A stretch of DNA of 39,370 bases from a virus. Taxonomy: Duplodnaviria > Caudoviricetes. Within the stretch, counting starts at the first letter, position 1. Each line of letters begins with the position of its first letter. Both the position numbers and the translations under genes were made by a program. The DNA lies in IMG/VR virus record IMGVR_UViG_3300047561_000389, positions 1 to 39,370 of that record, one strand, 5' to 3'. Below are positions 1-39,370 of this stretch, one piece after another. Under the pieces are notes generated by a model that did not search any database, had not been told where the DNA came from, and saw nothing but the letters and a program-made list of their open reading frames with translations.

Positions 1-210
1 GTTTAACTATCGCCTAACCGCTAAGCCCTAAGCCCTAACCGATAGCAACAAGGGACAAGGCACCGACCACCGACGGCGTGACCTATCTACTAGACCAACC
101 GACCCAACCCGACGACCCAACCCCGACCAACTACCCGACCCGACAACCTGCCAACCCTGCCCGCCCTAAGTTACTAAGACCCCCGACCGAGTAACATTCA
201 GCTGACCATT
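1..210. repeat. C-rich low-complexity terminal region with CCGAC(C)/CCCAAC and CCCTAA(G/C)-like short repeats
   Basis: Non-coding. Repeated cctaacc/ccctaag (13-40) and many ccgacc/gaccca units (61-190). Strong C-over-G skew on + strand. Confidence 0.7.
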
Positions 211-261
211 GCCCTAGATAATGGGACACGACACGCCCCCGAATCACTTGCCTGTTTAGTC

Positions 262-290
262 TTGCACTATGGGGAAGAGTGCCCTATAGT
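262..290 (+). promoter_or_regulatory. Sigma-70/SigA-type early promoter
   Basis: TTGCAC (262-267), 17 nt, TATAGT (285-290), upstream of RBS GAAAGGG (321-327) and ATG 334. Tandem GACACGACAC at 225-234 upstream. Confidence 0.7.
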
Positions 291-333
291 TTTCCTAGTG
301 GTCAACAACGACCACAAGAAGAAAGGGTTAGAA

Positions 334-639
334 ATGTCAGAAATAGCACTAGCAAGAGACCAATTCGTTCACGATTTCACAATCGTAGTTGATAACACAC
401 AAGAGGCATACACCGAAGCAATTGACACTGTAAAGGGATTTGGTACAGGCAATAAATACGACATCTCCGAAGCATTACGCGAACAGTTTGAAGATTACAT
501 CCAACAGGTTGCAGACCGTGAAAAAGAACTAGGCAATGAAACAGGTGCACTTCTTATCTCTCAACTGCTTATTGGTTGGAACTCAGCCTTTGACGATATC
601 GCTACTTACTACATCAATACAGTAAAGGAATCAAACTAA
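334..639 (+). CDS. Hypothetical early protein (acidic)
   Basis: ORF 262..639; start moved to ATG 334, which follows RBS GAAAGGG and lies downstream of the promoter. Confidence 0.75.
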   Translation: MSEIALARDQFVHDFTIVVDNTQEAYTEAIDTVKGFGTGNKYDISEALREQFEDYIQQVADREKELGNETGALLISQLLIGWNSAFDDIATYYINTVKESN

Positions 640-947
640 TGAAAGCAATCCAGAACCAAGATATAGCAGGGACTTCATTACAAGGTTACATTGAAACAAC
701 ACGGGCAGACCTTCAAGCAGCCTTTGGGGAGCCTATCTTCTACGAACCAGGCGACAAGATAACTATCGAATGGAGCCTGCAATTCGAGGACGGGACTATC
801 GCCACAATCTACGATTGGAAGCGCGACGAGGAAGAAGCACCAGAACTTAACGAAGAGATGACCTACAACATCGGAGGAATCTCTACCGAAGCAGTTGCAA
901 GAGTCAAAGAATCATTGCTTGAACTAGGTCTAAAGGTGGCGAACTAA
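639..947 (+). CDS. Conserved hypothetical phage protein (TSLQGYI...FGEP...W...TIYDWK type)
   Basis: TAATG coupling to previous gene, RBS AAAGGA. Motif pattern resembles small early proteins of aquatic phages. Confidence 0.75.
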   Translation: MKAIQNQDIAGTSLQGYIETTRADLQAAFGEPIFYEPGDKITIEWSLQFEDGTIATIYDWKRDEEEAPELNEEMTYNIGGISTEAVARVKESLLELGLKVAN

Positions 948-1093
948 TGACCTACACAATCGAAGAAACAGGGCTAGGCGGTTGGATGTCCTACCGCTAC
1001 CAATACAAGACCGCTTCTAATGAGTACTTTGGTTACGCCGAGACGAGAGAAGAAGCAGAAGAGACAATTAAGAGAGAGGGAGAGGGCGAGTGA
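947..1093 (+). CDS. Small hypothetical protein, 48 aa (MTYTIEETGLGG...)
   Basis: Hand-translated. TAATG overlap with upstream stop; RBS AAAGGTGG. Confidence 0.65.
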   Translation: MTYTIEETGLGGWMSYRYQYKTASNEYFGYAETREEAEETIKREGEGE

Positions 1094-1245
1094 AACACTT
1101 AACGGTTAGAGGTTGGATTGTGCTGGTACTTATCCCCAGCTTTTTGCTGGTATGGGGGCTGGTGGAGGTATCTGTTCACCTATGGTGGACGCAAGAAGGT
1201 TATTGCTGGGGGCAATACTTAGAGTGTTACAAGGAAGGAATGTAA
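1090..1245 (+). CDS. Small membrane protein, 51 aa (MKHLTVRGWIVLVLIPSFLLVWGLV...)
   Basis: Hand-translated. GTGA overlap upstream, TAATG overlap downstream, one hydrophobic segment. Confidence 0.65.
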   Translation: MKHLTVRGWIVLVLIPSFLLVWGLVEVSVHLWWTQEGYCWGQYLECYKEGM

Positions 1246-1484
1246 TGGAAATCAAAGGAGTATCAAAGGAAGAGACTGCTTACGATAAAGAGATGACAAT
1301 TTCCTATGAAGGGGAAGAGTACGAAGTTGTCCTTCACTGGGACAAGTGGGACGGATATGACCTTCGTTTCATCAACTCAGATGACCCCCAATGGGCTATT
1401 GATTGGGAAGATAACAATGACGAAGGTCTTGCCTTTACGTTAGACGGTTTGACTGATGAGATACTGGAGGCGAGCTATCTATGA
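1245..1484 (+). CDS. Acidic hypothetical protein (MEIKGVSKEE...)
   Basis: 3' part of ORF 1113..1484; ATG 1245 follows AAGGAAGG. Confidence 0.7.
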   Translation: MEIKGVSKEETAYDKEMTISYEGEEYEVVLHWDKWDGYDLRFINSDDPQWAIDWEDNNDEGLAFTLDGLTDEILEASYL

Positions 1485-1594
1485 AACACGAACACGACTG
1501 GCAAGAGATGACCCGTTCCTGTTGCGCTTGGTGTCCTATATGCGAGGCTGAAAGTTACAAGGGCGAGATAGTTAAGGAAGGGGAAAGATTATGA
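1481..1594 (+). CDS. Small Cys/His protein, 37 aa (MKHEHDWQEMTRSCCAWCPICE...)
   Basis: Hand-translated. RBS GGAGG, ATGA overlaps at both ends; possible zinc finger. Confidence 0.6.
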   Translation: MKHEHDWQEMTRSCCAWCPICEAESYKGEIVKEGERL

Positions 1595-1692
1595 GTTACG
1601 AACCACCACTAAACGACCCTGTATTTGAGGGAGAGGAAGAGGAACTCAGCCCTGAGTTCGACACACTAGAGGAAATGGAAGGGGAGAACTAA
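1591..1692 (+). CDS. Small highly acidic protein, 33 aa (MSYEPPLNDP...)
   Basis: Hand-translated. RBS GGAAGGGG; coupled start/stop overlaps. Confidence 0.6.
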   Translation: MSYEPPLNDPVFEGEEEELSPEFDTLEEMEGEN

Positions 1693-1835
1693 TGGACGAG
1701 GTGATGTACTGGAGCGAGTTAGCAGAACTAACCCACGCTACGCAGGTGGAGAAGTTTAACTTTTGCTTATGCGAAGACAACGAAGGACAAGAAAACCCAT
1801 ACGCAGACTGTCCAAAGGAGGGCAACAATGAATGA
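1692..1835 (+). CDS. Small hypothetical protein, 47 aa (MDEVMYWSELAELTH...)
   Basis: Hand-translated. RBS GGGGAG, TAATG overlap. Confidence 0.6.
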   Translation: MDEVMYWSELAELTHATQVEKFNFCLCEDNEGQENPYADCPKEGNNE

Positions 1836-1989
1836 GGAATACCTACGGGCAAAGGTTGATCTATGCCTCAATCAAGCCGAGAAGGACATACAACAGGAGG
1901 AGATAGCCAACGCTATCAAGAACCTACAACGGGCAAACCTTGCCCTATCTCGTATCTTTAACCTAGAGGAAGAGGAAGACAATGAATGA
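1828..1989 (+). CDS. Small helical hypothetical protein, 53 aa (MNEEYLRAKVDL...)
   Basis: Hand-translated. RBS AAGGAGG. Confidence 0.65.
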   Translation: MNEEYLRAKVDLCLNQAEKDIQQEEIANAIKNLQRANLALSRIFNLEEEEDNE

Positions 1990-2284
1990 CGGTAGAGTAC
2001 TGAGGTTTGACAGTAATGGGGAACCATTTTTAGGTGACCCACCAAGTAATGTGTACACAATTCACCCACCAAAGTCAGACTTAATCTTATTTTATGAGGT
2101 ACTTACGCCAGAAGGAGAGAACGAGTGGGGAGGGGCGAGTGCTGAGCACTGCATCCAGTGGCTGAGCCTTGCTCCTGCTGGCTCACGAGTGTTAGTATCT
2201 GCTTGGGATAGTGATGAGGAAGACGCTCATCTAGTAGGTCAAACGCTAGACATAACAGAGATCGTGAGGGCAGCTAGTTTATGA
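1982..2284 (+). CDS. Hypothetical protein
   Basis: ORF track; RBS GAGGAAG; in operon orientation. Confidence 0.65.
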   Translation: MNDGRVLRFDSNGEPFLGDPPSNVYTIHPPKSDLILFYEVLTPEGENEWGGASAEHCIQWLSLAPAGSRVLVSAWDSDEEDAHLVGQTLDITEIVRAASL

Positions 2285-2559
2285 AAGAAGTAAGTGGCAA
2301 ACAAGCCATTCATTACCGTAACTACAGACGAGCAAGAGACAAAGCGCTAACCCGCCTTGCTCACCTGTACCCCGACACGTATAAGCAATTGCTTGACGAA
2401 CAAAGGAGTTTTGATGAGCAAGAAGGCACTACTTGGAGTATTACTAGTGATAGTAAGCTCAGTATTACTGTTCACACACGGGCGAACGCCGTCCCTATCT
2501 TCGATACAAGTACCGGAGATACACGCGAGAACGAAAGCCACAATGGAGGAGAAGCGTGA
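2281..2559 (+). CDS. Hypothetical protein with basic helical N-terminus (YRNYRRARDKALTRL)
   Basis: ATGA coupling to upstream gene; its 3' half overlaps the next gene in another frame. Confidence 0.55.
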   Translation: MKEVSGKQAIHYRNYRRARDKALTRLAHLYPDTYKQLLDEQRSFDEQEGTTWSITSDSKLSITVHTRANAVPIFDTSTGDTRENESHNGGEA

Positions 2560-2848
2560 GAACAAATCACTTACGATTAGTTACGCAAGAGCACTCGGAT
2601 ACAACAAACAACAAGTCAAATGTTTGCTCACCTTATGGACCCGTGAGAGCAGGTTTGACCACCTCGCCCGACCACGAAACTTTAAGGGAAAGCCAACTAC
2701 GTCAGCTTACGGAGTTGCTCAACTCCTTGGAGAGCGTAGTAGCCAACCTGAATTACAAATCCTCCACGGTATTAGATACATTGCTCACCGCTACTCAGGG
2801 AGTGCGTGCCGCGCTCTCAACCACTCCAATAGACGCCATTGGTACTGA
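2414..2848 (+). CDS. Secreted/anchored lytic transglycosylase (lysozyme-like, SLT/Rpf-related)
   Basis: RBS AAGGAG, signal peptide MSKKALLGVLLVIVSSVLLF, catalytic-type LWTRES, SAYGVAQ and QILHGIRYIAHRY..ACRA..HWY motifs typical of actinobacterial transglycosylase domains. Confidence 0.75.
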   Translation: MSKKALLGVLLVIVSSVLLFTHGRTPSLSSIQVPEIHARTKATMEEKRENKSLTISYARALGYNKQQVKCLLTLWTRESRFDHLARPRNFKGKPTTSAYGVAQLLGERSSQPELQILHGIRYIAHRYSGSACRALNHSNRRHWY

Positions 2849-3489
2849 TGAAACTACTTGATCTTTACTCTAAAGCGGGAGGGGCGAGCAAAGGCTACGC
2901 TGACGCTGGCTTTGAGGTAGTAGGCATCGACATCAAGAAACAGAAGCGTTATCCCTTTACCTTTATACAAGCAGACTGCTTAGAGATACTGCAAGATTTA
3001 GATTACTTGCGTACCTTTGACGTGATTGCAGCTAGCCCACCCTGTCAAACACATAGTGCAACTAAGCACTTGCGTAATGCACAGGGTAAGAGCACCGATA
3101 AAGTAGATCTCATTCCACAAACAAGAGAAGCCTTAATTGCTAGCGGTGTGCCTTATGTAATCGAGAACGTTCCAGGTGCACCACTTATCAACCCAGTACA
3201 GTTCTGTGGTTCATCTTTTGGGTTAAAAGTACGCAGACATAGACTCTTTGAGTCTAGTGTGCAACTAACAGGTTCAGTATGCGATCATAAGACGCAAGGC
3301 AAACCTGTTGGTATTTATGGTTCAATGCGTGATGAGATACCTAATGGTGGACACACTGCTAAGACAATAGAACAAGCACGTGAGGCAATGGGTATTGACT
3401 GGATGATCTGGGGAGAATTAGTAGAAGCGATCCCACCTGTGTATACTCGTACTATAGGTAAACAACTAATAGATGTGTTAGGTTTCTAA
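2848..3489 (+). CDS. DNA cytosine-C5 methyltransferase (short phage type)
   Basis: Motif I variant LLDLYSKAGG, catalytic SPPCQ, ENV, and RxR (VRRHR). Start at TGATG overlap. Confidence 0.85.
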   Translation: MKLLDLYSKAGGASKGYADAGFEVVGIDIKKQKRYPFTFIQADCLEILQDLDYLRTFDVIAASPPCQTHSATKHLRNAQGKSTDKVDLIPQTREALIASGVPYVIENVPGAPLINPVQFCGSSFGLKVRRHRLFESSVQLTGSVCDHKTQGKPVGIYGSMRDEIPNGGHTAKTIEQAREAMGIDWMIWGELVEAIPPVYTRTIGKQLIDVLGF

Positions 3490-3506
3490 CCCTTTCCTAA
3501 CAAAAC

Positions 3507-3543
3507 AAAAAGCCCCTGTCGGGTAACCGGCGGGGGCTTTTTG
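3507..3543. terminator. Bidirectional rho-independent terminator between convergent operons
   Basis: AAAAA GCCCCTGTCGG-GTAA-CCGGCGGGGGC TTTTT: GC-rich stem with an A tract and a T tract. Confidence 0.85.
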
Positions 3544-3583
3544 CTAGCACTCTATCAGGCGGGATTGCCTGTAAGAGATTAAA

Positions 3584-4165
3584 TTATAGCTTGCGTAGCC
3601 AAACTTGTAAACCACTCTCTAGCAACTCATACTCACCAGCGTGTCGTTCGAGGAAGAGATCAATGCCCAGCTTGGGAGACTTGAAAGCGTGAAGGTGTAG
3701 ACCCCATTGGTAATCATCAAAGGCTAGTAGTCCTCCGGACTTTAAGTGGGGCCAAGATAGTTCAGCATCTAGTAGCGCACCAACTGCAGTGTGGTCTGCA
3801 TCTATGTAAATAAAATTAAACGGTGCTTCAATGCGGTATTTATGTGTAACGAGGAAGTCAAAGGTAGTCATACGATAGTGGTAGACGGGGTCACGATCTC
3901 TTATTCTGGTTAGATAAAACTCATACACATCATTGAATCTAATAGACTCGTGTGCATCTTCATCGCTACCTTCCCAAGTGTCAATGTCAAAGAGCCAAGT
4001 ATCTTGGTGGGTAAGGACATTATCTTGTAGCCATACTGTTGCATCGCCCGTGTACACACCAAGCTGTAAGAACCGTAGGTCGCGCTTACCTGCTAGTGGC
4101 AGGAGATACTTCTCAAAGTTAGGCTTAGCGTATGCGCTGAACCAGTCTGGAAACTTATCCACCAT
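3584..4165 (-). CDS. Class I SAM-dependent methyltransferase (Methyltransf_24-like)
   Basis: LQLGVYTG motif I, IDTW, FIYIDADH, LKSGGLLAFDDY. Confidence 0.85.
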   Translation of the reverse strand: MVDKFPDWFSAYAKPNFEKYLLPLAGKRDLRFLQLGVYTGDATVWLQDNVLTHQDTWLFDIDTWEGSDEDAHESIRFNDVYEFYLTRIRDRDPVYHYRMTTFDFLVTHKYRIEAPFNFIYIDADHTAVGALLDAELSWPHLKSGGLLAFDDYQWGLHLHAFKSPKLGIDLFLERHAGEYELLESGLQVWLRKL

Positions 4166-4328
4166 TAGAGTAGAAGCCTTTACCCTTGAACTGGATAGTG
4201 GGTGAGTCCCACTTACGTATCATAGGTATGTGGCAGTCAAAGCACGAAGGTGTAAGCACCTCATCAGTGATCTTGCGTTCAACTGTTACGTCGGTGTTGC
4301 AATCAGGGCAACGATAGTCATACATCAT
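4155..4328 (-). CDS. FmdB-family zinc-ribbon protein, 57 aa
   Basis: Hand-translated MMYDYRCPDC...SCFDC...IQFKGKGFYSNGG; signature YxYxCxxC...CxxC...FKGxGFY. Confidence 0.85.
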   Translation of the reverse strand: MMYDYRCPDCNTDVTVERKITDEVLTPSCFDCHIPMIRKWDSPTIQFKGKGFYSNGG

Positions 4329-4708
4329 AAACGTACTGCCTCCTCAATAGGTAGGTAACCTACCAACTTACTTACTTTATTAGATCGTGCAAACTCTGTA
4401 GTCGCAGGCATCCAGTGGCTTACCCATTCGGGTTCTGCTACATCCATTAGGTCAAAAGAAAAGACACCTAACGGTGTCGAGTTAATGTAGAACGGGATGA
4501 GATCACGCTCAGCTGCCTGCGTTATGAGCTTGCGGTACTTCATCTCTTCTATCAGTAGCGTGGGATAGTGAGTGTGTCTGCACTTGAGTTCAATGTAATG
4601 ACCTGCTTGCTCAGAGATACAGTCAAAGGAGTCGAAGATACCTGGACTCTTTATTAGATCTAGGTACAGGTCTGCTTTAAGGTAGTCAAAGAGTTCTTGT
4701 TCTTTCAT
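4325..4708 (-). CDS. PD-(D/E)XK nuclease-like protein
   Basis: Start MKEQELFDYLK at ATGA overlap; FDC...YIELKCR motif. Confidence 0.65.
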   Translation of the reverse strand: MKEQELFDYLKADLYLDLIKSPGIFDSFDCISEQAGHYIELKCRHTHYPTLLIEEMKYRKLITQAAERDLIPFYINSTPLGVFSFDLMDVAEPEWVSHWMPATTEFARSNKVSKLVGYLPIEEAVRL

Positions 4709-5337
4709 TTCCAGGGCGTCTCCCCACCTAATTGTTTCTGCAAGGCACGCAGTGCGTTGATGCACCTGCGGTCTGCGGTAGAGACTGCACACTCTAGTAA
4801 CCCTGCAATCTGTGCAAGGGTAAGGCTCTCGTGGTGACGCCAAGTAAGAAGCTGTTGCTCATCTGCATCTAACTTGACATAACCTTTCTTAATATCTAAC
4901 AAGATAGCAAGCAGGTTGCCACCTTCTGCAGGTGATGATGACCCACGTGGCTGACCATCTTTGACCATATCTTGTGCTTGTTCTAATACTGTTCCATCAA
5001 TGACTGATGCAATAACAAAGGGTAGTAACTGAGCAAGCGTTGCACGCTCATAGTAAGCCTCATCATTTGTTTGATACCCAGATCTAGTTGCCTTCTCCTT
5101 GCGTGCGTAGCGTTCTGCTACGCGTAGCATCTGCCAAGCAATCTTCTGCTCGTTGTGCTTACGCTTGTCAGTATCAGGTTCACCCAGTTGATCGTTGATG
5201 TATGCAGCGCGAGTCAATGCCCATTGCAAACACTCTTGCTTTACATCTTCACGCTCAACAAACTTTGGATAACGCTGGGCTACAGCGTAAGCCACACTAG
5301 GTGCTATCTCATAGACAGATGGGTTTAGTTCAGTCAC
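4705..5337 (-). CDS. Phage RNA polymerase sigma factor-like protein (sigma-70 regions 2 and 4)
   Basis: EREDVKQE region-2-like segment and C-terminal HTH LTLAQIAGLLECAVSTADRR..ALRAL. Confidence 0.75.
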   Translation of the reverse strand: MTELNPSVYEIAPSVAYAVAQRYPKFVEREDVKQECLQWALTRAAYINDQLGEPDTDKRKHNEQKIAWQMLRVAERYARKEKATRSGYQTNDEAYYERATLAQLLPFVIASVIDGTVLEQAQDMVKDGQPRGSSSPAEGGNLLAILLDIKKGYVKLDADEQQLLTWRHHESLTLAQIAGLLECAVSTADRRCINALRALQKQLGGETPWK

Positions 5338-5731
5338 AGTCTGGTTCCGGAACCTCGGGCCATACGCCGTCTAGTACCATCATTGCAATCGCTGAGTAGT
5401 TAAGTAAGTCTATGAAGCTATCACGTAAGGACTCGTTACTAGGCTTAACACCTGAGTCAAGTAAATTATTGATGCGTGCAATCTTGTCCCACATACGCAC
5501 ACGCAAACCATTAAGCGGTCCACCTGGTGAGTGAGCAATGTTCTTTGGACCGTAGTCGTGATGCTTGCGTACCAGCAGGTTACCTGCTTGGTCCATTATG
5601 CGCCACACATCTGCTATGAAAGCATCGTTTACCTTGTCGGTGTAGGGCGCAGTAGAATAGTCTCTGTCTCCGTATTGATCTCCAGGATCTGGAAGCCCAT
5701 ATGCTGCAAAATCTGTACCATTCGTAGCCAT
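5330..5731 (-). CDS. Nucleotide modification associated domain 1 (DUF1599-like) protein
   Basis: RKHHDYG...RMWDKIARINNL...ESLRDSFIDLLNYS motifs. Confidence 0.8.
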   Translation of the reverse strand: MATNGTDFAAYGLPDPGDQYGDRDYSTAPYTDKVNDAFIADVWRIMDQAGNLLVRKHHDYGPKNIAHSPGGPLNGLRVRMWDKIARINNLLDSGVKPSNESLRDSFIDLLNYSAIAMMVLDGVWPEVPEPDCD

Positions 5732-5737
5732 TCGTCT

Positions 5738-6175
5738 CTACTCACCTCTCGCGCCTTTGCTTAAATTACATAGTCCGTGTGCTGGACGTACGTTTTCTAT
5801 TGTATCAGGTCCACCTTTAGATATAGGGATTAAATGGTCGAGATGCAAGCCGTGTTCCCAACCTTTCTTTCCTGCTTTTCTTGGAGCTTTAAGATCTATT
5901 GAAGAGCCACAGATGTGGCAGTCAGCCCCATACTTCTTAAGCACTTCTTCTTTTGTGTAAGGTATGTGTTCAACATTATTAACTCTTGCCCTGCGTTGAC
6001 GATTAAATGCTTGTGCTTTCTCTGGGTTTCTAGCCCAGTATTTCTTTTGCTTTGCTCTGCCAATTTCAGGCTTGGCTTTTCGATAAGCCTTTTGGCGAGC
6101 AAGAAGTTTTTCACGATTAGCAAGCCAGTATTTTCTTTTACGTTCTTTAATTTTTGCTTTATCAGTTGACGGCAT
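5738..6175 (-). CDS. HNH endonuclease (probably homing/mobile)
   Basis: Basic N-terminal repeats, CHIC, HLDHLIPISKGG..TIENVRPAHGLCNLSK. Start MPSTDK overlaps the primase end. Confidence 0.9.
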   Translation of the reverse strand: MPSTDKAKIKERKRKYWLANREKLLARQKAYRKAKPEIGRAKQKKYWARNPEKAQAFNRQRRARVNNVEHIPYTKEEVLKKYGADCHICGSSIDLKAPRKAGKKGWEHGLHLDHLIPISKGGPDTIENVRPAHGLCNLSKGARGE

Positions 6176-6812
6176 TACCAACCAATAACTCTTTTGTCTT
6201 ATCAGCACCGTGGGCAAGGTAATAATCATTTATATCCATACCAGGCGGAAGCGTTACGATCTGCGAGTTCAATATCTCATTCGCCACGCGCTTACTGAAC
6301 TCTGCCCCTGGGTTAGAACCATCTTCTTTAATGTCGTTATCTCCTACTATGTATACAGTCTCATAACCGCCAAAGAGTTTGGCAAAGTGAGGCTTCCACG
6401 CCTGCACTCCAGGTACACCAACAGCTGGGATACCCAGCACTCCACTAGTTATGACTGTATCTAACTCACCCTCGCACACCACAATGTATGGTGACATAAC
6501 AGTTACATCAGTAACGTTGTATAGGTGAGCCTTCTGCCCAGTAGGTGAACCATACTTGGGCTTAACATCATCTGTCCTTCTAAACTTAAAGCCTACGCAA
6601 CTACCACTGGCAGTAATGTATGGAATAGAGATCCATCCCTCGTGCATCTCGTGACCGTTGGCAGGTTCAATGACTGCGCCTAACTGGAACTGTCTGGCAA
6701 CTCGCTCAGATATCCCACGTTCGTCTAGCGCGACTAGAACTTCCGGAGTTATTTCCCGTGCGTATCGCTGCGCCGCTTCCAGTAGCGATTTCAATTGCAC
6801 GCTTGAGGCCAT
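6162..6812 (-). CDS. DNA primase, TOPRIM catalytic part
   Basis: IPY, FKFR, KY, VCEGELD, GDND..G..F, DIND motifs. Confidence 0.9.
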   Translation of the reverse strand: MASSVQLKSLLEAAQRYAREITPEVLVALDERGISERVARQFQLGAVIEPANGHEMHEGWISIPYITASGSCVGFKFRRTDDVKPKYGSPTGQKAHLYNVTDVTVMSPYIVVCEGELDTVITSGVLGIPAVGVPGVQAWKPHFAKLFGGYETVYIVGDNDIKEDGSNPGAEFSKRVANEILNSQIVTLPPGMDINDYYLAHGADKTKELLVGNAVN

Positions 6813-7083
6813 CGTTGAACTCCATATTCTCTAGTATGCACACCAAGTTAGCAGCGTTACCGCCCTTGCCACAGGTGTGACAGAAGTATAAATTATCTAC
6901 AGTATTTATTACCGCACTCCTGCGGGAGTCGCTATGCAGTACACATCGTACTGAGCAGGACTTGCCTTCTCTTACTTCACCGCCATAGTTAGCAACAATT
7001 GGTCCTATGGGGATTGAGTTTGCATCAACGGAACCCTTGAAACGCTTAGCTTTGTGTACCCTGGCCCAGTCTTGTGCTGGCAT
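6706..7083 (-). CDS. DNA primase zinc-binding (CHC2) domain protein
   Basis: CVLH.D.RRSA...YFCHTCGKGGN..LV..LE..F motif; overlaps the TOPRIM gene by 107 nt. Confidence 0.85.
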   Translation of the reverse strand: MPAQDWARVHKAKRFKGSVDANSIPIGPIVANYGGEVREGKSCSVRCVLHSDSRRSAVINTVDNLYFCHTCGKGGNAANLVCILENMEFNDGLKRAIEIATGSGAAIRTGNNSGSSSRARRTWDI

Positions 7084-7184
7084 ACGCACCCCTTATCATC
7101 GCACTTATCGTGCCAAGCAGCAGCACGCTTTAAGTGGTTAGCTTGGTTCTCTTCTCCGCCTTTATGACAGTTCTGGCAAATCAT
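7005..7184 (-). CDS. Small Cys/His-rich protein, 59 aa (MICQNC...HDKC...CVCQH)
   Basis: Hand-translated. Likely metal-binding; overlaps both neighbours. Confidence 0.6.
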   Translation of the reverse strand: MICQNCHKGGEENQANHLKRAAAWHDKCDDKGCVCQHKTGPGYTKLSVSRVPLMQTQSP

Positions 7185-7350
7185 ATTCTTCTACCGCTTC
7201 TTCTGCGTCTGCTGCTGCTATTGCTTTTTCTAATTTTTCAATAAATTCTCCCTGAGATTGCAACAACTGCATTGCATCTTCCAAGGTAACTTCTTGTACC
7301 GCTTCTGCTGGTCCTGTTGATGTGCTGATAATTCCTTCTGGTACTGGCAT
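7162..7350 (-). CDS. Acidic hypothetical protein (MPVPEG...)
   Basis: TAATG coupling, RBS GGGAG. Confidence 0.6.
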   Translation of the reverse strand: MPVPEGIISTSTGPAEAVQEVTLEDAMQLLQSQGEFIEKLEKAIAAADAEEAVEEYDLPELS

Positions 7351-7706
7351 TACTGTTTCTCCCTTGTCCATTGTGCTAGGTCTTGGATAACCCAGGCTTG
7401 ATCTATTGAAGCGTTGCGACGCTTAACTACAACGTAATGCAGAGGAACTTCCCCAAGATCTCTTGCCTTCGCATAGTTAAGCGCCTCAACTTGTGCTTGT
7501 CTCCAGAACTCAGGCAGGCTGAGCTTGGCGGTGTTCTTGAGTTCTAGTACGTATGTCTTCCCCGATATCACACATACCAGATCTCCTTCGTCGTCCTTGC
7601 CTGCCAGCCTAAGTCTTTCTGCCAGCACACCAAGACCACGAAACCATTTCATTACATCAATCTCAAAGGCAGCGCCTTTGGCTTTATTGTACTTCGGACT
7701 GCTCAT
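7350..7706 (-). CDS. Holliday junction resolvase (Hjc-like PD-(D/E)XK)
   Basis: NKAKGAAFE...DEGDL...VLELKN motifs. Confidence 0.8.
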   Translation of the reverse strand: MSSPKYNKAKGAAFEIDVMKWFRGLGVLAERLRLAGKDDEGDLVCVISGKTYVLELKNTAKLSLPEFWRQAQVEALNYAKARDLGEVPLHYVVVKRRNASIDQAWVIQDLAQWTREKQ

Positions 7707-7854
7707 CTTTACCAGTGTCATAGATAGCATTACCGTTCTCATCTATCTTAATCTTAAATACTTTGAGTTCGATCAGCGCCATTATTAGGTTAGCCATATC
7801 AGCTTCTAATTGTTTGATGCGCTTCTTAACATACTGGATCTCTGTGTTACTCAT
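7684..7854 (-). CDS. Small coiled-coil hypothetical protein
   Basis: MSNTEIQYVKKRIKQLEADM...; ATGA overlap with helicase stop. Confidence 0.6.
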   Translation of the reverse strand: MSNTEIQYVKKRIKQLEADMANLIMALIELKVFKIKIDENGNAIYDTGKDEQSEVQ

Positions 7855-8729
7855 TGCCCTGCTGCCTCTCGCCACTCATCTATCGGTGTATAACTACCAT
7901 CGTAACCGTTACGTACATCTTTACCTAGCATTGTCCCGTACGCGTCTTTGTCAGAGATCTGACAAGCAGCATAGTTGGCTACCAAGGTTACATAATCAGA
8001 AGCATCTGCTGTGTGCTTACCAAAGCGGTTCTTCACCGCTGCGATATTAAGATCACCACTGGCTGGGTCAAAGCCTAGCGTTAGGATTAACGCTGGCAAC
8101 TGACTGACCTTACCGTGGATAGCACGTCTGGCTGGTGGTCTAGTAGGTGAACCATACTCAGACTGTTCAGAGACGTGATGCAGTACCAGTACACAGGCTT
8201 CGGTCTTGCGTGCCATATCGTGAAGCTCCATCATAATTGCACGCAAGCCTGCCCATTCATTATCTGTCTCTGCTGCTACGTTCATTAAGTTATCTATAAC
8301 AATAAGTTCTGGAGCAATGCCATAGAGTTCAACGTATGCCTTGATCTCCAACTCGATATCATCGAGTGACGGACTAGAGTCAAAGACCCACTTGATATGA
8401 GTTAACTTCTCAAAGTGTTTGTCATAGTAATGGGAGTTGTTAGATAGGTTCTGTTCAACTGTTACCTGGTTGTGACCAGATGTATGTGCAGCAGAGCGCA
8501 ACATTACTGTTGCTGTGTCGGTATCTGCTGAGAAGAACAACGTAGGTACTTTTGCTCTGATGCTGTACACCAAAGCAAACATCGACTTACCTACGTTGGG
8601 CGCAGCAGCTACCATACACACTTGCCCTCGTCGGAACTTGATCTGTTTAGGTACAAGATCTTTCCATACATCAGGTAGAGGTGTTGCTTTGGTGAGGACT
8701 GTTCCCCACGCACGCTGTAAGCTAAGCAT
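7851..8729 (-). CDS. DnaB-like (SF4) replicative helicase
   Basis: Walker A AAPNVGKS, Walker B IVIDNL, LHH, AVKNRFG motif. Confidence 0.85.
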   Translation of the reverse strand: MLSLQRAWGTVLTKATPLPDVWKDLVPKQIKFRRGQVCMVAAAPNVGKSMFALVYSIRAKVPTLFFSADTDTATVMLRSAAHTSGHNQVTVEQNLSNNSHYYDKHFEKLTHIKWVFDSSPSLDDIELEIKAYVELYGIAPELIVIDNLMNVAAETDNEWAGLRAIMMELHDMARKTEACVLVLHHVSEQSEYGSPTRPPARRAIHGKVSQLPALILTLGFDPASGDLNIAAVKNRFGKHTADASDYVTLVANYAACQISDKDAYGTMLGKDVRNGYDGSYTPIDEWREAAGQ

Positions 8730-8982
8730 TAAACTCCCCAAATGGAATAACGATACCTCGTTCTTTACGAATCCTTGTTCTCTTGCCGTGGGTTAATCCA
8801 CCCCAGACACCAAAGCGTTCGTTCTTAATTCCCCACTCAGCACACTCGGATTTGTGTACACATTTACCACACAGAGATAAAATCATAGGCATCTCTGGTG
8901 GGTACTCAGCTTCTGGTGGGTAAAATAATTCTGTGTCTATTCCCCTACAGCGTGGGTCTTCAAAGTTCCAAGGCCCTCGCAC
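8722..8982 (-). CDS. whiB: WhiB family Fe-S transcriptional regulator
   Basis: C...ELFYP...CGKCVHKSEC...FGVWGGLT: four Cys plus G[IV]WGG turn. Confidence 0.95.
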   Translation of the reverse strand: MRGPWNFEDPRCRGIDTELFYPPEAEYPPEMPMILSLCGKCVHKSECAEWGIKNERFGVWGGLTHGKRTRIRKERGIVIPFGEFNA

Positions 8983-8985
8983 CGG

Positions 8986-9357
8986 TTAACGGACCCAGAT
9001 AGTCTCGCATTTATCTGGTGAACCCTTCGGAGAGTTACACATATAACCCTGCCAAGGACCCTTAGCTGATGTTCCTGACTTGAAAGCCATTGGTCCGTGC
9101 TTACAGGACTTAGACCCTGGTGCTTCTGCAGCAGGTGCAGGAGCGTTGAACTGTGCTTGGATATCTGCAACAGCACGTGCTGGTGCTACAGGGTTTGTTA
9201 ACAGTTCAGCTTCTGTTGACTTAATCAATGTAGCAAGCATTGAAACGTCAGTAATAAGTGTCTCTAGTTCCTTTACGTTATCTGCGTATAGGTTGATAAG
9301 AGTTCCATCTTTGTGTGTCTTAAAGTTAACTTGTAACTTTGTAGTTTCTGCAGCCAT
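8986..9357 (-). CDS. Conserved actinophage replication-region protein (C-terminal CxHG...W...C...C motif)
   Basis: CKHGPM.FKSG....PWQGYMC...C; lies between the exonuclease and whiB. Confidence 0.6.
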   Translation of the reverse strand: MAAETTKLQVNFKTHKDGTLINLYADNVKELETLITDVSMLATLIKSTEAELLTNPVAPARAVADIQAQFNAPAPAAEAPGSKSCKHGPMAFKSGTSAKGPWQGYMCNSPKGSPDKCETIWVR

Positions 9358-10317
9358 TTACTTTCCTCCAATAGTTTTGATGTTAAGTCGTACTGATTCA
9401 TTACCGACAACCTTCGGTACAAATCCTAGAAGTTTCTCAACTTCACTTGCATCAACTGTTTCTCTACCTTTAACAATAGACCAGCTGATTTCTACACCAC
9501 TAGGTGTTACTCCAGTAGTTCCCTCAAAGGATGCCTTCAAGGAATCTTTTTCTTTTTCTAACTCTTTGATCTTGCTGTCTAACTGTAGATATAGCAGTGC
9601 ATTTTTGTCAACTGCTTCGTCCTCAATAATGATTTCACTAAGGACGATACGTTCTTTTTTTAAGCCACCACAACCCATTGTTTCAGTCACGTCATAGTAT
9701 TGGCAATAGTCTTTACAAAATGATTGGTCCTTCTCAGGCTCTGGCAAGGTTGGACTTGCCTTGACATTTGCTAACCACTCAAATGCTTCTAAAGCGATGC
9801 TTTCATCATAAGGTTCTGTATGTACTTTGACATCTTTCTCAGCACCATCACGAGCAATAGCAACAAGATTAACCGTCTTAACATTGTGTCCATTCTTTGA
9901 TAGTAGGTATCCATAAACCTGTACCTGCCAGCGTTGTTGCTTGGATGGGAAGTAACTTAGGTTCTTTATCTTGCTGGTCTTCCAGTCAATGACTGCGCCA
10001 GTACTAGGTATAAATAAATCTACGTGTGCTTTCATATCGCCATAGGCAACAGCAGTTTCAACTAAATACTCTTTGCCTTCTGGATCTATGTGACCAATAG
10101 CCTCTTCAATTGCAGCGTGAATAGCAGTGCCCATAATGGCTGCGAGCTTTGATTGGTTCTCATTAGTATGTGGCTGTGCGTTTAATCTGTACCAGACCTT
10201 ACGCTTGCAACTACCAATCTCTGATGGACCAACCTCGGTCTGCATACTGCGGTCACGACTTGCATCTTTGTTATGCAGTACGTGCAGCAGTAATTCCTTT
10301 GGGTCTTCAATCGCCAT
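9358..10317 (-). CDS. Cas4/RecB-like PD-(D/E)XK exonuclease with probable Fe-S cluster
   Basis: PSEIGSCKRKVWY, GTAIH, HVDLF, IDWKT, QVQVY, FCKDYCQYY...C. Confidence 0.85.
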   Translation of the reverse strand: MAIEDPKELLLHVLHNKDASRDRSMQTEVGPSEIGSCKRKVWYRLNAQPHTNENQSKLAAIMGTAIHAAIEEAIGHIDPEGKEYLVETAVAYGDMKAHVDLFIPSTGAVIDWKTSKIKNLSYFPSKQQRWQVQVYGYLLSKNGHNVKTVNLVAIARDGAEKDVKVHTEPYDESIALEAFEWLANVKASPTLPEPEKDQSFCKDYCQYYDVTETMGCGGLKKERIVLSEIIIEDEAVDKNALLYLQLDSKIKELEKEKDSLKASFEGTTGVTPSGVEISWSIVKGRETVDASEVEKLLGFVPKVVGNESVRLNIKTIGGK

Positions 10318-10438
10318 TGTTTTCCTTCTCACGTTCTGCTTGTATGTATTCAACTCGTGCTGCTAAGTAACCCTGTTGTAGAAAATAATGGGCAGCGTAT
10401 TCATCAGTCATATGAATACCTTTAAGTTCTTCTTTCAT
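10307..10438 (-). CDS. Small hypothetical protein, 43 aa (MKEELKGIHMTDEY...)
   Basis: Hand-translated; overlapping start/stop coupling. Confidence 0.55.
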   Translation of the reverse strand: MKEELKGIHMTDEYAAHYFLQQGYLAARVEYIQAEREKENNGD

Positions 10439-10521
10439 TTCTTATACTTCCAATTGACCCATATTTCAAAAGAACGACCAACTATAATTCCAATCATAAA
10501 ACCAATAAGAATCATTTCCAT
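10435..10521 (-). CDS. Membrane micropeptide, 28 aa (MEMILIGFMIGIIVGRSFEIWVNWKYKK)
   Basis: Hand-translated. RBS GAAGGA; single TM helix. Confidence 0.6.
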   Translation of the reverse strand: MEMILIGFMIGIIVGRSFEIWVNWKYKK

Positions 10522-10613
10522 CGCTGGTCATCCTTCCATTGCAACCAAGTATCGAAACCATAAGCTGATACAAAGCCAATAATGAAACCTAGTATCACTC
10601 CAACTAATAACAT
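10512..10613 (-). CDS. Membrane micropeptide, 33 aa (MLLVGVILGFIIGFVSAYGFDTWLQWKDDQRWK)
   Basis: Hand-translated. RBS GGAGAGGA; single TM helix. Confidence 0.65.
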   Translation of the reverse strand: MLLVGVILGFIIGFVSAYGFDTWLQWKDDQRWK

Positions 10614-10615
10614 AT

Positions 10616-11170
10616 TTATATCCTCTCCTGGATCTCTAACTGTATGGGTGGGCTGGTATTGATGTCAAGAACCGACGCGATCTTTACTGCTTTTTCTGCA
10701 GCTATCTTTGCCATCTCAGGTGTCCTGTACATTTTCTTATCCAAGCTGTACAAGAAACCCAGTGCATAGTTACCGCCTGAGCCATTGGCAAAGAGGCCAC
10801 GCTCACTAGTGTTAAAGGATAAGTCCCCGCCTATAGAGAACAGGTTGGCATCGAAGGACACAAGGAAAGCAAAGTTCATTTCCTTCTGGTCTGGTTCATA
10901 GTTATTTTCTTTGAACGCAACTGACATACTAGGCAGCAGCTTTGCACCCATAAATTTCACAGGATCTTCACCACGATACAACGGAGGTTTCCACGAATAC
11001 GCAAGGATATCTCCTGGACGTGAGTCACCAGTAAGACCTAATAGGTATTTACCTACCCAGATTATCTTGGGAGTTTCGATTGAAATGATGCGTTGATCGC
11101 CGTCAGTGATCTGCGAATCAGCTCCCATTACTACAAAGTCTGAACCTTGTACGCCTACTAGTGTTGTCAT
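10616..11170 (-). CDS. Proteasome beta-subunit/HslV-like Ntn threonine protease
   Basis: N-terminal MTT, ADSQIT, PKI (Lys33 equivalent), GLTG, ANGSGGNYALG, C-terminal D.NT. Confidence 0.85.
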   Translation of the reverse strand: MTTLVGVQGSDFVVMGADSQITDGDQRIISIETPKIIWVGKYLLGLTGDSRPGDILAYSWKPPLYRGEDPVKFMGAKLLPSMSVAFKENNYEPDQKEMNFAFLVSFDANLFSIGGDLSFNTSERGLFANGSGGNYALGFLYSLDKKMYRTPEMAKIAAEKAVKIASVLDINTSPPIQLEIQERI

Positions 11171-11194
11171 TACCAGATTCTATCACTGCGTGTC
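11171..11194 (-). promoter_or_regulatory. Leaderless promoter of the replication operon with GACAC box
   Basis: Minus strand reads GACAC-N7-TAGAAT-N6-ATG; no SD before the ATG at 11170. Confidence 0.65.
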
Positions 11195-11197
11195 GCA

Positions 11198-11226
11198 AGA
11201 CACATACTAGGCACGCACACTACAAT
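11198..11226 (+). promoter_or_regulatory. Divergent promoter candidate
   Basis: AGACAC (11198-11203), 17 nt, TACAAT (11221-11226), upstream of the lone + strand gene. Confidence 0.45.
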
Positions 11227-11316
11227 ATGAGCGTTAGCGAATATACGGTGGCCCCTTACGGGGCCGAGGCTTTAGCCGAGAGTCGACTGACCTGCAGGAA
11301 GGAGACGTGCCAGACA

Positions 11317-11562
11317 ATGTCGTTCCGTCTACTCACCCTGCCAAGAATGAACCGCAGGCGCAAGCCACTAGATGGCATTAAGGAGCCTTACGGGGCCGAT
11401 CTGCGGGGTTTAGGACCCATTCACGTGTGCACGTGTGGGTCACAGGTCTTTAACGTTATGTGCTCCTTTGAAGACTACGAGCTAGTCTGGTATTTCCTTG
11501 ATGCTACCTGTGTTTCTTGTGGCAATCTAGTAACTGCACCCTGTTCAGTAGACAAAATTTAG
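11317..11562 (+). CDS. Conserved actinophage zinc-finger-like protein (DLRG...HVCxCGS...CxxCG.LVTAP)
   Basis: 3' part of ORF 11161..11562; RBS AGGAAGGAG; two Cys pairs. Confidence 0.65.
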   Translation: MSFRLLTLPRMNRRRKPLDGIKEPYGADLRGLGPIHVCTCGSQVFNVMCSFEDYELVWYFLDATCVSCGNLVTAPCSVDKI

Positions 11563-11566
11563 GCAC

Positions 11567-11604
11567 AAAAAAAGAAGGCCGGTCCCCGTAGGGACCGACC
11601 TTCT
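11567..11604 (-). terminator. Rho-independent terminator ending the late operon
   Basis: A7 followed by GAAGGCCGGTCCC-CGTA-GGGACCGACCTTC; U tract on the minus strand downstream of the holin. Confidence 0.85.
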
Positions 11605-11624
11605 GTATGCCTTGCAGTCAAACT

Positions 11625-11831
11625 TTACTTTTTCAAGAAAGTCATTTCATCTTTAGGGTTTGCCCACTTGATGATTACTGGTACTAGTGAAATCCACACT
11701 GCGTTAATGCACTGCTTCCAATCGTGACCTGTAAAATCCAGTGGTGACTTACCGATGATACCGATGGCCATTACTGCGCTGTAGACAAGATACTTGCCCC
11801 AGACTTCAAACATCTTTATATTGAGCTTCAT
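11625..11831 (-). CDS. Holin
   Basis: 68 aa, two hydrophobic segments, C-terminal W.NPKD; directly after the endolysin. Confidence 0.75.
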   Translation of the reverse strand: MKLNIKMFEVWGKYLVYSAVMAIGIIGKSPLDFTGHDWKQCINAVWISLVPVIIKWANPKDEMTFLKK

Positions 11832-11839
11832 TTGTTCTC

Positions 11840-12340
11840 CTAGTCTTTGAACTTCGGCGTACCGAATCCAACGATGTACACTGGCAACTTCTTCTTATTG
11901 TCAGTGATGTACGCACGTGTTTTCTGAACTACTTCTCCACCATTGCGCTCTGATGAAGACTTCTTTTTATCTCCAGATGTGTTACCTTCAATAGTGGTAA
12001 CTGTTCCATCTTGGTTATCTCTAACCACAATACCTACGTGATCTATTGGGTTACCGCCTTCTGCAAAATCAAAGAAGGCTAAGTCTCCAGGCTTTGGCTT
12101 GGCAGTGGCAGCGTTACTCCAACCACCAGTACCCTTAAACTTCTCAGCTCCAACAGATGTACTTACGACATTTGGGATTTTAAGACCAACCTGATGAGCA
12201 CACCACATAACAAAACTGCCGCACCAAGGTAGGAAATTAGCCTTAGTAAACGCGCCATACTTTGTTTCATTGTCCTTTGGTCCTTCGACTGTTCCGATTT
12301 CTGCACGTGCTGCCATTAAGAATTGATTGCGCTGGCTCAT
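11840..12340 (-). CDS. Endolysin, CHAP/NlpC-P60 amidase-peptidase
   Basis: PWCGSFV (Cys), PGDL.FFD, DHVGIV (His), TIEGNT. Confidence 0.9.
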   Translation of the reverse strand: MSQRNQFLMAARAEIGTVEGPKDNETKYGAFTKANFLPWCGSFVMWCAHQVGLKIPNVVSTSVGAEKFKGTGGWSNAATAKPKPGDLAFFDFAEGGNPIDHVGIVVRDNQDGTVTTIEGNTSGDKKKSSSERNGGEVVQKTRAYITDNKKKLPVYIVGFGTPKFKD

Positions 12341-12588
12341 TATGCCTCCAGCTTTGTCTTGATAATTGCTTGGTTGATACGAAGTTCAGTAATCTCTATA
12401 CATAGTTCATTGATCTGATCCTTCATAGACCCGCCACCGTTCTCATACAACTGGTATTCAATGCGGTCTAACCTGCGGTTCATCTTGCTAAAGAATTTAT
12501 AGGCTGCAGTAAAGATAACTGCTGTTTCGCAAAATGCCCAGATACCTGAGAACAATAAGCTGCCATTACTAAGAAGCATAGAAGTCAT
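12340..12588 (-). CDS. Lysis-cassette membrane protein
   Basis: N-terminal TM followed by coiled coil with NGGGSMKD motif; coupled to the endolysin. Confidence 0.65.
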   Translation of the reverse strand: MTSMLLSNGSLLFSGIWAFCETAVIFTAAYKFFSKMNRRLDRIEYQLYENGGGSMKDQINELCIEITELRINQAIIKTKLEA

Positions 12589-12589
12589 A

Positions 12590-14767
12590 TCACGCCGTTC
12601 TGATTGTGACTAGTAGCAAGCCTCCATAGCCGGAGTATCGCTTATCGGTAGGTGTCTTGTTAATAAAGTCCATCTCTTCAATTAAACCAAGGTATGACTC
12701 ACCAGTACGGAAGTCTTCTACCTTGATTAAGTCTCCAAGGTTTTCAATGCCTTGCATATTAAGCAAGCGGTCATAAGCCCCGCCTTCATAACCTGCTGGG
12801 TTATTAAACTTATCCATCTCACTGTCGTAGAGTTCTACTGGGTATTGAATCAAACGCTGACGCGGAATAGAAGGCAGTACTCGTACTTGGTATCCAGTAA
12901 AGAGTGGACCTTGAGATGTATTAGTAGTTGATCTACTCATTTCAAACTTAAAGCCTAGATACTGCTGAGGTGTAGCAGGGTATGGAATACCGATCTGGGT
13001 AATGTCTGCACCTTGGTCAAAGGAACCGATCTTGTATTGGTTACCTTCTGCATCGATAGAATAGATGTTAAGTGCGCCATTAGCTGCGTCATAGCGTGGC
13101 TGTAAGAACTTAAAGATCTTGTTCTCAAGCGTGTTGTAACGGATATAACCAGTACGCATTGTGCCCAATGGTGTCAATCGTGTGGCTGTTTCAATGTAGT
13201 TCTTACCATTGGTCGTACCATTGTTAGCAGTACAAAATGCTAGGCGTGCAGTGTTACCTACAAAAGAACAAGAGGTAGTAATAAAGCCAGTGGTATCTGG
13301 ATCATATAGATCCCAAGCATAAGCAAATACTAAATTGCTACCTACTTGTTGACCTAAGTCAACGCGAGTAACTCCAGGTGCGCCATCTACATTTGTAGTA
13401 CACCATAGATATTTGTCGTAACCTGCTACGTCATAGACTGGTTGATCTGTTTCAAAGATAAGTGGGCCATACGCTAAAGATCCATCTGTAGCAGATACAT
13501 CTGCAATACGTAGACCTAGGCTAGTTCCAATAGCCATATAGCCAAGGTAGTAATAGATGCGAAATGCAATCTCTCCTACTGGTAGTTCAGCTGCGGTTAT
13601 TGCGCTAGTCAGCGTAGGCATAGCACCGGCTGTGGTCAGTGTAAACTTCTGAATGGTTGATTGGATACCGTTGTAACCTGCAAGGTAGATAGCAGCACCG
13701 CTAGATGTAATGCTGGTGTAAACAAAGTCAGTATTAGGATGGCTATAGACTGCAGTAGGTAACGCACTGGCAGTAGTAGCAAACTCATAGACCGAGTTAT
13801 TAACTGCCATAACAAGACGTTCTTTAGTAAACTCAATAACAGCGTTAGTTGCTGTGATACCAGTAGCATTAAACATCAAGGTATCTGCAGTAGTTGAATC
13901 ACCAATCAACGGCTTTTTGTAAACGTGGATCTTGTTAGCACCACCTGATGTCTTGTTAGTTACCCAATAAGCATAGGTTCCATCGTCACAGATAGCATAA
14001 ACTGGGTCATCTACACCTGCTGTGTAATCAACAAAGTGAGTTAACTTACCACCCACATCGATCTTATCTACATCGTATTGATCCCATAGAAGTACTGAGT
14101 CCTGAGTTACACGACCTGTTGCTGCTACTGATGTAACGTTAGTTGCAGTCTTAGCATAGGAAATAGTTGTTGCTGCAACTGCAGTCAGTACATAGGTACC
14201 ATTAAAGGTAGCGTCAATGTTATCTACATTGATAGTAGAACCAACAGTTAAAAGGTGTGTACCAATGGTAAGGGTTGCTACATTTGTAGTAAGCGCCTTA
14301 TTAGTAACAGTCCAGCTTGGTCTAATAGAGCGCATAATCTGTAATGGACGCTTATTGTTCTGCAAGTTACCAGTTGTAAAGTGGTAGTTATCTACATCTT
14401 TAAGAAGCGTTGCCTGTCCCTTGGTCCAAACATCTAAGCCTTTGCTGAAAGTAAACTGAAAGCGGAGGGATTCATCTTGTTGTGGTTCAAAGAACTTGAT
14501 ACCTTGACCAAGGTGGAAGCTAGACTGTGATCGTAGCCACCAACCAGTAAGCGTTTGCTCACCTGGCTCACGGCTCATATCAACTTGATTCTTACGGTAC
14601 TGGGCAGTTACACGACGATAAGGTGTTTCATCACTTGTGGTTAAGAAGAACGGAATACCACCAAAAGATACATCGTAGGCAATACCGGTTCCTGCGTAAG
14701 TCTGTGAACCTGCTGGGTTGGACAGTGCATAGGGAATTGCATCCGTGATGTCATCGCCATAGGCCAT
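12590..14767 (-). CDS. Tail protein (probable tail tubular B/nozzle, beta-rich)
   Basis: 725 aa, beta-propeller-like composition, position in the tail module. Confidence 0.6.
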   Translation of the reverse strand: MAYGDDITDAIPYALSNPAGSQTYAGTGIAYDVSFGGIPFFLTTSDETPYRRVTAQYRKNQVDMSREPGEQTLTGWWLRSQSSFHLGQGIKFFEPQQDESLRFQFTFSKGLDVWTKGQATLLKDVDNYHFTTGNLQNNKRPLQIMRSIRPSWTVTNKALTTNVATLTIGTHLLTVGSTINVDNIDATFNGTYVLTAVAATTISYAKTATNVTSVAATGRVTQDSVLLWDQYDVDKIDVGGKLTHFVDYTAGVDDPVYAICDDGTYAYWVTNKTSGGANKIHVYKKPLIGDSTTADTLMFNATGITATNAVIEFTKERLVMAVNNSVYEFATTASALPTAVYSHPNTDFVYTSITSSGAAIYLAGYNGIQSTIQKFTLTTAGAMPTLTSAITAAELPVGEIAFRIYYYLGYMAIGTSLGLRIADVSATDGSLAYGPLIFETDQPVYDVAGYDKYLWCTTNVDGAPGVTRVDLGQQVGSNLVFAYAWDLYDPDTTGFITTSCSFVGNTARLAFCTANNGTTNGKNYIETATRLTPLGTMRTGYIRYNTLENKIFKFLQPRYDAANGALNIYSIDAEGNQYKIGSFDQGADITQIGIPYPATPQQYLGFKFEMSRSTTNTSQGPLFTGYQVRVLPSIPRQRLIQYPVELYDSEMDKFNNPAGYEGGAYDRLLNMQGIENLGDLIKVEDFRTGESYLGLIEEMDFINKTPTDKRYSGYGGLLLVTIRTA

Positions 14768-14777
14768 TGCTTACTCC

Positions 14778-15578
14778 TTATTCTAAAAGGTTCACTAACG
14801 ATCTAGTGCGACCTTGTGATAACTGTGTGTAAATCTGAGTTGTAGCCACACTTGTGTGGCGCATAAGTTCTTTAACGGCAATCAAATCTCCGCCTGATTT
14901 TTCAAGCATTGTCGTTGCAAAGTAATGACGCAGACTGTGAAAATGCTTAGCGTCTGGTCCTAAGATGCGACGCATCTCATTGGCTGCTCTAGCTGATAAC
15001 TTATTAGGCGTTACCTGCCATAGCCTGCCAAGCGTGCTGTATGACCTAATCATATCTGAGACTATTGGTGATATTGGAACAATCAGGTCTGTGCCACCTT
15101 TGCCCTGTACTCGCAATGAGTACCCATCTTCGTGCTCTATTAGATCTGAGCCTTTGATGTTGGCTACTTCCATAGCACGAAGACCAGCTGTACCACCCAA
15201 GATAAACCAATCGTGGATCAGCTTGTTCTTGGCTTCTGCCAGCAACTTCTGGTATTCACCCTTGGTTACAGGCTTAGGTACACCGCGCCCTGGCTTGACC
15301 TGTGGCAGGCTTTCAGCAGGGTTATGACCATTGACAAGGTTCATCTTGTTCAGGGCCTTGTAGATACTCCTCAGACGGGCTACGTAAGTAGCCTTAGTAG
15401 ACTGCCTTGTGGCTTGGAGTACCACCCGTTCTAGGTCCTCATAAGAGGCTAGAGCAGGGTGGACACCCAATCGTCTAATGATCTGCATATCTTGCTTGAA
15501 CAGCTGCTCCGAGAACCCGCTAGTGCGGTATCTGTTGTGAAGCTGTTCGGCTATCTGTTCTAGTGGTATGAGTTCCAT
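14778..15578 (-). CDS. Tyrosine recombinase (XerC/D-like, no arm-binding domain)
   Basis: Catalytic set GLR, GKG, HSLRH, RH, TQIY all present; 266 aa. Confidence 0.95.
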   Translation of the reverse strand: MELIPLEQIAEQLHNRYRTSGFSEQLFKQDMQIIRRLGVHPALASYEDLERVVLQATRQSTKATYVARLRSIYKALNKMNLVNGHNPAESLPQVKPGRGVPKPVTKGEYQKLLAEAKNKLIHDWFILGGTAGLRAMEVANIKGSDLIEHEDGYSLRVQGKGGTDLIVPISPIVSDMIRSYSTLGRLWQVTPNKLSARAANEMRRILGPDAKHFHSLRHYFATTMLEKSGGDLIAVKELMRHTSVATTQIYTQLSQGRTRSLVNLLE

Positions 15579-15594
15579 ACCCTAGATGATAGCA
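15579..15594 (-). promoter_or_regulatory. Extended -10 leaderless promoter of the recombinase
   Basis: Minus strand TGC-TATCAT-N7-ATG; no SD. Confidence 0.55.
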
Positions 15595-15595
15595 C

Positions 15596-15712
15596 CTAAA
15601 TGGTGGGATTCGGTGTGGATTGTTCCGCTTTGTAATTGCAATAAGTACGTTTTGCTTGAATAAATAAAGTAAATGCAATTGCTGCAATTAAAAGATATTC
15701 ATATTTAGTCAT
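15596..15712 (-). CDS. Cassette micro-ORF, 38 aa (MTKYEYLLIAAIAFTLFIQAKRTYCNYKAEQSTPNPTI)
   Basis: Hand-translated. Purine-rich RBS AAGGTAGAG, hydrophobic helix; reads through repeat copy 1 in the same frame as the upstream gene reads through copy 2. Confidence 0.55.
   Translation of the reverse strand: MTKYEYLLIAAIAFTLFIQAKRTYCNYKAEQSTPNPTI
15611..15630. repeat. 20-bp direct repeat copy 1 (putative recombination site)
   Basis: CGGTGTGGATTGTTCCGCTT, identical to 15753-15772; internal dyad GTGGA-N4-TCCGC. Confidence 0.9.
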
Positions 15713-15716
15713 AGTT

Positions 15717-15881
15717 TTACTCTACCTTATCTATTTTAACAGCATTGATTAGCGGTGTGGATTGTTCCGCTTGTCGGCGGTCGTATTCTGCCTTCGTCAT
15801 TGACTCGGCTTTATTGTTGATTTCATCAACAATTAAAACCATTTCAACGCCATCTGTGTTTGTGTAATTTTCAAGTGTCAT
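15717..15881 (-). CDS. Small tail-fibre-associated protein (possible chaperone), 54 aa
   Basis: MTLENYTNTDG...SMTKAEYDRRQAEQSTP...; starts immediately after the fibre stop codon. Confidence 0.7.
   Translation of the reverse strand: MTLENYTNTDGVEMVLIVDEINNKAESMTKAEYDRRQAEQSTPLINAVKIDKVE
15753..15772. repeat. 20-bp direct repeat copy 2 (putative recombination site)
   Basis: CGGTGTGGATTGTTCCGCTT, identical to 15611-15630; encodes AEQSTP on the minus strand. Confidence 0.9.
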
Positions 15882-15882
15882 T

Positions 15883-17157
15883 TTATAACTCCGCAACGAA
15901 TCCGAGATAAGCATTATTTGTGGCATTTGCCCCTGCGACTCCACCTTGACCAACTACCAAACCAAGAGCAGTTGTGTATTTGATTAAACAAGATTCCCAG
16001 CCCGAATTATCAAGAACAGGAACCGCACTATTTGTCGAAACAGTGTTACCAGTCAAAATACGATAATCAGCAGCGGTACCACTTGTTTCAAGAGAAGTAG
16101 GATTTACTCTCATTGTTACTGGTAACTTTATAGTTCCGAAAGCAATGGTTGTAGAATAAACAAAAACACTTTGGATGTAAGAGTTAGCGTTACCACCTGT
16201 TGTCCAACGATAGTAATACCTCTGACAAGCGGCTAATTCTCCTTGAAATGTTGCCCCAGCGCGTGAGAATTGTGTGGCAATAGCACCAACCTCAATCTGT
16301 ACGCCAGTTACTTCAAAGTAATCATTTGCCCCAGCAGTGCCAGTTGGTGAGTAAGCAAAATAAGGCGTGAATTCTGTGACAGTTGAACCTAATGTAATTG
16401 TGCTTTGAAACCGTTGCCAAGTAGTTGTCAAAGTGACATTTGTGTCAATGGGTGTTGCTTGTCCAGCATAAGCAACAAATGGGTTCTGGTCTGTACCAGT
16501 ACCAGTAAATAATGCTGCGCGCATTAAATTAGATGTTGCAGAAAAATTAGCACCTGCGCGTGCATAATAGGAAAAGGTAATAGTTTTGCCAACATACGGA
16601 ATTGTGTTAGTAGTTTCGATTGGTGAACCAATGTCGGTTGTGGTCGTACTTGTAGAACCTGAATTCCGTTGCACTCTTGCGCAGTATTGAACAAATGGCA
16701 GATTGGTTGTGTCGCCTGTTACTTGTCGGCTAATTGTTCGCGCTGACATTGTTCCGCCAAACCAGCGGTCAGCGGTATAAACACTTCCTGTTGTAAATGA
16801 AGTACCGCGTTGCCAAATGTCAAAACCGCCATTGACAACTGCGTTTTTGCCAGCAGCCATTGAACCTTGATAGCGCAAACCTGTTGAGGTGGAAGAATCT
16901 GCTACAAGAGTTTCGCCATTGTTGCCTACTGCTAGGCGGTCATTGGTAGTTGAGTAGGTATAGAGATCACCCTTGGTTGTAAGAGGTGACAGATTAGCTG
17001 CATAAGCTAATGCTGTCCAGGCTGTAGAACCTGTACCTATCTTGAATTTATTGGTATCGCTCTCAAACCCGATTTCACCAGCAGCCAATGTTGGGTTGGT
17101 GGAAGTCCAGGTTGCAGCAGTACCACGTCTTGTCTGAATCTGTGTCTGTACAGCCAT
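15883..17157 (-). CDS. Tail fibre / receptor-binding protein (Mtd-N-like anchor plus carbohydrate-binding-like C-terminus)
   Basis: IQTRRGTAATW...GEIGFESDT.KFKIG.G..W anchor; TTKGDL..RLAVG linker; N..NGGFDIWQRG, GVQIEVG and ELAACQRYY motifs. Confidence 0.8.
   Translation of the reverse strand: MAVQTQIQTRRGTAATWTSTNPTLAAGEIGFESDTNKFKIGTGSTAWTALAYAANLSPLTTKGDLYTYSTTNDRLAVGNNGETLVADSSTSTGLRYQGSMAAGKNAVVNGGFDIWQRGTSFTTGSVYTADRWFGGTMSARTISRQVTGDTTNLPFVQYCARVQRNSGSTSTTTTDIGSPIETTNTIPYVGKTITFSYYARAGANFSATSNLMRAALFTGTGTDQNPFVAYAGQATPIDTNVTLTTTWQRFQSTITLGSTVTEFTPYFAYSPTGTAGANDYFEVTGVQIEVGAIATQFSRAGATFQGELAACQRYYYRWTTGGNANSYIQSVFVYSTTIAFGTIKLPVTMRVNPTSLETSGTAADYRILTGNTVSTNSAVPVLDNSGWESCLIKYTTALGLVVGQGGVAGANATNNAYLGFVAEL
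16889..16903. other. Third putative recombinase site with a different core, inside the tail fibre gene
   Basis: GTGGA-AGAA-TCTGCT versus GTGGA-TTGT-TCCGCT in the repeats; lies at the VADSST linker just before the distal domain. Confidence 0.5.
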
Positions 17158-17203
17158 TAGTTATTTCCTTCTTTGTTAGTTGCCGGTGTATTTAGTTGTG
17201 TCA

Positions 17204-17584
17204 TTACGGCGTACCGCCGTCAATAGTTGGTGTACCAGGAGCTGCTACTGAACTCTGGATAGCATTGTTAAAGTAAGTAAGGTCATTACTGGTCAGTACG
17301 TGTCTGACCGTTGCACCTGATGCGTGGGTAATGTTTGATGAACCTGCACGACCACGGACAATTGTGAAGGTATCACCTGAGTTAGCGGTGATAAAGACGA
17401 TCTCTTCGTTAGTAGTATCAGGATCGATAGCCACTGTAAATTGATCGACGTTGCCTGCAGCAAGCGTCACACCACCTAGAAGGGCTGCGCCAGTACCAGT
17501 TGATACAGCTATTGATGTCTGCGAACTGGTAATAGCAGCAGATAAGATTGTTTCTACTGAGATACTTGAATATAACCGAGTCAT
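17204..17584 (-). CDS. Virion structural protein (tail/fibre adaptor)
   Basis: EEIV...TIVRG..G....H..GA.V.H motif; ends IDGGTP. Confidence 0.65.
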   Translation of the reverse strand: MTRLYSSISVETILSAAITSSQTSIAVSTGTGAALLGGVTLAAGNVDQFTVAIDPDTTNEEIVFITANSGDTFTIVRGRAGSSNITHASGATVRHVLTSNDLTYFNNAIQSSVAAPGTPTIDGGTP

Positions 17585-17593
17585 AGGTTTTCC

Positions 17594-18496
17594 TTATTTG
17601 GTGTAGTGAACGCGGATCGGGAAGCGGTCTTGTAACTTAACTGACTCTTCTTGCAGACGTTGCTGGTAAAGAGCAAAGATATATTTAGAAGCAGAAGCAC
17701 CAGCAGTTGAAGGCAACTTAGTATCTGCTAGATCTGCTTCGGCGCTGGATAGGTTGATGCGACCTGTATCAATGTAAGACAGGAGTCTGTATGCAGCTCC
17801 AAGAGTAACGACATCTCTTGACGATTCTGGTAGGCCTGTAACAGTAGCAAAGTCATCACTGTTGTTAGTGAGGTTATTTGGGATAATGGAATAATAGACT
17901 TGGACCGTACGACCAGGGACAATCTTGTCATAGATATTCACCGTCTTAGTAGTGTTGAACGCAGATACATTTGCCATACGGTCAATGCGCCAACGATTAG
18001 TTGGTAGCCATTCCCTTGATGGTCCAGGTGTTTGCCAAGAAATAAACAATACGTCTCTAGTGTCATCTGGTAATGGGTAAGCAATCTGTGCTGCGTTGTA
18101 CTGGAATGTTGTAACTGCTACGCCAAACAACTTTGGATACAGTGAGTTGATCGTATCGTTGAGTGCTTGTCGAATCATTGTTACTGGGAAAGTTGGAGTT
18201 AAAATTACCTGAGCAAGTTCTGCGTGTGGGCTTGGTGTAGTTCCCATATAACCACGACCAAAGCCTGGGGCTACGTTAAGTGTAAGGTTTTGCTTATCAA
18301 AGGAGTTAACCCAAATAAGTTCGTTATCAATCTGGACGATACCTTTAGCAAGGTTATCTGCTGAACCGATCTTGATGGTCAGCGCAGTAGCTGAGATGCC
18401 GCCTGTTGAGGCAAGCCAAGTAATGCGGTCTTGACGAAGTGTGTAACCCTGTAGGTTACTTTGGACTTCGCTTACTAGTTGTCCCAGATTTGGCAT
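17594..18496 (-). CDS. Tail tubular A / head-tail adaptor-like protein
   Basis: 300 aa, QALNDTI...YPLP.D pattern with an inserted IDNELI..RG.GT..H domain; position in the tail module. Confidence 0.6.
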   Translation of the reverse strand: MPNLGQLVSEVQSNLQGYTLRQDRITWLASTGGISATALTIKIGSADNLAKGIVQIDNELIWVNSFDKQNLTLNVAPGFGRGYMGTTPSPHAELAQVILTPTFPVTMIRQALNDTINSLYPKLFGVAVTTFQYNAAQIAYPLPDDTRDVLFISWQTPGPSREWLPTNRWRIDRMANVSAFNTTKTVNIYDKIVPGRTVQVYYSIIPNNLTNNSDDFATVTGLPESSRDVVTLGAAYRLLSYIDTGRINLSSAEADLADTKLPSTAGASASKYIFALYQQRLQEESVKLQDRFPIRVHYTK

Positions 18497-19538
18497 CTAT
18501 TTTGCTCCTGTAGAACGTTACGTTGGTTTGTAATCTTTCATCATCAGGCGATATTTCTAACGCTTTGATTCCGTGCTCAAGTGCAGTTGGGTAATCACCC
18601 AGTTGCCAACTTGATACTGCTATTAGATCGTGAGCCATATGAGTCCACGCCCAGTTCTCCGATAAGAAGCCCATAGGTCTTTCGTTGAACTCCAGTGCCT
18701 TCTTAGCCACAAGCAAGCACTCAGGCCATTGTTGTGTTTTGTAATAATGATGAGCAAGTCCTAATACAGATTCACGGTTAGCGTGTTCTTCTGTACCTTT
18801 GATTAACCACTCTTCTGCCATATTAGGTTCGCAAAAAGATAATGTTCTGCAGGCTGCACTGCGTTCTTCTGGAAAGACTGAGATAGTCAAGTATGCTTTA
18901 AGCATCTTGGCTGCTTCATCAAATCTTTTGTAATAAAAGTATTCTCTACCTAAGTAGTAAGAGTTGCGAGCATCAGGGTTTTCTTTAACTGCCATCTCTA
19001 GCATCTCTAAGTACTGTGCTCTGGACTTAGCTTTATCTTGGCGGTGATGGATTTCTAATCCTGATACTTCGCCTTTGATTTCTTCACGCTCTGAGTCCCA
19101 GTGTGGCACTTCGTGGATAGGATACTTCCACCGTACATCTTTGCGTCTATGAATCTTAAACCCATTAAATTCTAGGTTTGCACTGCCATCTTCATTGAAA
19201 GCCTCAATGCGACGATAATGTGGTCTATCAATACTAGGGTCAATCTTCTCTAGGGCTTCTCGCCAACCAGGAGTTAACTCTTCATCCATATCCAAAGCGA
19301 TGCAGTAATCTACATCAGCTGGTAGTAATGCTAGCGATGCGTTCCGAGCATCGTCGAATCTAAATGGCGAAACAAATATCTCGTAAACCGTAATGCCAAG
19401 ACTTCGTGCAATCTCAATGGTTCTATCTGTTGATCCTGTATCTGCAATGAGGAGATAGTCTGCGTCTTTACAAGACTCATACCATCGTTCAACGTGTTTC
19501 TCCTCGTTTAATGCAATCGTGTATACGGCTATCTTCAT
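18456..19538 (-). CDS. GT2-family glycosyltransferase with TPR repeats
   Basis: IALNEE, DTGSTD, FDDARN, LDMDE (DxD), IHE, then YYLGREY TPR-like helices. Confidence 0.9.
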   Translation of the reverse strand: MKIAVYTIALNEEKHVERWYESCKDADYLLIADTGSTDRTIEIARSLGITVYEIFVSPFRFDDARNASLALLPADVDYCIALDMDEELTPGWREALEKIDPSIDRPHYRRIEAFNEDGSANLEFNGFKIHRRKDVRWKYPIHEVPHWDSEREEIKGEVSGLEIHHRQDKAKSRAQYLEMLEMAVKENPDARNSYYLGREYFYYKRFDEAAKMLKAYLTISVFPEERSAACRTLSFCEPNMAEEWLIKGTEEHANRESVLGLAHHYYKTQQWPECLLVAKKALEFNERPMGFLSENWAWTHMAHDLIAVSSWQLGDYPTALEHGIKALEISPDDERLQTNVTFYRSKIDAKSGTTSKRSPK

Positions 19539-20113
19539 TTGTACCAACTCATATAATCAACATCTTCTAACATCAGATCTGAGTAACTTGGATACTGCTT
19601 AACCATTGGTGGCTTTGCAGCATATGATCTGTACTGGCGATGTAACAATCTATAAGCAACATCTATATGCTCTGGGTAATCTCTACCTTGTTCTAGTGCA
19701 ATCTCCTTGAACTCAGGATTTACACAGTAAGCGTGTAGTGATGATGTATCCATTGCTCTAACCATTATGTCGTTGCAACGCTCACTGTTAAGTAGCACTG
19801 CGCCTAGATAAAAGATGTGCCAGTCTTTAGGTAGTAGTTCAATGAACTCAGTAAAGCGTTCATTAAAGCCTTCCATAAAGTAAGCATCATCTTCTAGGAT
19901 GAGCGTCTTACCTACTGAATCTTCTAGCACTCGGATGTGGCTTTGTTTACAAGCCTGTATTGGATCTATGCCCAATTCCTTAGCATCTATTGCGCTAAAT
20001 CTTTCATAGGTAATACCCAGCTCTTGTAACTGGGCATCAACCTTTTCTAGTCTATCTTTCCTGCGGTCTAGGTTTATCACCACGACCTTATCAAAGTATT
20101 CATTAACCTTCAT
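19535..20113 (-). CDS. GT25-family glycosyltransferase
   Basis: VINLDRRKDR, RFSAID, CKQSH, LILEDD, HAY, ID motifs. Confidence 0.9.
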   Translation of the reverse strand: MKVNEYFDKVVVINLDRRKDRLEKVDAQLQELGITYERFSAIDAKELGIDPIQACKQSHIRVLEDSVGKTLILEDDAYFMEGFNERFTEFIELLPKDWHIFYLGAVLLNSERCNDIMVRAMDTSSLHAYCVNPEFKEIALEQGRDYPEHIDVAYRLLHRQYRSYAAKPPMVKQYPSYSDLMLEDVDYMSWYK

Positions 20114-20125
20114 AGGCTTAGCCTA

Positions 20126-21644
<1,519 letters not shown>

Positions 21645-21645
<1 letters not shown>

Positions 21646-21935
21646 TAAGAAAGCACCTGACGCAATGCTGCTGCTGGTTCTAGTTGGGTTGTACCAGCGA
21701 TGTAGTTACAGATACCAGCAATGTCTAGCCACGTAGGAATCAGGGTTAAACCACCGATAAGGTTAAGTACTCCTACTAAATCTGTAGTTGAACCTAGAGC
21801 TACACCCTTTACTACGGCCCATTTTCTAGCTGCTGCTGCTTGGTCAAGATAAGCAGAGATAGCAGGGTAGGTGCCCCCGTTTGCGAGACGATTTAATTCG
21901 TCGTTTAATGTTGAACCTGCAATACCTAGTGGCAC
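21645..21935 (-). CDS. Hypothetical structural protein
   Basis: GTG start after RBS GAGG; TAATG coupling downstream. Confidence 0.6.
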
Positions 21936-21945
21936 CTACGCTACC

Positions 21946-22251
21946 TCACTTCTTCTTAGTCTTGTTGCGAGCAGAGATTCCTGCCGCTTTCTTTTTAGCA
22001 TCTGCTTTACTAGATGCTCCCCACGCTTGCAAAGATAAAAGTAATCGAGTTGGCTCACCGTTAGGTTTGCGCTCAGGTCCTGGGTTACCACCTGCACGAG
22101 CAAGGTAACTTGCTCTACGTGGATTATCACCAGACTTAACTGGTGGCTTTAGGTTGCTACCTTCTGCCTTAGCAGAGGCACGACCTTTAGCGTTTAGACC
22201 ACCCTTTGGGTTCTGTCCTTCTTTGCGTTGCCAAGCTGGAGTCTTTGCCAT
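21946..22251 (-). CDS. Conserved small basic phage protein (AWQRKEG.NPKGGLNAKGRAS)
   Basis: Lys/Arg-rich; motif resembles a family common in environmental phages. Confidence 0.7.
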   Translation of the reverse strand: MAKTPAWQRKEGQNPKGGLNAKGRASAKAEGSNLKPPVKSGDNPRRASYLARAGGNPGPERKPNGEPTRLLLSLQAWGASSKADAKKKAAGISARNKTKKK

Positions 22252-22406
22252 TATTTTTTCTTTCTTGATGCTGCCGCATTATCTACTAAATTTGGATATG
22301 GTCTTCCTGCAGCCTTGGCGCTGGCTTTAGCCTTTGTCTTTTGTGCAGGTGTTAACTTTGAAGATGTCTTCTTAGGATTCTTTTTATCCCAAAATTCTTT
22401 CTTCAT
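22251..22406 (-). CDS. Small basic protein, 51 aa (MKKEFWDKKNP...GRPYPNLVDN)
   Basis: Hand-translated; coupled to both neighbours. Confidence 0.7.
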   Translation of the reverse strand: MKKEFWDKKNPKKTSSKLTPAQKTKAKASAKAAGRPYPNLVDNAAASRKKK

Positions 22407-22408
22407 TA

Positions 22409-22588
22409 TTAACCCATCTTCTTTTTCATACCAGAAACTTTTTTAAGGTTCGGGTTAGCTTTGACTGCTGCCTTCGAGGCTTTCCTCGCACCTGCAGCAA
22501 GAATTGCACCCGCACTCTCCTTGGAGACACCTTGCTTGGCAGCAATTTTCTTTGCTACTGCTTTGAATCCTGGATGTGCCTTCTTCAT
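22409..22588 (-). CDS. Small Lys/Ala-rich protein, 59 aa (MKKAHPGFKAVAKKIA...)
   Basis: Hand-translated; TAATG coupling. Confidence 0.7.
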   Translation of the reverse strand: MKKAHPGFKAVAKKIAAKQGVSKESAGAILAAGARKASKAAVKANPNLKKVSGMKKKMG

Positions 22589-22701
22589 TATTCGATCTCA
22601 GACTTTTCAGTAAGCTCATTGATGTAACCCATCTCGTTCTTTGGGGCACCAGTCTCAATGTCATCGTATGTTGCGTAACCGCAACCGCATACGGCGCACA
22701 T
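22588..22701 (-). CDS. Small protein, 37 aa (MCAVCGCG...)
   Basis: Hand-translated; TAATG coupling at both ends. Confidence 0.6.
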   Translation of the reverse strand: MCAVCGCGYATYDDIETGAPKNEMGYINELTEKSEIE

Positions 22702-22862
22702 TATTTGCTCACGCTTTTCTTACCGCCAGCAAAAGTTGCCTTTGATCCTACTGCTACTGGAACTCCACCCATAGGCATCGAAGCAGGAATACCAGAAGTA
22801 GATCCCATTCCGTAGCCCTTGTCATTGGTAGACTCAGCACTGTTTCCTTTATCTGTGTTCAT
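22701..22862 (-). CDS. Small hypothetical protein (MNTDKG...)
   Basis: RBS AAGGAG before ATG 22862. Confidence 0.6.
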   Translation of the reverse strand: MNTDKGNSAESTNDKGYGMGSTSGIPASMPMGGVPVAVGSKATFAGGKKSVSK

Positions 22863-22875
22863 TCTTGCTCCTTGG

Positions 22876-23136
22876 TTATATATTGTTGCCATTGAAGGCA
22901 ACGCCTGTGTCGTTACTTAATCTAACTGCAGCATCGATATCTCTTTGCTTAGTAGAAACTGGTTCGATTCCTTGGCGTATTGCGCTGTAATAGGAACCTA
23001 ATTCTTTGTCGTGCTGCTTAGCTGTAGGTACACCATCGTGTCTTGCTTCACCTACTGATAGTTGTAGATCTCCCACCTTGCAACCAAAGCAACCTTCTAC
23101 ATACTCTGGGTGCTTTGTGCGTCTGTGTAAACTCAT
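22876..23136 (-). CDS. Hypothetical protein (H..HPEYVEGCFGCK motif)
   Basis: ORF track; ATGA overlap; His/Cys metal-binding-like motif. Confidence 0.7.
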   Translation of the reverse strand: MSLHRRTKHPEYVEGCFGCKVGDLQLSVGEARHDGVPTAKQHDKELGSYYSAIRQGIEPVSTKQRDIDAAVRLSNDTGVAFNGNNI

Positions 23137-23459
23137 ACGATTAACTCCACGTAAGCTCCATACCCTGCAGCAATAAGAACTGCTGCTTGGGCATCTGTAA
23201 TTACTTGCTGATGACCACCAAGAACATACCAGTCTGCGTCATAGAGATCATCTTGGTATGGATACATAGTTGTTGTAACTGTAGATCCATTAACAATAAA
23301 GGTTACACCACGTGCAATATCTGTTAGATATGGATTGATAGCACCAGTATAAGTACCACCATTGATTTGACGTGCTGCAAGACGTGAGTACTTATCAGGC
23401 CAAGGTTGCCCTGCGCCCCAGGTCTGGTACTCCCAAGGTGTTGTTGCTTGATATGGCAT
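23133..23459 (-). CDS. Hypothetical virion protein
   Basis: RBS AAGGAG; follows the capsid gene. Confidence 0.7.
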   Translation of the reverse strand: MPYQATTPWEYQTWGAGQPWPDKYSRLAARQINGGTYTGAINPYLTDIARGVTFIVNGSTVTTTMYPYQDDLYDADWYVLGGHQQVITDAQAAVLIAAGYGAYVELIV

Positions 23460-23485
23460 TAGTTCTCCTTAGTGAACTGACTCAG

Positions 23486-23509
23486 TGACAGGAGTTGCCT
23501 CCTGCCACC
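23486..23509 (-). other. Stem-loop downstream of the capsid gene
   Basis: Minus strand GTGGCAGGAG-GCAA-CTCCTGTCAC with GNRA loop and no U tract; probably a stabiliser or attenuator. Confidence 0.5.
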
Positions 23510-23528
23510 GCGTTAATCAACTAAATGA

Positions 23529-24467
23529 TTATCCGTTTGTTGCTGATGTTGCGATCTGATATAGAGCAGATGTACGCAATAGGTTGAAGCCACCGAAGTA
23601 GTACCAACCGATTGTGTGGTAACGACGCAAAGCATCGATCTGAGGACCGACAACTGTTGAGATGTCCTGTCCTTGTGCTTCTGCTAGTGCTTCGCGACCT
23701 GCTACAACAGCCTTGTAAACGTTGACTGCAGGTGATTGTGTGTTAGCTGCAAAAGGCACACGAGGTGTCTCTACAACGAAAGCACCTTCGATTACGCCTA
23801 CTGCACCAGCCACGAATGGTGTGCGGTCTACGTACTGTGTAAGTGCCTGGAATCCACCAGTACCAGTTTCAGCGCGAAGATCGGCTGTCTGACGTGGGTG
23901 AAGGTATGCAGCGTACAGTTCGCCAATACGAGGCAATGCCTTGTTTGTGCGAAGTTCTGTAACAGCCTGACGGATATCAGTTACTGCCATTGTTGCTGCT
24001 GCTGTGATTGTGTTGTATGAAGTTGCTGTGTTTCCACCGTAGATAATGTTAGTACCTGATGTTAGAACAGAAGCAACTACAGCATCAATAGAGTCTGCAG
24101 CGTTGTATGCGATGATGTCAGCAAGAGCTGAATCAACATCGTTGAATGAAGTTAGGTTTAACTTCTTAGTTGTTGTAACTGCTGAACCGTATTCCTGTAG
24201 TGTTACAGTGATTTGGTTTGGGTTACCTAGTGCAATAGAAGATACATCTGATGCTTCTGTCAAAGTCGTTGTCGCCTGAGCGAGGTCAGAATAGATTGAG
24301 AATACAACTGATGAACCTGGCATTGCTTGCTGTACTGGCTTTACGTCAGCAAGAGCACGCATCACTGGGATGCTACGTAGTGCCATACGAACGTACTGAT
24401 CGTACGCTGTCTGTACTAAGTTGCTAATTGCAGATGTGCCGGTCAGCGTTCCTGATGGAATTGCCAT
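23529..24467 (-). CDS. Major capsid protein (HK97 fold, N4-gp56-like)
   Basis: 312 aa; VTLQEYG, AYLHP, G.IEG..VET motifs; follows the scaffold gene. Confidence 0.9.
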   Translation of the reverse strand: MAIPSGTLTGTSAISNLVQTAYDQYVRMALRSIPVMRALADVKPVQQAMPGSSVVFSIYSDLAQATTTLTEASDVSSIALGNPNQITVTLQEYGSAVTTTKKLNLTSFNDVDSALADIIAYNAADSIDAVVASVLTSGTNIIYGGNTATSYNTITAAATMAVTDIRQAVTELRTNKALPRIGELYAAYLHPRQTADLRAETGTGGFQALTQYVDRTPFVAGAVGVIEGAFVVETPRVPFAANTQSPAVNVYKAVVAGREALAEAQGQDISTVVGPQIDALRRYHTIGWYYFGGFNLLRTSALYQIATSATNG

Positions 24468-24494
24468 TTAGGATGTGCCTTTCGGTTAGTTGGT

Positions 24495-24962
24495 TTAGAG
24501 TCCAGACATCCGGATAACTTCGTCAAGCTCCTCTTTCGAGTTAGCAGACATTAGTTTCCGCAAAATATCATCTGACGCATCAGGCGTTTGGGCCTGACTA
24601 GTAGCGTTATTCATACGGTTATAGTCTGCAGCTTGCTTTGGGTCAACGGTGTTCTGGTTGGATTCAGTGGTTTGAAATCCGAAAACGTCTCCGTTATCGT
24701 CAAGCCACTTAGACAAAGACTCCTCAGTTGGGTCAATGTCCGATGGAATGAACTTTGCAATTTTGCTGTTCACGCCGCGAGCTTCGAGGGTGTCTCTGAT
24801 TGCTCGTTCTCTTTGTGCTTTGGATAGACCATCGAACTGAGATTTCAGTTCAGCTAGTTCTTTATCCTTTAGCTTGTTTGCTTTACGCAATTGTTTAACG
24901 AGATCATTTGAATCATAAGTTGATTCTGTATCGTCGTCATCCTCGTAGTCGAAATTGGACAT
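24495..24962 (-). CDS. Capsid scaffolding protein
   Basis: Acidic N-terminus, coiled coil (LVKQLRKA...ELAELK), directly upstream of the capsid gene; RBS GGGAG. Confidence 0.75.
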   Translation of the reverse strand: MSNFDYEDDDDTESTYDSNDLVKQLRKANKLKDKELAELKSQFDGLSKAQRERAIRDTLEARGVNSKIAKFIPSDIDPTEESLSKWLDDNGDVFGFQTTESNQNTVDPKQAADYNRMNNATSQAQTPDASDDILRKLMSANSKEELDEVIRMSGL

Positions 24963-25084
24963 AGTCCATCTCCCATTCATTAGTTAATCGCAGACCTCAT
25001 ACAGTTATGGGGATAGCTGTATGGCTTCTACTACCGGTAATTGATATCACTTCACTAGGCCGGTGGTTCTAGTGACAGGCTTAT

Positions 25085-26446
25085 TTAGAATTGGCCAGTT
25101 TGACCTTGTGTTGCTCCATAGATTGCTTTGTCTCTACCTAATGCACCAACACCGGATGAACCTCCAAAGGATGCAGTTTCAAGAGAGATAAGTTTTTCAC
25201 GACGCTTCTTAGCATCAGCTGCGCCTTGTGTTCCAAAGACTTCTGCTTCTGCTGTTCCCTGTGTGTAAGGATTTTGCTTGTAAATATCAGCAAGTTGTGA
25301 ACCGCGTGGCAACATACCAGCAATAGTCTGGTAACCCTGTTGCGCTTGGTCCTTAGTAATACCGTATGCAGCAAGTCCTTCTGCTCCACCAAGGCTAGTT
25401 GTAAGTCCTTGTGAAAGGGCTGCTCCACCAATCTCAGCTGCAGTAACTTTACGGTTAATAGCATCAAGTGCGTTTTTAGGATCAAGTGCGTAAGCCAAAA
25501 TATCGCCATTGGTAATGTCTGGATAGAACTGCTTGAGAGTATAAGCAATTTCAGGGTTAGCGTTAATCACACGTTGCTGTGCTGTCTGCAAACGGTTCTC
25601 AAGTTCTACCGCTGATACGTCATTAGCAATCAATTTGGTAAACCCGTCTTGAGTTCCTAGTGCTCCTGTTTTCCAATAAGATTCAGGGAGTCCATAGTTA
25701 CGCATAAGGTTCTGGTAAGCATCTTCTTTAGCAAGATAAGTTGCTTCATCAATTGCTACAAGTCCATTAGCAACACGTTGTGCGTTACCTGCAAAGCGTG
25801 CTTGATACTCTGGAGTTTCACGAAGTTTAATAGTAAATTCTGCAGGCGATGCACCTGTTGTAATAAGACCTTTGAGTGGCGCTACTAGAGATTGCAAGCC
25901 ATACTTGGAAAACTCTGAATATAGTAAATCATAAGCAGATTGACGTTCACCTTTGGCTGTTGCTGCTGCAGTTTCTGCAGCAATTTGAGCGTCAGTTTTT
26001 AACCCAGTGCCACTACCGCTTCCAGTAACTATGTTGTTATTGTTACCTGATTCAGGAGAAGTAATAACATATTCGCCATTAGAGTCTTGACCGAATGTTG
26101 CACCAAAAGTTTTAGATGAAGTAGGGCCAGTTGCTACAGATAATTGATTATATGTTTTGCCGTTTTTGTCTGTAAGTGTTTCAATTCTATAACCCAATAC
26201 ACCTTCAGATGAACCAAAGAACTGTTCTAATTCTTTAGGAAATGCTCCTGGAGTAAACCCTGATGGTATGGCGCCTTCAGGTTCGCTTAACGGAATACCA
26301 GTTGTTGGATTATATTTGGCATTTTCTTCTTCTAATATCTTTGCAAGTTCTATTTCTGAAACTGGAGGAGTACGTGGACCAGCAACTCGTGGAGCACCAG
26401 TAGCGCCATCATCTAGTTGCATTATGTCTGGATTAAAGTTAGCCAT
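25085..26446 (-). CDS. Probable internal virion/ejection protein
   Basis: Ala/Gly/Gln-rich 453 aa, located between portal and scaffold. Confidence 0.5.
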   Translation of the reverse strand: MANFNPDIMQLDDGATGAPRVAGPRTPPVSEIELAKILEEENAKYNPTTGIPLSEPEGAIPSGFTPGAFPKELEQFFGSSEGVLGYRIETLTDKNGKTYNQLSVATGPTSSKTFGATFGQDSNGEYVITSPESGNNNNIVTGSGSGTGLKTDAQIAAETAAATAKGERQSAYDLLYSEFSKYGLQSLVAPLKGLITTGASPAEFTIKLRETPEYQARFAGNAQRVANGLVAIDEATYLAKEDAYQNLMRNYGLPESYWKTGALGTQDGFTKLIANDVSAVELENRLQTAQQRVINANPEIAYTLKQFYPDITNGDILAYALDPKNALDAINRKVTAAEIGGAALSQGLTTSLGGAEGLAAYGITKDQAQQGYQTIAGMLPRGSQLADIYKQNPYTQGTAEAEVFGTQGAADAKKRREKLISLETASFGGSSGVGALGRDKAIYGATQGQTGQF

Positions 26447-26449
26447 TGT

Positions 26450-28018
26450 TTACCCCTGGAATCCGAAGTCACGTAGCACGCTAAGTGCTGCTGTTGAAAC
26501 TTCTTGCTTTGCTGTATCTGTGTATTGCCAGCGATTATCTTGGCGCAATGCTTTCTTAAAATCGTACAAGTTCATATCGCCCTTGTCAGTAATAGCCATA
26601 CGAAGCGTTGGGTCATTAAGATCAATTTGGTTTGCATCACCAATTTCAAGAATCTTAGCCATTTGGTCACGGTAGGGTGCATAGACTTGGTCAAGGTTGT
26701 AACCCTGTCCAAGTAGATCACGCACGTATGCTGGCTGTCCTTGCGCTGCAAGACGACGTGCATCTTGAGCAATACGGTTAACGTCAATAGCGCCCGTAGC
26801 AATGTTTTGCAATACCTGCTGCTCGTTAGAACCACCAGGAATAATATCTTTCATTGTAAAACCATTTGATTTAGCAATACTTTGAAGTGTTTGGTAATCT
26901 TGTAATGCTTTACCAGAATATCCTTCTGTTGGTTTACCAGCAATAGTGCTACCGATTGGACGAATAGCTGCAGCAATAAGGTTGTTAGTTAAAGAATCTT
27001 CAATACCAGTATTGGTAATGTACATATTTTCAGCTACACGCTGGATTGCTGCAGGATCTGATGCCAAACCTGAACCCATTGCACGGGCTTTGTTTAGAAC
27101 CTGATCTTTAAGAGATCTGATTTGTTTTTCGTAATCAGTATTTCCGGTAGCATTACCTGTTGCTATTTGATCCTGATAATTGTAAAGCTGTATATAACGG
27201 TTCTTTATTTCTTGAGAATTTTGCTTGTACCAAGTATCATTACGAAGCTCTTGTAAGAATCGTGCATCTGTCCAGCCAACTTTAGGATCAAGGTATTTGT
27301 CAAGCAACGCTTTGAGACTAGGAACGTGTGCAAATAAAGTACTTGCTAAACCAAGAGCAGTTTCTGCTGCGTTAAGTCCTGATGCTTTAGCGTTATCACT
27401 AATAACATTAGCACCTGGTACAACGCCAGCAGCTTTAGCCATAGATGCTTCATCTGCCGCACGAAAAGTTCCTACATTAAATGTATCTGGAACAGCCTTG
27501 CCAGTACTTGCAGTGCTATTTGATGTAGTTACAGCAGGCTTATTTGAGCTTACAGGTGGAGAAGTTACTGTAGACGGCTTGGTTAAACGAGCAGCATCTG
27601 GACCAGCTAATGTTGTAGTAGGCGCTTTTGCTACTGTCTTTAACTCAGGAAAATACTTTTCAACTTCTGGTGCAATGTCGCTAAGTTTGTACTTTGCATC
27701 ATTGATTTTAGATCTAATTCCAGAGATATCTTCGCCTCGTGCTTTAGCGTTTTCAAGAGCACCAGTAAGGGTTTTGATTTGAGACTTTAGAGATGTGTAA
27801 TCTTTTGCAGATGATGCTACTTTTTTAAGAGAATTGTATTCTGCTTCAATACGCAAACGATCTGCATTAACAGCTTTAATTTCATTGTTGATGCTTTTAA
27901 TCTCAGCATTTGAAAGTCCAGCTTTGCGACGCTTTTCTTCTAAGGCTTTAATCTTCTTTACTTTGTCGGTTCTATCTCCGCTAAGTTTTTGTAATTTATC
28001 GTCAACTTGGTTAGCCAT
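26450..28018 (-). CDS. Probable internal virion protein
   Basis: 522 aa, N-terminal coiled coil and a low-complexity linker. Confidence 0.5.
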   Translation of the reverse strand: MANQVDDKLQKLSGDRTDKVKKIKALEEKRRKAGLSNAEIKSINNEIKAVNADRLRIEAEYNSLKKVASSAKDYTSLKSQIKTLTGALENAKARGEDISGIRSKINDAKYKLSDIAPEVEKYFPELKTVAKAPTTTLAGPDAARLTKPSTVTSPPVSSNKPAVTTSNSTASTGKAVPDTFNVGTFRAADEASMAKAAGVVPGANVISDNAKASGLNAAETALGLASTLFAHVPSLKALLDKYLDPKVGWTDARFLQELRNDTWYKQNSQEIKNRYIQLYNYQDQIATGNATGNTDYEKQIRSLKDQVLNKARAMGSGLASDPAAIQRVAENMYITNTGIEDSLTNNLIAAAIRPIGSTIAGKPTEGYSGKALQDYQTLQSIAKSNGFTMKDIIPGGSNEQQVLQNIATGAIDVNRIAQDARRLAAQGQPAYVRDLLGQGYNLDQVYAPYRDQMAKILEIGDANQIDLNDPTLRMAITDKGDMNLYDFKKALRQDNRWQYTDTAKQEVSTAALSVLRDFGFQG

Positions 28019-28779
28019 TAACGCAACCCTCCAAGTTCCTGCATCATAAGGGTCATTGCGTTACGAGTACGTTGATCTTGCACGGGTGCTGTGCCTTCAA
28101 TCTTTTGTGTAAGAAATTGCTGTGTGTCAATGCCACCGGTAGTTGAAGACTTTCCTGTACCGTCATAGACTGTCTTTACTGGGTTTGCTGCTTGGGCTGT
28201 ACGCAACAACTTTGTATATTTGGCAATATCTGCAGAAGACGCTTTTTGTCCAGCAAGATCTTGAAAGATTGTATTGATTAAAGAGTTAGCAGCTGTATCG
28301 TTGATCTGTTGCTTGGCAATACTTACGCCAGCTTTACTCGCTCCAGTACCACCACCAGCATTTGCAGCAAGAAAAGCATCAAGGTTAGCTGATGATCCTG
28401 ACTGTACTCCTGCTTGAATTGCTGCTCGTGCTTCTGTGTCTAAAGCAGAATGAGCATCAACCCAAGCCTTGCGAAGACTTTTGGTGACGGCACCATTGAT
28501 TGGTCCAACTGAGTAGCCTGCAGCTTTTAACTTAGTTGCATATGCAATACGTTCTGCTACGGACATATCAAAGAGCATCTTATTAAGTTGCGCTTCGCTC
28601 ATTTCTGTAGGCTTAGCAGCACCAGGTTCAAACGAAGTGATGTAAGAAACTGTTATTGCGTTTGGATCAAACCCACCAGTAGAAGTTCCTTGTACCACAG
28701 AGCTAGAAGGAGAAGTAGAAACAGGAGCCTTGATTGGCTTTGCAGAGGCACGTGCCTCATCTGCTGATTTTGCTGCCAT
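28018..28779 (-). CDS. Probable internal virion protein
   Basis: 253 aa, Ala-rich, coupled to neighbours. Confidence 0.5.
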   Translation of the reverse strand: MAAKSADEARASAKPIKAPVSTSPSSSVVQGTSTGGFDPNAITVSYITSFEPGAAKPTEMSEAQLNKMLFDMSVAERIAYATKLKAAGYSVGPINGAVTKSLRKAWVDAHSALDTEARAAIQAGVQSGSSANLDAFLAANAGGGTGASKAGVSIAKQQINDTAANSLINTIFQDLAGQKASSADIAKYTKLLRTAQAANPVKTVYDGTGKSSTTGGIDTQQFLTQKIEGTAPVQDQRTRNAMTLMMQELGGLR

Positions 28780-28780
28780 C

Positions 28781-31700
28781 TTAGTCTCCTATCAGTGATG
28801 AAAATAATACGTCATATGCTGACTTTGTATTTGGATTACTCTCACCTAGTTTTTGAAGTTGAATTCGTGTTCCTTCTTTCATCGCAGCAAGGCGATCAAG
28901 TGAGGCTTGACTTCTGTCTGTAATTTGTGAAGCTGCTGCGTTGTACTGGTCGTAGACTGCAAGCATATCTTTTAACACACCAGCAACAACACCCTTTGGT
29001 GGGTTTGGTTCGTTAGTAAACATATTACGCAAATCACTTACTGCTTGTTTGCGACGCAAGTTTGGCAAAGAACCTTGTGCAAACTCTTCTGCAAGAGTTG
29101 GACGAAGTGCCATATAAGACTTAGACCAAGCACTCCAGCTATCATTAAGTTTACGCTTTTGATCTACAGAAGTTGTAGATGCTAGTGACTCTTTGTAGAT
29201 AGCGTTCTGTTGGAAATAGAACTGACGATCTGTAGCAGACTGTACTTCCTTGAGGAAGTCTCCTATAGGCTTCTTATTAAGTAAGCCTTCATTAACCATA
29301 GTTTTGTAAGAGTCATAGTTAAATGCACCAATCTGTGGGATTAAGAATCCTGCAGCCTGTGGATACTTATTAAGTAATGCTTGATTATTATCAACCCAGT
29401 TACCAGCTGCTTCACCGTAACGGATAACAGCAACAGTCTTCTTACTAGACTCAGATACTGTGTATGGCATCTGCTTAGGGAACAGACGAATCCATTCCTC
29501 AGTAGCCTTAGTAAAGTCACCGTGGTATTGAGTTACTAGGTTGGAGAACACTTGCTTAAAGTTTGTACGTTCGTTGTCTTTAACCCAGTTAGCCATATCT
29601 GACTTCAAGTTTACACTTGGAGCAGCTGGCAGGATTAGCGATTCAAAGAAACGCATACCTAGAACAGTTGATGTTGTAGCCTTTAACTTATCTGAGTAAG
29701 CCTCAATCTCACCAGCAGTAGGTGGAATCTGCTCGCCAGTCTTTGGGTCAGTCTTAATTGTTAGACCGTGTCCACTAGCCTCTAGGTAAGTTGCTGCCTT
29801 ACGAAAGGCTGATGCAAACTGTGAGTTACGCTCATCTTGATTAAGCACTGCTAGCGCACGGTTGATGTGTGCTGGCAAGATAGCGTTAATTAAAGGTTGA
29901 TCTTCGCTGTATGTACCCTGTAAATATCGTTGTGCTTCCTTAGTTGAAGGAATGAAACGGTACATAAGTTCCATTGGGAACGCTGCTAATGGACCAGAAA
30001 AAGTAGGAAAGATTGAATCTGGGTTCATTGAAGGTGTAATCATATTGAGCTTAGCACCAAACTCGACTGGCATAGGTGCCACAAATCCATTGTTAAGTCC
30101 TGCTACCTTTGCAAGACCAGACATTACTGAATACACCTGATTCATACCAGGATAAATAAAGTAAGAATCTCCTTGGTCATCTTTCTGGACAAAGCCAGAG
30201 TGAGATACACCTTCATATGTCAGTGCTAAACGTGAGATTGACTCAGGGTTGTAGCGCACTGTGCGTGCCACGCGACGATAGAAGTCCTCAGTTGCACGGT
30301 AGTAACGAGCAAAGTTACGCATTGTAAATGCTAACTGTGTACGCACATCAGGGTTATCTACATATGCCAGTACTCGCTCTTTAGCAAGGTCCTGTGTCAT
30401 TTCAATAATGTTTGACTTAGCACGACGTGTAGCATCAGCGATAAGAATTGTTTTCTCTTCTGCTGATAAAGATGCGTTGTTACGAATTGGCCCTACAAAA
30501 GCCTCAAGGTAACGGTCTTCTAGTCCTGCTTCTTTCCATCCCTTACGGATGTCAACAGTTGCTGATAGAACTAAAGGTTCGCGTGACCAACGGGCGTTCA
30601 TTTCGCCCAGCCAGTTCCAGTGTTTACCAACAATTTTACCTGCTGGGTTACCATCCGCTATTGGCATTAACTTCTTACCAATAACAAACTCTGGGACATC
30701 TTCATAGCTCTTAGGCAAATCATCAATACCTAGACCACGTGTGTTTATATTATAGCCACCAGTAGGAGTCTTAATACGTACTTTGTCTAGTAACTTTCGA
30801 TTTACTTTACCATCTGCTTTAGTAAAAAGATTCTTAGTAGCAGCATATACATTGCGTGCGTGTGTCATCTCATCTGCATTATTGCCTGGTGCATATAACT
30901 GATAACGTGCTTTTTGTGGAGCATATTCTTCAGACATCAATTTTCTATAGATCGCATTAACTGCTGCGTTCTCAGCACCAGGTGCATCGTCAACATAGCG
31001 AAGTGCAATAGAACCTAGTTCATCGTTACCGACTGCAGCAATCTGTGTAATCCAAGCAACCTTGCCATCAGTATCTAATGGGCGTAGTTCTTGGAAAGAA
31101 CCGCCGTGATCGATCTTGTACTTCTTGCCATCAATGGTGTATTCACGCATTGTGCCAAATTTGTCTACAGATTGCATAGTATCTGTCCAGTGGTCGGCAC
31201 CTGTAATGCCTTTCTTGCCACCTTCTGCAACTGCTTGAAGCATATCGTCGATCTGACCGTATTCTGCCATCTCAGCAATAATCTCACGTGCTTTAGGATC
31301 TATCTTACCAAGATACTTGTCGCTCATTACAGCCTCTGCCATAATCTTGCGTGCATCTTGTACAGTTTCAGCTGCCGCTAATTTCTCTTGGTACAAAGCG
31401 CGGTCTTTTTTCATAACTAATTTGTTGATTGCGCTGAGCGTGTCTCCACCTTGACCAACACGAATCTTATTAGATAGACGCTTACCAGCAACTACACCAA
31501 ATACACCGTCACCTACTGCAAGGTGGACCATTAAATCTTCAATAGAGTTACGTACAGCAAAGCGAGGACCTGCAAGGGTCAAAAATGACCACGCAGATGT
31601 TAGATCTTGCGCCCACTTGGTGTGTGACCAACCCATAATGCGACCCATTACCTGAGCTTTACCTACAATTGCGTCTAGTTCTTGGATCTTAGGAACAGAC

Positions 31701-33559
31701 ATACCAGATGCTAGTTGATAATCAAAGATAGCAAACTGTTGTTGGTTAAATTCAGATGGCTTTAGGTAAGTTTTTTCACCAAGTTCATTAAGAACTGCTT
31801 TGCCATCTTTATCGCGTAGTAAAACTGATGGAGCAAACAACTGCTCACGTGAAGATCTAGCCAAATCATCAAGGATGTTACCTAATCCTGGAGTCTTATT
31901 AAGACCACGGATTTCAGCAACAGTGTTATACACACCCATCATAATGTTACGCTTCTGCGCTTCGTCTCCAGCCTTAAAAGCCTCAGAGAACATACGTGAG
32001 TTGTAACGTGTGTTAGCAAGACGTGCTAACTGGTATACCTTTTCAGCTGCATCAGGTGCGTTAGGATCAAAGAAGTCATCCTTAAAGAAAGGAACCTTTG
32101 AAAACTTAGATGCAAAGCGGTCAATACGATCTTGAACGTATGACAATGGCATACGGAAACCTTGGTCGTCACGTAACTTGGCAGTCTTTCCTTCTACTGT
32201 GCCAATCTTGCTGGCTGTAGATTGAAACAAAAACTCTTTTGGAGTTGCTTCTGTTGCAGGAAGTCCTGTACGAGAATCTACAAATGTAGTCTTTTCAAGT
32301 AAACGAGCTTGTACACCTGCTGGCGTAATGGTATCTCCAAAGATTTCACGAGATACGCGCTTGCCTGCATTGTCAAAGCGGATTAACTTGTTACCAGTGG
32401 TCTGTGCAGCAATGCGAAGTTGACGTGCTGCGTCCATACGTGGAAGTAATTGGACCTGACGACCTGCTTGTCCAGTAAATACTGGTAATGCTTCTTTTGA
32501 ACTAGCAAGAAATTGTTTAATAGTACCGGCTTCTACTACACCGTTATCAAGCATTGTTTTAATTACTTGATCGCCAAACTCTGGAGCAATACGCTTAACT
32601 GCTTGGCTAGCATTAAATAGTTCTTCGGCTGATACTGCGCCACCCTTAAAAGCATCTTGTGCTTTTTTATAGTTGGTAAGCGCTGCTACAAAATCTGTAT
32701 CAAAACGTGCAACGCTTGCTTTTTGAAAAGCCTTTTCAACGCTGACAGCATCGCCAACAATAGTTTTAAGAGCATAGTTAGAAATATCGTAAGTCTTCTT
32801 GGCTTTACCTAATACAAGAGTAGGATCTGCAAAAATACGGAACGCTGCATCTCCAAGACCAGAGATAGTCTTATATAGAACGCCAGATCCTTCTAGTGAT
32901 CCAGGAAGAACTGCGTTAGCAATCATACGTCCTGGCGAATACTTAGCAGCTTGTGCTGCATCTAGTGCTTCTTGAAAGAGTTTATCTTTCTTTTGAGCAG
33001 CAGCGGCAGCAACCTGCTTTTCGCCTTCTGTACCAGTAGCAAGGATTTCATCAAGAGTCATACCTGATGCAACCTTTTGGGCCACGTTCATCATATCTGC
33101 GCCGTAAAGTCTTTGTGCTGCTGCTATACGGTTAGGGCTAAAAACCTTATCGCCTTTATCATTTGCTGTAGTCCACGCTTCTGCAAGACCTTTACCTTGG
33201 TCAACCATAATGGCACCAGTACGGTAAGCACGTGTAGTTAAATCTGAAAGTTCAGTAACACCTTTGAAAGCAAGTTTTACTGGGGCAGCAACTGCTGTAA
33301 ATACTGGTTCTATCGTGTAGTGAAGAGCTGTGCCTAACCAACCGCGCTTCTTATCGATGTTACCAAATTGATCTTTAAGAGATTGCTGTTGAGCAGGAGT
33401 CAGCTTTGAGTACTCTTGCTTTGCTGCATCGGCAGGCAAAGCAGACAACTTCTGATGAGTGTCAAGAGCCTTGGTGTAACCGTTAAGTTGAGCCATCTGC
33501 TCTGGCGTCAAAGACGTCGTTGAAGCAATGGCCTTAATGTTATTGGATGTCGTTCCCAC
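28781..33559 (-). CDS. Large internal virion / DNA ejection protein
   Basis: 1592 aa, helical, Ala-rich; size and position match podoviral ejection proteins. Confidence 0.6.
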   Translation of the reverse strand: MGTTSNNIKAIASTTSLTPEQMAQLNGYTKALDTHQKLSALPADAAKQEYSKLTPAQQQSLKDQFGNIDKKRGWLGTALHYTIEPVFTAVAAPVKLAFKGVTELSDLTTRAYRTGAIMVDQGKGLAEAWTTANDKGDKVFSPNRIAAAQRLYGADMMNVAQKVASGMTLDEILATGTEGEKQVAAAAAQKKDKLFQEALDAAQAAKYSPGRMIANAVLPGSLEGSGVLYKTISGLGDAAFRIFADPTLVLGKAKKTYDISNYALKTIVGDAVSVEKAFQKASVARFDTDFVAALTNYKKAQDAFKGGAVSAEELFNASQAVKRIAPEFGDQVIKTMLDNGVVEAGTIKQFLASSKEALPVFTGQAGRQVQLLPRMDAARQLRIAAQTTGNKLIRFDNAGKRVSREIFGDTITPAGVQARLLEKTTFVDSRTGLPATEATPKEFLFQSTASKIGTVEGKTAKLRDDQGFRMPLSYVQDRIDRFASKFSKVPFFKDDFFDPNAPDAAEKVYQLARLANTRYNSRMFSEAFKAGDEAQKRNIMMGVYNTVAEIRGLNKTPGLGNILDDLARSSREQLFAPSVLLRDKDGKAVLNELGEKTYLKPSEFNQQQFAIFDYQLASGMSVPKIQELDAIVGKAQVMGRIMGWSHTKWAQDLTSAWSFLTLAGPRFAVRNSIEDLMVHLAVGDGVFGVVAGKRLSNKIRVGQGGDTLSAINKLVMKKDRALYQEKLAAAETVQDARKIMAEAVMSDKYLGKIDPKAREIIAEMAEYGQIDDMLQAVAEGGKKGITGADHWTDTMQSVDKFGTMREYTIDGKKYKIDHGGSFQELRPLDTDGKVAWITQIAAVGNDELGSIALRYVDDAPGAENAAVNAIYRKLMSEEYAPQKARYQLYAPGNNADEMTHARNVYAATKNLFTKADGKVNRKLLDKVRIKTPTGGYNINTRGLGIDDLPKSYEDVPEFVIGKKLMPIADGNPAGKIVGKHWNWLGEMNARWSREPLVLSATVDIRKGWKEAGLEDRYLEAFVGPIRNNASLSAEEKTILIADATRRAKSNIIEMTQDLAKERVLAYVDNPDVRTQLAFTMRNFARYYRATEDFYRRVARTVRYNPESISRLALTYEGVSHSGFVQKDDQGDSYFIYPGMNQVYSVMSGLAKVAGLNNGFVAPMPVEFGAKLNMITPSMNPDSIFPTFSGPLAAFPMELMYRFIPSTKEAQRYLQGTYSEDQPLINAILPAHINRALAVLNQDERNSQFASAFRKAATYLEASGHGLTIKTDPKTGEQIPPTAGEIEAYSDKLKATTSTVLGMRFFESLILPAAPSVNLKSDMANWVKDNERTNFKQVFSNLVTQYHGDFTKATEEWIRLFPKQMPYTVSESSKKTVAVIRYGEAAGNWVDNNQALLNKYPQAAGFLIPQIGAFNYDSYKTMVNEGLLNKKPIGDFLKEVQSATDRQFYFQQNAIYKESLASTTSVDQKRKLNDSWSAWSKSYMALRPTLAEEFAQGSLPNLRRKQAVSDLRNMFTNEPNPPKGVVAGVLKDMLAVYDQYNAAASQITDRSQASLDRLAAMKEGTRIQLQKLGESNPNTKSAYDVLFSSLIGD

Positions 33560-33972
33560 TATTGTCCTCTGGATAGAGCGTTCTGGTAGAGAACCGTGAT
33601 TTCTCCTGTAGTGTCATAGGGAAGAAGTACTGCAAGAGTATCTGAAAGTTTTCCAACTGCTGGTTGCATAGTAAGTGCTTCTGAACCAGGACCTGGGCCA
33701 ACATTTACACCAGATGAAATTGCTTCATTAGGACGTTGTGACTTATCGTAAAGTCCAACTGCTTGACCAATAGCATCCCCGCCTGCTGCTACCTGTGGTG
33801 CTTGTGAAGTCTTAACTCCACCTGTTGTTGCTAAAGCAGCACCTGATTTGGCTGCGTTGTACGCAACTCCATCACCGTAAGATTGTGACTTATATTTAAG
33901 GTCTTCTCGTTTTGAAAAAGGTCCAGGACCTGATACACCCTGCATTGGGTTAGTGCGATCTTCAATCGCCAT
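33559..33972 (-). CDS. Hypothetical virion protein (VSGPGPFSKR.D)
   Basis: RBS AGGAGG; Gly/Pro-rich. Confidence 0.65.
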   Translation of the reverse strand: MAIEDRTNPMQGVSGPGPFSKREDLKYKSQSYGDGVAYNAAKSGAALATTGGVKTSQAPQVAAGGDAIGQAVGLYDKSQRPNEAISSGVNVGPGPGSEALTMQPAVGKLSDTLAVLLPYDTTGEITVLYQNALSRGQ

Positions 33973-34186
33973 TTGTATCCTCCTGAATAGTTTCTAAATC
34001 TTGTGCGAAGTCATCCCAAATCTTATTAACTTTGGTTTCGCGGTTTGAATGATAAATTGATAATTCCATTAAAGACTCTGCAAGGTTCGTAATCACTTGA
34101 CAGATATTGTAAATAAACTCTGCAACTATAACTAACGCATCAGTAGGACGTACTGGACGTGGCACTTCATCATTACGATTGTTCAC
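33962..34186 (-). CDS. Hypothetical protein
   Basis: GTG start after RBS AGGAG. Confidence 0.6.
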   Translation of the reverse strand: MNNRNDEVPRPVRPTDALVIVAEFIYNICQVITNLAESLMELSIYHSNRETKVNKIWDDFAQDLETIQEDTNGD

Positions 34187-34208
34187 GCCCAGTACTCCTG
34201 ACTAATAA

Positions 34209-34355
34209 TTACTTAGACTTCTTAACCATCTTGCCTGGCTTTGCAGCTCCAGCAAAAGGCATCTTAACGTCGCCGCCTGTTACCTTGGCTCCTGCTCCTG
34301 CTGCGCCGTGGATAGGCTTTGACATAGGTGCTGGTGCTTGTGATCCTTTATTCAT
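34209..34355 (-). CDS. Small basic protein, 48 aa (MNKGSQAPAPMSKP...)
   Basis: Hand-translated; strong RBS GGGAGGTG. Confidence 0.65.
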   Translation of the reverse strand: MNKGSQAPAPMSKPIHGAAGAGAKVTGGDVKMPFAGAAKPGKMVKKSK

Positions 34356-34373
34356 ATTTCACCTCCCTAGAAG

Positions 34374-36134
34374 TTATGCTGCGCCGCCGATTGATGCGAG
34401 CAATGATGCAATATCTGGCTTACCTTGAGGTGCGCCTTGTGGACCGCCAGCAGCAGGGGCTGCACCGCCAGGTTGTTCCATACTTGGCTGCAAGGCAGAG
34501 GCGGGAGCCATACCTGCTACTGGAGGTTGCACACCCATTTCTGGATTTGCAGGCTGTGGCTCAGGCGCAAACGCCTTCTCCACAACATTTTCTATTGTCA
34601 ATCCCTTTTGACGTCCCTTAATCATTTCTGCAAATGATCCTAGGATTTTAGAAGGGTCTTGTCCTTGTGCAATCATCTGTGGGATTGCAAGAGCAGTCTG
34701 TCCGATAGCTGCACGAAGAGCATCGCGCATCTCTTCGATGTCAACCTTCTGCTCTTCCTGAGTTACGTTGATCTCAATAGGAAGTTCACGACGTACATAG
34801 TCGCGTGAAATAAGTTTATCTGAACGCATCTGTAGCAAAGCCACTGTTGCGTTGTTTGGATTCATACCAGACATAATTCCGTAGCGAACATCAACAGTGT
34901 AATCACCGTTAATTGCCTTAGAAGGAATGTACTTCATTGTGTATGGTGTGCCGTCATCGACGCCACGGATTTCTTTCATACGGTTGCCGAAGATCTTTTC
35001 ATCTGTCTTAAAGCAAAGAGCAATCAATTCAACAAACATATGTGCAAACTGTGCTTGTGCTGCCTTGATCTGTGTATCAAATCCAGCCTGTAGTGCTTGT
35101 ACACCACGGCCTGTAACGATAGATGCGTCTGAATTACCACCACGAGTCTCAGGGTAGCGAGCACCGGTACGTAATTCACGCTCTAATACACCTGATTCAG
35201 CAAAGATGCCAGGTGGTAGATCTAGTGGAACACGACGGATGTTCTGTGGTTGGGATGAACGCATAATAGAATCTGGTCCAAGGGCCAGTTCTTGTACATC
35301 TTGTGGAATAGCAATAGGTGCTTGAATAGATTTCTCAGCAGCTTGTACCTGTAGCACAGCAAAGCGTGCACGAGCAAGCTGTACACCTAGTACGTCGTCA
35401 TACTGACCACGTGCTTCACCATCGATAGATGGGCGCATTGAAACACGAACCATACATTCACCGATTGGGTTAGGTGTATTAGATAGAACTAGGTTCTTAC
35501 GCTCTGGTAGATAGATCATATCTTGGTCTTTGTCGTGGTAACGAACTAAAGATAGATATGGAGAACCTGGTGTGTACTGGTTTCTGCCTACGATGTCTTC
35601 GTAGAACTCTGGGTACATAGATGCCAATGTCTGTGCATCCATACCAACGATCTGTGTAAGAGATAAGCAACGACCAAAGCGGTCAATCTCTGGGTATGAA
35701 CCAAATGGGTTAAGCATCTTCATAATTGGGTTGTTGTTCTCGTAATCGAGTTCAACGCGACCAATCAACATACCGTAAGTGTTGTACCAATCTGCACCTA
35801 CGTACATTTGTGTACCTAGTTCAGAACGATCTACATAATAGTTTGCAATGCGTGTACGTGTATCTGCTGCCTTACGAGCAGAGTCAGACACCATATTAGA
35901 AGCAGTACAGTTAAAAGATGGAAGTGGTGCCATTGATTCAGCGAGATCACGAGCAGAGACGTCGATGATATTTGCGACGAGAGGCTTTGGATATTCCTCT
36001 GAGAACATAGCAGGGTAAACCTTGCTGATGTCTCCCTGACGCACTGAAAGGACGTCACGCATACGACCATCACGCGCTGCGTATTTGGTCTGTAAGCGAG
36101 ATACCTTAGCGGTGACCTCTTTGATTGTTAGCAC
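34374..36134 (-). CDS. Portal protein
   Basis: 586 aa downstream of the terminase; helical with a Pro/Ala-rich tail. Confidence 0.8.
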   Translation of the reverse strand: MLTIKEVTAKVSRLQTKYAARDGRMRDVLSVRQGDISKVYPAMFSEEYPKPLVANIIDVSARDLAESMAPLPSFNCTASNMVSDSARKAADTRTRIANYYVDRSELGTQMYVGADWYNTYGMLIGRVELDYENNNPIMKMLNPFGSYPEIDRFGRCLSLTQIVGMDAQTLASMYPEFYEDIVGRNQYTPGSPYLSLVRYHDKDQDMIYLPERKNLVLSNTPNPIGECMVRVSMRPSIDGEARGQYDDVLGVQLARARFAVLQVQAAEKSIQAPIAIPQDVQELALGPDSIMRSSQPQNIRRVPLDLPPGIFAESGVLERELRTGARYPETRGGNSDASIVTGRGVQALQAGFDTQIKAAQAQFAHMFVELIALCFKTDEKIFGNRMKEIRGVDDGTPYTMKYIPSKAINGDYTVDVRYGIMSGMNPNNATVALLQMRSDKLISRDYVRRELPIEINVTQEEQKVDIEEMRDALRAAIGQTALAIPQMIAQGQDPSKILGSFAEMIKGRQKGLTIENVVEKAFAPEPQPANPEMGVQPPVAGMAPASALQPSMEQPGGAAPAAGGPQGAPQGKPDIASLLASIGGAA

Positions 36135-36143
36135 TTGTAATCC

Positions 36144-36671
36144 TTACTTCTTTTTAGGTTTTACAGCAATAACTGCTGCGGTTGCTCCTGGAGCACTACG
36201 CTTTACATTTCCTTTAAGGCGCTTTACATCTGACTTAACACTTTCAACAACAGACTTAACTTTTTGTTCTGAACGTTGTTCACGTGCTTTAACAGTTTTT
36301 GGCGCATTAGGTTCAGTAACTTTTGTAAATCTTACCTTTGCCCCTGTTTCAGGAGTTTGCTTGGGCGTTCCTTTTACTTTAATTGTTGTATCAGAATTTA
36401 CGCCTTGCTTACCTTTATATGTTTTTGGGTAAGGATTTTGTTTTGCTGCCTTGGCTAAGCGTGCATCTTCAACTGCTTTAGTACTAGAGATGGCAGCTTT
36501 ACCTGCTTTAATTCCTTTAGCAAGAAGTGCAACGTCACGTACTGCGCCGCCAACCATTGTTGCTGCAGCGATGTTTCCAATAGTTTTACGAGTGCTGGCT
36601 TTTTCTTTTTCAGTAGAAGCCTTTACTTTTGCATTTGGAGTAACAGATGTGACTGGTACATTCTTAGCCAT
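36144..36671 (-). CDS. Lys-rich basic protein
   Basis: MAKNVPVTS...; very Lys/Thr/Ala-rich. Confidence 0.6.
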   Translation of the reverse strand: MAKNVPVTSVTPNAKVKASTEKEKASTRKTIGNIAAATMVGGAVRDVALLAKGIKAGKAAISSTKAVEDARLAKAAKQNPYPKTYKGKQGVNSDTTIKVKGTPKQTPETGAKVRFTKVTEPNAPKTVKAREQRSEQKVKSVVESVKSDVKRLKGNVKRSAPGATAAVIAVKPKKK

Positions 36672-36807
36672 AAATCTTGCCGTTTTTCTTCTCAAGGATC
36701 TTCTTCATAGAAGCATCTTGAGGTGTCATCTTTTGTGCAGGCTTCTTAGCAGGAGTAGCTGGCTTAGGTGTAGCCTTCATTACAGGCTTCTTAGGTGTCA
36801 TAGCCAT
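36664..36807 (-). CDS. Small Lys/Pro-rich protein, 47 aa (MAMTPKKPVMKATPKPATPAKKPA...)
   Basis: Hand-translated; TAATG coupling; histone-H1-tail-like composition. Confidence 0.65.
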   Translation of the reverse strand: MAMTPKKPVMKATPKPATPAKKPAQKMTPQDASMKKILEKKNGKIYG

Positions 36808-36986
36808 TAGTACATTAGTCCTTCAACCTTAGTAGGCCATTCAACTTTGTCAGTTGCTAGAGCCTGTGCTTTACCAGCTGCATACTTACGATCTACTTCT
36901 GGGTTCATCTGAGGTGTCTTTACAGCACCCTTATCGATGTAATCTTCTTCTACCATTTCTGGCTTGTATGATGGATCAATTGCCAT
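36807..36986 (-). CDS. Small hypothetical protein, 59 aa (MAIDPSYKPEM...)
   Basis: Hand-translated; RBS AAGGAG. Confidence 0.65.
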   Translation of the reverse strand: MAIDPSYKPEMVEEDYIDKGAVKTPQMNPEVDRKYAAGKAQALATDKVEWPTKVEGLMY

Positions 36987-36997
36987 TGTTGTTCTCC

Positions 36998-38857
36998 TTA
37001 GATGAATGTCTTATTTTTTTCTGCCAACATCTCATCGATGTTAACAACAACTCTTTTTCCCATTTCAGCGCGGGATAAGAAAGGGTTCTTTAAGTGGTGG
37101 GTTGCGTACTTACCGTAGTTGAGCATTTCACGCGCTCTGATTTCACAGAACCACAATGCCATCACCATATCGGTCTTACCCTTAGTAGTTGGCGTCCAGG
37201 TTACAAGCTGTTCAATCAGAGACTTAACGTTTTCTGTTTGGTCACTAGGTAAATGGATTAAGTTATCTCTATGGTGCTTACCATCTGCTTGCTTAGTTCC
37301 AAACAGTGTTGCCATAGATGCCACACCGAAACCGGTATCCCACTTGTTGGAACCAGTATGGTGCTCACGCAAGATAACACCACGTGTTGCTAGGTGCTGA
37401 CGGATACCTTCATCTTGAGTTAAGAAAGCCTGGAAAGCGTTCTTCTCAATGATCCACTCGGACGGTCCGTAAAGGGAAGTCCAGTTAATAATAATGTCGC
37501 GGATCTGCTGAGGCGACGGTCTGGTAATTTTCATAACATCTACTATGTAGCGTTTAGATGTAGCACGATCAATTGCATAACAAACAGCGGCGGTATCGCC
37601 CACAATTGCTGGGTCCATACCGCAGATATAAGTAAAGCCGTTCAAATCTTTTGGATGTCCAGGAAAGCCTGTCTCAAGTCTGCCGGACTTACGCATACCG
37701 TCAATAGATCCACGAACACATACTGGATCAAAGGCTGCGTTTTCAGATACGTCCTGTTGCTGGTAGATCAAAGCCCAGGTACTAGTATCCATAGCTTGAC
37801 GTTCGTTATATAAGTTACGACCAGACCAACGTGGGTATAGGCCGTCCTCGTCCTGCTCGTTTACTTCTTGTCCATCAAAGGGAGCATCGGACTTAGGCCA
37901 CAATGTAACCCACTTGTCAGGGTCCTCATTTGGTTCAAGTAGTGCTGGCATAGCAAGATAGGTCCAAGGGACCAAGCCACCTGGGTATCTATCTTCTTGG
38001 CGTAGCTCGCGGTATAGATCCACCGAAGCTACACGGGTACCAATAATAATTAACTTACCAGTAGGGTTAAGACGAGAACGCACGTCCTGGGTCAACCACT
38101 TGATCTGTCGTTCAAAGTCATTAGCGTTAGACATTGTCACGGCGTCGTCTACAATAATCATATCGGCACGCTTACCGTAGATTTGACCGCCAATACCCAC
38201 GGCCTCGATGTTTGGGTCCTTTTCACTGGACTCACGAAGCTCATCACCAAAGGTGACACGGGTTGCTTGCCAAGAAGCGGTCTTAGAGTTAAACCCTACG
38301 CCAGCAGCATAAGCACTTTGGAGGTCTGCATACATAGGATGCGTTAGTCTTTGCTTGATGGCGTAGAGAAAGTCGGCTGCTAGGCGCTGGGTCTGGGACA
38401 CAATTAGAACACGGAAGTTGGGATTACGGGCTACCTGCCAGGTAACGTAGTCAACTGTAATAGTCATTGACTTGGCGTGGTTAGGCGGAATGTTTACAAG
38501 GATGCGGTTATTAGCCACACCCTTTTCAAACTTCATACTGGGATGGTTCCAGCTTGGCTCTCTACCTTCAATAACATCTACTATGTTCATCTGGTGTGGA
38601 AAGGTCCGGCTGTGGAGGAACCGCTGACGGAACTCCTGGAATGAGATGTCGTGGACATCCCCACCCTGGAATTGCTTGTCCTTCAAACCCAAACGGGTTC
38701 GGTCAATCTTGTCTGCAAAAACTTTATCGGTACGACGGTAATACTCATAAGTCTTCATAGACTTACCAGCTGAGCCGCAAGCGGCGTCAATGGTCATACC
38801 TTCTGCCACGCATCCTAAGATGATGCGCTTGGCAATATCTGCTGAGTTCTCAGCCAC
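36998..38857 (-). CDS. terL: Terminase large subunit with an N-terminal HTH-like extension
   Basis: Walker A variant IPPNHAKS, G.RAD.IIVDD Walker B, IGTR, YQQ, GMDPA nuclease motif, D.VMALW; GTG start after AGGAG. Confidence 0.9.
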   Translation of the reverse strand: MAENSADIAKRIILGCVAEGMTIDAACGSAGKSMKTYEYYRRTDKVFADKIDRTRLGLKDKQFQGGDVHDISFQEFRQRFLHSRTFPHQMNIVDVIEGREPSWNHPSMKFEKGVANNRILVNIPPNHAKSMTITVDYVTWQVARNPNFRVLIVSQTQRLAADFLYAIKQRLTHPMYADLQSAYAAGVGFNSKTASWQATRVTFGDELRESSEKDPNIEAVGIGGQIYGKRADMIIVDDAVTMSNANDFERQIKWLTQDVRSRLNPTGKLIIIGTRVASVDLYRELRQEDRYPGGLVPWTYLAMPALLEPNEDPDKWVTLWPKSDAPFDGQEVNEQDEDGLYPRWSGRNLYNERQAMDTSTWALIYQQQDVSENAAFDPVCVRGSIDGMRKSGRLETGFPGHPKDLNGFTYICGMDPAIVGDTAAVCYAIDRATSKRYIVDVMKITRPSPQQIRDIIINWTSLYGPSEWIIEKNAFQAFLTQDEGIRQHLATRGVILREHHTGSNKWDTGFGVASMATLFGTKQADGKHHRDNLIHLPSDQTENVKSLIEQLVTWTPTTKGKTDMVMALWFCEIRAREMLNYGKYATHHLKNPFLSRAEMGKRVVVNIDEMLAEKNKTFI

Positions 38858-39370
38858 GTGATCTCCTAATAGTAAATGGGCCGGAATGCCTTTTCATTTA
38901 TACTAGGGAAGTAAATTACTGGGCGCTGTCTCATATAGTGAGATCTAATACTAGATAGAATTATCCCCACTAAAAGCACCGCAGCGGGAGTAAACTCCCG
39001 AACAAGCTACAGCGAAGTGAGGGGTAATTACCGCTTCGGCCTAGGGGCCTACGCGGAGGGTTTAACCCCGTAGCGTAGGGTTCGTAAAACTCTTTCTTCC
39101 CCGTTTTACTCCCCTACTATATATAAGGCAGGAAATTTAAAGCGTTTCCCGCTTTTACCTGTGTGACTTACGTCTCACTTACTATAACCGCAGGTCAGAG
39201 CCGTATTAAGCTGTAGGATCATAGGGGTTCACTTTAGGAAATATATCTATTTAGGGTACACAACACTACCCGACATCAAAGTTTAACACCTAGGGTCGCG
39301 GTTTTCGCGGGCTAAGCGTGACCCCCCACCCCTGCCCTGCCCTGTCTGCCCGCTGTACGCTGTAGTTTTG
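38858..39370. promoter_or_regulatory. Non-coding terminal control region with several hairpins
   Basis: No long ORFs; inverted repeats CGGGAG-TAAA-CTCCCG (38985-39000) and CCTACGC...GCGTAGG (39049-39079); lies upstream of the late operon. Confidence 0.5.

Follow-up and report, generated by a model that had tools for sequence, protein, structure and literature searches.

The window, i.e., the whole stretch of DNA analysed here, is a genome record of 39,370 bp (completeness 98%) in which genes for capsid, portal, terminase and SU10 adaptor were recognised. The presence of a WhiB gene (8722-8982) points to an actinophage, since WhiB is a marker of these phages according to the first part of a study on freshwater actinophages (PMC10202952), a part that does not mention any recombinase. 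The sequencing runs containing the region come for the most part from freshwater, and Nanopelagicales can be named as the host by way of a guess. As to the components of a diversity-generating retroelement, no reverse transcriptase was found among the ORFs scanned and no long repeats were listed between 12000 and 20000.

The tail module encodes, on the minus strand, an arm-less tyrosine recombinase of 266 amino acids (14778-15578; PF00589, E=5.8e-16, above the cut-off). The residues R134, K160, H214, R217, H241 and Y250, which we take to be the catalytic residues of tyrosine recombinases, are invariant in all 24 aligned family members, in agreement with the first-pass annotation, which had described an intact XerC/D-like enzyme. 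Profile matches include XerD, XerA and the Gp33 structure, and a likeness to IntI4 is confined to the C-terminal stretch 204-251. The family comprises 430 relatives at E<=0.001 and is carried by an estimated ~650 IMG/VR stretches; the nearest relative from a GenBank phage shares 35.5% identity with the window protein.

The other genes of the module lie on the same strand. The tail-fibre gene (15883-17157, 424 aa; phrog_4492, E=2.4e-38) encodes an Mtd_N anchor (residues 7-45), a CBM-like domain (about residues 99-296) and a C-terminal beta domain (about residues 313-424); the Mtd_N match covers the anchor part only. The structure model of residues 70-424 (pLDDT 83.7) contains two beta domains. 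The first, a predicted CBM4-like beta-sandwich (16270-16863), resembles CBM4-2 (4bj0_A; Z 16.7, rmsd 2.6, 158 aligned residues) and, judging from this model, would bind sugar. Next comes a partner gene (15717-15881) encoding a protein of 54 aa without Pfam or PHROG match, possibly a chaperone, which in relatives follows fibre genes ending in AEL or SAEL. An AT-rich ORF of 38 aa (15596-15712) separates this gene from the recombinase gene.

Three classes of 28-bp sites

Three copies of a short dyad motif had been pointed out at 15615-15629, 15757-15771 and 16889-16903, associated with the peptides AEQSTP at the end of the partner gene and VADSST in the fibre. Copies and peptides are as described, and two of the copies belong to a 20-bp stretch that is repeated perfectly (15611-15630 and 15753-15772); the chance estimate for the motif is circular, its pattern having been derived from these very copies. 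In a comparison set of 80 loci, whose recombinases are 69-94% identical, the AEQSTP motif is found about 50 nt ahead of the recombinase start codon and the VADSST motif about 1.2 kb upstream. The first reading of these motifs, 5-bp arms framing a 4-bp core (TTGT or AGAA), was abandoned: the supposed cores both fall inside one 11-bp arm, vary among relatives (TAGT 41 vs TTCT 7 among the hits), even between members of one class, and move together with the cassette. The sites correspond instead to dif-like elements of 28 bp, with a consensus composed of an 11-bp arm (GYGGAACWATC, presumably unlike dif arms), a spacer of 6 bp and a second 11-bp arm, mirrored and weaker. The spacers define three classes, A (GTAGCA), B (CACACC) and C (CAAGGA); the idea of sites with different cores therefore survives in a new register, with the addition of class C, which had been overlooked. 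The 11-6-11 register ranks 1/729 for B and C and 5/729 for A, for which, taken alone, the centre proposed at first ranks first on arm symmetry (6.41 vs 6.04 of 11).

Sites A and C are present once in the window and site B twice, all on the minus strand. Site A (16889-16916, spacer 16900-16905; GCGAAACTCTT-GTAGCA-GATTCTTCCAC) lies in the linker between anchor and tip, as had been claimed for the AGAA-bearing motif, and here the arm that resembles the consensus has the opposite orientation to that in B and C. Site C (16229-16256, spacer 16240-16245; GGGCAACATTT-CAAGGA-GAATTAGCCGC) encodes GATFQGELAA at the linker joining the two tip domains. Both fall in low-confidence linkers of the fibre model, at domain edges. 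Site B2 (15743-15770, spacer 15754-15759; GCGGAACAATC-CACACC-GCTAATCAATG) lies where the partner gene ends with AEQSTP, and site B1 (15601-15628, spacer 15612-15617; GCGGAACAATC-CACACC-GAATCCCACCA) lies upstream of the recombinase gene.

In the fibres of relatives, the C motif coincides with GTIQGELAA and shows the DNA variants also seen in B, read in a different frame; one arm motif recurs in this way across reading frames, in both orientations and in non-coding DNA. Among loci many of which were retrieved via the motifs, the spacer is GTAGCA in 91 of 106 A sites, CAAGGA in 161 of 174 C sites and CACACC in 120 of 124 B sites. The reverse arm GTGGAACTATC is shared by 72/106 A sites and the arm GCGGAACAATC by 92/124 B sites; the latter sequence is also the commonest variant of the C arm (29/174). 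In sister clades (55-66% identity), near-perfect dyads of the same geometry, e.g., AGCACAATC-CTGTGC-GATTGTGCT, are located in non-coding DNA, after stop codons. A motif-free dyad test (8/9 matches) was positive in 13/15 and 6/11 loci of two of these clades, with a best spacer of 4 and an unchanged axis; in the window's clade, which has imperfect arms, only 2/59 loci were positive.

The sites are conserved at the DNA level. A codon-freezing value of p=2e-8 was set aside as circular, because its loci had been chosen by DNA motifs; the test set used here consists of loci picked solely via the recombinase (50 sequences for C and 37 for A). At site C, the codons CAA (48/50), GAA (47/50) and GCC (47/47) are frozen, whereas equally conserved neighbours use their codons freely (TGT/TGC 28/22, TAC/TAT 25/25). 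The core codons of site A are likewise frozen (GTA 36/37, GAT 37/37, TCC 34/34). This pattern rules out that the motifs of A and C are conserved as peptides only, and bears out the expectation that the sites would be conserved at synonymous positions.

Of 157 distinct recombinase loci, 150 have a site at most 170 nt upstream of the gene; the search pattern, drawn up after data inspection, matched 11 of 627 control windows. The arm and spacer variants of these upstream sites differ by clade. The reverse does not hold, since among 56 distinct site-C loci just 6 have a recombinase within 2.4 kb. Site B is retained in 42 of the 50 site-C loci devoid of recombinase, and 28 of 68 site-B loci lack the enzyme, as do two complete site-bearing genomes (G002 and G006), according to a search that detected its positive control. 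The predicted co-occurrence is thus true of nearly every recombinase and fails for most sites. This distribution implies that the enzyme acts in trans, or else favours homologous recombination as the agent of exchange.

The location of site B directly upstream of the recombinase gene could suggest another function, since attP often sits just upstream of integrase genes. The enzyme would then be an arm-less integrase using site B as attP for a host attB, or a resolver of genome dimers, and its nearest named relatives are indeed mycobacteriophage integrases (30-35% identity), besides the Gp33 structure. We find this scarcely credible, because integration leaves A and C, like sites inside the fibre gene, unexplained and because complete relatives without the enzyme exist. 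Moreover, the best relative in bacterial genome contigs (12 of 64 parts scanned) reaches 35% identity and, in agreement with the first-pass annotation, no repressor family was recognised among the ORFs scanned, a subset of the 107 listed. Searches for the prophage in 301 genomes of one order and for the site in three genomes gave no hit, in taxa that may not include the host.

Site B1 probably also serves as operator for the recombinase promoter. An extended -10-like element (TG-n-TATCAT, 15586-15594, minus strand) located 7 nt before the ATG of the recombinase gene is a predicted leaderless promoter, whose -35 region would be overlapped by B1. A TAnnnT sequence occurs 5-7 nt ahead of a start codon in all 59 loci of the window's clade (a count made without a shuffle control), and a promoter scan gave nothing above chance.

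Diversity, reassortment and rearrangement of tip modules

The sites delimit segments of narrow size range (600-750 nt for A-C, 406-753 nt for C-B) and very diverse content, the 98 A-C segments falling into 88 clusters and the 118 C-B segments into 104. The interval thus varies while the sites persist, as had been anticipated. The proposed swappable cassette of ~1.1 kb is hypervariable between its sites; it is not a single unit, however, but two modules split by site C. Among 434 loci we detected no near copy of the window's modules, and full-length matches reached 66-67% identity at best. In four further sequencing runs, three of them with more than two contigs in the region, cover at 92% likeness was concentrated at the sites B, C and A and was thin or absent between them, with loose contig ends at 15610 and 15753; other runs gave a loose end at 15754. 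A run that may be the source of the window was left out of the count.

The modules reassort at site C. Loci L001 and L006 share an identical C-B segment (100%) next to left flanks of 49% identity, and L057 and L058 a C-B segment of 99.8% identity next to left flanks of 52%; in both pairs the A-C sides are unrelated despite the common C-B segment. L070 and L138 have C-B segments alike at 93% and differ in the flanks on both sides. Four A-C rows (L008/L143 and L019/L094/L224) were dropped, as they correspond to the same contigs with truncated flanks.

Relatives diverge at the sites, as predicted, along a gradient rather than by a clean step at the spacer. In pair-wise comparisons, in which the pairs are not independent, the left arm of A tracks the backbone (77 pairs; 0.89 vs 0.70 background) and the right arm is independent of it (0.914 vs 0.916); at B (164 pairs), it is the right arm that tracks the backbone (0.95 vs 0.54) and the left arm that is independent (0.911 vs 0.903). 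The A spacer is constant within each of 18 backbone groups (79 sequences). With protein-defined A sites and group weighting (4 groups), the right arm is still linked to the backbone over 7 nt. In the fuller A set, variation is gradual over six zones (ratios 0.05, 0.14, 0.21, 0, 0.31 and 0.45) and, by manual count, 24 of the 79 sequences show right-arm changes and 9 have at least two left-arm changes, which suggests that some crossovers took place upstream of spacer A. Exchange therefore maps to the sites, not in every case to the spacer. Only two recombinant triplets were recovered, with wide intervals.

The sister clade provides a case of cassette rearrangement. Loci retrieved with a 56%-identical query (12 displayed) contain anchor-less tips, most of them inverted, and each silent tip starts with a GTAGCG spacer and ends with a dyad carrying a different spacer. 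A cassette of 732 bp is expressed in L372 and present, 100% identical, silent and inverted, in L368, and the identity ends at the A-type spacer; this is the sole inverted match between a silent and an expressed tip among 65 loci. Since the outer arms differ between silent and expressed sites, site-specific recombination fits this rearrangement better than homology. In the shufflon clades, the ends of BLAST matches are uninformative (4/20 at sites and 16 elsewhere), most off-site ends being located 21-68 nt away, in linkers held in common. The system had been presented as distinct from invertase shufflons, which can no longer be maintained, as the sister clade inverts its tips via related sites with a recombinase of the same family. 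The window itself has a single A site and no silent tips. Inversion in its clade was rejected, as no silent inverted cassette was detected among 59 loci; seven of them contain reverse-strand matches to a loose 8-nt pattern, none of which extends as a cassette. The absence of silent cassettes suggests that, in the window's clade, exchange is likely to take place between genomes.

Swaps of receptor-binding domains at fixed boundaries are common in phages and are usually credited to homology hotspots; in lytic coliphages, conserved DNA motifs (63-81% identical) around these domains have been proposed as such hotspots, without any enzyme (PMC10408124). By analogy, homologous or microhomology recombination over the conserved linkers could swap the tips of the window's clade, in which case the sites would be relics of a shufflon or operators only, and the enzyme would not be the exchanger. 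The lack of the enzyme in most site-bearing loci, the block changes that begin left of spacer A along a gradual gradient and the presence in the window phage of a RusA-like resolvase and a PD-(D/E)XK nuclease all agree with this explanation. We nevertheless consider it unlikely, because it does not account for one arm motif that recurs in all three site classes with changes of frame and orientation, for the dyad geometry and the spacer pools, or for silent cassettes of the sister clade that match an expressed anchor up to a 6-bp spacer. Unlike the coliphage motifs, the sites described here form a defined dyad, their spacers are fixed by class and a recombinase is linked to them.

Proposed exchange between genomes and related systems

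On the basis of the observed sites, their conservation as DNA, the diversity and reassortment of the modules and the rearranged cassette of the sister clade, we propose, with fair confidence, that the recombinase swaps tip modules in frame between co-infecting phage genomes by acting on like spacers only. The enzyme of the window would bind and recombine the 28-bp sites. A first crossover (A-A, C-C or B-B) would fuse the genomes of two phages in a co-infected cell, and a second crossover at a site of a different class would resolve them with exchange of the enclosed module, so that one or both tip modules could be swapped in frame, presumably altering the host range. Unlike spacers would guard each genome against deletion or inversion of its own tip, and site carriers devoid of enzyme would be served in trans. 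In recombinase-mediated cassette exchange with heterospecific lox or FRT sites, unlike spacers block self-recombination and permit double crossover; this is an engineered tool (34-bp sites, 8-bp spacers) and not a natural phage system.

The distribution of spacers can be compared with this proposal. The A and C spacers of 125 fibres form pools, GTAGCA with CAAGGA (106 fibres), GTCGCG with CAAGGC (7) and GTAGCC with CAAGGG (5). The spacers of tandem A pairs, which come mostly from one lineage, differ in 16 cases and are the same in 7, of which 6 are in shufflons; those of tandem C pairs differ in 7/9 and are the same in 2. Common ancestry may explain part of the pooling and of the tandem differences. 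Unlike spacers do not seem to be always required: in the fragment L111, without enzyme, the spacers of the two cassettes are identical, and in six shufflon loci A spacers occur as direct repeats next to a recombinase.

Modules could alternatively be exchanged via excised non-replicating circles or a separate cassette reservoir, in an integron-like manner, rather than between whole genomes. In favour of this route, the 38-aa ORF of the window lies in a 142-bp unit between B2 and B1, a different 56-aa ORF occupies the same position in L012, in a 178-bp unit, and L012 also contains a 108-bp C-to-C insert in frame. No Pfam match was obtained for the ORF of the B2-B1 unit. These two B-B units are, however, the only ones among the 434 loci (duplicates included), and the spacers of A, C and B differ, which precludes excision of a tip module by like-spacer recombination. 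We thus regard this route as highly unlikely. Eight contig runs, which by nature cannot establish the absence of circles, yielded no circular junction. Neither a cointegrate nor a double-crossover product with both parents was seen.

Two natural systems come closest to that of the window. The Rin shufflons of Bifidobacterium and Eggerthella prophages, as described (PMC6109161, PMC8778435), share with the window a phage-encoded arm-less tyrosine recombinase adjoining the receptor-binding gene, with a first site within the gene, at the boundary between constant and variable parts and another past its 3' end. Rin relies on a single asymmetric 11-bp rix site and on inversion of silent tips in cis, in temperate phages. 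Silent tips and inverted site copies in cis are absent from the window and present in the sister clade (L346-L405), which has the layout of Rin with silent inverted tips. The window's clade differs by its 28-bp dyads in three spacer classes, by an additional site within the tip, by the lack of silent tips and by the lack of the enzyme in most site carriers. The pdif modules of Acinetobacter plasmids have 6-bp spacers that must be identical or nearly identical, and a single module can be replaced when a cointegrate forms and is then resolved at another pair of sites (PMC13141974). This is the route proposed here for the window's clade, and the geometry (28-bp sites, 6-bp spacers) and the class-fixed spacers are as in pdif. 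In the plasmids, host XerC/XerD act on dif arms flanking whole genes, whereas the window phage encodes its own enzyme and has two of its sites embedded in frame in a structural gene. No account of such an exchange system was found in the literature searched (main texts without supplements, mostly non-subscription).

A broader reading, which we put forward tentatively and at somewhat less than even chances, is that freshwater actinophages with unrelated tails draw on one open library of tip domains. A phage recombinase carried by a minority and acting in trans at co-infection would exchange single domains, with the reading frame kept, at 28-bp sites of three orthogonal kinds, with synonymous spacer variants delimiting pools, and the same enzyme family would sustain either open exchange or a closed shufflon. 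If this is true, it would explain how lake actinophages renew their host-recognition domains across tail types, domain-level cassette exchange would be a common resource among phages and even unrelated lake phages could trade host-recognition parts. As the candidate enzyme, the site and the spacer classes are all defined, the question is open to a plasmid assay, and a recombinase of 266 aa with many natural spacer variants is a potential tool for genome engineering. Among the 59 loci of the window's clade, the gene downstream of the recombinase belongs to four types, and 13 of these loci are found in backbones of the long-tailed type.

Cassettes at the dyad sites

In the sister clade L346-L405, whose silent tail-tip cassettes are mostly inverted, shufflons with multiple cassettes lie 1-3 kb upstream of the recombinase (L346, L347, L352, L361, L367, L368, L372, L377, L380, L383, L399 and L405). 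Their terminal sites carry the spacer classes TCAGAG, TTGAGG, GCTAAC, GTGTGC and TCTAAG, and they occur in backbones of short-tailed and long-tailed type alike.

Two B sites, the dyad class that follows the partner gene, flank a small-ORF unit of 142 bp (34% GC) at 15596-15770 of the window. A similar unit of 178 bp is enclosed by two B sites in the related locus L012, between -228 and -17 upstream of the recombinase, and both units open with a GCTAA right arm. These units are possibly micro-cassettes added at B. Within fibre genes, duplicated sites bound in-frame insertions: two C sites 108 nt apart (L012) and two A-like sites 144 nt apart (related locus L334).

The recombinase gene and its predicted promoter region

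At least four unrelated genes were found downstream of the recombinase across relatives (window position 14778-14822), which indicates that the recombinase gene itself is transferred between backbones. Inspection by eye revealed no evident second site at its 3' end in the window or in relatives. In the clade L407-L419, a near-perfect non-coding dyad (AACACTC-CATTGG-GAGTGT) stands upstream of the recombinase, placed after tail genes of other types.

In the window (15586-15628) and in relatives, a -10-like hexamer lies 5-7 nt ahead of the recombinase start, suggesting a leaderless transcript. The final dyad upstream of the recombinase in L346-L405 adjoins TTGACA, and this position suggests autorepression in that clade.

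Other genes of the window

The structural module includes, at 18456-21307, two glycosyltransferases (a GT2 with TPR and a GT25) and a collagen-repeat protein, which shares the terminal sequence IDGGTP with the 17204-17584 product. A phage-encoded proteasome-subunit-like gene is located at 10616-11170 (PF00227, E=1.7e-7, residues 2-44).

Follow-up and report, generated by a model that had tools for sequence, protein, structure and literature searches.

A 142-bp unit with a micro-gene of 38 codons, ordinary in appearance, seems to expose an undescribed, population-wide site for cassette insertion and module exchange in freshwater phages. We consider it probable that a recombinase drives the insertion of units and the exchange of genome arms at this site, which would then be a conserved joint for adding, dropping and swapping genes. 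The window, by which we mean the whole stretch of DNA analysed, is an IMG/VR record of 39,370 bases that is 98% complete. Its minus strand encodes, in order, a tail fibre, a 54-aa gene, the 142-bp unit with its 38-aa ORF, a tyrosine recombinase and a 725-aa protein. The features that matter here are these:

15883-17157, minus strand: tail fibre gene, 424 aa, Mtd_N and phrog_4492 (Pfam and PHROG matches)
16228-16254, minus strand: part of the fibre gene constrained as DNA, at the boundary with the variable tip that follows (the GTIQGELAA codons in relatives)
15717-15881, minus strand: 54-aa gene behind the tail fibre, with no family match
15753-15772, minus strand: upstream copy of the site, at the 3' end of the 54-aa gene, read as AEQSTP
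15631-15752, minus strand: 122-bp AT-rich body of the unit, comprising the in-frame tail and stop of the upstream gene, a predicted promoter and the first 28 codons of the micro-gene
15719-15724, minus strand: TAnnnT, 6 bases before the cassette ATG, the predicted -10 box of a leaderless promoter
15596-15712, minus strand: 38-aa ORF with one hydrophobic N-terminal stretch (residues ~4-20)
15611-15630, minus strand: downstream copy of the site, inside the last codons of the cassette ORF and ~50 bases ahead of the recombinase start
15586-15591, minus strand: TAnnnT, 7 bases before the recombinase ATG, a predicted leaderless promoter
14778-15578, minus strand: armless tyrosine recombinase, 266 aa, PF00589, catalytic motifs intact
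8722-8982: WhiB gene

The window also codes for a sigma-70 region 4 protein, glycosyltransferases, capsid, terminase and a Cas4/PD-(D/E)XK nuclease. Among 50,697 GenBank phage records, its terminase is nearest (47%) to those of the cultured Planktophila phages E7 and F5, which hold matches for 14 of the 23 window proteins tried, at 27-59% identity. From these matches we infer that the host is a freshwater actinobacterium such as Ca. Nanopelagicales, the host context of Planktophila phages (PMC10202952). E7 and F5 themselves lack the site (at up to 4 mismatches), the fibre and the recombinase, a point against a recombinase-driven system. A proteasome-subunit-like protein (10616-11170, minus strand; PF00227, E 1.7e-07) occurs in cultured Planktophila phages too. 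Positions 2839-4165 and 18456-21307 encode methyltransferases, two glycosyltransferases and a collagen-repeat protein, classes of protein reported for related actinophages. Going by position, one might guess at a fibre chaperone role for the 54-aa gene.

The two direct 20-bp repeats that bound the unit are perfect and spaced 142 bases apart. The inner 122 bp contain 31 G+C (25.4%) and are indeed more AT-rich than their flanks, as a sequence-only reading of this DNA had proposed; of all 122-base stretches in the window, the one with the least GC (24.6%) begins at 15629. None of 100 whole-window shuffles contained a 20-mer direct repeat of any kind. At up to three mismatches, the 20-mer matches the window at these two copies only, and no shuffle of 100 gave two matches. 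The site is an imperfect dyad, G(C/T)GG-6 bases-CCAC, and a matrix scan of the whole window returned only the two strong sites, both direct. As had been read from the letters, the unit gives the 54-aa gene a new stop, the gene ending AEQSTP-LINAVKIDKVE*; the 38-aa ORF crosses the second repeat to end KAEQSTP-NPTI*; and removing one unit computationally leaves the gene end QAEQSTPNPTI*. The two crossings had been placed in the same frame, which holds relative to the repeat and not otherwise, because 142 is not divisible by 3. Weak site-like matches at 8691-8707, just past the whiB gene, and at 38593-38609 (both minus strand) score 15.5 and 15.2 bits against 27.4 for the true sites and may be chance. 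Four further pairs of exact direct repeats, of 16-17 bases, lie at 6540/8142, 15939/31444, 18089/28934 and 37533/38571.

One contig in each of runs X1 and X2 spans the whole unit with no differing letters (depth 19.1 and 46.6). Both runs derive from one sample, possibly the source of the window's DNA, which leaves a little room for an artefact of assembly, one of the outcomes that the sequence-only reading had named as its own refutation. Depth is even over the unit, and no joint skipping it is listed in four runs, with three joints not displayed and rare variants dropped by contigs. The peptide recurs in three further records with one substitution and other tails, and eleven other loci have the same layout with other contents. 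We regard an assembly artefact as practically out of the question. In run X3, the recombinase start and the site (at 2 differences) are preceded by 214 different letters. A search of viral contigs with a 24-base pattern gave 0 other DNA copies of this unit, and a pattern of the site plus this leader type found one viral contig, that of locus L132.

The site is widespread. Its exact 19-mer occurs at at least 120 loci in IMG/VR, and we estimate ~470 viral stretches. In these contexts a small gene carries the site at its 3' end. These small genes fall into two or more unlike kinds, and many different genes follow downstream; a fibre motif is found 393-740 bases upstream in 100 of 127 deduplicated loci. 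The recombinase lies directly downstream in 9 of 120 site-bearing loci within the flank fetched, a count in which 40 loci had 300-base flanks only and contigs were fragmentary, so that the gene may be elsewhere in others. The reverse search, by recombinase, kept 80 of 224 loci, 74 of them with enough upstream DNA. Here the 20-mer was present upstream at up to three mismatches in 56 of 74 and exactly in 35, mostly ~50 bases from the recombinase start, and more distant recombinases (69-77%) adjoin related yet different sites. Identical recombinases adjoin different core variants, and divergent sites pair with divergent proteins; co-evolution of site and recombinase was dropped as an explanation, since kinship and linkage account for the pairing.

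Codon usage indicates that the site is conserved at the DNA level, with rare codons fixed. In 52 of 58 unique contexts (up to six mismatches), picked by the recombinase and not by the site, the codons were GCG in 42 of 44 for Ala, GAA in 46 of 46, TCC in 42 of 42 for Ser, ACA in 52 of 52 and CCG in 51 of 51; in ten window genes, these same codons make up 5, 68, 7, 40 and 4%, respectively. Codons just upstream of the site vary freely, and variants within it alter the residue. Site positions 13-19 never differ, although the invariant core amounts to only ~12 bases and central mismatches are tolerated. Conservation of the right part may come through linkage to the recombinase; the left part is found with unlike upstream genes. 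Neither copy of the site (z-scores -0.45 to -1.41) nor the unit (0.02) folds beyond shuffles, and there was no match in Rfam, from which an attC model may be absent.

These codons bear on a different explanation, in which AEQSTP is a conserved C-terminal peptide signal and the repeat a duplicated gene end. It would suit the frame kept in 11 of the 14 units described below, but is largely refuted by a pattern in which rare codons are fixed and amino acids vary. Some genes also stop short of the site (L134, L182, L007 and L295), and the same 11 bases appear in the fibre gene in another frame. We give a peptide signal very little credence.

Empty sites are the norm, since a second strong site within 700 bases turned up in only 3 of 166 unique loci. 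Eight more loci came from targeted scans, whose matches were mostly unrelated repeats: two-site scans yielded family members in 6 of 116 metagenome loci (four by fibre match, L221 and L295 by eye) and in 2 of 9, 0 of 20 and 1 of 10 viral loci, the last being L007 again. For viral contigs, coverage of unit sizes of ~135-180 bp came from an exact pattern alone, which reached 156 bp, and the scans extended to ~300 bp at most. Including the window, the total is 14 units in 12 loci, 130-361 bp long with a GC of 0.27-0.48. Other cassettes and multiple cassettes, which the earlier reading had suggested seeking, are thus found in eleven other loci with two-site units, two of them (L295 and L327) three-site arrays; degenerate arrays were seen by eye in L191 and L200. 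The AT richness and hydrophobicity that drew attention to the window's unit do not generalize, given this GC range and the many Cys-rich ORFs.

That the site gains and loses tiny genes is supported by relatives that are empty, with a single site, or filled otherwise. The exact empty allele of this phage was not found among 125 usable loci, none of the fetched loci matching the window's upstream 100 bases at 70% or more, and no circle of the unit was seen in the contigs of the four runs. The lack of an exact empty allele, a unit-skipping joint or a circle among contigs tells against the recombinase.

Units share a layout: a short in-frame tail closes the upstream gene, followed by a start and a small ORF. 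In 11 of 14 units the ORF stays in frame across the lower site; the remaining three have a short ORF that reopens this frame. At single-site loci, an in-frame stop falls within 12 codons of the Pro in 119 of 120, and the other two frames have a stop within 20 codons in 76 and 99 loci. The next gene starts 1-26 bases ahead of the in-frame stop in 91 of 119. The frame is presumably kept so that translation stays coupled to the next gene.

Contents and leaders appear to reassort. L221 and L234 have an ORF that is the same but for one base, and L132 and L325 have homologous ORFs, in each case with different leaders and on different backbones; a second junction near the ATG would seem to be used too. 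Unit borders that are not fixed in this way, with the same ORF behind a different leader, count against recombination by an enzyme at the site. Translations reveal that homologous ORFs reach the site at different lengths (L295/L327, L221/L327 and L191/L007), which suggests that ORFs are captured or trimmed at site-like sequences. One ORF of L295 is homologous to the second L327 unit and shorter, breaking off mid-gene at the site, which hints at the way units originate.

Sequence similarity between phages switches exactly at the site. Across 127 loci, the two largest piles of alignment starts were 20-base bins at the site (270 and 82 starts, from 83 loci), over a background with a median bin of 0 and a 95th percentile of 12. 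At the site, the right 100 bases but not the left were common to 111 of 7,503 locus pairs, compared with 0-1 at ten shifted anchors. The opposite, left but not right, held for only 1 pair, or 20 pairs with 40-base flanks. This asymmetry is to be expected because fibre tips are seldom common to two phages, and it weakens the ancestry-switch test; locus pairs are moreover not independent events, and L001-L080 were chosen by the site itself. A recombinase finds little help in a pile so lopsided, which comes just where a hypervariable region ends and similarity would return in any case. Of the pairs that share the right flank, 61 of 118 differ in the central 7 bases, as do 8 of the 20 that share the left; as to crossover position, the central variants follow neither flank clearly. 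These central mismatches are the main difficulty for the recombinase reading, as a homology-dependent tyrosine recombinase tolerates them poorly. By this evidence the site would be mainly a population-wide joint for whole-module exchange, at which inserts are rare; the sequence-only reading had recognized an insertion site and missed this scale. In L121-L200, two bins at the recombinase stop, ~800 bases past the site, collect 126 and 78 alignment ends. The recombinase there is common to backbones with different downstream genes, and no site was seen at its 3' end.

The fibre gene contains a candidate second recombination site, which together with the first would bracket the tip and the small gene as an exchangeable module. 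Over its nine codons one codon dominates each position, for example GCC in 98 of 103, TTA in 96 of 108 and GGA in 76 of 83, whereas at the conserved Cys, Arg and Tyr residues next to it the synonymous codons occur in roughly equal shares (108 unique contexts). In the family consensus, 11 bases of this stretch recur in the site, where they are read in a different frame, and the far end of the stretch is similar to the left arm of the site on the opposite strand. Twenty alignment ends fall within 40 bases after it. In this window, the 5' part of the stretch has diverged.

The recombinase is most similar, among solved sequences, to 5VFZ Gp33 (E 1.7e-17), a match covering residues 14-258, so that an arm-binding domain would not fit. 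Each of 47 relatives, out of 47, keeps the five catalytic motifs intact. The protein falls below the cut-offs for XerC, XerD and IntI: TIGR02249 (IntI) gives 51.5 bits against a cut-off of 265, limited to residues 213-255 (the C-terminal 43), and the 2A3V match is likewise limited to residues 213-254. The family comprises 251 clusters at E 1e-40 or better, with 0 members at E 1e-40 in 401 genomes, a sample of one actinobacterial class in which the inclusion of Nanopelagicales is uncertain. The gene itself is apparently mobile, because it precedes many different genes and is missing from some like backbones (L221). Where it is absent before a gene of the 725-aa type (L221, L260, L099 and L071), a short non-coding stretch with an apparent inverted repeat stands in its place.

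Could this be a Brujita-type integrase with the site as its attP for the host chromosome, units and arm swaps being promiscuous by-products? Its nearest solved relative is 5VFZ Gp33, its best GenBank phage matches are actinophage integrases (30-36% identity), and the site adjoins the recombinase gene, as attP usually does. Homologous ORFs ending at the site at different lengths are also what pseudo-site capture would produce. Yet the exact 17-mer has 86 matches in GTDB genomes, near the ~70 expected by chance on our own arithmetic, and no record title among the 86 names Nanopelagicales, though a shorter shared core would escape such a search. Integration would also split the late-gene operon between the fibre and the lysin or tail genes, the site is kept in phages with no adjacent recombinase gene, and the 49 ORFs scanned against Pfam include no repressor. 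An attP function of this kind is improbable in our view.

Expression of the cassette had been ascribed to an RBS, which is doubtful: AAGG lies 12 bases ahead of the cassette ATG, and a TAnnnT hexamer 6 bases ahead. Of the 14 units, 7 have TAnnnT 6-7 bases upstream of the ATG, compared with 12 of 692 background ATGs on the window's minus strand, and the hexamer precedes the recombinase ATG in all 54 unique recombinase contexts. A leaderless promoter is more likely than an RBS as the cassette's signal, and units seem to carry leaderless promoters of their own. In mycobacteria, leaderless genes with a -10 hexamer directly upstream are common (PMC4633059). In this window a promoter scan read the right arm of the site as a -35 box followed by a 17-base spacer, at no more than chance frequency; promoter and terminator matches at the site are at chance level, and no terminator stem-loop signal exceeds shuffles. 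The right arm lies 10, 17 or 21-22 bases from TAnnnT and is therefore not a fixed -35 box.

Such signals are what one would look for if the site were a conserved linker or regulatory element, its units moving by short-patch homologous recombination and the recombinase incidental or a passenger unit. The recombinase is visible in only 9 of 120 site-bearing loci, a difficulty for our preferred reading, and the 111 that lack it in the flank fetched fit a linker well. So do the recombinase's own unit-like layout (site, leader, leaderless ATG, then many different genes), the phage-encoded Cas4/PD-(D/E)XK nuclease and, at chance frequency only, the scan of the right arm as a -35 box. Mini-circles are reported to arise from PeSL-type elements with no dedicated recombinase (PMC2839356). 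On the other side, a ~12-base core with central mismatches is short for homologous exchange, the spacing to TAnnnT varies, terminator stem-loops are missing beyond shuffles, and a related site adjoins recombinases down to 69% identity. We think a linker moved by homology alone rather unlikely.

We thus favour the recombinase, while acknowledging that, besides the difficulties above, the dyad of the site is imperfect. An armless tyrosine recombinase would join two simple double-stranded sites with no directionality. A small one-site circle would integrate to give site-unit-site; two direct copies of the site would allow the unit to be excised again; and crossover at the site between co-infecting phages would swap genome arms. 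Site-bearing phages with no adjacent recombinase would be served in trans. Each gene would enter the site in a single frame and be closed by a stop in the sequence beyond it, a frame rule that would leave undisturbed the overlap with the following gene, which by our reading is often a lysin. The sequence-only reading of a captured site-specific cassette survives in part: an optional small-gene unit, a conserved recombination-type site and an adjoining tyrosine recombinase are present, and the system is not an integron.

A broader picture is more tentative, and we hold it as possible without expecting it. A recombinase borne by a minority of phages may act in trans, letting freshwater actinophages share one population-wide joint. 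It may capture 5' gene pieces at site-like sequences, stack self-expressing in-frame cassettes and, with the second site in the fibre gene, swap receptor-binding tips and arms. Such a system would be an integron analogue with double-stranded, mismatch-tolerant sites and neither IntI nor attC.

The peptide of the window's unit is predicted to be a single-pass membrane peptide with its own leaderless promoter (Kyte-Doolittle mean up to 2.15 in a 15-residue window). It has no Pfam or NCBIfam match and no usable Atlas match, and phmmer against 1.84 billion representatives gave one real relative; a second match, P0122 (648 aa, matched in 11 stretches), was taken as hydrophobic noise. The peptide's cluster has four members, the window's and three others with one substitution, identical through AEQSTP and followed by four different tails, one of which is the tail of 6 single-site loci. 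The micro-gene has, it appears, been joined at the site to four different right flanks. Three of the copies are known as protein sequence only, so that transfer of the unit as a circle is not proven by this; exchange of an arm at the lower site would be enough to account for the tails, which weighs against the recombinase reading. Superinfection exclusion, proposed earlier, finds one hydrophobic stretch and a non-significant PHROG match (E 0.092) in its favour. An effect on the host envelope is a best guess only, and envelope action is probably not the theme of the system, because most other unit ORFs are not hydrophobic.

The earlier reading called the arrangement an integron-like array. It works like an integron cassette system but is not an integron, having neither IntI nor attC. 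Integrons, with IntI, attI and attC gene cassettes, are found in phages too (PMC9892861). As in integrons, a tyrosine recombinase lies beside the site, small single-gene units accumulate in one orientation, stop codons are supplied at the site, and sites occur without the recombinase as well. Unlike them, the recombinase here stays far below the IntI cut-off and matches over its last 43 residues only; there is one short kind of site, with both copies the same 20-mer and no attC hairpin signal; units seem to carry their own predicted promoter, whereas integron cassettes are promoterless and read from Pc; the recombinase is co-oriented and downstream; and arrays are rare and short.

In Bifidobacterium prophages, the Rin shufflon flips stored fibre tips by means of inverted 11-bp sites (PMC6109161). 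It resembles our system in having an armless Xer-like recombinase beside a receptor-binding gene, with one site within the fibre gene and one after it. Unlike in Rin, every strong site here is direct, stored tips were not observed and unrelated micro-genes make up the cargo; genes here appear to be exchanged between genomes, whereas Rin works within one. A matrix scan of 166 unique loci found no strong inverted site within 700 bases, and weak ones (13-16 bits) in 5.

The PeSL cassettes of the T4-type phages RB49 and phi1 are promoter-terminator elements, many per genome, for which homologous recombination has been proposed and no dedicated recombinase found (PMC2839356). In these phages, small orphan genes with their own promoter come and go between conserved direct repeats in a linker-guided modular exchange, much as here. 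The present system differs in having one short in-frame coding site per genome and an adjacent recombinase, and in that promoter and terminator matches are at chance and its fold is not beyond shuffles. The pdif modules of Acinetobacter plasmids use host dif-like sites and host XerC/XerD (PMC9455709). They share with our system a simple tyrosine-recombinase site common to many replicons, cointegration, movement of accessory modules and an enzyme in trans; the candidate enzyme here is instead encoded by the phage and does not reach the XerC or the XerD cut-off.

Brujita-type simple integrases of actinophages (PMC8138268) are armless two-domain tyrosine recombinases and include the nearest solved relative. 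Identity is ~31%, however, and Brujita integrates at a host site, whereas no host copy of the 17-mer was found here in GTDB and the gene sits among tail and lysis genes. We take 5VFZ to be the Brujita enzyme, which fits the gp33 label of the GenBank match. In the literature outside subscription journals, we found no description of this site or system, nor any paper with the motif.

The 38-aa peptide is the least interesting part of this system until a function is shown for it. The wider interest lies in an old question, whether mosaicism comes from targeted linkers or from random illegitimate joins filtered by selection (PMC2839356). For these phages one can point to a specific short site, to a candidate enzyme and to natural substrates in empty, filled and arrayed form, which makes the linker model directly testable. 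A small armless recombinase that accepts mismatched cores, as this one putatively does, would also be of interest as a tool. If our reading is true, phages gain and swap genes in an integron-like way. Since the phages are related to those that infect Ca. Nanopelagicales, a group of bacteria abundant in freshwater and their probable hosts, such a system could influence how host ranges turn over in lakes.
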